DNA of 64,000 nucleotides from Dehalococcoidia bacterium (GCA_965219085.1 OZ244720.1:1632001-1696000), one strand, 5' to 3'. Counted from the first letter of the stretch, positions 1 through 64,000 are shown. Translations and numbers: made by a program. Notes: generated by a model not told the origin, from the letters alone.

Positions 1-179
1 CGGGCGCGCTCCAGCTCCGGCCCGTTGACGGCGAGCAGCGCGTCGGTCTCGGCCTCGATGGCGTCTGCGACGCGGTGCAGCGCGCCGTCCTTGAGGTCGG
101 TGGAGGCGGTGCCGAGTTGCCGTGCGGCCCGGCGCACACGCGCCGCTCGCTCGACGGCCTCGATCTGTGTCGTAGTCAT
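1..179 (-). CDS. proA: gamma-glutamyl phosphate reductase, N-terminal part (runs off window)
   Basis: Manual translation MTTTQIEAVERAARVRRAARQLGTASTDLKDGALHRVADAIEAETDALLAVN resembles the ProA N-terminus; proB lies upstream on the same strand. Confidence 0.75.
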   Translation of the reverse strand, partial: MTTTQIEAVERAARVRRAARQLGTASTDLKDGALHRVADAIEAETDALLAVNGPELERA

Positions 180-234
180 GGCAGTGAGTGTACCCGCCGA
201 CCCCGCTGTGTGGGCATCCGCGCAGCGCCGCGGC

Positions 235-1161
235 TCACTCCGCGGCGGCGATCACCAGCGGCACGACGGCGCGCGGCGGCGGGAAGCCCTCGCCGTCCGA
301 CACGTCCTCCTCGAACACCTCGAGGTGCGCGAGTTGTCGCTCGGCGGCTTCGTACTCGACGGTGAAGGCGAACGGTGCGGGGCCATCGACGCCGCCACCC
401 ATCGCGTGGCCGCTTGCCAGCACGTCGCCCGCGCGATCGAGTAGCCGCCACTGCACGTTCGACTCGAAGGTGCGGGAGCAGCCGCTGACCGCGAAGCCGC
501 TCGCGACCTCCTCGCCGCCTGCGGGCGACTGCACGATGACCAGCGCGGCTTCCGGCAGGCTGTCGTCGCAGGCGAAGCTCTCGTTAGCCCGGCCCACGGC
601 CTCAAGCTCCGCGAGCGTCTCGCCCGCGAGGCGGAACCGGCGAATGACGGGGATCGAGGGGGCCTCGGCGAACGGCGCGCCCGGCGGCCGGTCGAGCAGT
701 GCGACCGCGATGACGCCATCGTGGATGGAGAGGCCCAGGACGCGGATGCGGTCGCCGAGGAAGACCGCGTCGTCGTCGTGGAGCTCACCTTCCTCGTTCA
801 GCAGCGCGTGCAGGTAGCGGAAGTTCCCGCTGCCGCCCGGGTCCTCGACCGTGATTGCGGCGGCGTCCGTGATGCCGTCCGCGTCGAGGTCGCCGACGGC
901 CCACTGGGCGAGGCGGATCACGACTTCGCTCGACGAGCCTGGCGCGACCGGCGCCCGGAACTCGCCATCCTCGAGCGTGGCCGTGCCCGTGTCGGTGTTC
1001 TCGGTCAGGATGGTGGCCGCCTCGAGGGACACTCTGTCCGGCGCTGCCAGATCGTTGTCTGCTATCCCGTCGCAGGACGCCAGCAGCGTGGCTGCGAAGA
1101 GCAGTGCGCCCGCGGCCGTCAGGCGTGACGCGACGCGTCGGATCCAGTGTCGTCTCAACAT
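235..1161 (-). CDS. lipoprotein with C-terminal Gmad2-like Ig domain
   Basis: Lipobox LLASC; GDLDADG motif; C-terminal SP..G..V.S...VSG.SRTFE.NV.WRL.D..G pattern typical of Gmad2. Confidence 0.65.
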   Translation of the reverse strand: MLRRHWIRRVASRLTAAGALLFAATLLASCDGIADNDLAAPDRVSLEAATILTENTDTGTATLEDGEFRAPVAPGSSSEVVIRLAQWAVGDLDADGITDAAAITVEDPGGSGNFRYLHALLNEEGELHDDDAVFLGDRIRVLGLSIHDGVIAVALLDRPPGAPFAEAPSIPVIRRFRLAGETLAELEAVGRANESFACDDSLPEAALVIVQSPAGGEEVASGFAVSGCSRTFESNVQWRLLDRAGDVLASGHAMGGGVDGPAPFAFTVEYEAAERQLAHLEVFEEDVSDGEGFPPPRAVVPLVIAAAE

Positions 1162-1183
1162 GTTGACTCCCTGCGCTCGGATG

Positions 1184-3478
1184 TCACCGGCAGAGTACGT
1201 CGAAGGCGTAGCCGCGGCTCGTGAGCCCCGCGAGCACCGCGGCGAGGGCGGCGACGGTCTGCGAGCGCTCGCCGCCCCCATCGTGCATCAGGATGATCGC
1301 GCCGGGACGCACGTTCGACAGCACGTGCGAGGCGATCTGGTCGGGGCCCGGCCGGCGCCAGTCCTGCGTGTCGACGCTCCACAGCACGATCGACTTGCCG
1401 AGCTCGGCGGCGAGGCCCCTCGTGTGCTCGTTCATCGCCGCGTACGGCGGCCGCAGGCAGGCGATGGGATCGACGCGGGTTCCTGCTGCGGCGTGCAGCG
1501 CGTCGTCGGCGGCGGTGACCTGGGACACGAAGAGGTCGCGCGGGGCCTTGTCGAGCCAGATGTGGTCGTAGGTGTGGTTCTCCGCCTCGTGCCCTGCCGC
1601 GACCATGCGCTCGACGATCTCCGGGAACCGCGTGACGCTCTGCCCCAGCACGAAGAACGTCGCCGGTACGTTGTAGAGGTGGAGGAGGTCGAGCACCTGC
1701 GGCGTCCACGTCGGATGCGGTCCGTCGTCGAAGGTGAGGTAGACCACCGGCGCGCCGGCCTCGTCGTGCGCGGTCGGCTGCGAGGGCTGCACGTTTGAGG
1801 ACGCAGGCTGCGGCTCGGGCTGCTGCCACGCCGCCTCGACCGCCTCCCACGTCGCGCGATCCACGACGCCCGTCGGTTTGAGGCCGGCCTGCTGCTGGAT
1901 CTGGATGACGGCCTCGCGCGTCGACTTGTCGTACAGGTCGTAGTACACGCCGGGGTCGAGGAAGCCGAGGCCACGTACGCGCGCGAGTCGCTGCTGAAGT
2001 GCTTTGACGAACCGGCCCCGGTCGCCCGAGCCGAGCGTGTAGCCGTCGGCGAACCACTCGGGGGTCGGGGCCGGGAGCAGGTCGCCCAGGGTCAGGGGCG
2101 GCGAGAGCGCGTCTCCCGGCGCCTGCCCCGCGCCCTCAAGGAACACCGCCACCTGCCGCAGGAACGCGTCGCCGGGCGCGAGGTCTACAGCACGGCTGGC
2201 CGCCTCGCGCGCCCGGCCGAGGTCGTCCGGGGAGGCGAGTGCGAGCCCCAGCGCGCGCACGGCGTGGATCGGCGCCTCGTCGGGCCGCTGGCTCAGCGCG
2301 CGCTCGGTGTAGTCGAGGATCGTCACGGCCATGGTCGTGAGGTCGAGCTCGGCCGCCGTGTCCGTGATCAGCGGCCCGTCGAGGGCGAACGCGTCCTGGG
2401 GTGCGTGCGCGCGCATCACCTGGAGCGCGGCAGCGTACTCGCCGGCGAGGACGTTCGTGAGCAGCGGCTGGCCGGGCGAGCCCGCGTGCGCGAGCCGCAG
2501 CGCCGCCGTCTGGTTCACGAGGGTCGAGAGCCAGCGCAGGTCGTTGTCGCCCGGCGACCGCCGCGAGGTCGCCACGGCGAGCGCGGCCGCCTGTCGCCAC
2601 AGGTCCGCCTCGGCGAGCGAGACGACGCGTGCGGCGGCCGTGGCGACATCCCCGGTGAGACCCGATGGAGCTTGCAGCGGCGCCTCGGTCAGCGCCGCGC
2701 CGTTCCAGCGGTAGATGGCGACGGAGTGCTCCTCGACGGCGCAGGCGTAGCAGAAGACGTACGGGTTCGAGGTGTTGAGCACGAACTCGGGGATGCCGTC
2801 ACCGTCGAGGTCGGTGATCTCGCCCGCGTTGGGGCGCGAGCTGATGTGCGAGATGGCCGTCGTGAGGGTGCCCCTGACGGGGTTGACGCGGATCACGTCG
2901 AGGGTTCCGGCATGCGCGCCGGTGCCTGCGCGGATCACGATCCAGTCGCCGCCGGGCGCGATGGACACCAGTTCCGTGTCGCCCGTGCGCTGCGGGGCCG
3001 TGTCGATCTCGACACGCGCGATCTCGGGCGACCAGGAACGGTCGGTATTCAGCCGGTAGACCGCGACGATGTGGAAGAAGTTAATGGGGTCGCCGTCGTG
3101 GTTGAGGTAGAAGGGCTGGGGGCCGTCGGTGATGACCGCCCAGTAGCTACCATCCACATCGCTCAGGCTGAGGCCGAACGCGCGCGCCTCCAGCGCGTTG
3201 TCCCCGAACTCCTCGGCGATCTCGGCGAGCACCATCGACGCGAGCTCGTCGGCGGCCTCGGCTAGTTCGGCTGCTCTGGGCGTCGGTACGGGTGTCGGGG
3301 TCGGCGGGGGTGTGGGCACGGGCGAAGCGGTGGGTGTGGGCGTCGTCACGGTGACCGCCGCCGGGCTCGGCGTCGCGGTCGGCTCGGGTGCGTCGCCAGA
3401 CCCGCTGAAGGGGTTGCACGCGGCGAGCAGGACGCCGAGGAGCGTGAGCACGGCGAGGGTCGCGAGGCGTGCGTTCAT
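1184..3478 (-). CDS. multidomain lipoprotein: PT linker, FG-GAP-like, TPR-like, peptidoglycan-binding and NodB polysaccharide deacetylase domains
   Basis: LLAAC lipobox; DLDGDGIPE; LGSGDRG..VKALQQRL...GLKPTGVVD (PG_binding_1); LTFDDGP, NHTYDH, LRPPY, DTQDW, IILMHD (NodB motifs). Confidence 0.8.
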   Translation of the reverse strand: MNARLATLAVLTLLGVLLAACNPFSGSGDAPEPTATPSPAAVTVTTPTPTASPVPTPPPTPTPVPTPRAAELAEAADELASMVLAEIAEEFGDNALEARAFGLSLSDVDGSYWAVITDGPQPFYLNHDGDPINFFHIVAVYRLNTDRSWSPEIARVEIDTAPQRTGDTELVSIAPGGDWIVIRAGTGAHAGTLDVIRVNPVRGTLTTAISHISSRPNAGEITDLDGDGIPEFVLNTSNPYVFCYACAVEEHSVAIYRWNGAALTEAPLQAPSGLTGDVATAAARVVSLAEADLWRQAAALAVATSRRSPGDNDLRWLSTLVNQTAALRLAHAGSPGQPLLTNVLAGEYAAALQVMRAHAPQDAFALDGPLITDTAAELDLTTMAVTILDYTERALSQRPDEAPIHAVRALGLALASPDDLGRAREAASRAVDLAPGDAFLRQVAVFLEGAGQAPGDALSPPLTLGDLLPAPTPEWFADGYTLGSGDRGRFVKALQQRLARVRGLGFLDPGVYYDLYDKSTREAVIQIQQQAGLKPTGVVDRATWEAVEAAWQQPEPQPASSNVQPSQPTAHDEAGAPVVYLTFDDGPHPTWTPQVLDLLHLYNVPATFFVLGQSVTRFPEIVERMVAAGHEAENHTYDHIWLDKAPRDLFVSQVTAADDALHAAAGTRVDPIACLRPPYAAMNEHTRGLAAELGKSIVLWSVDTQDWRRPGPDQIASHVLSNVRPGAIILMHDGGGERSQTVAALAAVLAGLTSRGYAFDVLCR

Positions 3479-3514
3479 CAGATCGAAGGTAACAGGAACG
3501 GCCGTCCGTTGGGC

Positions 3515-4660
3515 CTACACCAGCACGAGGTTGTTGCGATGCACAACCTCGTCGCCGTAGTCATAGCCCAGCACTTCCTCGATGCGGTCCGAGTGCAGGC
3601 CGCGGATGCGCTCGACGTCGCCCGCGGCGTAGTTCGTGGTGCCGCTGGCGATGTGCTCCCCCTCGCGCGTCTCGACGCGCACCACGTCGCCGCGCGCGAA
3701 GCCGCCGGAGGCGGCGACGATGCCGGCGGGCAACAGCGACTTGCCGTCGCGCACCAGCGCGCGCACCGCGCCGTCGTCGACGGTGATGCGGCCGCGCTCA
3801 CGCAGTCCGGAGAGCAGGAAGCGGCGGCGGCTCTCGAGGCGGTCGACGGTCGGCAGGAAGTGCGTCCCCACCGCCTCGCCCCGCGCCACGCGCGGTACGA
3901 CGTCGGGCTGCCGGCCGTCGGCGATGACGACGTGCGCGCCGGACTGCGTCGCGAGCCGGGCCGCCTCCACCTTCGTCGCCATGCCGCCGGTGCCGCGCTG
4001 ACCGGCCTGTCCGGCCGCGGCCTCCTCGATCGCGGGGCCGATGTGGTCGACGTGCTCGATGAGCCGGGCGTCGGGGTCCGTCGCGGGGTCGGCGGTGTAG
4101 AGCCCGGCGGTGTCGGTGAGCAGCAGCAGCAGGTCGGCGTCGACGAGGTTGGCGACCTGGGCGGAGAGGTTGTCGTTGTCGCCGATCTTGGCGTCCTGGA
4201 TCTCCTCGATGGAGACGACGTCGTTCTCGTTGACGATGGGCACGACGCCGAGGTCGAGGAGCGCGAGCAGCGTGTTCCGGGCGTTGAGGTAGCCCTGGCG
4301 GTCGGCGAGGTCGCCCCGCGTGAGGAGCGCCTGGGCGGTCGTGACCCCGTGGCCGGCGAGGAGTTCGTCCCAGTACGCGAAGAGCTGCGCCTGCCCGACG
4401 GCGGCGAGCACCTGGCGGCGCGTGAGGTGTTGCGGCCTCGACGCGCGCCGGCCGAGCCGCGCCCGGCCGGCGGCGATGGCGCCCGAGGTGACCAGGATCA
4501 CCTCGCGGCCGAGTTCGCGGACGGCGGCGATCTGCGCGGCGATGGCGGCCATCACGTCGCGGTCGAGCTGCTCGCTGCCCGCGGTGAGCAGGTTGGTGCC
4601 GCACTTGACGACGAGTCGTCGGCGCTGGCGTTCACCGTTCGCGGGACTGCGTTCGACCAC
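3515..4660 (-). CDS. proB: glutamate 5-kinase with PUA domain
   Basis: VVKCGT, VTSGAIAAG, PIVNEND, GDNDNLSA, GTGGMATK, SLLPAGI, EVVHRNNL. Confidence 0.96.
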   Translation of the reverse strand: MVERSPANGERQRRRLVVKCGTNLLTAGSEQLDRDVMAAIAAQIAAVRELGREVILVTSGAIAAGRARLGRRASRPQHLTRRQVLAAVGQAQLFAYWDELLAGHGVTTAQALLTRGDLADRQGYLNARNTLLALLDLGVVPIVNENDVVSIEEIQDAKIGDNDNLSAQVANLVDADLLLLLTDTAGLYTADPATDPDARLIEHVDHIGPAIEEAAAGQAGQRGTGGMATKVEAARLATQSGAHVVIADGRQPDVVPRVARGEAVGTHFLPTVDRLESRRRFLLSGLRERGRITVDDGAVRALVRDGKSLLPAGIVAASGGFARGDVVRVETREGEHIASGTTNYAAGDVERIRGLHSDRIEEVLGYDYGDEVVHRNNLVLV

Positions 4661-4756
4661 GCTCGACCTCGTCAGCTTCGCCTTGAGGGCTGATCATAGG
4701 ATCACCACCGCGCCGCTGTGGGTCGAGCGGCCGGGGTGGTTGAGGAGGATCGACGC

Positions 4757-5821
4757 GTGTCCGAGCGAGCACCGCCCCCCGAACTGGCTGCTGCGGCGAC
4801 ACGCCCGGATCCGGCTACCGCCGGGTGGTCGCCGCGGCGCGTGTTGGTGGTGGCGCTGGTGGTGCTGCGGCGCGCGACTGCGAACTTCCTCGAAGACAGG
4901 GCGTCGCAGCTGGGCGCAGGCGTCTCGTACTTCGCGCTGATTTCGTTGTTCCCGCTGGCGCTGCTCGCCTTCTCGGTATTCGGCCTCGTGCTCCGCGACG
5001 AGGACCTGCAGCGTCGCGTCCTCGATGGGCTCGTCGAGGGGATACCGGTCGACGCGCCGATCGTCGAGGAAGCCCTCGCCGCCCTCGCCAGCGGAGGACC
5101 GACGATCGGAGCGGTCGCGCTGGTCGGCACGATCTGGACGGGGAGCGCGCTCGCCGCCGCCCTGCGCAACGCGCTCAACGTCGCGTTCGATGTGGATCGG
5201 CGGCGCCCGTTTGTGCAGGGCAAGCTGATCGACTTCACGATCGCGCCCGGGCTGGGGTTGCTGCTGCTGGCTTCGCTCACGCTGACCACCGGGTGGCGCT
5301 TCGCGCAGTCCGAGGCGGTGAACCTCGGAATCCTGCGCGATCAGCCCCTGGTGTGGGAGCTGGGCGCCGTGGGGATCACCGGGTCGATGAGTTTCATTGC
5401 GTTCCTCTTCCTGTACTGGCTGTTGCCGAACGCGGGCCTGCGCCCACGCGACCTGTGGCCGGGCGCCCTCCTCGCAGCGGTCGGCTTCGAGGCGGCGAAG
5501 TTCGGGTTCGTGTTCTACCTGGCGAACTACAGCAGCTACGACGTGATCTACGGCTCGCTTGGAGGCGTGATCACGATGCTCATCTGGGTCTACGTGAGCG
5601 CCAACATCATGCTGTTCGGCGCGGAGGTGTCCGCGGAGGTTCCTCGCGTGCTGTCCGGGCAGGCCCGCCACGGCTACGCGGAAGCTCGGGACGTGAGCTG
5701 GCGCGAGTCGGCGTTCCTGCTGCTGCGTGGGCTGTTCCTGGGCCCGGTCGAGGAGCGACCGGAGCCGCGGCGGTGGGCGCGGCCCGACCGCGGCGAGGAG
5801 TCGGCGAAGGGCGAGGATTGA
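4757..5821 (+). CDS. YihY/virulence factor BrkB family membrane protein
   Basis: AGVSYFALISLFP, ALNVAF, YDVIYGSLGGVI..LIWVY; GAGGAGG RBS before GTG 4757. Confidence 0.9.
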   Translation: MSERAPPPELAAAATRPDPATAGWSPRRVLVVALVVLRRATANFLEDRASQLGAGVSYFALISLFPLALLAFSVFGLVLRDEDLQRRVLDGLVEGIPVDAPIVEEALAALASGGPTIGAVALVGTIWTGSALAAALRNALNVAFDVDRRRPFVQGKLIDFTIAPGLGLLLLASLTLTTGWRFAQSEAVNLGILRDQPLVWELGAVGITGSMSFIAFLFLYWLLPNAGLRPRDLWPGALLAAVGFEAAKFGFVFYLANYSSYDVIYGSLGGVITMLIWVYVSANIMLFGAEVSAEVPRVLSGQARHGYAEARDVSWRESAFLLLRGLFLGPVEERPEPRRWARPDRGEESAKGED

Positions 5822-5840
5822 GGCCCCTTGTGCATGGTTG

Positions 5841-5865
5841 TCGTTACTAACGGGGATCGTTACTA
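5841..5865. promoter_or_regulatory. putative HigA operator
   Basis: TCGTTACTA occurs twice (5841, 5857) and includes the inverted repeat CGTTA-c-TAACG, immediately upstream of higB. Confidence 0.5.
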
Positions 5866-5876
5866 TGATTGTACCA

Positions 5877-6155
5877 GTGCGGAGGTTCATGGACAGAGAC
5901 GCGCAGCGCCTGTTCTTCGGTCAGTCGGTGCGGAGGCTGCCTCCGGATATTCGGCGACGGGCGCGAGTGAAGTTGCAGCGAGTGGTCGCAGCGACCGCAC
6001 TCACCGACCTTCTGGTTCCGCCATCCCACCGTCTCGAGGCACTTCGCGGCGACCGTGAGGGCCAGTACAGCATCCGCATCAACGACCAGTGGCGCATTTG
6101 TCTCGTCTGGACTGACCGCGCCGCCGTGGAGATCGAAATCGTGGACTACCACTAG
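5877..6155 (+). CDS. higB: HigB (RelE/ParE-fold) toxin
   Basis: PPSHRLEALRGDREGQYSIRINDQWRIC...EIVDYH; start could alternatively be ATG 5865. Confidence 0.9.
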   Translation: MRRFMDRDAQRLFFGQSVRRLPPDIRRRARVKLQRVVAATALTDLLVPPSHRLEALRGDREGQYSIRINDQWRICLVWTDRAAVEIEIVDYH

Positions 6156-6166
6156 GGAGAGCACCA

Positions 6167-6481
6167 ATGACGACCACGGCTCAGCCGATTCACCCGGGTG
6201 AGCATCTTGCTGAGATGCTGGATGAGTTAGGAATCAGCCAGTACCGCCTCGCCAAGGCAATCGGGGTACCCGCAATCCGGATCAACGACATCGTGCACTG
6301 CCGCCGCGGCGTCACCGCCGATACAGCGCTGCGGATCGGGCGCGCACTGCGCATGACGCCGGAGTTCTGGCTGAACCTTCAGCGCATGTACGACCTGGAG
6401 GTCGCCCGCGCGAAGACGGACCTCGGCTCGATCGAGCCGCTCGTCGACCTACCGGACGGATTCCCGCCGCTGCCGGAATGA
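6167..6481 (+). CDS. higA: HigA antitoxin (XRE HTH)
   Basis: PIHPGEHL, ISQYRLAKAIGV, TADTALR, PEFWLNLQ..YDL. Confidence 0.93.
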   Translation: MTTTAQPIHPGEHLAEMLDELGISQYRLAKAIGVPAIRINDIVHCRRGVTADTALRIGRALRMTPEFWLNLQRMYDLEVARAKTDLGSIEPLVDLPDGFPPLPE

Positions 6482-6497
6482 CGCGCGCCCAACGCGC

Positions 6498-9400
6498 TCA
6501 CGCTCGCCAGAGCACCAATCGCACCGCGATCCCCTCGATGCTCGCCTCGGTCGACGCCGCGCCCTCCGGCGGCTCGCCCGCGAGCGGCTCCAGCGACAGC
6601 GCCAGCGTCTCCCCCGCCACGTACTCGCCGTGCGCGTCGAGGACCGACCGCAGCTCATCGCCCGCCTCGTAACGCACGTGGATGCGGTCGGTGATGTCGA
6701 GGCCGGCCTCGCGGCGCAGGTCCTGCAACCGGCGCACCACGTCGCGCGCGATGCCCTCGGCGACCAGCTCGGGCGTCAGCGCCGTCTCCACCAGCGCGCT
6801 GTACCCGGCGTCTTCGGCCGCGCTCCACCCCTCGGCCGCCTCGACGCCGACGAGGATGTCGGAGGCCGAGAGGTCGAAGCCGTCGAGCTGGAGCGAGCCC
6901 TCGGCGCGCATCGTCGCGACCAGCTCGCGCGGGTTGGCGCCGGCGATCGCCGCGCGGATGCGGCCCACCTCGCGCCCGTAGCGCGGCCCGAGCGCGGGCA
7001 GGTTCGGACGCAGCGAGTAGACGAGGCGCTCACCGGCGTCGGCGACCGCCTCGACGCGCTGCACGTTCAGTTCGTCGGCCACCTGCGGCGCGAGGCGCTC
7101 AAGCGCGTCGAGCTCGGCGGCCGAGCGCGGGATGAGCACCGCGCTCGCCAGCGGCTGGCGCACTTTGATGCCCGCGCGCGAGCGCGCGCCACGGCCGAGC
7201 GAGACCATGCGCTGCACGAGCGCCACGTCGCGCGAGAGCTGCTCGTCGATGGCGTCGGCGTCCGCTTCCGGCCACGCGGCGAGGTGCACCGAGTCGGGCG
7301 CGCCGGGCCGCTGTCCCGCCTCGAGGTTGCGGTACAGCGCCTCGGCGAGGAACGGCGTGAACGGCGCGATCAGCTTCGCGACGGTGGTGAGGCACTCGTA
7401 GAGCGTGTGCAGCGCCGCCTGCGTGTCGGCCGAGTCGTCGGACTTCCAGAAGCGGCGGCGGCTGCGTCGCACGTACCAGTTCGAGAGCTGCTCGATGAAG
7501 TCGGCGATGGGGCGCGCGGCCTCGAGCGGCTCGTAGTCGTCGAGCGCCTCGGTGACGCGTCGCACGGCCTGGTGCAGCTCGGAGCGCACCCAGCGATCGA
7601 GTTCCGTGCGCGCCTCGGGTGCGGGCGCGCTCGCCGGGTCGAAGCCGGCGATGTTGGCGTACGTGACGAAGAACGAGTAGGTGTTCCAGAGCGTCGAGAG
7701 CACGCGCCGCTGCGCCTCGCGCACGATCTCGGGCGAGAACCGCCGCGAGTTGCCGGGTGGGGCGGAGGTGTACATCGTCCAGCGCAGCGCGTCGGCGCCG
7801 TAGGCGTCGAGGACCTCCCAGTGGTCGACGATGTTGCCGCGGGACTTGGACATCTTCTGTCCCTCGGCGTCCTCGATCAGGCCGAGGCAGATGACGTTGC
7901 GGTACGAGACGCCCGCGGACACGTCGCCGGTGCTGTGGAGCAGCGTGGCGAGGGCGTGCAGCGTGTAGAACCACCCGCGCGTCTGGTCGACGGCCTCGCA
8001 GATGAAGTCCGCGGGGAAGCGCTCGGCGAACAACTCCTGGTTCTCGAACGGGTAGTGCGACTGCGCGTAGGGCATCGCGCCGGAGTCGAACCAGGCGTCG
8101 GCGACCTCGGGCGTGCGGCGCATCTCGCCGCCGCAGTCGGGGCAGGGCAGCGTGACGTCGTCGATGAACGGGCGGTGGGGATCCGGCGGCGGCGCGTCGA
8201 GGCCCGCGCGCTCGGCGAGCTCGGCGTAGGAGCCGATGCAGTCCGTGCGGCGGCACTGCTGGCAGACCCAGAACGGCAGCGGCGTGCCCCAGTAGCGCTC
8301 GCGCGAGAGCGCCCAGTCGACGTTGCCGTCGAGCCACTCGCCGAAGCGGCCGTCGCGGATGTGGTTGGGCACCCAGTGGATGTCCTGGTTGTTCGCCACC
8401 AGCGCGTCGCGCACGGCGGTGGTGCGGATGTACCACGAGGGCTTGGCGTAGTAGAGCACCGGCGTGTCGCAGCGCCAGCAGAACGGGTAGGTGTGGTGGA
8501 TGGTCTCGCTCGTCAGCAGCAGCCCGCGCGCGTCGAGGTCCGCCGTGATGTCGGGGTCGGCCTCCTTCACGAAGCGCCCGCCGAACGGCCCGCCGGTGAG
8601 GGTGCCGTCGAGCGCGACGGGCTCGAGGAACATCAGCCCCTCGTCGCGACCGAGCGCGTAGTCGTCCTCGCCGAAGGCGGGGGCGATGTGCACCACGCCC
8701 GTACCGTCGTCGGTGGCGACGAACTCCGCGCCGACGATGCGGCGGTCGGGCGCGTCGCCGGGCTCGACGAACTGCGAGCGGCCGTCGATGAAGGCGAGCG
8801 TCTGGACGCCCTCCCACTCGCGTGACTCGTAGAGCGGCGCGTAGCGCAGCCCGACGAGCGCCGAGCCTTCGAAGCGCGCGAGCACGGCGTCGTCGAGGGA
8901 CTCGGGCAGCACGGCGCGGCGGCGCGCCTCGGCGACGATGAGCCTCCGGTCGCCGTCCTCGACGAGCGCGTACTCGGCGTCGGGCGCGACGGCGAGGGCG
9001 GTGTTGCCCGGCAGCGTCCACGGCGTGGTCGTCCACGCGAGCACGGACGTTGGTACGCCGTCGGCGAGGCGCAGCGCGTCGTCGGCCTCGGCGTTCGCCT
9101 CGCCTGCGTCGAGGGTGAAGAGCACGGTCACGCTCGGGTCGGGCGTGTCCTCCTGGTAGCCGAGCGCGATCTCGTGGCTCGACAGGCTGGTGCCGCAGCG
9201 CGGGCAGTGCGGGGTGACGCGGTAGTCGCGGAAGATGAGGTCGTTCTCCCACAGCCGTTGCAGCACCCACCAGCACGACTCGACGTACTCGTTCGAGTAG
9301 GTCACGTAGGCGTCGTCCGTGTCGATCCAGAAGCCGATGCGCTCGGTCATGCGTTCCCAGTCGGAGACGTAACGGAACACGGACTCGCGGCACTGCGCGT

Positions 9401-9800
9401 TGAAGGCGGCGACGCCGTACTCCTCGATGTCGCGCTTGTTGCGCAACCCGAGCTCGCGCTCGACCTCGAGTTCGACGGGGAGGCCGTGCGTGTCCCAGCC
9501 GCCCTTGCGGGGCGCGCGGTAGCCGCGCATGGTCTTGTAGCGCGGGATCAGGTCCTTGAAGACGCGCGCGAGCACGTGGTGCACGCCGGGCGTGCCGTTG
9601 GCGGTCGGCGGGCCCTCGTAGAACGAGAAGAGCCGGTCGGCCGGGCGCTCCTCGATGCTGCGCCGGAAGACGTCGTGCTCGCGCCAGAACGCGAGGATGT
9701 CCTGCTCGAGCGCGGGGAACGAGACCCGCGAGGGCGCCGCCTCGAAGCGCGCCCGCACCTCGGCCCCTGCGGGGTCTCCCCGCGTCGAGGAATCGACCAC
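6498..9800 (-). CDS. ileS: isoleucine--tRNA ligase (type 2)
   Basis: YEGPPTANG, GWDTHGLP, WTTTPWTLP, DWALSRERYWGTP, KMSKS; GTG 9800 follows a GGAGGTGA RBS. Confidence 0.97.
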   Translation of the reverse strand: MVDSSTRGDPAGAEVRARFEAAPSRVSFPALEQDILAFWREHDVFRRSIEERPADRLFSFYEGPPTANGTPGVHHVLARVFKDLIPRYKTMRGYRAPRKGGWDTHGLPVELEVERELGLRNKRDIEEYGVAAFNAQCRESVFRYVSDWERMTERIGFWIDTDDAYVTYSNEYVESCWWVLQRLWENDLIFRDYRVTPHCPRCGTSLSSHEIALGYQEDTPDPSVTVLFTLDAGEANAEADDALRLADGVPTSVLAWTTTPWTLPGNTALAVAPDAEYALVEDGDRRLIVAEARRRAVLPESLDDAVLARFEGSALVGLRYAPLYESREWEGVQTLAFIDGRSQFVEPGDAPDRRIVGAEFVATDDGTGVVHIAPAFGEDDYALGRDEGLMFLEPVALDGTLTGGPFGGRFVKEADPDITADLDARGLLLTSETIHHTYPFCWRCDTPVLYYAKPSWYIRTTAVRDALVANNQDIHWVPNHIRDGRFGEWLDGNVDWALSRERYWGTPLPFWVCQQCRRTDCIGSYAELAERAGLDAPPPDPHRPFIDDVTLPCPDCGGEMRRTPEVADAWFDSGAMPYAQSHYPFENQELFAERFPADFICEAVDQTRGWFYTLHALATLLHSTGDVSAGVSYRNVICLGLIEDAEGQKMSKSRGNIVDHWEVLDAYGADALRWTMYTSAPPGNSRRFSPEIVREAQRRVLSTLWNTYSFFVTYANIAGFDPASAPAPEARTELDRWVRSELHQAVRRVTEALDDYEPLEAARPIADFIEQLSNWYVRRSRRRFWKSDDSADTQAALHTLYECLTTVAKLIAPFTPFLAEALYRNLEAGQRPGAPDSVHLAAWPEADADAIDEQLSRDVALVQRMVSLGRGARSRAGIKVRQPLASAVLIPRSAAELDALERLAPQVADELNVQRVEAVADAGERLVYSLRPNLPALGPRYGREVGRIRAAIAGANPRELVATMRAEGSLQLDGFDLSASDILVGVEAAEGWSAAEDAGYSALVETALTPELVAEGIARDVVRRLQDLRREAGLDITDRIHVRYEAGDELRSVLDAHGEYVAGETLALSLEPLAGEPPEGAASTEASIEGIAVRLVLWRA

Positions 9801-9904
9801 GGTGTCACCTCCATGCCGGCCTCTTGGCCGGTCGTCACGGCGTTGCCTGCGGGCACACCGCTTGCTCCGGTGTCCACCGCAGGCGGCGGACGCACAGGCG
9901 GCGA

Positions 9905-10235
9905 ACACGAAAAACGCCCGCCCCTCACGGGACGGGCGACATGCGCCCGCGGTACCACCCGCGTTGCGCCGCTGCCCCACCGTCGAGGCCCGCGACGCCG
10001 CTCACCACGCCACGCCGGGGCCGCTCGCGCGGCGTCGCCGGTTATGGCGCTGCCCCTGGTAACGGTGGGCGCTCCGGCCGAGCCTAGTGGCGTCGAGCCC
10101 GGCGTCGCCGGGGCCTCGCGCGTTCGGTCGGCGGCTCGGGAGGGATCTTCGCCCGTCGCGGCCGCGCCCGGCTCACACCGTCCCGGGCTCGCTTGGCAGC
10201 CGCTGGCGACGGGCTACTCGCTCCGTCTCAGCCTG
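9905..10235 (-). ncRNA. T-box riboswitch with Ile (AUC) specifier
   Basis: AGCGAG and GGTGTGA stem-I motifs; GAAG-ATC specifier (10146-10144); AACGCGGGTGGTACCGCG T-box (9965-9948); GC hairpin plus T-run terminator (9938-9910). Confidence 0.9.
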
Positions 10236-10304
10236 TACGTCGAGTCTAGGTCCGCGCTCGCCGCCCGATCAATCGGCCCGGCCGGACGACTCGGCCGTGG
10301 GCCG

Positions 10305-10763
10305 TTACAGCCCGAACCCGCTGGGGGCCTCGCTGCGCTCGGCCGCGGGGCCGGCGCCCTCGGGCCGCTCGGACTGACCACCGCCGGCGAGCTGCGCGGC
10401 GAGGCGCTGGGCGGCGGCCTCCTCCTCGGCCTCCTGCCGCTCGCGCACGGCGTTGTAGCACGACGAGCAGAAGACGGGGCGGTCGCCGCGCGGCAGGAAC
10501 GGGACCTCGGTGGTCTGGTGGCACTGCGCGCAGGTGGCGACGTTGAGCTGGCGCGGGGTGCGGCCGCCCCAGGAGACGTAGGTGCCGTAGGAGGGGGCCT
10601 CGAAGCGGTCCTCGGGGCGCATGGCCTTGCGGTTGGCGCGGCAGGAGGGGCAGCGCACGGGGTCGTGCTGCAGGCCCTTGCTGGCGTAGAACTCCTGCTC
10701 GCCGGCGGTGAAGACGAAGCTGGAACCGCAGTCGCGGCAGTTGAGTTGCCGGTCGCTTGCCAC
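10305..10763 (-). CDS. zinc-ribbon / CxxC-x17-CxxC domain protein
   Basis: CRDCGSSFVFTAGEQEFYASKG...PVRCPSCR and CAQC...VPFLPRGDRPVFCSSCY. Confidence 0.88.
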   Translation of the reverse strand: MASDRQLNCRDCGSSFVFTAGEQEFYASKGLQHDPVRCPSCRANRKAMRPEDRFEAPSYGTYVSWGGRTPRQLNVATCAQCHQTTEVPFLPRGDRPVFCSSCYNAVRERQEAEEEAAAQRLAAQLAGGGQSERPEGAGPAAERSEAPSGFGL

Positions 10764-10881
10764 TGGAGCCTCCTCGGGATAGCCGACGCGCACGACGGTG
10801 CGCGTCGCGTGTGGTGTGTGGCCTTGTGGATGTCGGGCCACGATCAAGTGTAGCAGGGACGCGGGTGAGAGCGGTCGCCGG

Positions 10882-11748
10882 CTACTCGTCGCGACGCTCC
10901 GGCAGCTCGGCATACGTGCCGAGGACGAGGCCGGCGTCGCGGACTTGCTGCACGAGGGACTCCCACAGGCCACGCAGCTCGTCGGCCGAGCGGCCACGCC
11001 AGAGCCCCTTGGGTGCCTGCCAGCTACGTGGGTTGAAGTACTCGCTCGGGAGTTCAATGAGCGGCCGAGGGAACCCGGAATCGCCACTCTTGAGGGTCGC
11101 TGGGAAGAAGCTGAACATGCCATCCACCGGGTCATCGGGTGTCGCTCCCTGGTAGAGTCGGAGCGGCGCTTCCTCGTTGTTGTCGATCAGCGGCTCGCCG
11201 GTCGCGACAAGGAAAGCCTCGGGCCCCCAGTCTTCGAGGGCCATGCGTGCCTCGGGCGCTCCGTAATCGACGAATTCCCGGACCACGAGCACCGTATCGA
11301 GCATCCACTTCCGCTCGCCGTCGATCTTCTTGCCGCTCCCGAACGCGATCACAGAACCCTCGCCGAGGTGCGTCAGGCCCTTCTTGCTTGGCTGGCCGCA
11401 ATTCGAGTACAGGATGTGATCCCCGAAGATGAACGGGTCGGTGTTGTGCAGTTCCCGGTAGTCGTCCTTCGGGGCGTAGTACGGATGCCAGAGGTAGCGG
11501 GGGTATCGTGAGTTGCCGTTGGGCTGATCGAGTTCGCGGATGAGTTCTGATTCCGGCTCCCACTCGCCCCACGCTCGCAGGTCACCCGTGACCCGATCCC
11601 CGGCTTCACTAACCCACGCGCCGCGCAACTGCATGAATTTGCGCATGTGGCTGTGGGCGTAGCTGTTCCAAGCCTTTCCGCCGCCCCGGTCGGGTTCATG
11701 CTCCCAACCCGGATGCGAGAACTGAACGAACCAGCGGCTATCTGCCAT
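10882..11748 (-). CDS. hypothetical protein, weak resemblance to nucleotide-modification-associated (Nmad-type) domains
   Basis: 288-aa ORF with natural composition; HNTDPFIFGDHILYSNC...GSVIAFGS segment; overlaps the upstream gene by 11 bp. Confidence 0.55.
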   Translation of the reverse strand: MADSRWFVQFSHPGWEHEPDRGGGKAWNSYAHSHMRKFMQLRGAWVSEAGDRVTGDLRAWGEWEPESELIRELDQPNGNSRYPRYLWHPYYAPKDDYRELHNTDPFIFGDHILYSNCGQPSKKGLTHLGEGSVIAFGSGKKIDGERKWMLDTVLVVREFVDYGAPEARMALEDWGPEAFLVATGEPLIDNNEEAPLRLYQGATPDDPVDGMFSFFPATLKSGDSGFPRPLIELPSEYFNPRSWQAPKGLWRGRSADELRGLWESLVQQVRDAGLVLGTYAELPERRDE

Positions 11749-12517
11749 TGCGGTATGCCTCCAGGGTGATCGCGCCTAACTCGCGCTTCTGTGAATCGTG
11801 CAGCAGGCCGAATGGCTTCTGCGCGGCGGGACCGAAGACGAACAACGACGGCTCGCCACCGACCTCGTACCAGCGCGTCCGCACCTCGTACGGTCGTGAT
11901 CGAGGCTCGCCGCTCCCGGTCCGATCGAACGTGTGGAAGACCTCCCACTCGCTACCGGGTGGCTCGAACTCGATACGGTCGAGGTGGCGCTTCGCGACGG
12001 ACACCGCCACGAGGTGGGGCCGCAACGCCGCGAGCAGCAGGTGCCAGAGCGAGCCGCCCTCGGGTTCGAGGATTGCCCGTTCAGCATCGTGCAGCTTGCT
12101 CCACGTCGGATTCGTGGCGACGGGCGAGCAGATGTCGGTGTGGAGCGCCGTCGAGGTCTCGCCTGTGTAGTAGCTCGCGCCAGCGCCGTTGAGGAGCGGC
12201 TCGAAGGCGTTGAACCAGCTCCGATATGGGTCAGTGCGGTAGTACGCCGAAAGAGCGTCGAGGTAACGGTCGGGCTCGCGGCCTTCGGCACCTTCCGCGA
12301 GCGGGAAGCGCGAGAACGGGTCTTCCGTTGGGAACTCCAGAAGTGACGGGTTCAGGCCGACGGTCAGTATGCGCAGTGGTGAGGCGCGGTACGCGTTGAG
12401 GTCGCCGAAGAACAGGATCGGCGCTGCTGGGGTAACGCGTGACTGCAGCCTGGCGGCGTTGTCGTAGGCGCGCCAGGCCGCGGCTACCAGTTCGTCGAGA
12501 CGCACTCGTTCCACCAA
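11738..12517 (-). CDS. uracil-DNA-glycosylase-superfamily-like protein
   Basis: C-terminal part of the 818-aa ORF; PILFFGD...ILTVGLNPS..EF motif, PY.SWF, HTDICSPVAT; GAGAAGGG RBS before TTG 12517/GTG 12514. Confidence 0.6.
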   Translation of the reverse strand: MVERVRLDELVAAAWRAYDNAARLQSRVTPAAPILFFGDLNAYRASPLRILTVGLNPSLLEFPTEDPFSRFPLAEGAEGREPDRYLDALSAYYRTDPYRSWFNAFEPLLNGAGASYYTGETSTALHTDICSPVATNPTWSKLHDAERAILEPEGGSLWHLLLAALRPHLVAVSVAKRHLDRIEFEPPGSEWEVFHTFDRTGSGEPRSRPYEVRTRWYEVGGEPSLFVFGPAAQKPFGLLHDSQKRELGAITLEAYRNGR

Positions 12518-12567
12518 GCGGCGTGCACCCTTCTCGTCACGATTGTCATGGTAGCGGACGCCTTGAG

Positions 12568-14229
12568 CTACCCCTCGCCAACCGCGCTGAGCCACTCCAC
12601 CGCCGCCCGCAACTCGGCGCTGCGCAACGCTGCCGACGCCGCCACGAACGCCACCACCCCGCCCGCGCCGCCCGCCGCAACCAACACCAGCGCACCGAGG
12701 AGCTCCCCGGCCTCGGCGCCCGCCTCGCCGAGGCCGATGAGGAGCAGCACGACCACCTGCGCCATCACCACCGTCGCCAGGGCGGTGCGGAGCAGCGAGC
12801 GGCCGAGCGTGGGGGCGCCGAGCGTGCGCACGCCGCTGCCGGCGAGGCGGCGTCGCAGCGCCCAGAGCAGCAGCGCGAACTCGACGACCGCGGCGATTGA
12901 GGCGGCCGCGGCCAGGCCGGCGATGCCGAACGGCTCGACCAGCGCCGCGCAGACCGCGACGTTGAGCAGCATCCCGAAGACCGCGATCGCCACCGGGGTG
13001 CGGGTGTCGGAGAGTGCGTAGAAGCCGCGGCTCATGATCTCGATCGAGGCGTGCGCCCACACCGCGACCGCGTAGACCACGAGCACGCTCACCACGAGCG
13101 AGGTCGAGTCGGCGTCGAACGCGCCGCGCTGCAGCAGCAGCCGCACGGTCGGGTCGGCGAGCAGCACGAGGCCGGCCGAGGCCGGGACGGCGAGGAACAG
13201 GATCATGCGCAGCGAGCCGTCGATCGCGCGGCCGAGGCCCTCGATGTCGTCCTCGGCGCCGAGGTTCGCGAACGTGGGGAACGCGGCGGTCGAGATCGCC
13301 ATCCCGATCACGCCGACGGGGAGCAGCATCACGAGGAACGCGAAGTTGACCGCGCTGATCGCCTCGTCGGAGACGAACGAGGCGAAGAACATCACGACCA
13401 CGAGATTCACCTGCGCCGCGGCGAGCCCGATCACGCGCGGCCCCATCAGCCGCAGCACCTCGCGCACGCCCGCCGAGGCGAAGCCGAGGCTTGGCTGCCA
13501 GCGCATGCCGACGGCCCACAGCGCGGGCGCCTGCACGATGAGGTGGCCCACGCTCCCGATGACGACGCCCCACGCCAGGCCGTGTACGCCCCAGCGGTCG
13601 GCGAGCACGACCGCGCCGAGGATGATGCCGAGGTTGTAGAGCAGCGGCGCGATCGACGGCGCGAGGAAGTGCTGGCGCGCGTTGAGGATGCCGGTGAGCA
13701 TGCCGGACACGCCGAACATCAGCGGCGAGATCAGCATCACGCGTGTCAGCTCGACGGCGAGCGTGTGCAGCTCGTCGGCGCGGCCGGTCTCCTCGCCGAG
13801 CCCGGGCGCGAGCAGCGGCACGATGAGTGGGGCGAGCGCGAAGGCGAGCGCCGCGAGGACGAAGGTGGCGAGGCTGATCAGGTTGAGCACGCTGGAGGCG
13901 AGCCGCCACGCGTCGTCCTCGCCGTCGTCGAGGACGACGCGGCTGAAGACGGGGATGAAGGCGGAGGCGAGCGCGGCGCCGGCGAGGAGCTGGAAGACGA
14001 GGTCCGGCACGCGGAACGCGACGAAGTACGCGCCCAGCTCGGGCTCGGTGCCGAAGGCGTCGGCGATGGCGACCGAGCGCAGCAGCCCGAGCAGCCTGGA
14101 GGCGATGAAGCCCGTTGCGACGAGGCCCGCCGCCCCGGCGACACTGCGTGGTGACAGTCCTCGCCGCAGGGCCGCACCGGCCAGCCGGCGCCACCGGGCC
14201 CCTCGCGAGTGTTCGCGTCCCTCGCGCAT
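12568..14229 (-). CDS. murJ: lipid II flippase MurJ/MviN
   Basis: SRLLGLLRS, AFRVPD, AFIPVF, RGFYALSDTRTP; start uncertain. Confidence 0.93.
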   Translation of the reverse strand: MREGREHSRGARWRRLAGAALRRGLSPRSVAGAAGLVATGFIASRLLGLLRSVAIADAFGTEPELGAYFVAFRVPDLVFQLLAGAALASAFIPVFSRVVLDDGEDDAWRLASSVLNLISLATFVLAALAFALAPLIVPLLAPGLGEETGRADELHTLAVELTRVMLISPLMFGVSGMLTGILNARQHFLAPSIAPLLYNLGIILGAVVLADRWGVHGLAWGVVIGSVGHLIVQAPALWAVGMRWQPSLGFASAGVREVLRLMGPRVIGLAAAQVNLVVVMFFASFVSDEAISAVNFAFLVMLLPVGVIGMAISTAAFPTFANLGAEDDIEGLGRAIDGSLRMILFLAVPASAGLVLLADPTVRLLLQRGAFDADSTSLVVSVLVVYAVAVWAHASIEIMSRGFYALSDTRTPVAIAVFGMLLNVAVCAALVEPFGIAGLAAAASIAAVVEFALLLWALRRRLAGSGVRTLGAPTLGRSLLRTALATVVMAQVVVLLLIGLGEAGAEAGELLGALVLVAAGGAGGVVAFVAASAALRSAELRAAVEWLSAVGEG

Positions 14230-14329
14230 CGGCGGCATCATCCCACGCGCGCGGTCAGTCGGCGATGTGCGCGGATAGACGCTCGCAGTGGGCGCCGTTA
14301 CCGTAGAAAGCCGCGACGGAGGATCGGGC

Positions 14330-14602
14330 ATGGCCCACTCGAGACAGGCGAAGAAGCGCGCGCGCCAAAACGAGGTGCGCGCGGCTCGCAACCGCCCGTA
14401 CCGCACGCGCGCCACGCGGCGCCTGCGCGATGCGCGCTGGGCGATCGAGGACGGCGACGCGGACTCCGCCGAGCAGGTGCGCCTGGCGCAATCGTCGCTC
14501 GATCAGGCGGCGAAGCGCGGGATCATCCACCGCAACACGGCGGCCCGCAAGAAGTCGCGCCTCGCGGCGCAGCTGAAGGCGCTGCAGACCGCCGACGCGT
14601 AG
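14330..14602 (+). CDS. rpsT: 30S ribosomal protein S20
   Basis: AKKRARQNE, LDQAAKRGIIHRNTAARKKSRL. Confidence 0.96.
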   Translation: MAHSRQAKKRARQNEVRAARNRPYRTRATRRLRDARWAIEDGDADSAEQVRLAQSSLDQAAKRGIIHRNTAARKKSRLAAQLKALQTADA

Positions 14603-14626
14603 CCACACCACCCATCGCACCACGTC

Positions 14627-14660
14627 GAGCCCCCGCCGGGGGCTTTGGCTTGTCTTTTGT
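14627..14660 (+). terminator. intrinsic terminator after rpsT
   Basis: AGCCCCC-gcc-GGGGGCT hairpin followed by a T-rich tract. Confidence 0.6.
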
Positions 14661-14703
14661 TCCGGGAGTTCGCTCAGGACTCCGAAGCGCCCCACCCGCA
14701 TCA

Positions 14704-15060
14704 TCACGATGGCGGGCGGTGCGAGATGCGGATTCGCCCGCCACGGATCGTGACGATGGCGCGCTCCTCCAATGTGCCGCCATGCCGCTCGATCACCTCG
14801 GACATCAGGGAGATGCGTTCCGATGCCGGAACATCCGGCAGGCGCACGAGGCCGGCGTGCGGGACATCGTGGAGGTAGATCAACTCGCCGAAGTCGGTGT
14901 CGATCGTGATCAGGATCCGCGCCGCTGACTCGGCGAGTTCCAGCAGAGCCCGGTCCCCGGGGTCCGGGCCGAGTGAGCGGGCCTCCAGCACGTCATGGCC
15001 GTGCTCGCGAAGCCACTCCGCCAAACGGCGGCCGGCGCATCTATCGACGAGGAACCGCAC
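14704..15060 (-). CDS. DUF5615 family PIN-like toxin (VapC45-type)
   Basis: MRFLVDRC, GHDV, D..LL..A....RILITIDTDFGEL. Confidence 0.88.
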   Translation of the reverse strand: MRFLVDRCAGRRLAEWLREHGHDVLEARSLGPDPGDRALLELAESAARILITIDTDFGELIYLHDVPHAGLVRLPDVPASERISLMSEVIERHGGTLEERAIVTIRGGRIRISHRPPS

Positions 15061-15308
15061 TACTCGCGGACGGAAATCGTGGCCAGGGTGTCTCGCGCGA
15101 TGACCGCGTGCGCGTACGCCGTACAGGCAAGGATGTCCTCGGGCTCGAGATCGGGGTAGTCGTCCAGGATGTCTGCCTGCGCCACACCCTGCGTCAGGAG
15201 GCTCAGCACCAACTCCACGGACACCCGCAAGTCACGAATGATCGGCTTCCCGCCGAACACGTCCGGACGAGCGGTGATGCGTTGGAGCAGTTCCTCGTTG
15301 GCCGACAT
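15060..15308 (-). CDS. DUF433 family antitoxin
   Basis: RITARPDVFGGKPIIRDLRVSV..VL..L..G...ILDDYPDLEPEDI.AC..YA. Confidence 0.9.
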   Translation of the reverse strand: MSANEELLQRITARPDVFGGKPIIRDLRVSVELVLSLLTQGVAQADILDDYPDLEPEDILACTAYAHAVIARDTLATISVRE

Positions 15309-15584
15309 GACCTGACCTCCCGGGTCCGTCGCCGTGGGGCTCTCACCGCGCACGAGCAGGATACCGCCCCCATGGCGGTGTGGCTCGTTCGCCGACCGCC
15401 GGCCCGATGGCCACCGAGTGCTCGCGAGGCGCGACGAACTGCCTCGCGGTGACCCTCGCAGGATTCTGGCCGGGCCCGGCCCACGACGTGGGGCATGCAG
15501 TAGCAGCCCCCGCGCCGCGCTGCGATACTCTGGCGCGAAGCGGATTCCCCTCACCCCGACCCAGCGACCGATGACCGGAGCCCC

Positions 15585-16631
15585 ATGCGCGCCACCATCT
15601 TCGAGGAACCAGGCAAGGTGTCCGTCCAGGACCGCCCCACTCCCGAGACGGGCCCCGGCGAGGTGCGACTGCGCGTCGCGGCCTCCTCGCTGTGCGCTTC
15701 CGACGTGCGCGTCTACCGCGGCGAGAAGTACGCCCGCGCGGGCGTCATCCCCGGCCACGAGATCGCCGGCGTCGTCGACCAGGTGGGCGAGGGCGTCACC
15801 GGCGTCGCGGAGGGCGACCGCGTCATCGTGTGCCCCATCGTCTCGTGCGGGCACTGCCGCTTCTGCCAGACGGGCAAGCGCAACCGCTGCACCAGCCGCC
15901 AGACGCTCGGCTACGACATCGACGGCGGCTTCGCCGAGTCGGTGCTCGTACCCGCCGCCATCGTCGGCCTCGGGCAGGTCTTCACCGTGCCCGACGACTT
16001 GCCGCTCGATGTCGCCGCGCTGACCGAGCCGGCTGCCTGCGTGACCGCGTCGCTCGAGTTGTGCCGGACGGGCATCGGCGATTCGCTGTTCATCATCGGC
16101 GCGGGGCCCATGGGGTTGCTACACGTGCTCATGGCGCGCGCCGCCGGCGCTGCGCCGATCATCGTCAGTGAGCCGGTCGCCGAGCGCCGCGAGACCGCGC
16201 GCCGCTGGGGCGCGGACCTCGTGCTCGACCCGGCGAGCGACGACGTGACGGCGGCGGTCAAGGACACGACGTCGGGCGCGGGCGCGGACGGCGTCGTGCT
16301 GTCCGTGGGCATCCCGCAGCTCGTCGAGCCCGCGCTGGCGGCGGTGCGGCCGCAGGGTGTGGTGAACCTCTTCGCGGGCTTCCCGCCGGGCAACCCCGTG
16401 CCGTTCGACCCGAACCTGGTGCACTACGGCGAGGTCGTGCTGACCGGCTCGCAGAACGCCACGAGCGACCAGTACCGGCGCACCGTCGCGATGCTCGGCC
16501 ACGTGCCGCACATCGACGAGGTGGTGACCAACCGCTACCGCATCGAGGACGCGCCGCAGGCGTACGCCTCGCGGCTGGCGCTCGACGGACTCAAGTCGCT
16601 GGTCGAATTCCCAGGCGTGGATCGACATTGA
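15585..16631 (+). CDS. Zn-dependent alcohol/polyol dehydrogenase
   Basis: C.SD, GHE, CGHCRFC..G..NRC, GAGPMG. Confidence 0.9.
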   Translation: MRATIFEEPGKVSVQDRPTPETGPGEVRLRVAASSLCASDVRVYRGEKYARAGVIPGHEIAGVVDQVGEGVTGVAEGDRVIVCPIVSCGHCRFCQTGKRNRCTSRQTLGYDIDGGFAESVLVPAAIVGLGQVFTVPDDLPLDVAALTEPAACVTASLELCRTGIGDSLFIIGAGPMGLLHVLMARAAGAAPIIVSEPVAERRETARRWGADLVLDPASDDVTAAVKDTTSGAGADGVVLSVGIPQLVEPALAAVRPQGVVNLFAGFPPGNPVPFDPNLVHYGEVVLTGSQNATSDQYRRTVAMLGHVPHIDEVVTNRYRIEDAPQAYASRLALDGLKSLVEFPGVDRH

Positions 16632-17401
16632 GCTTCCTCGGCGGTTGGCGCTCGCGCGGGAACGGCGGCGACGCCGCCGCCGACGAGCCGCGCGCCACGG
16701 CGCTGGCCGGCGGATCGGATGACGGTCTGGGCGCCTGGCTGCGCACCCGCCGCGAGGAACGCGGATACGACTTCGACCGGGTCGAACGCGACACCCGGAT
16801 CAGTCGCGGGTACATCGAGGCGCTCGAGCGCGACCAGTTCGACACGTTGCCGGCGCCGGTGTACGCGCGCGGGTTCGTGCGCAGCTACGCGCGCTACCTC
16901 GGCCTCGACGAGGAGGAGGCGCTCGGCCGCATGCCGAGCGAACTTCCCCGCCCACCGGGCCTCGAACCGCTGCCCGGCCTGCGGCGCAGCGAGGGGCCGT
17001 CCGCCATCCCCACGGTGCCGTGGCGCTGGCTGCTGCTCGTCATCGTCGTCGTGGCCGCCGGAGGGGCGGCGTTTTTTGTGGGAGTGCCGCGCCTCACCGA
17101 CCTCAGAGGTGACGGGGGAGATGGCGAGTCGCAAGTCGAGGAGGCGCCGCCCGCCGCCACCGTCGGACCGTTCGAGGAGGGCACGATGCCCGACCTCCGC
17201 AACGTCGAGCTGGCTGAGGCGAGGCGCGTGCTGGCTGAGATCGGCGTGCAGCTCGTGTCCGAGTTCGAGATCGAGACGGACGACACACCGCCGGGCCGCG
17301 TGTTCGGCCACTCGCCGTCTCCGGGGCAACCGCTTGCCGCCGACGACGAGGTGAACCTGTTCATCTCGGCGGAACCCGCGCCGGAGGACACGGAGGAGTA
17401 G
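16628..17401 (+). CDS. RodZ-like HTH membrane protein with C-terminal PASTA-like domain
   Basis: GAWLRTRRE, YIEALE...F..LP..VYARGFVRSYARYLGLD; one TM; MPDL...A...L...G...SPSPG. Confidence 0.8.
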   Translation: MSFLGGWRSRGNGGDAAADEPRATALAGGSDDGLGAWLRTRREERGYDFDRVERDTRISRGYIEALERDQFDTLPAPVYARGFVRSYARYLGLDEEEALGRMPSELPRPPGLEPLPGLRRSEGPSAIPTVPWRWLLLVIVVVAAGGAAFFVGVPRLTDLRGDGGDGESQVEEAPPAATVGPFEEGTMPDLRNVELAEARRVLAEIGVQLVSEFEIETDDTPPGRVFGHSPSPGQPLAADDEVNLFISAEPAPEDTEE

Positions 17402-17529
17402 GCGGTGCCCCGCCTTCCGTCTTGCACCCGCGTTCGTCCCCCGAGTTACTGCGCTTCCTTCGCGAGCGGCGGAGACGTCGACTGGCAATCCGACCTCGCG
17501 GAGTACGTCGCCGACGGGACCCTGGAAGG

Positions 17530-18174
17530 TCCCATCCTCGCGATCCCGGAGATTGAGCGCACTCGTCCGCCGCGCGCCGACATCACCTCGATCTCATGAT
17601 CATGAGCATGGCGGGACCGAACATATCGTGGCGCTGCGAGGCGGCCCAGGGTTATCTGCCGTGCAATGGCCAGCGCTTCTCTACGAGGTACACCGCGATA
17701 CCGACCACGGCCACGTAGGCGAGCATGGCCGCGAACGCGAGCACCCCGGGACCACCCAGGCACTGGACCACGACGGTGCCGCCAACGATGAGGATGAAGG
17801 AGGGGACCGCGCTGCGCAGCGCGGCGCGCCTCATGAAAGCCAAATCCCGGTACGTGTTCATGGCTGGAGATCTACTGCCGTCCCCGGTGACCCGGAAGGC
17901 CGAGTCCATTCGTCGCGTGCGGACGACGCAGGATCTCGGCCTTCGGATCGTATGCGGCTCAACCGCAGCCCGTAAAGCCGCAGGTGACTACGACGATCCC
18001 ATCCTCACGATCGCGGGAGACGGAGCGCACTCGTCCGCCGCGCGCGGCATCACCTCGATCCCATCCTCGCGATCGCGGGAGATGGAGCGCACTCGTCCGC
18101 CGCACGCGGGCATCACCCTGATCTCATGATCGTGAGCATGGCGGAACCGAACGTCATCGTGCCGTCGCGGGCGG
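17530..18174. repeat. three imperfect direct repeats (A 17530-17644, B 17997-18058, C 18059-18174)
   Basis: Shared core CCCATCCTCRCGATC..GGAGA..GAGCGCACTCGTCCGCCGC...CATCACC..GATC; copies A and C extend to about 115 bp. Confidence 0.85.
17652..17861 (-). CDS. small two-TM hypothetical protein between the repeats
   Basis: MNTYRDLAF...two hydrophobic segments; upstream GTG 17909 is also possible. Confidence 0.45.
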   Translation of the reverse strand: MNTYRDLAFMRRAALRSAVPSFILIVGGTVVVQCLGGPGVLAFAAMLAYVAVVGIAVYLVEKRWPLHGR

Positions 18175-19515
18175 TTGACGCTGACTGCTCCCCGGCCCCA
18201 GCCTGCTCACGTGCGATACCACCTCGTCACCCTCGGCTGCGCCAAGAACACCGTCGACTCGATGCGGCTGGAACGCGCGCTGCGCAACGCGCGCCACGCA
18301 CCGGTCGACGAGCCGGACGACGCCGACCTCGTGCTCGTCAACACCTGCGGCTTCATCGACGCCGCCAAGCAGGAGTCGATCGAGGTGGTGTCGGAGCTCG
18401 ACCGCAACCGGCCGCCGGATCAGCGGCTCTACGTCGTCGGGTGCATGACCCAGATCGCCGAGGAGGAGGTGCGCTCCGCCGTGCCGGGCGTCGACGCGAC
18501 GTTCGGCGTCGAGGCGTGGGACGCCATCGCCGCCTCGCTCGGCCCGGCCGACCCGGGGTACGACATCCCGCAGCAGACGGTGCTACCGATGGGGCCGAGC
18601 GCGTACCTGAAGATCTCCGACGGCTGCGACCGCCCGTGCACGTTCTGCATCATCCCCACCATCAAGGGCGGCATGCGCTCCGAGCCCACCGAGCGCCTGC
18701 TCGGCGAGGCGCGCATGTACGCGGCCGCGGGCGTGCGCGAGCTGGTGCTCGTGGCGCAGGACTCGACCGCGTACGGCGAGGACCGCCGCGATCGCGACGG
18801 CCTCGCGGTGCTCCTCGAACAGCTCGCCGCCGAGGTGCCCGAGGTGCCGTGGATCCGCCTCATGTACGCGTACCCCGGCCGCGTGACGCGCCGCCTGGCG
18901 GAGACGATGGCGGCGCTGCCGAACGTGCTGCCGTACCTCGACATCCCGCTGCAGCACGGCTCCGACGCCATGCTGCGCCGCATGAAGCGCCCATCGCTGC
19001 GCACGGCGCACCGCAGCCTCGACGCCATCCGGACGGCGATGCCCGACGTGACCGTCCGCACGACGTTCATCGTCGGCTTCCCGGGCGAGACCGACGCCGA
19101 GTTCGAGGAGCTGCTCGACTTCGTCGAGGAGCAGCGCTTCGACCACGTCGGCGCGTTCACATACTCGCCGCAGGCGGGCACGCCGGCCGCCGGGTACGCC
19201 GACCCCGTGCCGCACGAGGTGGTCGCCGAGCGCTACGGCGCGCTCATGGAGCTCGCGCAGGCGATCTCACACGAACGCAACCGCGAACTCGTCGGCCGCG
19301 AGCTCGACGTGCTCGTCGAGTCCGAGGCGCCGGCGGCGAGCGCGACCGGCGACCCGGTCGTCGTCGGACGGAGCTTCCGCGACGCGCCCGAGGTGGACGG
19401 CCTCGCGTTCGTGCGTGGCGAGTTCCCGACCGGGACGCTCGTGCGGGCGCGCGTCGACGGCGCGATGCCGTACGACCTGCTGTGCTCGCCTGTGCGTGAG
19501 GCTGTCCGCGCCTGA
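18175..19515 (+). CDS. rimO: ribosomal protein S12 methylthiotransferase
   Basis: TLGCAKNTVDS, NTCGFI, YLKISDGCDRPCTFCIIP, DAPEVDG (TRAM). Confidence 0.95.
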   Translation: MTLTAPRPQPAHVRYHLVTLGCAKNTVDSMRLERALRNARHAPVDEPDDADLVLVNTCGFIDAAKQESIEVVSELDRNRPPDQRLYVVGCMTQIAEEEVRSAVPGVDATFGVEAWDAIAASLGPADPGYDIPQQTVLPMGPSAYLKISDGCDRPCTFCIIPTIKGGMRSEPTERLLGEARMYAAAGVRELVLVAQDSTAYGEDRRDRDGLAVLLEQLAAEVPEVPWIRLMYAYPGRVTRRLAETMAALPNVLPYLDIPLQHGSDAMLRRMKRPSLRTAHRSLDAIRTAMPDVTVRTTFIVGFPGETDAEFEELLDFVEEQRFDHVGAFTYSPQAGTPAAGYADPVPHEVVAERYGALMELAQAISHERNRELVGRELDVLVESEAPAASATGDPVVVGRSFRDAPEVDGLAFVRGEFPTGTLVRARVDGAMPYDLLCSPVREAVRA

Positions 19516-19529
19516 GCGCCCGTTCGCAG

Positions 19530-19832
19530 CTAATCCAGATCCAGCACGTACTCCTCGACGGCGCGGTCGATGACCTCGGCGCGGCCGAGGAGCTCGCGGT
19601 CGGCGAAGCGTTCGGCGTCGTCGGCCAAGCGGCGCGCCGTTGCGAGGTCGCCGGAGACGACGGCGAACCCCACTTCGGCGCGCTGCGTGAGGTCCTGCGC
19701 GCCCACCTCGGCGGCGGAGACGTCGAGGCGCGCGCGCAGCCGCTCGACGATCGACCGCACGACGGCGCGCTTCTCCTTCAGGCTGTGCGCGGCGGGCAGG
19801 TACAGCGTCAGCACGACGCTAATGGTGACCAC
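19530..19832 (-). CDS. DUF503 (YlxP) family protein
   Basis: SLKEKRAVV, VSAAEVG.QD..QRA.VGFAVVS. Confidence 0.88.
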   Translation of the reverse strand: MVTISVVLTLYLPAAHSLKEKRAVVRSIVERLRARLDVSAAEVGAQDLTQRAEVGFAVVSGDLATARRLADDAERFADRELLGRAEVIDRAVEEYVLDLD

Positions 19833-19838
19833 GACCGG

Positions 19839-20531
19839 CTACAGGTCGAGCGGCGGCTGCACCGCCGGGTCGGAGGCGTCCGGCGCGGGCGCCTCGGCGT
19901 GCTCCCCGCTGGGCGATGCCGCGGGCTCCGCGTCCTCGTTCGGTTCGACGGGCAGCGCGCGTTGCACGCCGTCGTCGAGGCCGAGTAGCTCCGGGAGCTC
20001 GTCGAGGCCGGGGAGGTGGTCGGCCTGCTCGAGCCCGAAGTGTTCGAGGAAGCGCTGCGTGGTGCCGTAGAGGCCGGGCCGTCCCGGCCCGTCCGCGCGG
20101 CCGACGCGCTCGACGAGCCCGCGCGCACGCAGCGTGGCGAGCACGCCGTCGCTGCTGGTGCCGCGGATCGCCTCGATGGCCGCGCGCGTGACCGGCTGGC
20201 GGTAGGCGATCACCGCCAGCGTCTCGAGCGCGGCCGTCGACAGGCGCCGCGAGGACTCCAGGCCCAGGAAGTGTTCGACGACCGCCGCCGCGTCGGGCGC
20301 GGTGATGAGTTGCACGCCCTCGGGGCCGCTCTGGACCCGGATGCCTCTGCCATCGAGGTGGTCGCGCACCTCGTTCAGCCCCTGGCGCACCTTGCCGGGC
20401 GTCACGCCGAGCGTGCGCGCGAACGCCGCCGCGGCCACCGGGCCGTCGGCGACGAAGAGCAGCGCCTCGAGGAGCGCGGGGATCGCCTCGGCGGTCGGCT
20501 CGTCGAATGGGGGTCGTGGTTCGTCCGGCAT
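19839..20531 (-). CDS. scpB: SMC-Scp complex subunit ScpB
   Basis: LEALLFV, LSTAALETLAVIAYRQPVTRA.IE.IRG, GRP.LYGTT..FL..FGL. Confidence 0.94.
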   Translation of the reverse strand: MPDEPRPPFDEPTAEAIPALLEALLFVADGPVAAAAFARTLGVTPGKVRQGLNEVRDHLDGRGIRVQSGPEGVQLITAPDAAAVVEHFLGLESSRRLSTAALETLAVIAYRQPVTRAAIEAIRGTSSDGVLATLRARGLVERVGRADGPGRPGLYGTTQRFLEHFGLEQADHLPGLDELPELLGLDDGVQRALPVEPNEDAEPAASPSGEHAEAPAPDASDPAVQPPLDL

Positions 20532-20613
20532 CGGTCCCGTGGCAGGGGGAGCAGCCAGTGGGGGCGTCCGGCGGTGACCGTCGGTTGCGCCTGTGTCCCG
20601 TACGATGCGCCGG

Positions 20614-21501
20614 ATGATCGTAGATGTCCACACCCACGCCTTCCCGCCCGCGATGATCGCGGCGCGCGAGCGCCTCGCCGGCGCCGACGCGGGCTTTGCG
20701 GCGCTCTACGCGGACCCCCGCGCTCAGATGGCGACGGCGGACGAGGTGCTCGAGGCGATGGACGAAGCGGGCGTCGATCGCGCGGTCGTCGCGGGCTTCG
20801 CGTGGGAATCGCCCGAGCTCTGCGCGGTGCACGCTGCCTACCTGCTCGGTACCGCCACCGGCTCGGACGGCCGTCTCCTGCCGTTCGTGCCCGTGCCGAC
20901 CGCGTTCCTCGGCGGCATCGACGTCACCGCCGACGCGATGCGCGCGTGGCTCGATCCGCTCGTGGCAGGCGGCGCGGCCGGCCTCGGTGAGGTCCGGCTG
21001 AGCGGCGGCACCCACCCCGCCACGCTCAAGGAGCAGGTGCTGGCCGCCGACCGCCTCGCGGAGCTCGTCGCCGGGTTCGACCTGCCGCTGCTCGTGCACG
21101 CCTCGGAGGAAGTCGGGCACGAGTATCCCGGCAAGGCGGGAGGCTTCACGGCCGGCGGGCTGTGGCGGCTGCTCGCAGCGCACCCCGTGCGCGTGATCGC
21201 CGCGCACTGGGGCGGCGGCCTGCCGTTCCACGCCCTCATGCCCGAGGTGCGCGCCATCCTCGGCGAGGGTCGCCTGCTCTTCGACTCGGCCGCCTCGAAG
21301 TTCCTGTACGACCCCTCGGTCTTCGCGACCGTCGCGAACCTCGCGGGGCAGGAGCACGTCGCCTGGGGCTCCGACTTCCCGCTGCGCGGCATGGCCTTCG
21401 ACCGCGCGGACGCCGAGGCGGCACTGGGCGATCTGCGCGACGCCGCACTGCGCAATGCCGTGCTCGGCGGTAACGCCGCGCGCTTCCTCGGCATCGAGTA
21501 G
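20614..21501 (+). CDS. amidohydrolase_2 family protein
   Basis: DVHTH, GLGEV, AAHWGGG, WGSDFP, GGNAARFL. Confidence 0.9.
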   Translation: MIVDVHTHAFPPAMIAARERLAGADAGFAALYADPRAQMATADEVLEAMDEAGVDRAVVAGFAWESPELCAVHAAYLLGTATGSDGRLLPFVPVPTAFLGGIDVTADAMRAWLDPLVAGGAAGLGEVRLSGGTHPATLKEQVLAADRLAELVAGFDLPLLVHASEEVGHEYPGKAGGFTAGGLWRLLAAHPVRVIAAHWGGGLPFHALMPEVRAILGEGRLLFDSAASKFLYDPSVFATVANLAGQEHVAWGSDFPLRGMAFDRADAEAALGDLRDAALRNAVLGGNAARFLGIE

Positions 21502-21503
21502 CG

Positions 21504-22070
21504 GTGCGGCTCTTCCTCGCGATCGAGCTGCCCGAGCCGTGGCTGCGCGAGGCCGCGCGCGCGCTCGACGAGCTCACCGCCACGCTCGGCGACGACGCGA
21601 GCGTGCTGCGCCCGGTCGCGCTCGACCGCATGCACCTCACCGTGCGGTTCCTCGGCGAGGTCGACGAGGATCTGGTCCCCGCGCTCGACGCGGCGCTGCG
21701 GGAGTCCGTCCCGCCGGTCGGTGTCGACCTCGAACTCACCGCGGCCGGGACGTTCGGCTCGGCGGCGCGCACCTCGGTCGTCTGGCTCGGTCTCGGTGGG
21801 GACCTCGACGCGCTGCGCGCGCTCGCCGGGCGCGTCGAGGCGGCCGTGGAGGCGGCGGGCCTGCGGCCCGAGCGCCGCGAGCTGCGCCCGCACGTCACGC
21901 TCGCGCGCGTGCGCCGTCAGGCCTCTGCCTCGCAGCGGCGCGCTATCGGCCACGCCGTCGCCGCCCTCGAAGCGCCGCCCTCGCACCCCCACCGTGCGGG
22001 GGAGGTGGTGTTGGTGCGCTCGCACCTGGGGGCGGGTCAGCCGCGGTACGAGGTGTTGGGGCGGTATTGA
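21504..22070 (+). CDS. thpR: RNA 2',3'-cyclic phosphodiesterase
   Basis: RLFLAI; two HxT motifs (HLTVRFLG, PHVTLAR). Confidence 0.92.
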   Translation: MRLFLAIELPEPWLREAARALDELTATLGDDASVLRPVALDRMHLTVRFLGEVDEDLVPALDAALRESVPPVGVDLELTAAGTFGSAARTSVVWLGLGGDLDALRALAGRVEAAVEAAGLRPERRELRPHVTLARVRRQASASQRRAIGHAVAALEAPPSHPHRAGEVVLVRSHLGAGQPRYEVLGRY

Positions 22071-22149
22071 GGGCGGTGTGCCACATCCCTCGTGGGCGTG
22101 CGAGGTCGGTGTGGGAGACTCGCCCACAGCGGCGTACCTGGAGCACCTC

Positions 22150-23079
22150 ATGACTTCCGGCGAGCCAGCCACCCAGGCCTCGCTGTTCGACTCCCCAGCA
22201 GAGCAGCCCGCCGCCTACGACGCGGCGTTCCGCACGGGCAGCGTCGAGGTCTCCTCGAAGCCCGCGCGCGAGATCCTGATGCGCGCGACGGGGTTCATGG
22301 ATCAGTACGACTTCACGCTCAACCCGTACAGCGGGTGCGCCTTCGGGTGCTCGTACTGTTACGCCGCCTTCTTCAGTCGCAGCGCCGAGCGGCGCGACAC
22401 GTGGGGGCAGTGGGTCGAGGTGAAGGAGAACGCCGTCGACCTGATCAAGAGGCGCAAGATCGGGAAGCTCGACGGCAAGTGCATCTACATGAGCAGCGTC
22501 ACCGACCCGTATCAGCCGATCGAGCGTACGGTCGGGCTGACGCGCGGGGTGCTGCAGGTGCTCGCCGACCGCCACGCGCCGAAGCTCGTCGTGCAGACCC
22601 GCAGCCCGGATGTCGTGCGTGACTGTGACCTGTTCCAGCAGATCGAGGACGGCGGCGGGCGGGTGCGGGTCAACATGACCGTCACTACCGACGACGAGGA
22701 CGTGCGCCGTCTCTTCGAGCCCTCGTGCCCCTCGAACGCGCAGCGGCTCGACGCGGTGGCCGAGCTGCGCGACGCGGGGATCGACGTCGGCGTGACGATG
22801 ACGCCGCTGCTGCTGGTGAGCGACGCGGAGGCGTTCGCGGAGAGCCTGCTGGCGACGGGCGCCGAGCACTTCATCGTGCAGCCGTTCCACTTCGCGCGCG
22901 GCAAGTTCGTCGCCTCGACGCGGGAAGGGGCGCTGGCGCTGATGGCGGAGAAGCTCGGCTGCGACGTGGCCTCGTTCCAGTCGAGGTACCTCGAGCACTA
23001 CGGCGCGGTCTTCGAGGTGTTGCGAGACCGCCTGCCGGAGCTGGGGGAGGGCAAGGACGGGTTCGCGCCACCGTTCTAG
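22150..23079 (+). CDS. radical SAM protein, spore-photoproduct-lyase-like family
   Basis: LNPYSGCAFGCSYCYA, SSVTDPYQPIE, FEP. Confidence 0.88.
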   Translation: MTSGEPATQASLFDSPAEQPAAYDAAFRTGSVEVSSKPAREILMRATGFMDQYDFTLNPYSGCAFGCSYCYAAFFSRSAERRDTWGQWVEVKENAVDLIKRRKIGKLDGKCIYMSSVTDPYQPIERTVGLTRGVLQVLADRHAPKLVVQTRSPDVVRDCDLFQQIEDGGGRVRVNMTVTTDDEDVRRLFEPSCPSNAQRLDAVAELRDAGIDVGVTMTPLLLVSDAEAFAESLLATGAEHFIVQPFHFARGKFVASTREGALALMAEKLGCDVASFQSRYLEHYGAVFEVLRDRLPELGEGKDGFAPPF

Positions 23080-23284
23080 TGGCGATGTGGACACTCGCTG
23101 CGCGAGATGTTGACGGTCGCGGCTGGGGCCGCCTACGCTCGATCCGAGGGGCGACGCGATTCTGTCTTCCAACGCACACGACACCGGTTCCTCGACCCGG
23201 CCGCCGCACCGGCAGGGACCGTTGCCGGAGCGTGCCGCGCGTCCGCCCTCCGAGGCTCACTCCCCGCGTCGGACAGGAGGCCTG

Positions 23285-23530
23285 ATGCACTCGGGCATGA
23301 TTGGCAAGGTCGAGAAGGCACGCCGCTACTCCCGCGAACGCGACCGCTTGCAGTTCACCCAACTGACCGTCTCCGTCGATGGCGACAACGGCAGCCACGA
23401 GGTCCGTTACGACCTCGGCGGCTGGGAGTGCAACTGCGACTTCTTCGCACATCGCCGCACGTGCGCCCACACCATGGCGCTCGAACTCCTGCTCGACGGG
23501 ATGCTGTCCGAGGAGGCCGCCGTCGCCTGA
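23285..23530 (+). CDS. small SWIM-type zinc-finger protein
   Basis: WECNCDFF....TCAH; AGGAGG RBS. Confidence 0.8.
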   Translation: MHSGMIGKVEKARRYSRERDRLQFTQLTVSVDGDNGSHEVRYDLGGWECNCDFFAHRRTCAHTMALELLLDGMLSEEAAVA

Positions 23531-23960
23531 CCCAGACGACGCCCACGACCTCGCCCGCAACGCCGAGGCGACCCGTCGCCTCGGCGCGCTCGCAGCACGC
23601 CTCGACGCCTCCGATCTGGAGCGCTCGCTGGGTCGCGGGTGGACTGTCGGGTTCGCGCTCGCGCACGTAGCGTTCTGGGAGGCCCGGCAGGACGCGGCTC
23701 TGCGCGTCTGGCTCGATGGCGCCGATTTCCCCGCCGAGGACGAGACCACGAATCCAGCCCTCGAGGCCATCGCACCGCTGCTCGATCCCGCAGCCGCGGT
23801 CGCCTCGGCCGAGGCGACCGCGAGGCAACTCGACGCCACCATCACGAGCCTGACCGCCGGGCAGCGCGCCGAGCTGGTGGCGAAGGGATCCGGCTACGCG
23901 ATCCGGCGGTGGGCACACCGCGAGGACCACATCGCGCAGATCGAGGCCGCGCTGAACTGA
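23523..23960 (+). CDS. DinB / MDMPI-N superfamily protein (start unclear)
   Basis: GWTV...LAHVAFWE...HREDHIAQIE; no canonical start codon near the junction. Confidence 0.65.
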   Translation, partial: SPDPDDAHDLARNAEATRRLGALAARLDASDLERSLGRGWTVGFALAHVAFWEARQDAALRVWLDGADFPAEDETTNPALEAIAPLLDPAAAVASAEATARQLDATITSLTAGQRAELVAKGSGYAIRRWAHREDHIAQIEAALN

Positions 23961-23980
23961 CCGCGGCGTGATCGGCGCGC

Positions 23981-24346
23981 CTACGCGTCGTCGCTGAGGG
24001 TCACTCGGCTCGATGCCACTCTCGACAGCGCCCGTGTCGACGAGCGCAGCATGCGGGTCATTGGGCGGCGTTGGGATCCCGACACCGTGAACCCGCACTC
24101 AAGCTCCGGCACGGGACGACCCGAACATGAGCGAGGCAGGCAGACGCGGGATGGTGCGCCAACCTGCCGGATCAGGTACGGGCCTCGTCCGAACGTGCGC
24201 ATCGCCGTGGTGATCGCGTCTTCGTACGACGCGTAGTCGCCAACGAGCGATCCGTCGTGGAACACGACCCAGCGGCCGTGATGGTCGCGCTCCAGCCGCT
24301 CACGTTGCGAGTCGTACGCGGCGATCTGCCTGTCCGGTGCATCCAC
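23981..24346 (-). pseudogene. DUF5678-like small protein followed by a frameshifted retropepsin-like protease remnant
   Basis: LERDHHGRWVVFHDG..VG.Y.SYEDA...PYLIRQVG; ALVDTGA appears in another frame near 24030-24050. Confidence 0.5.
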
Positions 24347-24456
24347 GTGTAGCTACGTCCCCGAGGTGGGAGGGGTTGCGATGCAGCCTCACCATAACAG
24401 GCCGTGCGGTCGCTCAAGGTCGTGCTGGAACCAGGCTCGCCGGTGAGGCTGGCCGG

Positions 24457-25716
24457 CTACTCGTCGAAGCGCTGGAGCGCGAGCACGGCATTCTGCCCGC
24501 CGAACCCGAACGAGTTCTTGAGCATCGTCCGCACCTCGGCGGTGCGCGACTCCTTCGGGACGTAGTCGAGGTCGCACTCCGGGTCGGCGTTGTCGAGGTT
24601 GATCGTGGGGGCGATCTGCCCCGTGAGCAGCGTCTGCACCGCCGCGATGGTCTCGACGCCCCCGGCGCCGCCGAGGAGGTGGCCGACCTGCGACTTGAAG
24701 GCCGTGACCGGCACGCGGTAGGCGTGCTCGCCGAAGACCGTGCGGATCGCCTGCGTCTCCGCGATGTCGCCCACCTCTGTTGCCGTCGCGTGCGCCGAGA
24801 TGTAGTCGATCTCCTCCGCGTCGAGGCCGGCCGCGTCCAGCGCCGCCTGCATCGCGCGCGCGGCGCCGTCGCCGCCCTCCGGCGGGGCGACGAGGTAGGC
24901 GGCGTCCGCGGTCACGCCGTAGCCGAGCACTTCGGCGAGGGGGCGCGCGCCGCGCGCCTGCGCGTGCTCGAGGCTCTCGAGCACGACCAGCCCGGCGCCC
25001 TCGGACGGCGCGAAGCCGTCGCGGTCGCGGTCGAAGGGGCGCGAGGACTCGCCAGGGCGGTCGTTGAAGTTGGTGGTGAGGGCACGCATCGCGCAGAACC
25101 CGGCGAGGCCGAGCTCGGAGATGCCGGCCTCGGTGCCGCCGGCGACCATCACGTCCGCCTCGCCGCGGCGGATCACCTCGGCGGCGTCGCCGATGGCCTG
25201 CGTGGCGGCTGCGCAGGCGGTGGTCACGGTGTTGGAGTGGCCGAGCAGGCCGAGCTGGATGGTGAGGTTCCCGGCCGCCATGTTCGGCAGCATCTTCGCG
25301 AGGTAGAGCGGGTCCAGGCGCATCCCGCCGCGCCCGAGCAGGGTGCGCATCGCGGTGTCGGTCTCCGGGATGCCGCCGCCGCCGTTGCCCAGCACCGTCC
25401 CCGCGCGGCGGCGGTCGATGCTGTCGAGGTCGAGGCCGGCATCGTCGAGCGCCTGCTTGCCGGCGGCGATGGCGAACTGCGAGAAGCGCGCCGTGCGGCG
25501 GGCGGTACGGCGGTCCATCCACTCGGTCGGGTCGAAGTCTTCTACCTGGCCGGCGACCTGGCACGGGTAGGCGGAGGGGTCGATGGCGGTGAGCTCACCG
25601 ATCCCGGACTCGCCCGCGACCGCACGGCGCCACATCTCGTCGACGGTGTTGCCGAGCGGCGAAATGATGCCCATGCCGGTGATGACGACGCGCCCGCGTC
25701 CGTTGCCCGATGCCAT
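24457..25716 (-). CDS. fabF: beta-ketoacyl-ACP synthase II
   Basis: RVVITGMG, TACAAATQAIG, SAHATAT, KSQVGHLLG, NSFGFGGQN. Confidence 0.93.
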   Translation of the reverse strand: MASGNGRGRVVITGMGIISPLGNTVDEMWRRAVAGESGIGELTAIDPSAYPCQVAGQVEDFDPTEWMDRRTARRTARFSQFAIAAGKQALDDAGLDLDSIDRRRAGTVLGNGGGGIPETDTAMRTLLGRGGMRLDPLYLAKMLPNMAAGNLTIQLGLLGHSNTVTTACAAATQAIGDAAEVIRRGEADVMVAGGTEAGISELGLAGFCAMRALTTNFNDRPGESSRPFDRDRDGFAPSEGAGLVVLESLEHAQARGARPLAEVLGYGVTADAAYLVAPPEGGDGAARAMQAALDAAGLDAEEIDYISAHATATEVGDIAETQAIRTVFGEHAYRVPVTAFKSQVGHLLGGAGGVETIAAVQTLLTGQIAPTINLDNADPECDLDYVPKESRTAEVRTMLKNSFGFGGQNAVLALQRFDE

Positions 25717-25752
25717 CGCTGCTCCCCGGCCCCGTGGCCCCGTCGCGCCAGT

Positions 25753-27111
25753 CTAGCGCAGTCCGAACGCCCGGTCGCCGGTGACGCCGAGCAGGTGCTC
25801 GCGCGCCTCCGAGACCGTGTACAGCGAGCCCGTGACGAGCACCGTGCCAGCGTCGCCGGCGAGGCCCCGTGCGAGCTCCACGGCCGCCGCCACGCCCACG
25901 GCGCGCTGCACTGCGGCGCCCTCCGCGCGGAACGCCGCCTCGACCTCTGCGATGTCGGCGGCGCGCTGCGAGGAGGGCGCGGTCACCACGACCGTCGTCA
26001 TCGCCTCGCCGTCGGGGCCGAGCAGCGCCCGCGCCACGGCCGAGGCGTCGCGACCGCCGAGCAGGCCCGTGACCAGGACGCGCGGCCGGCGCAGTCCGAG
26101 CGCCTCGACGGTCTCGCGGAAGCGCGTGGCGGCCAGGGGCGTGTGCAGCGCGTCGGCGACGATCAGCGGCCGGCGGCGCAGCACCTCGAAGCGACCGTGC
26201 CAGACGACGCGCCCGAGGCCCTGCGGGACGGCCGACGCCGGTAGTTCCTCGCCCATGGAAGCCCACGCCAGCTCGGCGGCGCGGACGGCGGCCGCGGCGT
26301 TCTCCGCCTGGTGCCGGCCGATCAGCGGCAGCTGGAGACGACGGTACGTCCGCAGCGGCGTGCGCAGGTCGAACGTCTGGCCGTCGAGGTTCTGGTTGGT
26401 CACGCGCATGGCGCACTCGGTTGCGACCTCATGCAGCGTCGCGCCGGCCTCGGCGGCGTGCGCGCGCACCACGTCAATGGCGCTCTCGCGCAGCGGCGCG
26501 ACGACGGCCTCGCACGGCCCGGTGAGGATGCCTGCCTTCTCGGCGGCTACCTGCGGGATGGTGTCGCCGAGGATGGCTGTGTGCTCGAGGTCGATGGGCA
26601 GGACTATCGCCACGTCCTTGCGGGCGATCACGTTCGTCGTGTCGAGGCGGCCGCCGAGGCCAACTTCGAGCACCTGCCAGTCGCAGCCCGCCTCCGCGCC
26701 CGCGAGCCAGCCGAGCAGGGTGACGAGCTCGAAGTACGACCAGCCCTCGGTCCCCTCGTCGCCGAGGAGGGCCTGGGCGAGCCGCGCGAATGTCGCGTGG
26801 TCCAGTGGTTCGCCGTCGACGCGCACGCGCTCGCGCGCCTGGTGCACGTCGGGCGAGGTCAGTAGCAGGGTGTGCGCGCCTGCCGCGCGCAGGATCGACT
26901 CGACCATCGCGGAGGTTGAGCCCTTGCCCTTGGAGCCGGCGACGTGGACGGTGCGGCGCTCCTCGGGCCGCCCGGCGCGGTCGAGGTAGTCACGGATGTG
27001 GGTGACGCGGAAGCGCTTCGCCTCGCGCGGGTCGCCGCTGCGCTCGAAGCCGCCGCGGGCCAGCAGGCCGCGCACCGCCTCCACGTACGCCTGGATCGAT
27101 TCGTCGTGCAT
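25753..27111 (-). CDS. folC: folylpolyglutamate synthase/dihydrofolate synthase
   Basis: HVAGSKGKGST, LEVGLGGRLDTTN, DLEHT..LG, EKAGI, GRFE, TGSLY. Confidence 0.93.
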   Translation of the reverse strand: MHDESIQAYVEAVRGLLARGGFERSGDPREAKRFRVTHIRDYLDRAGRPEERRTVHVAGSKGKGSTSAMVESILRAAGAHTLLLTSPDVHQARERVRVDGEPLDHATFARLAQALLGDEGTEGWSYFELVTLLGWLAGAEAGCDWQVLEVGLGGRLDTTNVIARKDVAIVLPIDLEHTAILGDTIPQVAAEKAGILTGPCEAVVAPLRESAIDVVRAHAAEAGATLHEVATECAMRVTNQNLDGQTFDLRTPLRTYRRLQLPLIGRHQAENAAAAVRAAELAWASMGEELPASAVPQGLGRVVWHGRFEVLRRRPLIVADALHTPLAATRFRETVEALGLRRPRVLVTGLLGGRDASAVARALLGPDGEAMTTVVVTAPSSQRAADIAEVEAAFRAEGAAVQRAVGVAAAVELARGLAGDAGTVLVTGSLYTVSEAREHLLGVTGDRAFGLR

Positions 27112-27145
27112 GGTCGGGTTCCGCGCGGCGCGGCGCGGTCGCGTC

Positions 27146-27580
27146 TTACGACTGCTGCCGCCGGGCGATCATATAGGTGACGCGGCCCACGGCGACGGTC
27201 GTGCCGGCCGCGTCGGTCACCTCGACGGTGGTGTAGACGACCCTGCGACCGCCACGCAGCACGCGCGCCTCGGCGACGATGTCGCTGGTGGCGGCGGCGA
27301 GGTAGCTGACGTTGAGGTCGGTACTGGCGAATCCCGCCCACGTCTCATCGTCCTCGGCGCGCGTGGTGAGCAGCGCCGCCGACCCCGCCGCGTCGATCAG
27401 CGAGGCGAGCACGCCGCCGTGCAGCGTGTCCGGGCGGCGCGTCTCCAGCTCCGCGCGCGCGGGGATGCGCAGCCGCGCCGAGCCCTCCGTGGCGTCGACC
27501 ACCTCGATGCCGAGCGTGCGCCAGAACGCGACCTCGTCGGGCGCGATGCGGGCAATGAGCTGTTCCTGCGTGGGGGTCAT
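27146..27580 (-). CDS. PaaI family thioesterase
   Basis: LHGGVLASLIDAA; STDLNVSYL; hotdog-fold pattern. Confidence 0.9.
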   Translation of the reverse strand: MTPTQEQLIARIAPDEVAFWRTLGIEVVDATEGSARLRIPARAELETRRPDTLHGGVLASLIDAAGSAALLTTRAEDDETWAGFASTDLNVSYLAAATSDIVAEARVLRGGRRVVYTTVEVTDAAGTTVAVGRVTYMIARRQQS

Positions 27581-29541
27581 CGGGTGGCGCTCCCGCGCGG
27601 CGCGGGCGAGGTGGCGCCGCCGGCGCCGTTGCTCCCGGCGCCGTCGCCATCGAGGCCGTCGTCGTCGTGGCGGTAGGTCATGCGGTAGAGGTCGGCGTAG
27701 ATGCCGTCCTCCGCGATGAGCTCCTCGTGGTTGCCGAGCTCGACGATCTCGCCGTCGCGCATGACGGCGATGCGGTCCGCGCTGCGGATCGTCGAAAGGC
27801 GGTGAGCGATCACGAGCGAGGTGCGGCCGCGCAGGATCGTCCTCAGTGCCTGCTGGATCAGCCGCTCCGAGTGCGTGTCGATGTTCGCCGTGGCCTCGTC
27901 GAGGATGAGGATGCGCGGCTCGGCGATGATCGCGCGGGCGAACGCGATGAGCTGCCGCTGTCCTACGGAGAGGTTCATGCCGCGCTCGTGCAGTTCGGTG
28001 TCGTAGCCCTCCGGCAGCCGGTCGACGAAGGTGTGCGCGCCGACGGCGCTGGCGGCCGCGGCGATCTCCTCGTCGGTGGCGTCCAGGCGGCCGTAGCGGA
28101 TGTTGTCGGCGATGGTGCCGGAGAACAGGTACGGCTCCTGCAGCACGACGCTCATGCGTCGGGTCAGCGAGGCGCGCTGGATCTCGCGCAGGTCGGTGCC
28201 GTCGATGAGGATCGAGCCGCCCTCGATGTCGTAGGAGCGGTTGACGAGCGCGGTGACGGTGGTCTTGCCGGCGCCGGTGTGGCCGACGAAGGCGATGGTC
28301 TCGCCGGGCTCGATGTGCAGGTCGAACTGGCGGAGCACGGGGACGTTCTTGACGTAGCTGAAGTCCACCTCGTTGAAGTCGATGCGGCCCTCGACGTCCG
28401 GGAGCACCTTCGCGTCCGGGGGGTCGACGATCTCGGGCTCGGTATCGAGGACCTCGAAGATGCGGTGGGCGCCGGCCATGGCGCGCTGGAGCATCGTGTA
28501 CTGTAGGACGATGTCGCGGACGGGGTTGAAGAAGCGCTGGATGTAGAGCAGGAAGCCGATCGAGTAGGCGAGCGCCTCGCCGGCGCCGAGGTCGCCGTTG
28601 AAGGTGCGCACGCCGATCACCACCAGCACCACCGCGGTCGCGATCGTCGACAGCATCTCGACCATCGGGATGACGGCGGCCTGGAGCTTCACCGCGTCCA
28701 TGTTGGAGTCGAGGTTGACGCGGTTGAGGCGCTCGAACTGGCGGAGGTTCTCCTCCTCGCGGTTGAGCGACTGGACGATGCGGACGCCCGAGACGTTCTC
28801 ATTGATCGAGCCGTTGACGATCGAGATGGCCTGGCGCACGCGGATGAAGGCGCGGGCGGCGGGGGTCTGCCACCACACCATGAAGATCATCAGCAGCGGG
28901 ATCACCGACAGGGAGATCACCGCCAGCAGCGGGTCGAGCAGGAACAGGAACAGCACGATCAGTCCCAGCCCGACGATGTCGGCGAGGATGTTGAGGAAGC
29001 CCGAGGTGATGAGCTCCTGCAGCGTCACCACGTCGGACGTGACGCGCGACATCACGCGCCCCACTTCCTCGCGGTCGAAGAAGCTGAGCGAGAGCTTGTT
29101 GAGGTGCGCGAACATCTGCGAGCGCAGGTCGCGCAGGATGCGGTGTCCCACGTACCCGGTCATCAGCCGCTGGAGTGCGGCGGAGGCGAACGAGAACGTC
29201 GCGAGGCCGACGAGCAGTGCACCGAAGTTCAGGATTTCGCTGTCCACCGCCGCGAGCTGCGCGGGTGAACCGGATCGCAGCTTCTCCACGATCGACTGGG
29301 TCGCGACGGCCATGACGTAGGGCTGGGCGTAGGAGGCGACGGCGAAGACGAGCATCGCGATGGTGGCGACGATGGTCTGCACCTTGTACGGCTTGAGGAA
29401 CGGGAAGAGCCGCTTGACCAGGTCGGGCTCGTAGACGCGGCCGAGATCGGCGTAGTCCCAGCCGTCGACCGGGCGGCCGCGCTGCACGCCGCGCTGGTCG
29501 CCGGACCATCCGCCCGCCTGTCCGCCGCCCCAGTACGCCAC
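27577..29541 (-). CDS. ABC exporter, fused permease/ATPase (heterodimer subunit)
   Basis: GHTGAGKT, LSVGQRQ, ILILDEAT, IAHRLST. Confidence 0.93.
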   Translation of the reverse strand: MAYWGGGQAGGWSGDQRGVQRGRPVDGWDYADLGRVYEPDLVKRLFPFLKPYKVQTIVATIAMLVFAVASYAQPYVMAVATQSIVEKLRSGSPAQLAAVDSEILNFGALLVGLATFSFASAALQRLMTGYVGHRILRDLRSQMFAHLNKLSLSFFDREEVGRVMSRVTSDVVTLQELITSGFLNILADIVGLGLIVLFLFLLDPLLAVISLSVIPLLMIFMVWWQTPAARAFIRVRQAISIVNGSINENVSGVRIVQSLNREEENLRQFERLNRVNLDSNMDAVKLQAAVIPMVEMLSTIATAVVLVVIGVRTFNGDLGAGEALAYSIGFLLYIQRFFNPVRDIVLQYTMLQRAMAGAHRIFEVLDTEPEIVDPPDAKVLPDVEGRIDFNEVDFSYVKNVPVLRQFDLHIEPGETIAFVGHTGAGKTTVTALVNRSYDIEGGSILIDGTDLREIQRASLTRRMSVVLQEPYLFSGTIADNIRYGRLDATDEEIAAAASAVGAHTFVDRLPEGYDTELHERGMNLSVGQRQLIAFARAIIAEPRILILDEATANIDTHSERLIQQALRTILRGRTSLVIAHRLSTIRSADRIAVMRDGEIVELGNHEELIAEDGIYADLYRMTYRHDDDGLDGDGAGSNGAGGATSPAPRGSATR

Positions 29542-31418
29542 TAGCCGCCGCCCCCGCCGTCGATGAGCGCGAGCGAGGCGCTCGCCTCCTCCTGGTCACG
29601 CAGTTCGAGGTCGTAGATCTGGCGGTAGAAGCCGTCGGCCGCCAGGAGCTCCTCGTGGCGGCCGTGTTCGACGATCTCGCCGTCGCGGAGCACGATGATC
29701 TGGTCTGCGGCCTTCACGGTGCGGAGCCGCTGGGCGATGACGAAGGTCGTGCGGTTCTCCATCAGCGCCTGCAGCGCCTCATGGATCTCGTACTCGGTGC
29801 GCATGTCCACCGACGCCGTCGAGTCGTCGAGGATGAGCACGCGCGGGTCGCGCAGTAGCGTGCGGGCGATCGAGATGCGCTGGCGCTGGCCACCCGAGAG
29901 CGTGGTGCCGCGCTCGCCGACCCACGTGTCGTAGCCCTCCGGCATGTCCATGATGAAGTCGTGGATCTTCGCCGCCTTCGCGGCGGCCTCGATCTGCTCG
30001 TCGGTTGCGTCCGGGAGGCCGTAGGCGATGTTCTCGCGGATGGTGCCGATGAACAGGAAGAGGTCCTGCTGCACGATGCCGATGGCGTTGCGCAGCGACT
30101 CGAGGGTGACGTCGCGCACATCCTCGCCGTCGATGGTGATGCGGCCGGAGGTCGCGTCGTAGAAGCGCGGCAGCAGGTTGACGACGGTGGACTTGCCGGA
30201 CCCCGTCGGCCCGAGCAGGGCGACGGTGTCGCCGGGCTTCGCGTGCACATCGAGGTTGCGGAGTACGCGGTCCGTGGCGCCGTACTCGAACGAGACGCCC
30301 TCGAAGCGGACGTCGCCTGAGCCCTCGCCGAGGGGCGTGGCGTCCGCTCGCTCCTGCACGGCGGACTCGGCGTCGAGGATCTCGAAGATGCGCGCGCCGG
30401 TGGAGTGGGCGCGCGCGAACATCATGATGATCCAGCCGATGGAGCGGACCGGCACTTGCAGCAGCGTGAGGTAGAGCTGGAACGCGGCCAGGTCGCCGAC
30501 GGTCATGCGCCCGGCCTGGATCTCGGTCGCCCCGGCCCAGAACACGACGGCCAGCGAGAGCAGCCACAGCGACTGCAGGAACGGCTCGTTGAAGGCCTGG
30601 AACTTGCTGGTGGAGTAGGACCACTTGAAGAGCTCGTCGACCTTCTCGTCGAACTTCCGTTGCTCGAAGTCGGTGCGGGAGAAGGCCTTCACCACGCGCT
30701 GACCGGTGAGGTTCTCCTGCAGGACGTTCGACATGTCGCCCTGGAGGTCCTGCACCTTGAGCCAGATCGGCCGCAGCCGGGCGGAGGTCCAAATGCTCTG
30801 GATGGCGATGAACGGCACGAAGCCGAGCGCGATCAGCCCCACCGTGGTGTTCGTCGAGATCATCAGCCCGTAGACGCCGCCGAGGAGCGCGAAGACGAAG
30901 AGCAGGCGGATCACGCCCATCGAGACGAACATGCGGACGCCTTCGACGTCCTGTGTCGCCCTCGACATGATCTGCCCGATCTGCGAGCTGTCGTGGTAGG
31001 CGTAGCTGAGCCGCTGGAGGTGGTCGTAGAGGTCGTTGCGGAAGTCGTAGGCGACGGCCTGCGAGATGTGCTCGCCGAGATAGGTCTGGGCGTACATGAA
31101 CACGCCACGCGCCACCCCGACCGTGACGAGCAACCCGACCGCGAACAGCAGCGTGGTGAGCGTGCCGCGCGCGACGGTCTCCTCGACGCCCCCGATGCCC
31201 TCGACGGTGGCGATGTCGAGGCCGGCGTCGATGGCAAGGCCGGTGAGGTAGGGCGCGGCGACGTTGAGCGCGGTGGCGGCGACGACGACGACGATGGCGA
31301 GGACAAACGCTCGCCAGTAACGGAAGGCACGACCAATCAGCCGTATCTGCACGGGCCAGCGCGGACCGGACAAAGGCCCGCGTTCTCGATGGACGAGCGT
31401 GATTTGTGAAACCGTCAC
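29541..31418 (-). CDS. ABC exporter, fused permease/ATPase (degenerate-site subunit)
   Basis: GPTGSGKS, LSGGQRQR, ILDDST (E to D), IAQR (H to Q): TM287/288-type heterodimer. Confidence 0.92.
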   Translation of the reverse strand: MTVSQITLVHRERGPLSGPRWPVQIRLIGRAFRYWRAFVLAIVVVVAATALNVAAPYLTGLAIDAGLDIATVEGIGGVEETVARGTLTTLLFAVGLLVTVGVARGVFMYAQTYLGEHISQAVAYDFRNDLYDHLQRLSYAYHDSSQIGQIMSRATQDVEGVRMFVSMGVIRLLFVFALLGGVYGLMISTNTTVGLIALGFVPFIAIQSIWTSARLRPIWLKVQDLQGDMSNVLQENLTGQRVVKAFSRTDFEQRKFDEKVDELFKWSYSTSKFQAFNEPFLQSLWLLSLAVVFWAGATEIQAGRMTVGDLAAFQLYLTLLQVPVRSIGWIIMMFARAHSTGARIFEILDAESAVQERADATPLGEGSGDVRFEGVSFEYGATDRVLRNLDVHAKPGDTVALLGPTGSGKSTVVNLLPRFYDATSGRITIDGEDVRDVTLESLRNAIGIVQQDLFLFIGTIRENIAYGLPDATDEQIEAAAKAAKIHDFIMDMPEGYDTWVGERGTTLSGGQRQRISIARTLLRDPRVLILDDSTASVDMRTEYEIHEALQALMENRTTFVIAQRLRTVKAADQIIVLRDGEIVEHGRHEELLAADGFYRQIYDLELRDQEEASASLALIDGGGGG

Positions 31419-31510
31419 CCCGGTGAGTCTACCTCACGTCTGACGTTAGGGGCGGACTGCCATCGCTAGTCGTCATGTGATTAGCGAAATCCGGACGGCA
31501 CGCACGCTCG

Positions 31511-31536
31511 TAATCATCGATTATATATGTATAATC
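31511..31536. promoter_or_regulatory. AT-rich palindrome with back-to-back TATAAT -10 boxes
   Basis: GATTATATATGTATAATC (31519-31536); TATAAT on + at 31530-31535 and on - at 31525-31520, between divergent genes. Confidence 0.6.
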
Positions 31537-31559
31537 TCTCCGCTCACACGGAGTGCGGA

Positions 31560-32549
31560 ATGGCTCACGTCCTCGCGCGTCACCGACCCCATCGGCGGCT
31601 TGCGCACGGGCACGTCCCGCGGTGGATGCTCATCTCCGCGGCGCTCGCATACGCCGCCGTCGCAGGCTGTTTCGGCGGCGAGGCGGACGACGCACAGGTC
31701 GGGACGCCTGCCCCATCACCGACGCCGGAGGTGACGGCCCCGGCTCCGCCCGTTGCGACGGCCACGCCCACGCCCGGGACGCCGTCGCCCGAGTCGCTCG
31801 ACGCGGCCCTACAGGCGCTGATCGGCAGCATGCAGGGTGGCGGCACGGATCCGTTCGCCGGACCGCCGGAGTCGCTGCCGCCGGAGTTGCGGGCGCTCCT
31901 CGAAGCACTCGGCATTGATCTGCTGGTCGGCGCGGCGGTGACCGAGATCGGCGGCGTCCTGGCGGTTGAGGCGGTGTTCGCGGGGTCGCCGGCCGAGCGC
32001 GCGGGCCTGCTCGTGGGCGACATCGTCATCGCGATCGATGGGGCGCCGCTGCGCACCGCGGCCGAGCTGCGCGCAGCGGTGCAGGCGGTGATAGCCGGCG
32101 AGGTCTACGCGCTGACGCTGCACAGCGGCGGCACGACGCGCGTCGTCGATGTCGAGCGTACGCATGCGGAGGACTCATTCTGGCGGTCGGACATGCTGCG
32201 CACGCTGGCGCTTGGCTTGATGCTCGCCAACCGCCCGGGCGGGCTGGCGTTGCCGCCGTCGCTGCTTGGCGAACTGCTGGAGGAGACGCCCGACGGCCTG
32301 CGCGTGTTCGCCGTCTTCCCCGGCTCGCCCGCCGACTCAGCCGGACTGCGCGCGGGCGACTACGTCCTCGCCATCGAGGGCCGCCCGATGCGCACCCTCG
32401 ATGACCTCAACGCGCTGATGACCACCTTCAACCCGATCGCCGGCGAGACCGAGGTCACGCTGCGCCGTGATGGCGAAGAGATGACGGTCCGAGTTGCGTT
32501 CCGGATCGGCGGGCTGTTCGGCGCCGGGACGCCGATACAGGTGGAGTAA
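31560..32549 (+). CDS. secreted/lipoprotein with two PDZ domains
   Basis: VAGC lipobox-like motif, PT linker, GSPAERAGL..GD and GSPADSAGLRAGD. Confidence 0.8.
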   Translation: MAHVLARHRPHRRLAHGHVPRWMLISAALAYAAVAGCFGGEADDAQVGTPAPSPTPEVTAPAPPVATATPTPGTPSPESLDAALQALIGSMQGGGTDPFAGPPESLPPELRALLEALGIDLLVGAAVTEIGGVLAVEAVFAGSPAERAGLLVGDIVIAIDGAPLRTAAELRAAVQAVIAGEVYALTLHSGGTTRVVDVERTHAEDSFWRSDMLRTLALGLMLANRPGGLALPPSLLGELLEETPDGLRVFAVFPGSPADSAGLRAGDYVLAIEGRPMRTLDDLNALMTTFNPIAGETEVTLRRDGEEMTVRVAFRIGGLFGAGTPIQVE

Positions 32550-32560
32550 CTCGCCCCCGC

Positions 32561-33826
32561 TCATGGCGCCGCTTCCAGCAGCCCCGTGTCGTCGCGAGGG
32601 AACACCGGCGCCCACGTGATGTCGGTGCGCACGCCCTCGAACGAGCGGCCTGTGTGGTGGGCGAGCACGCGCAGCATGAGCGCGTCGCGCTGCCGCAACG
32701 CGGCGGTGCGGATCAGCCGCTTGCGCGCCACCTTGCGCAGCAGCGGGTCGAGCTCGATGCGCAGCGCGACGCCCGAGTGGTCGCCGCCACCGTCGCCGAA
32801 GGCGACCCGCGGCGTCTCCGCAAGGTCGTGCAACGTGCGGTACACCAGGTCGACGTAGTCGACGTGGAGGCGCACGCCGCCGCCCTGCAGCAGATCCAGC
32901 AGGTACGCGCGCGCCTGCTCCGGCAGCTCCCACACGGCGCCCGGCTGCACGGCGATGTCGCGTGACGCCTCGACGTTCTCGAGCACGGCGATGGGGTTGC
33001 CGGACAGCTCGATGATGCGACTGAGCTGCGTGAGCGCGCGGTTGAGTTCGACGATCGATTCGCGCAGCGGCTCGATGTCGGAGACGCCCCAGAGGTGCTT
33101 GGGGCGCGGCACGTTGGGGTAGAGCACAAACGGGATCACGCCGTACGGATTGGCTCGCGCCTCGGCGAGCTCCTCCTCGACCCAGAACTCGAAGCGGTCT
33201 GCGGTCCACACCTCCGTGACCTGCGCCGAGGCGGCCGGCTGGCCGCCTGCGCCGCGCGGCAGCCGGCCCGTGCGCGCCTCGACCTGCTCGGGCGCGACCT
33301 CGTAGCGGGACGCGACACGCCAGATGCGGCGCACGTCGTCGCCCAGGCTCCACACGTGCAGGCCCTGCACGTCGGGCGCGGAGACGACGACGCGCTGCTC
33401 GCGCTCGTCCCACGTCACCTTGTACGCGCCGTCGCCGAGCACTGCGGTGTCGAGCTCGCCGTCGAGATCGAGCCGCAGCAGGTCGTTCGCCTCCCACAGT
33501 TCGAGCAGCGCCTGCTCGGCCTCGGCGGCGCGACGGCGGCCCTCGGACGTCTCCCCGGTCGCGGTGACCACCGGGCGGTGGTCGCTCACGAGGTAGGCGG
33601 CGCCTTTCTCGACGAACGCGCGGGCGTAGTTGAACTGCAGCATGCGCTCGCGCGGCGACCCGGCTGGCGCGCCGCGGCGGCCCTCGAAGAAGTCGAGCAG
33701 CTCGCGGTAACGCGCGAATCGGGCGCGGTCGCGCTGCGCGAGCGTGCGCGGGAACGGCACGTGCGCGGCGGACGAGGCTGTCGAGGGAGCCCGCGGGATG
33801 CCGAGGCTCGTGACGGTGGCGGTCAT
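32561..33826 (-). CDS. phage portal protein (SPP1 Gp6-like)
   Basis: LLDFFEG, FNYARAFV, WEAND, VLGDG.YKV.WD, NPYGVIPFV..PN, WGVSDI, SGVAL; 421 aa; downstream of the terminase. Confidence 0.82.
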   Translation of the reverse strand: MTATVTSLGIPRAPSTASSAAHVPFPRTLAQRDRARFARYRELLDFFEGRRGAPAGSPRERMLQFNYARAFVEKGAAYLVSDHRPVVTATGETSEGRRRAAEAEQALLELWEANDLLRLDLDGELDTAVLGDGAYKVTWDEREQRVVVSAPDVQGLHVWSLGDDVRRIWRVASRYEVAPEQVEARTGRLPRGAGGQPAASAQVTEVWTADRFEFWVEEELAEARANPYGVIPFVLYPNVPRPKHLWGVSDIEPLRESIVELNRALTQLSRIIELSGNPIAVLENVEASRDIAVQPGAVWELPEQARAYLLDLLQGGGVRLHVDYVDLVYRTLHDLAETPRVAFGDGGGDHSGVALRIELDPLLRKVARKRLIRTAALRQRDALMLRVLAHHTGRSFEGVRTDITWAPVFPRDDTGLLEAAP

Positions 33827-34206
33827 CGGGACGTCTCCTTCGTGCTGTTTCGCGCCGGCGCGCCCTCGCGGGCCGGTTTGCGCTGCGTGCCGTGGGCGCC
33901 TTCGAGCGCGCGGAACACGGTGCGGCGCGAGACCTGGAAGCGGCGCGCGATCTCGTTCACCGGCGCCTCGTCGTCGAAGCGCATGCGGCGGATCTCACGG
34001 TCGCGCGTGCGGTTGAGCATCGCGCGCACGCCGCCAGGCTCGTCGTAGCGGCAGCGTGGCAGTGGGCAGCTCAGGCACGAGGGGAACAGGTCGCAGCCGC
34101 GGTCGCGGTAGTCGACGTGCTCGGGCAACGCGTCCTCGCGCGCCAGCCGCGGCTGCACCTCGGGGGGTTCGAGGGTCGGTGTCGGGCTCGGTGAAGCGTG
34201 ACTCAT
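33823..34206 (-). CDS. Cys4-cluster plus HTH protein
   Basis: GCDLFPSCLSCPLPRCRYD followed by VNEIARRFQVSRRTVFRAL. Confidence 0.8.
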   Translation of the reverse strand: MSHASPSPTPTLEPPEVQPRLAREDALPEHVDYRDRGCDLFPSCLSCPLPRCRYDEPGGVRAMLNRTRDREIRRMRFDDEAPVNEIARRFQVSRRTVFRALEGAHGTQRKPAREGAPARNSTKETSR

Positions 34207-35627
34207 GCGGATACCTCCAGGTGGTCAGGCGCGCTGAGCGCGCCGCGGCCCCGCGCCGTACGCGATCCGCCCGCGTCGCGGGCGGCGTCGACGGCAAGCG
34301 CGAGGCTCATCAGGTAGTCGTCGTGTCCCTCGCCGGGGTCGACGTGGAACTGCATCGTGCGTTCGTCGCGGTAGACGGCGCGGGCCAGCTCCAGCTGTCG
34401 GCGGCACTCGGCGGCCTCGGCCGAGCCGTCCGCGCGGTACAGCCGGAGCCGCCCGGAATGCGCCGCCGCGAGCAGGCCGAAGCCGAGCTGCGACTTGCGC
34501 GGCGTGCTGAACACCACCGCATCGACGCGGCCGGCGGGGAGACGGCGCGTGAGCAGGTCGGCGATGGGTGCGCCGAGGCCCGTCGCGTCGACGGCGAGGC
34601 GGCGCACGCGCCAGACGTTGCGCAGCCGGTCGGCCAGCGTCCCGACGATCGCGTCGGTCGCCTCGCCGCGCCACGCCTGGTGCTCGACCACCTCGATCGC
34701 CGGCAGCCCGCCTGTTTCCGAGCGCACGCGCGCGATGGTCAGCACGGTCCAGTCGCGGTCGCCGCCCTGTGCGCGGCCGTCGAGGGCCGGCCCCGCGAGG
34801 TCGAGGCCGGCGACGTAGCGCTCGCCGGGAAGGGGCGAGCGCAGCCGGTCGTGGCGACCCTCGATCTGTGCGCGCACGGCAGCGTCGAGCAGGCGATCCT
34901 CGTCGTGCAGCACCTCGAGGAGGTACTGCGTGCGGAAGATCGGGTGGCGCTCGCCGAGCCGCGCACGCTCGCCGTCGACGTACGCCCCGTAGGCGGGGTT
35001 GTAGTCGGCGACGCGCTGCCAGTCGACGCGGAAGTGGCGGCGCGGGCCGCCCGCCCGCTCGGCGTCGAGGTGCTGGGCCTCGGCCTGCGCGAGCAGTGAG
35101 CGCGGCCCCCACGGCGTGCCGTAGTAGACGACGGGCGCGTTGGTCGAGGCCGCCATCGGGCGGAAGTCGCGGTCGAACTTGTCCGGCCGCACGTCCTGCG
35201 CCTCGTCGACCTCGAGCAGCACGTCGGCCGTGTGGCCCACGACGTTCGCGCCGGGCTCGGCGGAGAGGTAGCGCACGCTCGCGCGGCCGCAGCGCACCGT
35301 CGCGGCGCCCTCGCGCGCGACGATGCGTTCGAGGCCCGCCTCGCGTGCGCGGGCGAGCAGCCGGTCGCGCGAGAGCACGGCCTGGGGCGCGAACGTCGGC
35401 GCGCACTTCACGACCGTGCCGCCGCGCGTCGCGCGCGTGAGCAGCAGCGCGAGCTCGACCTGCGCCGAGATCTCGTTCTTGCCGCCCTGGCGCGCGATCA
35501 GCACGGAGATCGAGCCGCCCTCGCGCGCTGCGGTCATGGCGAGGATCGCGCGGGCGACCTCGGCCTGGTACGGGCGGAGCTTCGGCAGCGCCCGCTCGCG
35601 TGGCGCCGGCGGCGCGAGGGCGCTCAT
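34203..35627 (-). CDS. terminase large subunit
   Basis: LRPYQ (adenine motif), ARQGGKN (Walker A), LLEVDEAQ (Walker B), GTPW; RNaseH-fold AGLDLAG, DWTV, VDATGLG, HDDYLMSLALA. Confidence 0.88.
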   Translation of the reverse strand: MSALAPPAPRERALPKLRPYQAEVARAILAMTAAREGGSISVLIARQGGKNEISAQVELALLLTRATRGGTVVKCAPTFAPQAVLSRDRLLARAREAGLERIVAREGAATVRCGRASVRYLSAEPGANVVGHTADVLLEVDEAQDVRPDKFDRDFRPMAASTNAPVVYYGTPWGPRSLLAQAEAQHLDAERAGGPRRHFRVDWQRVADYNPAYGAYVDGERARLGERHPIFRTQYLLEVLHDEDRLLDAAVRAQIEGRHDRLRSPLPGERYVAGLDLAGPALDGRAQGGDRDWTVLTIARVRSETGGLPAIEVVEHQAWRGEATDAIVGTLADRLRNVWRVRRLAVDATGLGAPIADLLTRRLPAGRVDAVVFSTPRKSQLGFGLLAAAHSGRLRLYRADGSAEAAECRRQLELARAVYRDERTMQFHVDPGEGHDDYLMSLALAVDAARDAGGSRTARGRGALSAPDHLEVSA

Positions 35628-35851
35628 CCGCCCACCACCCGGCTCAGCAGCTCGGTGATGCCGACGCCGACCACGGTCAGGAACAGCGCCGTGATGCGGC
35701 CGCGCAGCTCGGACAGCTCGCGCTCCACGCGGTCGAGCCGCCCGGCGAGGTCGTGCGGCGGCGGCAGGAGAGCCTGCGAGGCGCCGCGAGGACGAGCGAG
35801 CCTGCGCACAGCCTCGGCGAGCCGGTCGCGGGGTGGGCGGCGGCTACTCAC
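35624..35851 (-). CDS. small coiled-coil protein with C-terminal TM
   Basis: RLDRVERELSELRGRI then TALFLTVVGVGITELL; overlaps both neighbours. Confidence 0.65.
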   Translation of the reverse strand: MSSRRPPRDRLAEAVRRLARPRGASQALLPPPHDLAGRLDRVERELSELRGRITALFLTVVGVGITELLSRVVGG

Positions 35852-36164
35852 GGGCCGCCCCCAGCACCTCGCCGAACTCCTCGAGCACGTTCGCCACGGC
35901 GTCGCCGAGGTGCTCCGCCTGCTTCGGGGAGAGCCGATGCTGCGCGAGCAGCGCCTGCACCAGCAGGCGCACGCCGCTCTGCAGCACCTTCGGGTCGACG
36001 TCTCCGTCACGGCCGGCGAGGGCGCGGCGAAGCTGCAGCCGCAGCAGCGCGACCTCGTCGCCGAGACCCTCGACCTCGCGCGCGACGTGGAAGTCGTGGC
36101 GGTCGGTGGCCTCCAGTACGGAGTCGTAGAAGGAGCTGCGCGTGGGGCGCTCGATGGGGCTCAC
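35844..36164 (-). CDS. putative terminase small subunit-like helical protein
   Basis: FYDSVL...EGLGDEVALLRLQL...LVQALLAQHRL; size and position upstream of terL. Confidence 0.55.
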   Translation of the reverse strand: MSPIERPTRSSFYDSVLEATDRHDFHVAREVEGLGDEVALLRLQLRRALAGRDGDVDPKVLQSGVRLLVQALLAQHRLSPKQAEHLGDAVANVLEEFGEVLGAARE

Positions 36165-36307
36165 CGGCGTTCCACGCTGAGCAGCGCGATCATCTCGTCG
36201 CGCGTCTCGGGCGCGGCCGTGTCGAGCGCGCGGAGCACGCCCAGCACAAGCCGCAGCGCCGCCGCCTCGTAGCGCTGTTCGCGCAGCGCAACGTCCAGGG
36301 CGCTCAT
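36161..36307 (-). CDS. 48-aa hypothetical protein
   Basis: MSALDVALREQRYEAAALRLVLG...; ATGA/GTGA coupling on both sides. Confidence 0.6.
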   Translation of the reverse strand: MSALDVALREQRYEAAALRLVLGVLRALDTAAPETRDEMIALLSVERR

Positions 36308-36585
36308 CGCCCGGCCCCCAACGCGATGACGACGCCGGTGGCGGCGTTCGCGAGCAGCAGCGGGGCGCGCAGCAGCGCGCCCGCGGCGCCGGGCTCGGAC
36401 AGCCCGAGCGCCGCGACGGCGTCGAGGCTGATCGCGGCGAACAGCACCGTGAGCAGCAGCGCGCCGAGGCGTCGTGCGCCTCGCGCCTTGAAGCCGCGGT
36501 GCGCGAAGTAGGCGGCGTTCGCCGCGCCGGCGCCGGCGATCGCGGCATGTTCGGCGATGGCGACGCCGGACCAGAATGGATGCAC
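36304..36585 (-). CDS. small multi-TM membrane protein, first gene of the terminase operon
   Basis: GTG 36585 after GAAGGGAAG; two to three hydrophobic helices. Confidence 0.6.
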   Translation of the reverse strand: MHPFWSGVAIAEHAAIAGAGAANAAYFAHRGFKARGARRLGALLLTVLFAAISLDAVAALGLSEPGAAGALLRAPLLLANAATGVVIALGAGR

Positions 36586-36628
36586 GGTCTTCCCTTCGTT
36601 GCGGCCGGGAGCGGGCCACGTGGAAGGG

Positions 36629-36658
36629 AGCGTAGAACACACGTTCGTGCCACGCCAA
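36629..36658 (-). promoter_or_regulatory. sigma70-type promoter with a LexA (Cheo-type) SOS box in the spacer
   Basis: -35 TTGGCG (36658-36653), 18-nt spacer, -10 TACGCT (36634-36629); GAAC-acac-GTTC at 36635-36646. Confidence 0.72.
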
Positions 36659-36705
36659 GCCGTGCCCGGCACGCACAACGAACCCGATAACGAGAACGAC
36701 TGGGC

Positions 36706-37335
36706 CTACAGCACGACCGCCGGGATGCTCACGCGTCGTTCGAGGTGCTCGCGCGTCTCGATCGCGAGCGGGTGGACCTCGCGGCCCATCGCGCGGTCGC
36801 GCTGCTCGGTGAGCGTGAGGTAGGCGAGCGCGGCCGCCTCGAGCGAGTCGTCGGCGAGGGCGAGCACCTGCCGGAGGGCGGGCCAGGCGTCGAGCTTCTT
36901 CTCCTCGACCTTGTCGGCGACGAACATCGACCACGCCTCGGGGCCGTAGTCGGGGTGGCCGGTGGTGTGGTAGCGGATCGCGTCGAGCACGCGCGAGTCG
37001 CGCACGCCGAAGCGCTCCTCGAGTTCGAGCGCGCCGAGGGGGCCGTGCAGCAGCACCGGGCGCTCGCGCTCCATCGGCAGCACGGCGAGGCCGCGCTGCT
37101 CGGCCTTGCGCAGCCACTCCTGCTTCGAGAGCGCACGCAGCAGGTCGTGGCCCTGGGCGGCGAGCAGCGCGGCCGCGAGGTCGGCGTCGTGGCCGCGGGC
37201 GAAGCGCTCGGTGAGGCCCACGACGCGCGCGATGTGCGCCATCATCACGGTCGGCACCTCGGGCGCCATGCGGCCGCGCAGCGCGAAGTGGTCGGGCTCG
37301 GTGCGGAAGGTGCGGCGCTCGCTCGTGTCCGGCAT
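36706..37335 (-). CDS. yqeK: HD-domain Ap4A hydrolase YqeK
   Basis: H..RV, GHDL, PVLLHG..GA, AIRYHTTG, FVADKVE. Confidence 0.85.
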   Translation of the reverse strand: MPDTSERRTFRTEPDHFALRGRMAPEVPTVMMAHIARVVGLTERFARGHDADLAAALLAAQGHDLLRALSKQEWLRKAEQRGLAVLPMERERPVLLHGPLGALELEERFGVRDSRVLDAIRYHTTGHPDYGPEAWSMFVADKVEEKKLDAWPALRQVLALADDSLEAAALAYLTLTEQRDRAMGREVHPLAIETREHLERRVSIPAVVL

Positions 37336-37443
37336 CGACGCCGATTGTACGGACGCGGCCGCGCGTCCGTACACGCGAAGGCGGCGCCGGAACACCGGCG
37401 CCGCCCTTTGCGTTGGGCCCCATGTGTGGTGCGCCGACGCTAG

Positions 37444-38619
37444 GGATGGTCTGATCAGGTGGCGTGTCGGGCGCGGTGCGTATCGATCAGCGGGCCGAGC
37501 CGCGCTGTGGGGGCCCGATACCGCGGTCCATGGGTGGTCTCGCCTCCATGTCGCTCCGGAAGCGCTCCGGCGGGCGATTCGGGACGCACGGCTCCCGCGA
37601 TCAGGCGAGCTGAGGCTCGGCTCGCAACAGGTTCGTGAAACCGAGCAGCAGCATGAGACGCTGGCGGTTCTTCTCAAGACCCCGGTAGCGCACCTGCGCG
37701 TACCCGAAGTGCCGCTTCACGTAGAGAAACGGATGCTCAGCCTTGGCGCGCACCGAGGCCTTGCGCCGCTCCGCCTGCGCCTCCTCGCCCCCCGGCGCCA
37801 GCTGCCGCCTGAGACCCGGGCGCAGCGCCACCTGCCAGCTCACCTCCGACCCCGCGTGCTCCGGGCGCTTCTCCACTCCCTGGTAGCCGGCGTCGCCCCA
37901 CGCCTCCGTCTCACCCCCGTGCAAGAGGCGATGCGCCTCGGTCACGTCGGAGACGTTCGCCGCCGTCGTGCTCACGCTGTGGACCAGCCCCGTCCGCGCA
38001 TCCGTGCCGGTGTGCAGCTTCATCCCGAAGAACCACTGCCGGCCCTTGCTGGTCTGGTGCATCTCGGGGTCGCGCGCACGCTCGCGGTTCTTCGTCGATG
38101 ACGGCGCGCTGATGATCGTGGAGTCCACGATCGTGCCCTCGCGCACCTGCAGACCGCGCGCTGCGAGGTGCGCGTTGATCGTCGCAAACAGCGCCGTTCC
38201 CAACTGATGACGCTCCAGCAGGTGACGGAAGTTGAGGATCGTCGTCTCATCGGGAATCGGCTCGGAGAGGCTGAGACCGGCGAACTCGAGCATCGAGCGG
38301 GAGTCGTAGAGTTCCTGCTCCATGCCGGGGTCGCTGAGGTTGAACCAGAGCTGTAGGCAGTGGATGCGCAGCATCACGCGCAGCGGGTAGGGGCGGCGTC
38401 CGCGGCCGCGCTTTGGATAGACGGGCGCGATGCGCTGCTCCAGCTCCGCCCAGGGGACGAGCCCGTCCATGCGCTCGAGGAACGTCTGCCGCCTCGTCTT
38501 GACCTTCTTGTGCTCGTACTCGACGCTGCCGAACGAACGCTGCTGCATGGGTCGCCCCTCTCCGGGTCGCCCCATGATCGCATCTGCTCACCCGCTCAGG
38601 CGAGTTGTTCAGACCATCC
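37444..38619 (-). mobile_element. IS5-family insertion sequence with CTAG target duplication
   Basis: Terminal IRs GGATGGTCTGAtCA / GGATGGTCTGAaCA; CTAG at 37440-37443 and 38620-38623. Confidence 0.93.
37601..38548 (-). CDS. IS5 family transposase
   Basis: KTRRQTFL, LSDPGME, PDETTILNFRHLLE, VDSTII, WFFGMKLH, GDAGYQG, RAKAEHPF. Confidence 0.95.
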   Translation of the reverse strand: MQQRSFGSVEYEHKKVKTRRQTFLERMDGLVPWAELEQRIAPVYPKRGRGRRPYPLRVMLRIHCLQLWFNLSDPGMEQELYDSRSMLEFAGLSLSEPIPDETTILNFRHLLERHQLGTALFATINAHLAARGLQVREGTIVDSTIISAPSSTKNRERARDPEMHQTSKGRQWFFGMKLHTGTDARTGLVHSVSTTAANVSDVTEAHRLLHGGETEAWGDAGYQGVEKRPEHAGSEVSWQVALRPGLRRQLAPGGEEAQAERRKASVRAKAEHPFLYVKRHFGYAQVRYRGLEKNRQRLMLLLGFTNLLRAEPQLA

Positions 38620-39570
38620 CTAGGTGTAGTGTCCCGGGACGTTGTTGACACGGCTGATCGGGGGTTCACCTCCGATCGCGGTGTGGCAACGGTGATGATT
38701 GTAGCGGTGCAGCGAAGGTCCGAGGGCGGCTGCGCGTTCGGCCTCGCTGCGGTAGACGCGGACGTAGGCCCACTCCTCGAGCAGCGTGCGGTGGAAGCGC
38801 TCGACCTTGCCGTTGGTTTGCGGGCGGTAGGGCCGGGTCCGCTTCGCCCGCCCGCCGCTGAGGCGGCAGGCGGAGCTGAACAGGCGGCTCTTGTAGGCGC
38901 CGCCATTATCGGTGAGCACGGCCCGCACCTCGATGCCGAGCTCGGCGAACCAGGCCCACGCCCGCTGCAGGAAGGCGGCTGCGCTGACGGCGCGCTCGTC
39001 CGCGAGGATCTCGCTGTAGGCGAGGCGCGTGTGGTCGTCCACGGCGGAGTGGATGAAGGCGTAGCCGGCGCGGCTGCGCGGCGCCTGGCCCCGTCCGTGG
39101 GCGCGCCAGCCGCCGCCCGGGGGCATGCGCCCCAGCTTCTTGACGTCGATGTGCAGCAGGTCGCCCGGGCGGGCATGCTCGTAGCGCCGGGGGCGGCGGA
39201 TCCGCTGCCCGCTCGGGCGGTCGAGCCAGGCGAGGCGGTTGAGGCCGCGGCGGCACAGCACGCGGTGGACGGTGGAGGCGTGCATCCCGAGGCGGAAGCC
39301 GATGCGTGCCGGACCGAGCTTCTCGCGGCGGCGCAGGCGCTCGATCGCGCGCTCCAGCCGTGCCGGGACACGCGCCGGGGAGCGTCGCGGGCGGCTGGGG
39401 CGGTCATCGAGACCGGCCTCGCCCTCCTCCAGCCAGCGTCGCCACCACTTGTAGGCGGTCGGACGGGAGACGCCCATCTCGGCGGCGACGTGCGCGACCG
39501 CGCGGCCCGCGGCGATGCGTTCCACCATCGTGCGGCGGGCGAGGAAGGTCAGTCGGGCGTTACGATGCAT
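38620..39570 (-). CDS. IS481 family transposase
   Basis: [44 protein letters not shown]. Confidence 0.95.
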   Translation of the reverse strand: MHRNARLTFLARRTMVERIAAGRAVAHVAAEMGVSRPTAYKWWRRWLEEGEAGLDDRPSRPRRSPARVPARLERAIERLRRREKLGPARIGFRLGMHASTVHRVLCRRGLNRLAWLDRPSGQRIRRPRRYEHARPGDLLHIDVKKLGRMPPGGGWRAHGRGQAPRSRAGYAFIHSAVDDHTRLAYSEILADERAVSAAAFLQRAWAWFAELGIEVRAVLTDNGGAYKSRLFSSACRLSGGRAKRTRPYRPQTNGKVERFHRTLLEEWAYVRVYRSEAERAAALGPSLHRYNHHRCHTAIGGEPPISRVNNVPGHYT

Positions 39571-39694
39571 CGGAGCCTCCAGGTGCAAGGTGCTGGCTTG
39601 TTACTCACACCTTCTCCCGGAGGCTCCCTTCACGAGCAACCCCTGCAGGGTTCAAGACGCCCTGCAGGGGTCAACAACGTCTGTGGACGTTACA
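38625..39694 (-). mobile_element. IS481-family insertion sequence (copy 1)
   Basis: TGT...ACA ends with IR TGTA.TGTCC..GACGTTGTTGAC; GCTAGG target repeat (left copy split by the IS5). Confidence 0.9.
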
Positions 39695-39695
39695 G

Positions 39696-41063
39696 CTAGG
39701 GGCCTGCCTCGACCGCGACGGGGACCGGCACCGCGCCGCGCCGCAGCGCGAGCGCTTCGAGCATCCGCCCGCGCTCCTCGGCCTCCACCTCGGGCGCGAA
39801 GCGCACGACGAGCACCAGGCCGGAGACCAGCACCACGAATCCGCCGAGGAACATGAACGCGTCCTGCGTGGAGATGCTCTCCGCGCGGAACAGGAAGCCC
39901 GCCGCCACGGCCCCGGCGTTCCCGCCCGCACCGACGATCCCGGCCACCGAGCCGAGCGCGTTGCGGTTCACGAACGGCACGACCGAGAACGTCGCGCCCT
40001 CGGACATCTGCACGAAGATGCTGAACACGATCATCGCGGGAATCGCGAGCAGCAGAACGTCCATCCGCGAGAACACGAGCAGCGCGATGCCTTCGAGGAA
40101 CAGCACGACGCCGAGGAACAGCACCCGCCCGCGCAGCCCGAAGCGCACGCCGGCGAAGTCGCCGCAGACGCCGCCGAGCGTCCGCGCGAAGAGGTTCATC
40201 AGCCCGAACAGGCCGGCGATGAGCCCGGCCATGCCGATGCTCAACTCGAAGTGGTCGTGGTAGTAGAGCGCGGCGACGTTGTTGATGGTGAGCTCGATGC
40301 CGAAGCACGCGCCGTAGATGACAAACAGCGCCCACACGCGGCCGTCGCGCGCGGCCTCCATGAACGACCCCTTCGTCGCCTCGACGGGGGCAAGCTCGCC
40401 CCGCGCGCGCAGCTCGTCGAAGTTGCCGTCGGGCGCGTCCTTCGTGAAGCGGGCGTAGGCGATGCCGGTGATGAACAGCGCCACGCCCGGCACGATCATC
40501 GCCACGCGCCAGCCGACGGCCTCGCCGACGCCGAACATCAGGATCCCGGCGAGCAGCAGCGGCATCACCATCTGCGTCACGCCGCCGCCGAGGTTGCCCC
40601 AGCCGGCCGTCGTCGCGTTCGCGGTGCCGACGACGTTCGGGGCGAACATCACCGAGGTGTGGTACTGCGTGATGACGAACGACGCGCCAATCACGCCGAT
40701 CGCGAGCCGGAACAGCAGGAACGACTCGTAGTTCTGCGCCAGGCCGATCCCCATCACGGGCAGCGACCCGAAGATCAGCAGCCAGGTGTAGGCGCGGCGC
40801 GGACCGATGCGGTCGCTCAGCCAGCCGATGACGAGGCGGGCGACGATCGTGATCGCGACCGAAGCGATCACGGTGTTGCCGATCTGCGTCTTCGTGAGGC
40901 CCAGGTCGTCACGGACGATCACCATCAACGGCGCGATCCCGAACCACCCGAAGAACGCGAGGAAGAATGCGAACCACGACATGTGGAACGCACGCATCTG
41001 CACGGTCTGTAGTGAGAAGAGGGAGATGCCGGTTGCCTTGTTCCGGATCTGTGCCGAGTTCAC
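39696..41063 (-). CDS. narK: NarK/NRT2 family nitrate/nitrite MFS transporter
   Basis: MRAFHMSW..FF, ANATTAGWGNLGGG, FARTLGG, GIVGAGGNAG nitrate signatures. Confidence 0.93.
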   Translation of the reverse strand: MNSAQIRNKATGISLFSLQTVQMRAFHMSWFAFFLAFFGWFGIAPLMVIVRDDLGLTKTQIGNTVIASVAITIVARLVIGWLSDRIGPRRAYTWLLIFGSLPVMGIGLAQNYESFLLFRLAIGVIGASFVITQYHTSVMFAPNVVGTANATTAGWGNLGGGVTQMVMPLLLAGILMFGVGEAVGWRVAMIVPGVALFITGIAYARFTKDAPDGNFDELRARGELAPVEATKGSFMEAARDGRVWALFVIYGACFGIELTINNVAALYYHDHFELSIGMAGLIAGLFGLMNLFARTLGGVCGDFAGVRFGLRGRVLFLGVVLFLEGIALLVFSRMDVLLLAIPAMIVFSIFVQMSEGATFSVVPFVNRNALGSVAGIVGAGGNAGAVAAGFLFRAESISTQDAFMFLGGFVVLVSGLVLVVRFAPEVEAEERGRMLEALALRRGAVPVPVAVEAGP

Positions 41064-41115
41064 GCCGCGCTCCTTCCTCGCCTGCTGCGGTCGATTAGCA
41101 GGCTAGGGACGGCGC

Positions 41116-41208
41116 GTTACCGCGCCGTGCCATCCGCGTGAACTCCGGGAGACGGATCGGTTGCCGCGGCGTGACGAGGGGTTGTCGGTGGCGTGAACGC
41201 GGTGTTTC
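41116..41208 (-). promoter_or_regulatory. array of nine pentamers at 11-bp spacing (GlnR/OmpR-type boxes) upstream of narK
   Basis: Minus strand GAAAC, TTCAC, GACAA, GTCAC, GCAAC, GTCTC, TTCAC, GGCAC, GTAAC; + coordinates 41204 to 41116 in steps of 11. Confidence 0.7.
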
Positions 41209-41214
41209 GCGCGC

Positions 41215-43482
41215 TCAGGCGCTGGGTGCCTCGACCGCGCTGACGCGCTGGGCCGCCTCGATCGCGCTCAGGCGCTGGGCCGCCTCGATCGCGCTCAGGC
41301 GCTGGGCCGCCTCGACCGCGCTGACGCGCTGGGCCGCCTCGACGCGGACGGCAGCGAACTTCAGCTCGGGCTGCTTCGAGCGCGCGTCGATCGCCTCGCT
41401 GGTGGCGTTGTTGGTGACCGCGTGGCGGCTAAAGAGTTCGCCCCAGTGGAACGGCGCGAAGACCGCTCCGCTGCGGATCGTGTCGGTCACGCGCGCCCGC
41501 ACTTCGAGGCTGCCGCGCCGCGACGTGACGCGCACGAGCTGCTTGTCGCTCACGCCGAGGTCGTCGGCGTCGTCGGGGTGCATCTCCAGGAAGGGCTCGT
41601 ACTCGCTGCGCATCAGCTTTGGCACCTTGCCCGTGCGGGTCATCGTGTGCCACTGGTCCTTGACGCGGCCCGTGAGCAGCGCGAGGGGGTACTCGTCGCT
41701 GAGTAGCTCCGCGGGCGTGCGGAACCCCGTCGGGTGGAAGCGCGCGCGTCCGTCGGGCGTGGGGAAGCGGCCCGCGCCGAACAGCCGCGGCGACCGCGCG
41801 ACCTCGCCGGTGGCGTTGGCGAGCACCGCGCCCTCGGGGTGCGGCCACTGGATGCCCGTGCCGGCCTCGCGCAGCAGGTCGTAGCTGACACCGGTGATGT
41901 CGAGGTCGCGGCCGCGGGTCAGCTCGCGGTACTCGTCGAAGATCGCCTCGGTATCCTCGTAGTCGAACGCGTCGCCGTATCCGAGCGCGTCGGCGATGCG
42001 GCAGATGATCCGCCAGTCCGGCAGCGCGAGGCCCGGCGCCTCCCCGATCTGTTCGAGGAGGCAGATGCGCCGCTCGCTGTTGGTCATCGTGCCCGGGCGC
42101 TCCGACCACTGCGCCGCGGGCAGGAGCACGTCGGCGATGCGTCCCGTCTCGGTCGGGTAGTACGCGTCCTGCACGACGACGAGCTCGGCGCGGCGCAGCG
42201 CCGCGCGCACGCGCTCGGCGTTGGGGAGCGAGGCGACCGGGTTCGTCGCGGCGATCCATACCACCTTCACCTCGTCGCGTTCGAGCGCCTCGACCATCTC
42301 GATCGCGGTCAGGCCGGGGCGGTCGGAGATCGAGCCCGGCTCGATGCCCCACGCGCGCTCGACCTCGGCGCGGTGGCCGGCGTCGGCGACGAGGCGGTGG
42401 CCGGGCAGCGTCGTGGCGAGTCCGCCGCATTCGCGCCCGCCCATCGCGTTGGGCTGGCCGGTGAGCGAGAACGGCCCCGCGCCGGGCTTGCCGATGTTTC
42501 CCGTGGCGAGCGAGAGGTTGATCAGCGCGAGGTTCTTGTCGACGCCCGACGTGCTCTGGTTCGCGCCCATCGTCCATAGGCTCAGCATCGGCCCGTTGTT
42601 GGCGATGATGCGCGCCGCGTCGACGATCTCCTGCGCGTCGAGGCCGGTGACCGACGACGCGCGCTCGGCGGACCAGCCCTCGAGCGCGGCTTCGGCCTCC
42701 GCCCAGCCGCTCGTGCGATCCTCGATGAACGCGGCGTCGAGGCCGCCCGCGAGGCGCACCTCGAAGAGCAGCGAGAGCAGTAGCGCCACGTCGGCGCCGG
42801 GCAGCACCGGCAGGTGGAGGTCGGCGATCTCGGCGGTGCGAGTCCGCCGCGGGTCGACGACGATCACCTGCACGCCGTCGCGGTCCGCGCGCTTCCGCGC
42901 CTTGATGCGGTCGAAGAGGATCGGGTGGCAGGCCTCCATGTTCGCGCCGAGGATGAGGAACGTGTTCGCCTCCTCGATGTCGGCATAGGACGCGGGCGGC
43001 GAGTCGGCGCCGAACGCGAGGTTGTACGCGGCGACGGCGCTTGCCATGCACAGCCGCGAGTTGGTGTCCTGGTTGTTGGTGCCGATGAACCCCTTCGCCA
43101 GCTTGCCGAAGAGGTAGTAGTCCTCGGTCATGAGCTGGCCGGAGCCGTAGAGCATGACCGAGTCCGGCCCGTGCTCCTCGACGTTGCGGCGGATCGTGTC
43201 GGCGACGCGGTCGATGGCCTCGTCCCAGCCGGTGACGCGGGTGTGCCCGCCCTTGCGGTCGCGCACCATCGGGGTGAGCAGGCGGTCGCCGGTGTCGAAG
43301 ACCTGGCCGAGCAGGGCGCCCTTGGCGCAGAGCTTGCCCTTGTTGACCGGGTGGTCGGGGTCGCCGCGGACCTCGCGCACGACGCCGTCCTTCGCACGCG
43401 CGAGCAGGCCGCAGCCGGTGCCGCAGTAGCAGCAGACCGAGCGACGCCAGCCGTCACCGGTCAGGAGCGGCATCCGCGGCAT
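41215..43482 (-). CDS. narB: assimilatory nitrate reductase, Mo-bisPGD catalytic subunit (NarB/NasA type)
   Basis: CCYCGTGC...LCAKG, DTNSRLCMASAV, SLTGQPNAMGGRE, TNSERR, TGRVKDQWHTMTRTG, SKQPELK. Confidence 0.9.
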   Translation of the reverse strand: MPRMPLLTGDGWRRSVCCYCGTGCGLLARAKDGVVREVRGDPDHPVNKGKLCAKGALLGQVFDTGDRLLTPMVRDRKGGHTRVTGWDEAIDRVADTIRRNVEEHGPDSVMLYGSGQLMTEDYYLFGKLAKGFIGTNNQDTNSRLCMASAVAAYNLAFGADSPPASYADIEEANTFLILGANMEACHPILFDRIKARKRADRDGVQVIVVDPRRTRTAEIADLHLPVLPGADVALLLSLLFEVRLAGGLDAAFIEDRTSGWAEAEAALEGWSAERASSVTGLDAQEIVDAARIIANNGPMLSLWTMGANQSTSGVDKNLALINLSLATGNIGKPGAGPFSLTGQPNAMGGRECGGLATTLPGHRLVADAGHRAEVERAWGIEPGSISDRPGLTAIEMVEALERDEVKVVWIAATNPVASLPNAERVRAALRRAELVVVQDAYYPTETGRIADVLLPAAQWSERPGTMTNSERRICLLEQIGEAPGLALPDWRIICRIADALGYGDAFDYEDTEAIFDEYRELTRGRDLDITGVSYDLLREAGTGIQWPHPEGAVLANATGEVARSPRLFGAGRFPTPDGRARFHPTGFRTPAELLSDEYPLALLTGRVKDQWHTMTRTGKVPKLMRSEYEPFLEMHPDDADDLGVSDKQLVRVTSRRGSLEVRARVTDTIRSGAVFAPFHWGELFSRHAVTNNATSEAIDARSKQPELKFAAVRVEAAQRVSAVEAAQRLSAIEAAQRLSAIEAAQRVSAVEAPSA
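41226..41343. repeat. 27-bp tandem repeat (about 4.5 units) in the nitrate reductase C-terminus
   Basis: Encodes (V/I)EAAQR(V/L)SA repeated four times, then VEAPSA. Confidence 0.9.
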
Positions 43483-43502
43483 CGCGCGCTACCTGCTACC
43501 CG

Positions 43503-45035
43503 CTACCCGATGGCGACGAGGGACCGCGCGCGCTCACGTAGCGCGTCGGCGCCTCGCAGCGACCGCAGCTGTGCGGCGACGGCTTCGGGCAGGTCCGGCG
43601 TCAGCACGCCCTCGGCGGTGCGCTCACCGAGCCGCGCGTCGTCGCCGAGGCAGCCGCCGGCGAACACATCGGCTGCGTCGAGGATCTCGCCGTCGACGCG
43701 CTTGCGGTCGCCGAGCAGGCCGATCTCGGCGGCGCGGTGCTGGCCGCAGGCGTGCGGGCAGCCCGACATCTGGATGCGCACCGGCTCGTCGATCTCGTAG
43801 CGCTCCTCGAGCGCGCTCGCGAGCCTGAGCGCCTCCTCCTTCGTGTCGATGAGGCTGAAGTGGCAGTAGTCGTTGCCCGTGCAGGTCACGACCGAGCGCA
43901 CCCAAGGCGAGGGCTTCGGGCTGTACGTCTCCAGCAGCGGCTCCGCGAGCAGCGCGCCGAGGCGCTCGTCGGGTACGTTCGGGATGAGCACGTTCTGTTG
44001 CACGGTGAGTCGCAGCTCGGCGGTGCCGTACTCGGCCGCGAGCCGTCCGAACTCGATCAGGTCGTCGCCGCTCACGCGCCCCACGGGCACGAGGCAGCCG
44101 ACGACGCTGCGGCCGGGCTGCGCCTGCGGCGAGATGCCGATGTGGTCGCCGCCGTGCTTGCTGGTCGCGGACCGCGCCGCGCGCTCCAGGGGCACGCCCA
44201 CGCGCTCCTCGACGGCCGCGCGGAAGCGCTCGATGCCCCACGCGCCGAGCAGCACCTTGAGCCGCGCCCGCTTGCGCTGCTCGCGGGGTCCATGGTCGCG
44301 GAACGTCTCGAGGATGGCGAGCGCGACCGGGACGACGCCCTCCGGCTCGACGAAGACGTCGAGGGGCCGCGCCAGCTCGGGCTGCTGCCCGCCGAGGGCG
44401 CCGCCGACGAGCACGTTGAAGCCGGCGATCTCCCGGCCGGCCTCGAAGCGCGTCGCGGGCGCGAACGAGAGGTCGTGCGTCTGCGCGTGCGCGCAGTCCT
44501 CGCGGCAGCCGGTGATCGAGAGGTTGAACTTGCGTGGCAGGTTGCTGAAGCGCTTGCCGCCGACGATCGCCTGCTGCAGGCGCTCGGCGAGCGTGCGCGC
44601 ATCGATCAGCTCATCGGCGTCGAGGCCCGCGAGCGGGCAGCCGACGACGTTGCGCACGTTGTCCATGCCGCTCTGCTGCGAGTTGAGCCCGGCGGCGGCG
44701 AGCCGCTGCAACACCCACGGGGCGTCCTCGATGGTGATCCAGCGCAGCTGGATGTTCTGGCGCGTCGTGATGTCCGCAGTGCCCCGTCCGCAGCGGTTCG
44801 CGATCTCGCCGATCGCGGTGATCTGCTCCGAGGTGAGCACGCCGTTGGGGATGCGCATCCGCAGCATGAAGTAGCCCGGCGTCGCCTTGCGGTGGAACAG
44901 GCCGTACCACTTCAGGCGCTCGAAGTCGTCGGCCGGGATGGCGTCGACGCCCTCGACGGCGTAGCGGTAGAGGTCCGGGAGGACGTCGAGGCCGTCCTTC
45001 GCGCTCTTGAGTGCCTCGATGCGGTTGGGCGCCAT
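43503..45035 (-). CDS. nirA: ferredoxin--nitrite reductase
   Basis: LKWYGLF, TTRQNIQ, QSGMDNVRN, NLPRKFN, CTGNDYC, SGCPHACGQ (siroheme/4Fe-4S). Confidence 0.92.
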   Translation of the reverse strand: MAPNRIEALKSAKDGLDVLPDLYRYAVEGVDAIPADDFERLKWYGLFHRKATPGYFMLRMRIPNGVLTSEQITAIGEIANRCGRGTADITTRQNIQLRWITIEDAPWVLQRLAAAGLNSQQSGMDNVRNVVGCPLAGLDADELIDARTLAERLQQAIVGGKRFSNLPRKFNLSITGCREDCAHAQTHDLSFAPATRFEAGREIAGFNVLVGGALGGQQPELARPLDVFVEPEGVVPVALAILETFRDHGPREQRKRARLKVLLGAWGIERFRAAVEERVGVPLERAARSATSKHGGDHIGISPQAQPGRSVVGCLVPVGRVSGDDLIEFGRLAAEYGTAELRLTVQQNVLIPNVPDERLGALLAEPLLETYSPKPSPWVRSVVTCTGNDYCHFSLIDTKEEALRLASALEERYEIDEPVRIQMSGCPHACGQHRAAEIGLLGDRKRVDGEILDAADVFAGGCLGDDARLGERTAEGVLTPDLPEAVAAQLRSLRGADALRERARSLVAIG

Positions 45036-45071
45036 GGGCGTTCTCCTCCGCCCAGACGATGGCGATCGCGC

Positions 45072-45110
45072 GTTACGGCGTGGCGACGCCCGCGTGAACG
45101 GCGCGTGAAC
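45072..45110 (-). promoter_or_regulatory. four pentamers at 11-bp spacing upstream of nirA
   Basis: Minus strand TTCAC (45105), TTCAC (45094), GTCGC (45083), GTAAC (45072); same architecture as before narK. Confidence 0.7.
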
Positions 45111-45265
45111 GTTCGTTTTCGTGCGCATTGCGGCGAGGACGCTCGGAGATTGGCCCCGAGGAGGCGGCGGCACGGGGGGACGCTTTGCGACACAATGGAT
45201 CGAGGGGTGGGGGCGCGGGCCGGGCGGATCATCCGCCCTCGGTCTGGACGCAGGAGGGATCCGCC

Positions 45266-46051
45266 ATGACCATGCGCAGCCACGTGATCGACTACCGCAT
45301 CCACGGCGACGACTTGCAGTTCGTCGAGGTCGAGCTCGACCCCGGCGAGACCGTCATCGGTGAGGCCGGCGCGATGATGTTCCTCGAGTCCGACATCGGC
45401 TTCGAGACGAAGCTGGGCGACGGGAGCAACCCGGACCAGGGGCTCTTCGGCCGCCTCAAGGACGCGGGCAAGCGCGCCCTCGCACAGGAATCGATCTTCA
45501 TCACGCACTTCACCAACGAAGGCCGCGGCAAGCAGATCGTCGCGTTCTCGGCCGAGTTCCCCGGCAAGATCGTCCCGATGGACCTTGCGAGCCTCGGCGG
45601 CGAGATCATCGCCCAGAAGGACGCGTTCCTGTGCGCCGCCCTCGGCACGAAGATCGACATCGCCTTCCGCCGCAACCTCGGCACCGGCCTGTTCGGTGGC
45701 GAGGGCTTCATCCTCCAGAAACTGCAGGGCGACGGCATGGCGTTCCTGTCCGTCGGCGGCACGGTGATCGAGAAGGAGCTGCGCAACGACAAGCTGCTCG
45801 TCGACACGGGCTGCCTCGTGGCGATGGAGCCGACCGTCGAGTACTCGATCGAGCGCGCAGGCAACCTCAAGTCGATGATCTTCGGCGGCGAGGGGCTGTT
45901 CCTCGCGAGCCTGTCGGGCTACGGCAAGGTGTGGCTGCAGTCGCTGCCATTCTCGCGGCTCGCGAACCGCATCATCGCGAACGCGCCCAGCGCCGGTGGC
46001 AGCTCACGCGGCGAGGGCTCCCTGCTCGGCGGACTCGGCCCCGTCCGCTAG
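45266..46051 (+). CDS. TIGR00266 / AIM24 family protein
   Basis: [51 protein letters not shown]. Confidence 0.92.
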
Positions 46052-47013
46052 ATGTAGTGTCCCGGGACGTTGTTTACAGGCGTGAGGCGGGGACAGCCCC
46101 GCCGATACCGCCGTGCGGTCGGCGAGCATTGTAGCGATAGAGCCAGCGCGAGGAGCACGTGGAGGCGTTCGGCGTTGGAGCGGTATGGCCGGGCGTACGC
46201 CCATTCGTTCTGCAGGATCTGGATGAAGCGCTCGGCCTTGCCGTTCGTCTGCGGCCGGTAGGGTCGGGTGTGCAGCAGCTCCACGCCCGCGGCGGCGGCC
46301 GTGCTGCGGAAGCTGCGCGCGACGGTGTAGGCCTTGGCGTTGTCGGTCAGCACGCGCCTGACGCGCACGCCGCGCCGGCTGAACGCCGCGAGCGCCTGCT
46401 CGAGGAAGGCACTACAGCTCGCGGCCCGCTCGTCGGGCAGGGCGGCGACGTACGCGTAGCGGCTGTGGTCGTCCACGGCGACGTGTAGGTACTCAAGGCC
46501 CAGCGACCGTCCCCGCTGCGGCCCGGAGCGCGTCTCGGCGAAGCCGGGTGCGATGCGCTTACCGCCACCCTCGGGGATGCGCCCCAGCTTCTTCACGTCG
46601 ATGTGCAGCAGGTCGCCGGGGGCTGGGTGCTCGTAGCGGACCGTCTCGCGGGTGACACGATGCAACCGGTCGAGGCGGTTGAGGCCAAAGCGCCTGAGCA
46701 CGGCGTAGACCGTGGAACGGGCGAGCCCGAGCGCCCAGGCGATGCGATGCGGCCCGAAGCCCGCACTGCGGCGCACGGCGCAGATGCGTTGCTCCAGCTC
46801 GGGTGCGGTGCGCCGGGGGTTCGAGCGCGGCGCCGAGGTGCGGTCCTCGAGCCCGTCCGCTCCTGCCTCGCGGAAGCGCCGCACCCACTTCGCGACCGTT
46901 GGGCGCGAGACCGGGAAGCGACGGGCGACCTCGGCCTGCGGCCAGCCGTCCTCCACCTCCCGGACCAACTCCAACCGGGTGACCGGCGTCAGACGCGCGT
47001 TACGATGTGCCAC
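46048..47013 (-). CDS. IS481 transposase with an apparent +1 frameshift near the C-terminus
   Basis: [30 protein letters not shown]; the canonical [19 protein letters not shown] tail is out of frame after about 46152. Confidence 0.88.
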
Positions 47014-47101
47014 GAGAGGCTCCTCCCCTGCTACTGGTGCTTGCAACACACACAGCAGCAGGCGGAGCCCCTCACCTGCAACAACCTACGTGGGAACTAC
47101 A
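46053..47101 (-). mobile_element. IS481-family insertion sequence (copy 2, different from copy 1)
   Basis: TGTAGTGTCCC...GGGAACTACA ends; flanked by GCTAGA and GCTAGC. Confidence 0.88.
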
Positions 47102-47102
47102 G

Positions 47103-47774
47103 CTAGCCGGCGCGCAACGCCCCGGCGTCGAGCCCCGCGAACGCGGCGATCGAGGGGAGCCGCACGTCCGGTGGCGGGTCGATGGACTCGCCCGCGCGGG
47201 CGTAGCGCCCCTGCTCGACGAGCACCGTCGTCACGCGCTCGCCCAGCGCCGTCTTGATCGCGGCGTGGATCGCGGGCTTGTCGTCGACGACGACGTAGTG
47301 GTCGGCGGGGAAGCGCGCGCGGATCTCGTCGAGCTCGCGCTCCTTGTGCGCGTAGACGAGCACGCGGCCCTCGACGGCGGCCTCGATGCCCGCGGTGCGC
47401 GCCTTGTGGCGCTGGAAGCCCGGATGGCCGTCGGTCACCACCACCGGCAGCCCGATGGTGCTCGCGTGCCTGAGGGCGTCGAGCGCGCCGGGGTAGAGCA
47501 GCCAGGCGTAGTCGACGCCGTAGACCGCCTCCGCGAGCGGCGCGAGCAGCGATGCGTCGTCGCGCTCGCGTCCGAGCCGCAGCATCGCCTCGCGTATGTC
47601 GACGAAGCCGAGCGCGGCACGCACCTCCTCGTAGCACGCCCAGAAGCGCGCCGCCGTCGCCTCGCCGAGCGAGGCACGGATGCTGCCGTCGATGGCCGCA
47701 CTCGCGCCGCCGGCGTCGAGCAGCGTGTTGTCGAGGTCGAACAGCAGGACCGTGGAGGCCTCGGGCGTCGTCAC
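47103..47774 (-). CDS. HAD family hydrolase
   Basis: LFDLDNTL, LYPGA, VTDG, VDDK. Confidence 0.88.
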   Translation of the reverse strand: MTTPEASTVLLFDLDNTLLDAGGASAAIDGSIRASLGEATAARFWACYEEVRAALGFVDIREAMLRLGRERDDASLLAPLAEAVYGVDYAWLLYPGALDALRHASTIGLPVVVTDGHPGFQRHKARTAGIEAAVEGRVLVYAHKERELDEIRARFPADHYVVVDDKPAIHAAIKTALGERVTTVLVEQGRYARAGESIDPPPDVRLPSIAAFAGLDAGALRAG

Positions 47775-47787
47775 GGTCCCGGCCGAC

Positions 47788-49023
47788 CTACGCGGCGATG
47801 CGGTCGACGGCGGTCTCGCCGCCCTGCATGACGAGGCTGATGCGCTCGCGCTGCTGCAGCAGCGTGACGTCGGCGAGCGGGTCGCCGTCGACGACGATGA
47901 GGTCGGCGAGCTTCCCCGGCTCGAGGGTGCCGACGTCGGCGTCCACGTGGACGCACTCCGACGCGGTCTTTGTGGTCGCGACGATGGCCTCCATGGGCGT
48001 CATGCCGTGCTGCACCATCAGCTCGAGTTCCCAGGCGTTGGTGCCGTGCGTGCCGACGCCGCAGTCGGTGCCCATCGCGACCTTCACGCCGGCCTCGTGG
48101 GCGGCGCGGAAGCTGCGTGCGTTGGCCTCGATCACCTCGTGCGCCTTGCGCAGCGACTGCGGCAGCACGGACTCGGGCGACGCCTCGGCGTTCAGCACGA
48201 CGCTGCGAGGCGCGTGCAGCGTGGGCACGAGGAACGACCCCTGCTCCTTCATGATCGCGATCGCCTCGTCGTCCAGGTAGAAGCCGTGCTCGATCGACTC
48301 GACGCCGGCGCGCAGCGCGTTCTTGATCCCCTCGGTGGCCTGCGCGTGCGACATGCACGTCTTCCCGTGCATGCGCGCCTCGTAGACCATGACCGCGATC
48401 TCCTCCTGCGTGAACTGAGGCGAGCCCGGCTCGTCCGAGGGGGAGAGCACGCCGCCGGTGGCGTGCAGCTTGATGAAGTCCGCGCCGGCGCGGAGCACGG
48501 TCCGGACCGTCTTGCGCACCTCGTCGGGGCCGTCGCAGATGTGCTCGGGCCACTCCGGCCCGCGTTCGTCGCCGAGCCGACCGCCGGCCGGCATCGTGCC
48601 GTCGCCGTGCCCGCCGGTCTGCGAGAGCGCGACGATGGCGATGCGCATCCGCGGTGCGGCGATCAGCCCGCGCTCGGCGGCGAGCTTGAACCCGGCGGGC
48701 GTGCCGCCTGCGTCGCGCACCGTCGTGAAGCCGGCCTCGAGCGTCTCGCGCGCGTGCTGCGCCGCCTCGAACGCGCCGAGTGTGGGGGGCGTGAGCGCGC
48801 GCTCCTGCATCGTCTTGCTGGAGCCGTAGAAGTGGACGTGCGAGTCGATCATGCCCGGCATGACCGTCGCGCCGCCCACGTCGATGACGCGCGCGCCCTC
48901 GGGCAGCGCGTCGATGCGTCCCACGGCCGCGATGCGGCCATCCTCGATGACCACGCTCGCGTCGGCGACGGGGTCTGCGCCCGTGCCGTCGATGAGGGTG
49001 GCGCCGGTGACGACGGTGGTCAT
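47788..49023 (-). CDS. metal-dependent amidohydrolase (Xaa-Pro dipeptidase-like)
   Basis: PGMIDSHVH, GFTTVRDAGG, GADFIK, SIEHG, GTDCG, PGKLADL. Confidence 0.9.
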   Translation of the reverse strand: MTTVVTGATLIDGTGADPVADASVVIEDGRIAAVGRIDALPEGARVIDVGGATVMPGMIDSHVHFYGSSKTMQERALTPPTLGAFEAAQHARETLEAGFTTVRDAGGTPAGFKLAAERGLIAAPRMRIAIVALSQTGGHGDGTMPAGGRLGDERGPEWPEHICDGPDEVRKTVRTVLRAGADFIKLHATGGVLSPSDEPGSPQFTQEEIAVMVYEARMHGKTCMSHAQATEGIKNALRAGVESIEHGFYLDDEAIAIMKEQGSFLVPTLHAPRSVVLNAEASPESVLPQSLRKAHEVIEANARSFRAAHEAGVKVAMGTDCGVGTHGTNAWELELMVQHGMTPMEAIVATTKTASECVHVDADVGTLEPGKLADLIVVDGDPLADVTLLQQRERISLVMQGGETAVDRIAA

Positions 49024-49115
49024 GTGTGGCCTCCTCGCGCGCTGCGCATGATACGAGGCCTGTGTCTGGTAGTGCCGGTCGCCGTGAGCGGGAGGTGTGA
49101 TGGCGCCACTGTTAG

Positions 49116-49385
49116 GGATGGTCTGATCAGGTGGCGTGTCGGGCGCGGTGGGTATCGATCAGCGTGCCGAGCCGCGCTGTGGGGGCCCGATACCGCAGTC
49201 CAGGGGTGGTCTCGCCTCCATGTCGCTCCGGAAGCGCTCCGGCGGGCGATTCGGGACGCACGGCTCCCGCGATCACGCGAGCTGAGGCTCGGCTCGCAAC
49301 AGGTTCGTGAAACCGAGCAGCAGCATGAGATGCTGGCGGTTCTTCTCAAGACCCCGGTAGCGCACCTTCGCGTACCCGAAGTGCC
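49116..49385 (-). mobile_element. truncated IS5 remnant (one end plus transposase C-terminus)
   Basis: Nearly identical to 37444-37713; TTAG flank; similarity stops at ...CCCGAAGTGCC. Confidence 0.9.
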
Positions 49386-49704
49386 GGAGGTCGGTCGCCC
49401 GAACAAGTTCGGTCTCCGCGTTCAGGGCGGCGATCTCGCGGAAGTGAGTCCGGAGTTCCCGGAGCTCCTCAGATTCCCCACTGGACGCAGCATCCGTAGT
49501 CACGGGCGTTCACCTGGACCTTCATCACGGGGATTGGGACACGATAGCGGAAGACCCGCGATCGACTCTTCACCCTGTCGCATGAGATCCCACAGGAACG
49601 GGGCTGGGAGGTCGGCAGGTCACTCGCCACCCCAGCCGAAGGACACACGAGCAATACGTCCGCCACCAACGCGAACCGCAACGGCCAGCTGCGCGTTCCG
49701 CGGT

Positions 49705-50736
49705 TCAGTCCGCGAACTCGCCCGCCGCCTCCGCCCCCAACTCCCCCACGATGAAGTCCCGCACCAGCGGGAACACCGGGCGCTGCCAGGCGCCGGCGAG
49801 ATCCTGCCACACCGCGCGGATCAGGAACGCGAACACGTAGCCCTCGCTCGGGGCGTCCGCGGGGCGGGCGTAGCCCGCTGAGACGCGGTAGCCGATCGGG
49901 GTCGGCGAGGTCCAGTAGCCCGCCTTCTGGCCGTACACGTAGCCCTCGACGCCCCACTCGGGGGGGAACGGCCAGAAGGCCGGGCCCAACTCAGGGCGCG
50001 TCGCGAGGTCGAGCAGGTACGCCGTGCGCTCCTCGTCGAGTTGCTCCCCGCGCACGAGCGAGACCCAGACGCGCGCGAGGTCGTGCGCGGTGAGGTGGGC
50101 GTAGCGCCAGCTGTGCTCGTACTCCGACGCCTCCGAGACGCCCGCCCGTTCCAGCACGGCGGCGATCTGCTCCGTGGTCACCTTGCCGTTGAGCCGGTCG
50201 GAGTGCGCGTCGAGCGACTTCGAGAGGATGATCTCGATGTCGCCCTGGACCTCTCCCTCGAACGCCAGCTCGCCGTCCTGCACGGCCCGCAGTGCGGTGA
50301 TCACGATCACGATCTTCCCCGCCGACGCCGGGTACTGGCCGTGCTCGGGGTTCACGAGGATCGTCTCGTCGCAGTCGAGGTCGACGAGGGCGAGCCCCCA
50401 GCCTCCGACGTACCCGCTCATCGCCTCCTCGACATCCTCGCGGAGCGCCGCGCCGCGATCCTCCAGCCCTTCGCAGCGGGCGAGGCGGGGGTCGGGTGCG
50501 GGTGTCGGCGGGGGCGTCCGCGTCGGTGTGGCGGTCGGGGTCGGCGTGGGCGTCGGGATCGGCGCTAGCGTGGGGGTGGGTGTTGGGCTGGGCGCGGGTG
50601 TCGAAGTGGGTGTCAGTGTGGCCGTGGGCGCGGCCGTCGCGACAGCGTCGGGCCGCTCCTCCGTGTCGGTGCAGGCGGTTACGAGGCCCGCGAGGAGCAG
50701 GCCGGCGAGCAGGAAGGACGGGGGCCGCGGCCGCAT
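49705..50736 (-). CDS. lipoprotein serine hydrolase (class A beta-lactamase / PBP-like fold)
   Basis: LVTAC, PT linker, PASAGK (SxxK), SLD, QKAG. Confidence 0.8.
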   Translation of the reverse strand: MRPRPPSFLLAGLLLAGLVTACTDTEERPDAVATAAPTATLTPTSTPAPSPTPTPTLAPIPTPTPTPTATPTRTPPPTPAPDPRLARCEGLEDRGAALREDVEEAMSGYVGGWGLALVDLDCDETILVNPEHGQYPASAGKIVIVITALRAVQDGELAFEGEVQGDIEIILSKSLDAHSDRLNGKVTTEQIAAVLERAGVSEASEYEHSWRYAHLTAHDLARVWVSLVRGEQLDEERTAYLLDLATRPELGPAFWPFPPEWGVEGYVYGQKAGYWTSPTPIGYRVSAGYARPADAPSEGYVFAFLIRAVWQDLAGAWQRPVFPLVRDFIVGELGAEAAGEFAD

Positions 50737-50807
50737 CGACGCCTCCTGCGGAGCGTTCGTTCGCACGCAATGCAGTCTCAGTGCGCGAAGGGTCGCACGA
50801 AGGGCTG

Positions 50808-51206
50808 CTACGCCCCCATCAGCACGGCGCCATCCTCCCTGGAGAGGCGCCGATCGAAGGTGCGGAGATGCAGCGCGCCCACCCGCTGCGCAGCCGCAAG
50901 GATCATCAGGTCGGCGAAGTCGGGCCCGCCTTCTCGATAGCGGTGCGTTACGAGAGCCACATCGTCCGCAACTTCGATCACGAGGCTGTCCGTGGCGATG
51001 AGCCCAATGAGCATGTCCGCGATATCAGTACGCGCGAACCGGTACGAGCGCTCGAGCACCCACACCAACTCGATCGCCACCTCACGGCAGATGAAGCCGG
51101 GCTCGACAGCGGACAGGCCCTCAAGGAGTATCCGCGCGGATTCCGCCATCTCCTCGTCGTCCCGGACGAGGTAGCGCACCAGGACGTTGGTATCTACCGC
51201 GATCAA
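50808..51206 (-). CDS. vapC: VapC PIN-domain toxin
   Basis: IAVDTNVLVR, E..WVL, DFAD, TFDR. Confidence 0.9.
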   Translation of the reverse strand: MIAVDTNVLVRYLVRDDEEMAESARILLEGLSAVEPGFICREVAIELVWVLERSYRFARTDIADMLIGLIATDSLVIEVADDVALVTHRYREGGPDFADLMILAAAQRVGALHLRTFDRRLSREDGAVLMGA

Positions 51207-51436
51207 GCTCTGCGCGCCCCATCCGCAATGGCGTCATCCATGTCCTCGAGCGTGACGGGCGGGCCGTCGTACTTCAGGGCGCCGAAGAGCCGGTTGATGG
51301 GACGGACGGCCACGATGCGCACCTCGTCGCCCTGGATGATGTACCGCACGCGATCGCCGGGCTGCACGTGCAGTGCCTCACGAACAGCCTTCGGTAGTGT
51401 GGTCTGCCCCTTCGCAGTGATTCTGGATTCGACCAT
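51203..51436 (-). CDS. AbrB/MazE/SpoVT family antitoxin
   Basis: SRITAKGQTTLPKAVREAL..GD.V. Confidence 0.9.
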   Translation of the reverse strand: MVESRITAKGQTTLPKAVREALHVQPGDRVRYIIQGDEVRIVAVRPINRLFGALKYDGPPVTLEDMDDAIADGARRA

Positions 51437-51462
51437 TCATCACACCTTAAACGCATTACATT

Positions 51463-51494
51463 TGTTACATTCGCATTACCACGCGAGTGTAACA
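51463..51494. promoter_or_regulatory. inverted repeat, probable antitoxin operator
   Basis: TGTTACATTCGC-n8-GCGAGTGTAACA (11/12 match) upstream of the antitoxin. Confidence 0.6.
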
Positions 51495-51550
51495 CGGACG
51501 GACCTCGCCGCATCACGCAGGGCGAGGCCCACCTTGCGCGTCACGACCGG

Positions 51551-52859
51551 CTACGCGGCCGACGTGTCCGCGCCCATGAGGGCGTGGGTGACCGTCGCGG
51601 GAGACTGGCCGCGCAGGCTGGCGGCGGGCGGCCGCGCGAAGGCGAAGAACAGCGCGCCCATCGAGGCGAAGAAGGCGAGCACCAGGAAGCTCACGCGGTA
51701 GCTCCCCGTCTGGTCGTACATGATGCCGGCGAACGTCGGGCCGATGATCATGCCGGACATGATCACCAGCGATGAGAACCCCATGATCGTCCCGAACGAG
51801 CGACGCCCGAAGTAGTCGGCGCGGATCGCCATCTGCAGCGGCGCGCGCAGCCCCCACGCCGCGCCGTTGATCGCCACCGACAGGTACACCATCGGCAGCG
51901 CCGGCGCGATCGCCAGCAGGAAGATCGCGAAGCCGTGGCCGAGCAGCGCGCCCACGATCAGCGGCCGCTTCGGCCAGCGGTCGCCGAGGTACGCCCCGGC
52001 CAGCTGGCCGATGATCTGGCCCACGGTCTGGATCGTGATCGCGAACGCGGCGAGGGCGAGGCTGTAGCCGAGGTCCTCGTGGATGTAGATCACGAGGTGC
52101 ACCATCAGCGCGCCGATGGACGAGCAGCGCCGAGGCCTGGCCGAGCGAGATCAGCCAGAACGACGACGTGCGCAGCGCGTCGGCCGTACCCATGCCCCAC
52201 TCTTCCTCCTCGTCGGGGTCGTCTGTGAGCTCGGCGTACGAGCTCGCGCCGTCGGGCAGCAGTCCGTGGTCCTCGGGGCGGTGACGGATGGCGCGGGCGA
52301 GCGGGAGGCCGATCACGAGCACCACGACGCTCGAGGCGAAGGCGGCCGTGCGCCAGCCGATGCTCTCGATGACGAGCGCCATGGGCGTGGCGGCGAAGCC
52401 ACCGATCGCGAATCCCATCGACAGCATCCCGAGGGCGAACGAGCGGCGTCGGCGGAACCAGTTGACGACCGCAACGACGAGCGAGAGGAAGCTGCTGAGC
52501 GACGCGCCGATCGCGATCAGCATGAACGAGATGTAGAAGGTCCAGGCATCCTGCACGAAGGCCAACATCATGAAGCCGATGGCGAACAGCACCATGCCCG
52601 CATACATGATCCGTCGCGGCCCGTAGTTGTCGATCGCCCAGCCCTGGATCGGGCCGAGGATGCCGCTCTCCGCGCGCTGCATCGCGAACGCGATCGAGAA
52701 CGTCGTGCGGCTCCAGCCGAAGTCGGCCTGCATCAGCGCCACGTACGTCCCGAACGAGTGGGACATCAGCATGCCGAGCATCAGCTGCGTGCAGAAGCCC
52801 GCACCGACGATCCACCAACCGTAGAAGATCGCCGGGCGCTCGGGCGCCCCGGCGGTCAC
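51551..52859 (-). pseudogene. MFS transporter split by a single-base frameshift (or sequencing error)
   Basis: N-half FYGWWIV...ASALLV and C-half IGALMVHLV...DYFGRRSFG are in different frames; one extra base near 52118. Confidence 0.8.
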
Positions 52860-52869
52860 GAGGCGTCGC

Positions 52870-55476
52870 TCACGAGGCAGCGAAGGCGCGGCAGCGGATC
52901 GCACGCTCGAGGTCGTCGTTGGCCTCGCGCAGCGAGCGCTGGAGCAGCGGCAGGCGGTCGCCGAGGTCGGCGAGCGCTGCTCGCGAGCGCTCGATCACGC
53001 GCTCCTCGACGCGGCCGTGCGGGAACAGGCTCGCGAAGTACGAGCGGGTGAACTGGTTCTCGCCGGTCTCGAACACGCCCGGGACGCGGTCGAAGAACTC
53101 CATCGTCCACCGCTCGAGCATCTCGCGCTGGACGTGCCAGTGGAAGCCGGCCATCGCCGCGGCGGTGAGGTGCAGCGAGCCGTAGCCTTCCTCGTGGAAG
53201 CGACGCCACGCCTCGGCCTTCACCGCGGCGTCGGGCACGGCCACCTCGGCGCGCAGCCCGGCGCGTTCCCCGCGGTCCGAGGGGTCGCGCTCACGCTCGG
53301 CGGCGATGCGGTCGGCGGCGCCGTCGAGGCCGTGCGCGACGGCGCGCGTGGCGATCTCCCAGCGCATGTCCTGGTCGATCGTGAGGCCGGGCACAGCGAG
53401 CTCGCCGTCGGCGAGCGCGATCACGCGTGCGATGTCCTCCGGCGTAATCGCGAGCCCGACCAGCGTGCGGGCCCAGATGATCTGCCCGTCGCTCGTCGCG
53501 GCGCCCGGAACGGCGGCCCAGCCTGTCGTCGACGGTGCGACGCCCGGTGCGCCCTCGGAGAGCGCGCCCCACGCAAGCTCCGAGAAGCGGTGCGCCTGCT
53601 CCTCGCGCTGGGCGTCGGGGACGTAGCGCGCGATCGCGGCGGTGACAGTGGCGAGCACGGTCTCGATCAGCTCGATGTCCGTCTCACCCACCACCTTCGG
53701 GGCGGCGAGCGGGAGGTAGTCGGTCGACTTGAGCTGCTGGTCGCGGACCATGTTCCACAGCGCCTGCCAGATCAGCTGGCGTAGGAGCGGGTCCTCGACA
53801 CGCTCGAGGTGCTCGCGCACGTAGTCGAGCGAGCGGTCGTCGAGGGCGACCTTCACGAAGGCGTGGTCGCCGAGGTTCGGCATGACCAGCACCGGCTCGG
53901 GCGTGCCGACAGCCGCCGGCGCCTCGGTGCGCTCGCCGTCGACCGAGACGGGCACGCCCGCGACGTCGAGCGAGCCGTTCGACTCGGTGACCAACGCAAT
54001 GTCGAGCTGGTGGGGCCGCAGCGTCGGGTAGTCGTCCGGCGCGGTCTGGTCGAGCGCGAACGCGGTCAGCGCGCCGCCCTCGGCGTGCCAGTCCGCGCTG
54101 ATGGTGTTGAGCGAGGGCGTCTCGAGCCACAGTGCAGCCCACGCGTGCAGGTCGCGCTCGACGCCCTCGTCGATGGCGTCGAGGAACTCGGCGAGCGTGG
54201 TGTTGCCGAAGGCGTGGCGCTGGAAGTAGCGGCGCATGCCGTCGCGGAAGTCCTCGACGCCGACAGTGGCGACGAGCTGCTTGAGCACGGCCGCGCCCTT
54301 GCCGTAGGTGATGCCGTCGAAGTTGAGGAAGGTCGCGTCGGTGTCCGGGACCTGCCCGGCGATGGGATGGGTGGTGACGAGCTGGTCCTGGCGGTAGGCC
54401 CATGCCTTCATGCCGGAGTTGAACGCCAGCCACGCCGACTGGAAGCGGGTCGCCTCGGACAGCGAGAGGTACGCCATGTAGGTCGCGAAGCTCTCGTTGA
54501 GCCAGAGGTCGTTCCACCAGCGCATCGTCACGAGGTCGCCGAACCACATGTGCGCCATCTCGTGGAGGATCACCTCGGCGCGGCCGAGCCGTTGGTTCTC
54601 GGTCGGCGGGTCGCGGTAGACCATGCGCTCGGAGTGGGTGATCGCGCCGACGTTCTCCATCGCGCCGAAGTTGAACTCGGGCACGAAGACCTGGTCGTAC
54701 TTGTGGAAGGCGTACGGGTAGCCGAAGAAGTCCGCGTAGAAGTCGAGCCCCTGCCTGGTCACCTCGAACAGCTCGTCCTCGTCGAGGTACTGCGCGAGCG
54801 AGCCGCGGCAGTAGAAACCGAGCGGGATGCCGTGGTGCTCGTCGCGTACGACGTGATACGGCCCGGCGATGAGCGCGAACAGGTACGTCGAGAAGCGTTC
54901 GGTCTGCTCGAAGCGGCGGCGCAGCCGCCCGTCCGGCAGCTCCTCGCGCTCGGCCTCGCTCGTGTTCGCGACCAGCTCCCACTCGGCGGGCGCGTCGACC
55001 GTGAGCGCGTAGCTCGCTTTGAGGTCCGGCTGGTCGAAGCACGGGAAGAAGCGATGGCACGCGTAGGGTTCGAAGTTGGTGTAGAGGTACTCGCTGCCGT
55101 CCTCGGGGTCGATGAACTGGTGGAAGCCGTCGCCGGTGTGGTCGTAGTCGTGCTCGAAGACGATCCGCACCTCGTTGGTCGCCGCGAGCGCGTCGCCCGG
55201 CAGCGTCAGCCGGTAGTCGGTCTCGACGGGCTCGACTTCGACGCCGTTGACCTCGAGGCGCTCGATGCCGCCGCCGGTGTGGTCGAGGAAGACGTCGTCG
55301 CCGCCGCCGTCTCCCCCGGAGAGGGCGAAGCGGATGGTGACGTCGCCGCGGTAGCGCTCGGCGCCGCCGGTGAGGTCGAGGTGGAGGTCATACGAGACGT
55401 CGCTGACGCGCTCCGCGCGCGCGCTCGCCTCTTCCTGCGTCAGGCTGTCGCGCACGGCGACGGGCTCGGTAGTCAT
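52870..55476 (-). CDS. pepN: aminopeptidase N (M1)
   Basis: FPCFDQPDLK, GAMEN, HEMAHMWFGDLVT..WW..LWLNESFA, FDGITYGKG. Confidence 0.95.
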   Translation of the reverse strand: MTTEPVAVRDSLTQEEASARAERVSDVSYDLHLDLTGGAERYRGDVTIRFALSGGDGGGDDVFLDHTGGGIERLEVNGVEVEPVETDYRLTLPGDALAATNEVRIVFEHDYDHTGDGFHQFIDPEDGSEYLYTNFEPYACHRFFPCFDQPDLKASYALTVDAPAEWELVANTSEAEREELPDGRLRRRFEQTERFSTYLFALIAGPYHVVRDEHHGIPLGFYCRGSLAQYLDEDELFEVTRQGLDFYADFFGYPYAFHKYDQVFVPEFNFGAMENVGAITHSERMVYRDPPTENQRLGRAEVILHEMAHMWFGDLVTMRWWNDLWLNESFATYMAYLSLSEATRFQSAWLAFNSGMKAWAYRQDQLVTTHPIAGQVPDTDATFLNFDGITYGKGAAVLKQLVATVGVEDFRDGMRRYFQRHAFGNTTLAEFLDAIDEGVERDLHAWAALWLETPSLNTISADWHAEGGALTAFALDQTAPDDYPTLRPHQLDIALVTESNGSLDVAGVPVSVDGERTEAPAAVGTPEPVLVMPNLGDHAFVKVALDDRSLDYVREHLERVEDPLLRQLIWQALWNMVRDQQLKSTDYLPLAAPKVVGETDIELIETVLATVTAAIARYVPDAQREEQAHRFSELAWGALSEGAPGVAPSTTGWAAVPGAATSDGQIIWARTLVGLAITPEDIARVIALADGELAVPGLTIDQDMRWEIATRAVAHGLDGAADRIAAERERDPSDRGERAGLRAEVAVPDAAVKAEAWRRFHEEGYGSLHLTAAAMAGFHWHVQREMLERWTMEFFDRVPGVFETGENQFTRSYFASLFPHGRVEERVIERSRAALADLGDRLPLLQRSLREANDDLERAIRCRAFAAS

Positions 55477-55626
55477 CGGTACCTCTCGGAGCAAGCGTGG
55501 ATGGCCGCAGGGTATCCCTGCGTACAGCTGCCGATACTGGGGTCGGCGCGCTGGCTATCGAGTATACCGAGCGCTGCGTGACGGGCGACGCCCGCCGGGG
55601 GCGCCGCGTCGGGTACGCCGAGGAGG

Positions 55627-55836
55627 CTACATCTCCTCGGTCTTCTCGCCGGAGAGGTAGGAGGCCGGGTCTTCCTCGAAGCCGAGACGGCAGCCGGCGC
55701 CACAGAAGTAGTACGTCGTGCCCTCGTGCTCGTAGGAGCCGCCGGGCGGGTTCTTCGTGTCGACGTCCATGCCGCAGCATGGGTCGGTCGCTGTGCTGTC
55801 GCCACCGCGCAGGAAGTCGAGAACCTTGCTCACCAT
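55627..55836 (-). CDS. YHS domain protein
   Basis: DPCCGMDVD...YEHEGTTYYFCGAGC...F..DP..YL. Confidence 0.88.
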   Translation of the reverse strand: MVSKVLDFLRGGDSTATDPCCGMDVDTKNPPGGSYEHEGTTYYFCGAGCRLGFEEDPASYLSGEKTEEM

Positions 55837-55847
55837 CGTCAGTGTCC

Positions 55848-56609
55848 TTACGTCGTGTGCCCTGACGTCTCCGGGCCGCCGGGCGGCGGCTCCTCGGGCC
55901 GGCTCTCGCCGCCGCCGCGCCACACCCGCACACCGGCGGTCGCGACCATCGCCACCGCGAGGCCGAACCACGTCAAAGCGTACTCCATATGCGGTGTCGT
56001 GTTCGTGTAGCCCTGGTACAGCGTGACGGGCCGCTCCGGCGGCGCGCTGCGCGGGAACTGCTCGACGAGCTCGCCCGCCGTCGCTCGCCACGGTACGACG
56101 TCGTACGGTAGCAGCTCGGCGATCGAGGCGACGTCGAAGCGCGTCCACGAGCCGTCGGGGCCCTGCGTCGCGCGCAGGCTGCGCCCGGCGCGGATCAGCC
56201 CGTCGAGGCCCTCGTCCTCGTCGGCGAGGATCGCGAGCACGGCCTCGCGCTCCGCGGCCGGGTACCAGCCGCGGTTGACGAGCACGGCGGGGCCGCCGCC
56301 CGCGGGGCGCAGCGGCACCACGACCTCCTCGCCGCGCTGCCCGAAGCGCATGCGGTTCGCGATCACCTGCAGGCGGTCGTAGTCCCACTCGCCGGCGAGG
56401 GCGAGGCGACGGTAGTCGAGGTCAGCGTCGGGTATCGAGGCGGCCTCGACGGGTGTGAGCGGGGCTGCGGCGACGCGCGCGTCGAGCTCGCGCGCGAGGT
56501 CGTGCTTGTAGTCGTTGCGCGTGAGCTGCCACGCGCCAAGGCCGGAGAGCACGACGGCGCCCGCCGCCGCGAGGGCGAGCAGCAGCAGCGTCGAGCGTGG
56601 CATTCGCAT
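55848..56609 (-). CDS. SURF1 family protein
   Basis: LGAWQL.R, VLVNRGW, HMEYALTWFGLA. Confidence 0.92.
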   Translation of the reverse strand: MRMPRSTLLLLALAAAGAVVLSGLGAWQLTRNDYKHDLARELDARVAAAPLTPVEAASIPDADLDYRRLALAGEWDYDRLQVIANRMRFGQRGEEVVVPLRPAGGGPAVLVNRGWYPAAEREAVLAILADEDEGLDGLIRAGRSLRATQGPDGSWTRFDVASIAELLPYDVVPWRATAGELVEQFPRSAPPERPVTLYQGYTNTTPHMEYALTWFGLAVAMVATAGVRVWRGGGESRPEEPPPGGPETSGHTT

Positions 56610-56707
56610 GCCTCGATGCTACCGCGTGACCGGGGCCTGGGGATTGACGCCTCCCATACGCTGCCGAGGCAGCCTCGCGGCCCTGCGAGCGCCGAGGGAC
56701 GGCGTCC

Positions 56708-58480
56708 ATGAGAACGCGCCTGGTAGTGGTCGCCGTCGTGGCCGGGATAGTGGCGCTGTCGGTCGGTGTCGTCTGGGCTACCAGTCACGACAGTACCGAG
56801 GTCCGCGTGACGGCCCGGCGGCTCAACAGCGGGCGGGTCGAGTTCGCGCTCCAGCAGCGCGAGCCCGATGGAGCGTGGGGCGATCGGATCCTGCCTACCC
56901 GGCGATTCTTCCCGCCGATCGCCGACGAGGGCCGGTGGCTCGTCTCGTCATCGGTCGAGCTGCCCATCCCCACTCCGGCGCCCAGCCCCATGCTCACCGT
57001 GGCCGAGTACATCGAGTGGTGCGGCGGCTACGCCGACTTCGAAGTGGTGGACCCGGAAGACGCGACGTGGGCGGACTCCCGAGGAGTACTGCTCGACGCA
57101 TTCGAGGAGGTGCTCGTCGATTTTCGACGCATCGAGCCCCCCGCCACGCTCCGCAAGTACCACAACTCGGTCTTTCTGATGCACGCGGCCTCCAGACCAT
57201 TCTTCGAAGTCATCGAAGAGGAGACGCTGTTCGAAGACGCGCAGGTAGCCGTCGCAATCCTCTTCGTCTTCGGCTCTTCCGTCACGGACGAGATCAGAGC
57301 CCTTCCAGATGACATCCGGGCGCAACTCACCGAGGCCGGTTGCATCGGGATACCCCGCGACTCCGCCGACTCCGCCGACTCCGATCCGTCGGACGAAACC
57401 GGCGAGGAACCACCGGTGACAGCAACCTCGACCGCAACCCCCACGCCAGATCCAGACCCTGAACCGCCGGCAGCGGGCGGCCCACAGTCCTGGCGCACCC
57501 TCGAACACGTGATCGCCCGCGACGAACTCTGGTGTGGCGTCAAGCAGACGCAACCCCTGTTCGGCTTCAAGGGGGCCGACGGGACCGTCACCGGCTTCGA
57601 CGTCGAGTTCTGCAAGGCGCTCGCTGCCGCCGTGCTGGGCGACGCGACGAAGGTCGAGTACGTGGACGCCTCGGACGCCTCGACGCGCTTCGAGATGCTG
57701 AACGAGGCCGTGATCGACGTGCTGATCCGCACGACCACCGTCACTGCTTCGCGAGACCGTGAGCTGGGCGTCGACTTTGCGCAGACGACCTTCTACACGG
57801 GGCAGGGCTTCCTGGTGCGCAAGGACTCGGGCTATCACTCCACGGCCGATATGGGCGACGCCACCATCTGCGTACAGACGGGCACGACGACCGAGCAGTA
57901 CCTGGCCGACCACTTCACCAAGATTGGCCTGAAGTACGACCCGAAAGGCGGTCTCAGCTCAGACGTCGCCGACGCATTCTTCTCCGGACGCTGTGACGTG
58001 CTGACGGCGGACGTTTCGGGCCTCGCCTCGCGGATCGCGCTACGCCAAGACGCGGCCGACTACCAGATTCTTCCGCTGCTGATCTCGAAGGAGCCGCTGG
58101 CGCCTGCCGTCCGCGACTACGACAGCGAGTGGAAGGACGTCGTCAACTGGGTCGTGCACGGTCTGATCGCGGCCGAGGAGCTGGGGATCACGCAGGCCAA
58201 CGTCGGCTCGCTCGCGGCGAACCCGCCGAACACCACGATCGCGCGCCTCCTCGGCGTCTCGTACAGGGGTGGCGAGGTTTCCGACCTGGGCTTTGGGCGC
58301 GTCAACGCGCAGTTCATCCAGCGAGCCATCGCGGCCGTCGGGAACTACGGCGAGATCTACGACCGAACCATCGGCGACTACATCCCGCGCGCGTGCTCGC
58401 TCAACGCGCTCGCCATCGACGACTCGGTCGACTGTCCGCCGGGTCAGGGCGGCATCCTCTACGCGCTGCCGTACCGCTAG
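56708..58480 (+). CDS. AapJ/BztA-like amino-acid ABC substrate-binding protein with a long N-terminal extension
   Basis: C-half: CGV, GFDVEFCKALAAAVLGD, RTTT.T.SRD, ISKEPLAP, VGNYGEIYDR, GGILYA.P.R. Confidence 0.85.
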   Translation: MRTRLVVVAVVAGIVALSVGVVWATSHDSTEVRVTARRLNSGRVEFALQQREPDGAWGDRILPTRRFFPPIADEGRWLVSSSVELPIPTPAPSPMLTVAEYIEWCGGYADFEVVDPEDATWADSRGVLLDAFEEVLVDFRRIEPPATLRKYHNSVFLMHAASRPFFEVIEEETLFEDAQVAVAILFVFGSSVTDEIRALPDDIRAQLTEAGCIGIPRDSADSADSDPSDETGEEPPVTATSTATPTPDPDPEPPAAGGPQSWRTLEHVIARDELWCGVKQTQPLFGFKGADGTVTGFDVEFCKALAAAVLGDATKVEYVDASDASTRFEMLNEAVIDVLIRTTTVTASRDRELGVDFAQTTFYTGQGFLVRKDSGYHSTADMGDATICVQTGTTTEQYLADHFTKIGLKYDPKGGLSSDVADAFFSGRCDVLTADVSGLASRIALRQDAADYQILPLLISKEPLAPAVRDYDSEWKDVVNWVVHGLIAAEELGITQANVGSLAANPPNTTIARLLGVSYRGGEVSDLGFGRVNAQFIQRAIAAVGNYGEIYDRTIGDYIPRACSLNALAIDDSVDCPPGQGGILYALPYR

Positions 58481-58574
58481 CGGCGAGCATCGACCACGCT
58501 CACCTCGCACGACCGTTCGGCGCGAGGTCGCCCTCGTGACCGTCAAGTGTGTGCCGGTCGAGTCCGAACCGGTA

Positions 58575-58763
58575 TCAGCCCACCGCGCGGATGATGACGG
58601 CCGTTGCGATAGCGATCGCCGCGATGATCGTCCCGGCGGCTCCGCCAACAGCCATCAGGAGCGTCGAGCGGAGCCGTTCGAGGTCGGCCTTGGTGGCGAG
58701 GTGCTCGTAGGCGCCCTCAAGCCGGGCAACGCGCTCACTGGTCGACCCCGTTTGCGCCACCAC
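58575..58763 (-). CDS. small coiled-coil plus TM protein (LATKADL motif, DUF1640-like)
   Basis: ERVARLEGAYEHLATKADLERL followed by a hydrophobic tail; GGAGG RBS. Confidence 0.7.
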   Translation of the reverse strand: MVAQTGSTSERVARLEGAYEHLATKADLERLRSTLLMAVGGAAGTIIAAIAIATAVIIRAVG

Positions 58764-58880
58764 GTCTCGCCTCCTCCGACAGAGTATACGAGACAGCCCG
58801 GCCTATATGGACATTTCTACGTATCGGATTTGTTGTACCGCGCACCGCACGGCGGTGTTGGCGCACGGGTTCGTGCGGGT

Positions 58881-60077
58881 TTAGAAGGGCCGCCCGGTCC
58901 CCTGGAGGAGCAACTCGAGGAATTCCGCTGCGCCCATCACCGGCAGGCCGTATCGGCGAGCCGTGCGTGCCTTGCCCGACTGGCTGGATGGATCTGCCGC
59001 AACAAGCAGATCACACCCCTTCTTCGTGACCGATGCGACTGGCTGCATGCCAGCCTGAGCCGCGCGCTCCTCGAGGAAGTGCCGCGAGAACGCGGTCCCA
59101 TCGACGACTACGTTCCCTGTGAAGCAAATGTGCATCCCCACTCGGAGGCTTGCCGACTCGGGAAGCTCTGTCACGGCTGGCAGTGTGACGTCGGTGATTT
59201 CGAGCGCACGCATGACCTGCTCGATGAGCCGTCGCTCGGCCTCCGTCACGATCCCATCTCGTTCAGCGGCAGCGATGATCGAAGCGAGGTAGGAGCGATG
59301 TGCCTCCTCGCGCATGGCGTCCGAGATGCCGAGACTCCCGGCGAACTCCTTCATCGCCGCGTGCTCTTCGTCGTCGATGTAGTGGTCGTCGAGCACCCAG
59401 TCGAGCGCGTCGAGGTAGAGGAGCAGCGCCTCGTCGGAGTACGGGTAGTGCGAGAGGGACACGATGCGCGCCATCTCGCTGATGCCGGCGTCCGCGCCCT
59501 CTCGGCGGAGCGTCCTCGGATTGGGAACCTGCGGCAGGTAGCCGACCGTGACTCCCTTGCCTTCCGACCTCGAGTCCGCGAGCACTTCGCGGGCCAAAGC
59601 GGCCGTCGCACGCGCATCGGCCAGGGCGCGGTGCTGGTGCGTCAGACGGATCCCGTGGCGGTCGCATGCCGCGACAAGCTTCTCCCCCGTCGCGCGGTAC
59701 GTGCAGAGACCGGAGCCGAGATTGAGCGCCGCGCCGAGCCGTTCGAACTCATAGCCCAACATCCGAGCGTCGAACGGCAGGTTGTGCGCGATCAAGACCG
59801 AGCCGTGGAGCCGGCGGGAGAGCGCGGCCGCTACCTCCGAGAAGACCGGCGCTGCCTCCACCATTGACGCTGTGATGCCGTGCAGCCCGGTCGGTCCGAC
59901 ATCGCGCTCGGGATTGATCAGCGTGTCGTACTCGTCGACCAGCTCCCAGGTTTGCGGGTCGAGCGTGACCGCCGCAATCTCGACGATGCGGTCGTGCTTC
60001 CCAAGTCCGGTCGTCTCGCAGTCGACGACGACGAGTGGCGGAAGCGCCGACGACCTCAGCAGGCTGCTAACGATTAC
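58881..60077 (-). CDS. DEDDh 3'-5' exonuclease with TerB-like and BRCT domains (start non-canonical/uncertain)
   Basis: In-frame upstream of ATG 59864: VVVDCETTG..HDRIVEIA...LINP...HGIT; then AHNLPFD, HRALADA, DGIVTEAER, CFTG...SVTKK.CDLLV...SGKA..ARRYG. Confidence 0.85.
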   Translation of the reverse strand, partial: VIVSSLLRSSALPPLVVVDCETTGLGKHDRIVEIAAVTLDPQTWELVDEYDTLINPERDVGPTGLHGITASMVEAAPVFSEVAAALSRRLHGSVLIAHNLPFDARMLGYEFERLGAALNLGSGLCTYRATGEKLVAACDRHGIRLTHQHRALADARATAALAREVLADSRSEGKGVTVGYLPQVPNPRTLRREGADAGISEMARIVSLSHYPYSDEALLLYLDALDWVLDDHYIDDEEHAAMKEFAGSLGISDAMREEAHRSYLASIIAAAERDGIVTEAERRLIEQVMRALEITDVTLPAVTELPESASLRVGMHICFTGNVVVDGTAFSRHFLEERAAQAGMQPVASVTKKGCDLLVAADPSSQSGKARTARRYGLPVMGAAEFLELLLQGTGRPF

Positions 60078-60104
60078 GGTCCCCTCTCGGCCGGCCCCCG
60101 GTCG

Positions 60105-61184
60105 CTAGTTGAACATCAGCACGGTGCGGGCCACCTCGCCCGCCTTCATCGCGCGGAACGCCTCGTTCACGTCCTCGAGGGCGCCGCGACGGGTGATCAT
60201 CTCGTCCAGCAGGAGCTTGCCCTGCAGGTACCAGTCGATGTACGCGGGCATGTCGATGCGGAAGCGGTTCGAGCCCATGCTCGAACCCTGCAGCGTCTTG
60301 CCGCCGAGCAGCGAGGGGCCATCGATCTCCACCGTCTGGCCCTGCGGGATCATGCCGATGATCGTCGCCGTGCCGCCGCGCCGGATCGACTCGTAGGCGG
60401 CCTCGGCCGCCGACTTCAGGCCGATCGCCTCGAAGCTGTAGTCCACCCCGCCCGGCACGATGCTCTGGATCGCCTGCACCGGGTCGCGCGAGGAGGCGTC
60501 GACGGAGTGCGTCGCGCCGAGCTCGCGCGCCGTGGCGAGCTTCGACTCGTGGATGTCGACGGCGATGATGGTGCGCGCGCCGCCGATGCGCGCGCCCTGG
60601 ATCGCGGACAGCCCGACGCCCCCCGCGCCGAAGACCGCGACCGTCGAGCCGGGCTCGATGGCGGCGGTGTTGAGCACCGCGCCGAGGCCCGTCGTGACGC
60701 CGCAGCCGATCAGCGCGGCGCGGTCGAACTCGATCTCCTTCTCGATCTTCACCAGCGCGTTCTGGTTGACCAGCATCTCCTCGGCGTACGTCGCGAGGCC
60801 CGCGAACTGCTGCACGCGGCCGCCCTTCCACGTCAGCGCCGGCTCCTCGCCGGGGCCCCGCACCGGACGGCGCGAGCACAGGAACGGCTCACCGCTGAGG
60901 CAGCGCTCGCACGTGCCGCAGAAGATCGACAGGCACGCGATGACGCGGTCGCCGGGGACGAACTCGGTGACCTGCGAGCCGACCGCCTCGACGACCCCGG
61001 CCGCCTCGTGGCCCAGCACGGCTGGCGTGGGCATGACGTAGAGCCCGTCGTAGAAGTGCACGTCGGAGTGGCACACGCCGCTCGCGGCCGTGCGCACGAC
61101 GACCTCGTCGGGGCGCGGCTCGTCGTGGTCGATGTCCTCGATGGTGAGTTGCTCGTGGGCGGCGTGGAAGACAGCGGCTTTCAT
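60105..61184 (-). CDS. Zn-dependent alcohol dehydrogenase (class III-like)
   Basis: GVCHSD, GHE, CGTCERC, GCGVTTG.GA, GAGGVG. Confidence 0.92.
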   Translation of the reverse strand: MKAAVFHAAHEQLTIEDIDHDEPRPDEVVVRTAASGVCHSDVHFYDGLYVMPTPAVLGHEAAGVVEAVGSQVTEFVPGDRVIACLSIFCGTCERCLSGEPFLCSRRPVRGPGEEPALTWKGGRVQQFAGLATYAEEMLVNQNALVKIEKEIEFDRAALIGCGVTTGLGAVLNTAAIEPGSTVAVFGAGGVGLSAIQGARIGGARTIIAVDIHESKLATARELGATHSVDASSRDPVQAIQSIVPGGVDYSFEAIGLKSAAEAAYESIRRGGTATIIGMIPQGQTVEIDGPSLLGGKTLQGSSMGSNRFRIDMPAYIDWYLQGKLLLDEMITRRGALEDVNEAFRAMKAGEVARTVLMFN

Positions 61185-61286
61185 CGGGCTCCTCTTCGTG
61201 CGCCCCGCATGTCCCGGCGAGGCGTCGCGGGCATGTTCGGGCACACCGCGAAGCGGTGTCTACCGCGCGAGGGGCCAAGCGCTCGC

Positions 61287-63371
<2,085 letters not shown>

Positions 63372-63459
63372 GGGGTGCTCCCGTCGATGCGTGGCCCCGC
63401 CGCCCGGCCTGTCGCGCCGGCGCGGGGGCTCACGGGATCATCGTAGCGTCCGGCGGTCG

Positions 63460-63960
63460 CTAGGCGGTGAGCGCCTGCATGACGGCGCCGAGGATGACGC
63501 CGTACACCGCGTGCGCACCCACCAGCATCGCCATCCGGCGCGCGCGGTCGCCCGGCTCGAGCGCGTCGAGGCGCTCCTGCAGGCCAATCGCCGGTACCCA
63601 GAACGCGAGCGCGACGACAGCGAGGACGAGCCCGTAGAGGAGACCCGCGACCCAGAGCCGCTCGTCCCACGCGGGGACGCGCAGCGTCCAGTCCGGGAGC
63701 GCCGTCGTCCAGTCGGAGACGCTGACGCTCCACCCCGGTACGCGCGCAGTGACGTAGGCGAAGACTCCGCCGAGGAGCGCGCCATAGCCGAGCTGGAGGA
63801 GCCCCCCGAGCGCGGCGTAGTCGCGCGCGTCGCCGCCGCTGATCCGTGCCAGCAGCAGGGACGGGTCGGGTGGCTCGGCGCGCATCTCGGGCGTCCGCAC
63901 CCAGAACATCACGGCCGCGCCGGCGAGCCCGCCGATGAGCCCCGCAATCACCTCGATCAT
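63460..63960 (-). CDS. hypothetical membrane protein
   Basis: Four hydrophobic segments; GAHAVYGVILG C-terminus. Confidence 0.65.
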   Translation of the reverse strand: MIEVIAGLIGGLAGAAVMFWVRTPEMRAEPPDPSLLLARISGGDARDYAALGGLLQLGYGALLGGVFAYVTARVPGWSVSVSDWTTALPDWTLRVPAWDERLWVAGLLYGLVLAVVALAFWVPAIGLQERLDALEPGDRARRMAMLVGAHAVYGVILGAVMQALTA

Positions 63961-64000
63961 CGCGCGCTCACCCGCTCGCGCCTACCACAGCCGCCGCAGG

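Follow-up and report, generated by a model that had tools for sequence, protein, structure and literature searches.

Our preferred reading of the seven-gene operon described here, which we hold with moderate confidence, is that it represents the packaging half of a particle kit of ancient phage origin that is vertically inherited in the Dehalococcoidia (Chloroflexota) and that packages host DNA in the manner of gene transfer agents (GTAs) or PBSX. The other half, encoding head and tail-hub proteins, is found at a second locus of the same genome. Both halves are intact, single-copy, under purifying selection and co-diverging with the host, lack an integrase and early genes, and each is preceded by the SOS-type operator of this genome, which we regard as putative.

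The packaging operon

In the window (the whole stretch of 64,000 nucleotides that was analysed), seven minus-strand open reading frames are present between positions 32561 and 36658, each overlapping the next (Table 1). All frames and the six junctions read as the initial annotation had described them, with ATGA overlaps at 36304, 35624, 34203 and 33823, a GTGA overlap at 36161, and an 8-bp overlap (GTGAGTAG) at 35844. In contrast, the start of the first gene, previously placed at 36658, had to be revised, as the GTG at 36585 is more likely and is the start conserved among relatives. The LexA-type box is therefore located outside the first gene, 49 nt upstream of its start codon.

Table 1. Features of the packaging operon and its upstream box (positions counted from the first letter of the window).
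Feature	Position	Strand	Remarks
LexA-type SOS box	36635..36646		GAACACACGTTC on + strand, CGAACGTGTGTTCT on operon strand
Small membrane protein (TM protein), first gene, 93 aa, two predicted TM segments	36304..36585	-	GTG start
p48, 48-aa helical protein	36161..36307	-	ATGA overlap with TM gene
Candidate TerS, 106 aa, all-helical	35844..36164	-	Position directly upstream of TerL
ccTM, 75-aa coiled-coil protein with C-terminal hydrophobic helix	35624..35851	-	8-bp and 4-bp overlaps
TerL, large terminase subunit, 474 aa, ATPase and nuclease	34203..35627	-	phrog_7579 and phage TerL matches
Cys4 and helix-turn-helix (Cys4-HTH) protein, 127 aa	33823..34206	-	Weak HTH matches, conserved cysteines
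Portal, SPP1 Gp6 type, 421 aa, last gene	32561..33826	-	PF05133 and phrog_64

The previously named neighbours were both recovered: yqeK on one side (TIGR00488, 72.3 bits for a cut-off of 70.15) and, on the other, a PDZ protein gene on which the portal gene converges. The GC content of the operon is 0.72-0.76, versus 0.70 for the genome. Two IS transposases (DDE_Tnp_1; rve/IS481) are located 1 kb beyond yqeK and appear to be a recent insertion unrelated to the operon, because relatives have yqeK directly next to an MFS gene.

TerL matches phrog_7579 (5e-9) and, more weakly, four other TerL PHROGs, and it shares 31% identity, the highest value among phage isolates, with the TerL of Bacillus phage vB_BboS-125 (tblastn, E 3e-36). 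No Pfam or NCBIfam match was obtained, and the best hits of a PDB profile search, to TerL nuclease domains, were weak (E 0.06). In an alignment of nine sequences (45-77% identity), the QGGKN stretch with K50, D141/E142, G170-T171, D276, D347 and D436/D437 are invariant; we take these to be the Walker A lysine (K50), the Walker B pair (D141/E142), the coupling motif (G170-T171) and the nuclease residues (D276, D347 and D436/D437), in agreement with the earlier statement that all ATPase and nuclease motifs are kept. The gene is single-copy in the genome. The portal is recognized by PF05133 over residues 36-418 (42.9 bits, cut-off 25.5) and by phrog_64 (7.5e-20), and has a dN/dS of 0.13. Between these two genes, the Cys4-HTH protein shows weak matches to sigma-70 region 4, resolvase and Mor-type HTH domains; its C38, C47 and C52 are invariant and C44 is present in at least 90% of the sequences. 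This gene separates TerL from the portal in 62/64 chromosomal loci, compared with 6/77 IMG/VR loci, and its product is a candidate late-gene activator or DNA-recognition factor.

The small proteins are more elusive. Searches retrieved no family for the TM protein (Pfam, PHROG, NCBIfam), nor for p48 and ccTM (Pfam, PHROG), and their dN/dS values are 0.24, 0.17 and 0.30, respectively. In many families, homologues of the TM protein with one to three hydrophobic segments are encoded between the box and TerS, and the protein is possibly holin-like. Likewise, p48 homologues of 41-68 aa with a WExAAL..LLLG-type motif are encoded ahead of TerS in other families; ccTM homologues are mainly found in its own family and in genome G029. 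The candidate TerS is found upstream of TerL in 66/80 chromosomal loci, and its AF2 model (pLDDT 78) contains five helices. It matched nothing in Pfam, PHROG, NCBIfam or PDB sequences, nor did its model in Foldseek; the label "TerS-like" thus lacks family or fold support and is a name by position only.

Head and tail-hub genes at a second locus

The operon had been called capsid-less, with head genes elsewhere or a non-virion role in DNA translocation as the options. The first description is correct for the packaging locus alone but not for the genome, in which scaffold, major capsid, adaptor and tail-hub genes are found ~600 kb away (G000:C1:2269094-2273302), adjoining ruvB; the identical 12-mer GAACACACGTTC precedes the capsid gene by 81 nt. 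The head genes are thus indeed elsewhere, the two loci together comprise 11 genes, and the presence of capsid genes disfavours the non-virion alternative.

The only capsid gene of the genome encodes an HK97-fold protein of the epsilon15 gp7 type (NF045672, 203 bits, cut-off 75; PF05065, 47.2, cut-off 24.2; phrog_212, 1.5e-72), and the adaptor is of the SU10 type. The fourth protein (658 aa) retrieved no sequence-level match; its AF2 model (pLDDT 92.5) predicts a tail-hub fold of the gp27/gpD/VgrG type fused to a beta-propeller. With this model, Foldseek recovered the gp27 (T4), Mu gp44, VgrG/T6SS, eCIS, P1 and 80alpha hubs, as well as viral models annotated as "tail protein / protein D (gpD)", with E from 2.6e-16 to 1e-9 over ~340 residues.

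No sheath, tape measure or tail tube was found in the genome, nor an endolysin or receptor-binding fibre, although the organism has peptidoglycan genes, and tblastn from contiguous relatives recovered no further shared phage genes. As for prophage hallmarks, there is no integrase near either locus and both abut host genes; the genome encodes just two tyrosine recombinases (PF00589), both far from the loci.

Putative LexA control of both loci

The box upstream of the operon is the sole GAAC-N4-GTTC of the window. Genome-wide, this palindrome occurs 39 times, for 25.6 expected from base composition, and it is also found upstream of recA, recQ, ruvB, and DUF5131, imuB-like and dnaE2-like genes. 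A canonical lexA gene is present, preceded by a site with one mismatch. The sites at canonical SOS genes point to GAAC-N4-GTTC as the SOS box of this genome. The same motif is reportedly the Gram-positive-type LexA (Cheo) box of Dehalococcoides, with which the sites at recA, ruvB, recQ and imuB/dnaE2-type genes are consistent; here, in contrast, it is also found ahead of structural operons of phage origin.

In four close relatives, the operon box precedes the TM gene by 56-61 nt, with conserved arms and a variable spacer. The initial annotation had called for a survey of the box in related genomes: sites resembling the extended form of the box in Dehalococcoidia, TAGAAC-N4-GTTCTA, counted within 900 nt upstream of TerS (background 0.03-0.04 per kb), precede the cassette in 59/63 chromosomal loci, versus 10/48 phage-like loci. 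On the capsid side, the box is perfect in this genome only; a site with no more than one mismatch within 100 nt upstream was found in 5/16 relatives examined, and none was seen in nine. Both loci are probably under LexA-type control through putative operators. Since 10/48 phage-like loci also have the box, this control may be an ancestral phage trait instead of a takeover by the host; the root of the TerL tree is not reliable.

Distribution, inheritance and selection

TerL is present in 18/18 genomes of the genus, in 36/41 relatives and in 102/151 sampled Dehalococcoidia genomes, the capsid gene in 30/41 relatives and the hub gene in 85/151 genomes of the class, noting that counts across related genomes are not independent. 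Across these 151 genomes, 80 have both TerL and hub, 22 TerL only, 5 hub only, and 44 neither. Within the genus, the order yqeK-cassette-ABC2-ABC1 is conserved, as is the location of the capsid module next to ruvB; the synteny check found the cluster in all genomes of the genus, at a fixed chromosomal place, and across the class. At this conserved position, the open frames remain intact down to 64-70% TerL identity. The dN/dS values of the operon (0.13-0.30) resemble those of the flanking genes (0.15-0.33), with similar dS, as expected for purifying selection. Moreover, protein identity closely follows that of RuvB, the single host marker used for this comparison (n=22; Spearman coefficients of 0.93 and 0.94 for TerL and the capsid protein, respectively). 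The conserved place, the purifying selection and the divergence in step with RuvB agree with the module being vertically kept, as had been proposed. The reported absence of an integrase also extends to the wider set, in which a homologue within 10 kb was found in 0/80 chromosomal loci, compared with 35/80 phage-like IMG/VR loci. The separation of the two halves is common, the capsid gene following the portal in only 9/38 chromosomal loci versus 43/45 IMG/VR loci.

These results also bear on whether the genes could be the functionless remnant of a defective prophage, surviving by chance and slowly decaying. The lack of integrase, early, lysis and fibre genes would fit such a remnant, as would the 44 class genomes devoid of both TerL and hub. 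So would the lesions of TerL in some genomes: within the genus, TerL has one TAG in G017, is reduced to residues 206-462 in G009 and is split in G012, and ~20 genomes of the class have stops or split matches. These broken genes may reflect decay or long-read assembly errors. Nevertheless, a remnant is unlikely in view of the intact frames, the dN/dS resembling that of housekeeping neighbours, the invariant catalytic residues, the conserved operator and the fact that the separated halves have been kept together.

Relationship with ~17-kb phages

Related circular, integrase-bearing phage genomes of ~17 kb are present in IMG/VR, exemplified by IMGVR_UViG_3300027742_000245 (L225), a closed genome of 17,171 bp with a tyrosine integrase. 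They carry homologues of the TerS-like, TerL (43-51% identity), portal, scaffold, capsid, adaptor and hub genes in an unchanged order, and some have the same box upstream of TerS, as indicated above. In contrast to the chromosomal loci, these phages are contiguous and closed-circular, and they carry a tyrosine integrase as well as small ORFs in a block of ~6 kb. In 68/77 loci, TerL is directly adjacent to the portal gene, the Cys4-HTH gene being elsewhere or absent; in the box-bearing loci checked that have this arrangement (L113, L119 and L126), the TM and p48 genes are absent upstream of TerS.

The existence of these phages raises the idea of a live temperate phage using the host LexA as its repressor, as the temperate phages GIL01 and CTXphi do. 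The box-bearing phage-like loci and the closed L225 genome make such phages conceivable; for this genome, a live temperate phage is contradicted by the genes lying 600 kb apart, the host genes bordering them, the absent integrase and early region, and a position that is orthologous across species, and we consider it barely credible.

A satellite-like, helper-dependent element, which like capsid-forming PICIs would make heads and package DNA but obtain functions such as fibres, lysis and replication from a co-resident or infecting phage, would account for the minimal structural set, and the complete phage relatives do carry extra genes (an LRR protein, p154 and small connector-sized ORFs). However, integrase, excision and replication genes are lacking, the set, whose halves lie 600 kb from each other, keeps its chromosomal place and diverges together with the host, and the genome holds no helper prophage of the same family, TerL and the capsid gene being single-copy. 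A satellite is therefore very improbable.

A domesticated particle that serves some purpose besides gene transfer must be considered more seriously, although we find it fairly improbable. Such a particle could serve in SOS-triggered altruistic lysis with DNA release, act as a killer or decoy, or interfere with infecting relatives of the ~17-kb phages, whose DNA it would mis-package or compete for. Every piece of evidence for domestication is equally compatible with these roles, the beta-propeller of the hub could bind to, or cleave, a surface glycan, and exposure to phages of the ~17-kb type is real, since wild relatives exist and some Dehalococcoidia genomes have 3-5 TerL copies. In contrast, the invariant ATPase and nuclease residues of TerL speak for selection on DNA packaging itself, and Pfam, PHROG and NCBIfam searches turned up no toxin or defence domain at either locus.

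Comparison with known particle systems and proposed mechanism

Packaging of host DNA, the reading we favour, can be compared with two kinds of systems. GTAs (RcGTA of Rhodobacter capsulatus, BaGTA, VSH-1, Dd1 and VTA) are phage genes fixed in the chromosome without integrase or replication genes, vertically inherited under purifying selection, often in more than one locus and under a host regulator, with control of the CtrA/GafA type. The present system resembles them, as judged from its genes, in having chromosomal structural and packaging genes without integration or replication genes, in its vertical descent and purifying selection in the host lineage, in its division over more than one locus, and putatively in its control by a host regulator. 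It differs in belonging to the Chloroflexota, in its epsilon15 gp7-type capsid and SU10-type adaptor, in offering only the adaptor and gp27-like hub as tail components, and in having a putative direct LexA operator instead of CtrA/GafA-type control.

PBSX and PBSX-like defective prophages of Bacillus are SOS-inducible, chromosomally fixed and conserved in the host clade, and their phage-derived particles package host DNA; PBSX itself is a contiguous, myovirus-like element of ~28 kb that encodes a sheath, a tube, lysis functions and an Xre repressor of its own. By gene content, the present system is similarly phage-derived, chromosomally fixed, clade-conserved and associated with an SOS-type box. 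In contrast, it consists of 11 genes in two loci, without a sheath, with no repressor of its own seen and with a LexA-type box at the operon.

In the mechanism we propose, LexA would repress both promoters, and DNA damage would lead to LexA cleavage and expression of both operons. With the help of the scaffold, capsids would be built on the portal and filled with DNA by TerL, assisted by the small protein encoded upstream of it, the Cys4-HTH protein, or both. A very short tail, made of the adaptor and a hub trimer, would seal the portal, and the small membrane proteins may aid release. Given that its genes lie 600 kb apart and that replication and excision genes are lacking, the element itself could not be carried by a particle, which would thus hold host DNA, as in a GTA or a PBSX-like defective phage.

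We found nothing in print on this packaging/capsid system. The initial reading, a domesticated and probably SOS-controlled particle system, is supported, and these Dehalococcoidia may possess an undescribed gene-transfer-agent-like system.

The packaging operon and its surroundings

The seven minus-strand genes of the operon (TM, p48, TerS-like, ccTM, TerL, Cys4-HTH and portal) are present as ORFs that overlap at all their junctions, with the junction sequences that the initial annotation had described (see table). That annotation had started the first gene at 36658, which would place the LexA-type box within the gene; relatives conserve instead the GTG at 36585, leaving the box 49 nt upstream of the start codon.

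The last gene encodes an SPP1-type portal (PF05133, 42.9 bits vs a cut-off of 25.5; phrog_64, 7.5e-20). The 474-aa TerL, single-copy in this genome, retrieved nothing in Pfam or NCBIfam profile searches; it matched the TerL family phrog_7579 at 5e-9 and annotated phage terminases at no more than 31% identity across 90% of its length (E 3e-36). As a single sequence it had no match among PDB sequences, and as a profile it reached TerL nuclease domains in the PDB weakly, at E 0.06 only. Across nine aligned homologues (45-77% identity), K50 (in QGGKN), D141/E142, G170-T171, D276, D347 and D436/D437 are invariant; these residues we take to be the ATPase and nuclease motifs, all of which TerL had been said to keep, as the alignment confirms.

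The designation TerS-like stands as regards position in the operon, but not as regards family or fold: the 106-aa protein, all-helical in an AF2 model (pLDDT 78), matched none in Pfam, PHROGs, NCBIfam, PDB sequences or a Foldseek search with that model, and its name is therefore positional only. Among the remaining products, two hydrophobic segments mark the 93-aa protein of the first gene, and the 75-aa protein combines a coiled coil with a hydrophobic helix at its C-terminus. The 127-aa protein has a conserved cysteine cluster (C38, C44, C47, C52) plus an HTH with weak matches to sigma-70 region 4, resolvase and Mor-like domains. A consensus scan for sigma-70 promoters and intrinsic terminators over 32300-36900 gave 0 sites. 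Of the 22 sequencing runs listed as containing this DNA, none was listed as RNA.

Beyond the operon, two transposase genes lie between yqeK and an MFS transporter gene; since yqeK directly adjoins the MFS gene in four relatives (loci L022, L048, L050 and L051), this pair is a recent insertion. Beside the transporter gene, a nitrate-reductase-like molybdopterin oxidoreductase gene has a translation that ends with 4-5 tandem copies of a short peptide, approximately AAQR[VL]SA[VI]E.

Coordinates of the features discussed (window positions unless a contig or locus is named; C1 is the contig of the genome under study)
Feature	Location	Strand	Details
Putative SOS operator	36635-36646		GAACACACGTTC; sole GAAC-N4-GTTC in the 64-kb window
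Seven-gene operon	36585-32561	minus	from GTG of TM gene to end of portal gene
Four-nt junctions, ATGA	36304, 35624, 34203, 33823	minus	from sequence
Four-nt junction, GTGA	36161	minus	from sequence
Remaining junction	35844	minus	GTGAGTAG; from sequence
Transposase gene pair	37601-39588		IS5-type (DDE_Tnp_1 + DUF772) and IS481-type (rve + LZ_Tnp_IS481)
Molybdopterin oxidoreductase gene	41215-43482	minus	adjoins MFS transporter gene
Second locus	C1:2269094-2273302		about 600 kb from the operon
Scaffold-like protein	second locus		152 aa
Major capsid protein	second locus		296 aa; NF045672 (epsilon15 gp7 type), 203 bits vs 75; PF05065; phrog_212, 1.5e-72
SU10-type adaptor	second locus		210 aa; PF24175, 1.5e-8
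Hub protein	second locus		658 aa; model pLDDT 92.5
Putative SOS regulon sites	C1:2068975-2076505		and others (loci L027-L041)
Extra sequence between TerL and Cys4-HTH genes, low-GC relative G038	L018 5808-8832		about 3 kb
Extra sequence between TerL and Cys4-HTH genes, another low-GC relative	L113 11359-14729		about 3 kb

The putative SOS operator

Genome-wide, GAAC-N4-GTTC occurs at 39 sites, vs 25.6 expected from base composition. Because such sites closely precede recA, recQ, ruvB and three further genes (DUF5131, imuB-like and dnaE2-like), and because the genome has a canonical lexA gene (itself preceded by a one-mismatch site), the motif is read as the putative SOS operator of this organism, which bears out, at the level of sequence, the LexA-type box proposed for the operon. 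Apart from the imuB-like/dnaE2-like pair, recQ and the DUF5131 gene (phrog_2045), the putative regulon includes genes for a LuxR-type 370-aa protein, located 4.5 kb before the window, for an XRE-type HTH protein and for a ThsB/TIR-like protein adjoining a 360-aa protein; the genes beside the boxes at L036-L038 gave no PHROG or Pfam identity.

Of the 64 eligible chromosomal loci, 24 have a perfect GAAC-N4-GTTC in the 800 nt before TerS; other perfect sites number only 26 in 1.27 Mb. In 36 of the remaining 40 loci, the same 800 nt contain a site with one mismatch, in most cases comparably placed and with TAGAAC...TTCTAT flanks. When scored as TAGAAC-N4-GTTCTA with up to two mismatches in the 900 nt upstream of TerS, the operator was recovered in 59/63 chromosomal vs 10/48 phage-like loci, against backgrounds of 0.037 and 0.027 per kb, respectively. 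Since some phage-like loci have the operator too, control by LexA may already have been a trait of the ancestral phage.

In four close relatives, the arms of the box are conserved 56-61 nt upstream of the TM gene and the spacer differs. An interval of 470-710 nt between box and TerS holds genes for a p48-like and a small membrane protein; in loci L113, L119 and L126, where it is 90-130 nt, both genes are absent. The capsid-side site of the second locus is less conserved than the TerS-side box: with at most one mismatch and within 100 nt upstream, it was found in 5 of 16 relatives and was absent from 9. In certain other families, a site precedes the scaffold gene by 180-290 nt. In one group of chromosomal loci (L067, L068, L070, L074 and L085), a second near-identical box (CAGAACGCCCGTTCTAT or TAGAACGCCCGTTCTAT) separates the TerS-like gene from TerL, roughly 370-430 nt past the start of the former, which suggests an internal SOS-controlled promoter in that group.

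Head and hub genes at a second locus

Downstream of the portal gene, the low-GC relative G038 has genes for a scaffold-like protein, a capsid protein and others. A tblastn search of the genome under study with these proteins identified a second locus (see table). Thus the operon, initially called capsid-less, has head genes in the same genome, and they lie elsewhere on the contig, as had been considered, in a capsid locus with its own LexA-type box: the identical 12-mer is found 81 nt upstream of the capsid gene, at C1:2269676-2269687. The hub gene is convergent with ruvB, which has its own box upstream. The C-terminal ~340 residues of the hub protein resemble the baseplate or tail hubs of eCIS, Mu gp44, P1, T4 gp27, 80alpha Tal and VgrG (Foldseek E 2.6e-16 to 1e-9), as well as viral 'tail protein / protein D' models, and its N-terminal half is a predicted beta-propeller. 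Neither hub nor adaptor had a tblastn match among 50,697 phage isolates.

The genome contains one PF05065 capsid gene and only two tyrosine recombinases, both far away. Sheath and tape-measure proteins had no match in it, and no lysin or fibre was found there, though peptidoglycan genes are present. When the ORFs of six contiguous relatives were compared with this genome for further components, flanking host genes alone matched outside the two loci.

Phage relatives in IMG/VR

In IMG/VR, 364 of 433 stretches encode TerL relatives, and the best 80 of these 364 loci (43-51% TerL identity) show a contiguous TerS-TerL-portal-scaffold-capsid-adaptor-...-hub order. The whole contig L225 (IMGVR_UViG_3300027742_000245) is a self-closing contig of 17,171 bp whose joined ends give a single 678-codon hub ORF. 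Besides the complete structural module, it has a gene for a tyrosine integrase (PF00589, 9e-31), an LRR protein gene with 69-nt tandem repeats and ~6 kb of small ORFs; for a tailed phage, this would be a complete genome of very small size.

Homologues of the L225 integrase were found in 35/80 phage-like and 0/80 chromosomal loci, in agreement with the integrase-free cluster initially noted. TerL directly abuts the portal gene in 68/77 phage-like vs 1/64 chromosomal loci, and a capsid gene follows the portal in 43/45 phage-like vs only 9/38 chromosomal loci (those with at least 7 kb beyond the portal). The absence of the capsid gene after the portal in most chromosomal loci shows, therefore, that the ancestral contiguous order was broken repeatedly and both halves were kept.

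In a FastTree reconstruction of 158 TerLs, the TerL under study belongs, with full support, to a clade of 16 chromosomal rows, and all integrase-linked rows fall within one clade of 98 rows (98% support). The root of this tree is unreliable, as long branches meet at the Bacillus phage TerL outgroup, and hence the tree gives neither the number of domestications nor which form came first, phage or domesticated. TerL is single-copy except in G044, G124, G159, G142 (family f21) and G025, genomes with 3-5 copies, in which live prophages from the ~17-kb phage group may reside.

Distribution and vertical descent

Among GTDB species genomes, at least 547 of 599 pattern stretches encode TerL relatives, and 79 of the best 80 of these loci belong to Chloroflexota or Dehalococcoidia MAGs by title. 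TerL is present in 18/18 genomes of the genus, 36/41 relatives and 102/151 evenly drawn genomes of the class (77/109 of the high-quality ones), the capsid gene in 30/41 relatives and the hub gene in 85/151 class genomes. TerL and hub genes co-occur (both in 80 genomes, hub only in 5, TerL only in 22, neither in 44), with an odds ratio of 32 when kinship is ignored. The order TerS-like, TerL, Cys4-HTH, portal is kept in 62 of the 64 chromosomal loci showing TerL and portal; TerL is broken in some lineages. Two low-GC relatives have extra sequence within this order (see table). In the relative G012, capsid gene and ruvB occur twice, on contigs C4 and C1; the set on the short contig is 95-97% identical to the genome under study, the other ~80%, with a frameshifted capsid gene, and this double set may reflect a strain mixture in the assembly.

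The cassette keeps its place in close relatives, in the order yqeK-cassette-(PDZ)-ABC2-ABC1, and yqeK and/or the ABC genes still border it where TerL is only 64-71% identical. Similarly, ruvB follows the capsid module in most genomes of the genus and in G034 and G043. Ten genomes of the genus have TerL and the capsid gene on one replicon at distances of 300-780 kb; in G038, G034 and G020 the distance is 6-13 kb. Measured against the relative G014 (Nei-Gojobori), dN/dS is 0.13 for the portal, 0.21 for TerL, 0.24 for TerS-like, 0.22 for Cys4-HTH, 0.24 for TM, 0.17 for p48 and 0.30 for ccTM, within a range similar to that of the flanking genes (0.15-0.33), with similar dS (0.19-0.35). Across 22 genomes, which as kin are non-independent, identity to the proteins of this genome tracks RuvB identity (Spearman coefficients of 0.93 and 0.94 for TerL and the capsid protein, respectively). 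Synteny, the lack of relaxed selection and host-congruent divergence all agree with the vertically kept operon of the initial annotation.

A candidate gene transfer agent

Together, these sequence comparisons fit a phage-derived particle kit that has lost integrase and early block, sits under selection at fixed and separate places in the host genome, and is probably wired to the SOS response. Most likely it makes heads loaded with host DNA, in the manner of a gene transfer agent or PBSX-like element, because the terminase appears catalytically intact, judging by its residues, and the kit cannot package itself. A more specific proposal, which we regard as a serious possibility though short of probable, is that the Dehalococcoidia have their own ancient gene transfer agent, a minimal podovirus-like particle of 8-11 genes derived from ~17-kb temperate phages, chromosomally split and fired by LexA cleavage. 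The particle would consist of head, portal, adaptor and hub-propeller; LexA cleavage would fire the system directly, so that DNA damage would lead to the packaging of chromosomal DNA and its export to kin. Taming would have involved the loss of the integrase and early block, the gain of the TM and p48 genes, relocation of the HTH gene, fixation of the host operator and splitting of the modules.

Known systems for comparison are RcGTA, PBSX, GIL01 and the Dehalococcoides LexA box. Control here is apparently a direct SOS switch, to judge from the operators, rather than a cell-cycle or quorum circuit. None of the papers listed by a full-text search of journals open without subscription describes a gene transfer agent or domesticated phage in Dehalococcoidia or Chloroflexi.

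Virus-prediction pipelines will label such loci 'viral', and host genes may then pass as prophage cargo. Should the system prove to function in this way, one resembling gene transfer agents would have evolved independently in a new phylum, with an unusually small gene set and wild phage relatives extant for comparison, and would offer a compact model of phage taming. It would also give the Dehalococcoidia, a large and mostly uncultured class with organohalide respirers as well as lineages abundant in the sea, in sponges and in the subsurface, a concrete means of moving genes horizontally and of exchanging DNA in response to damage.
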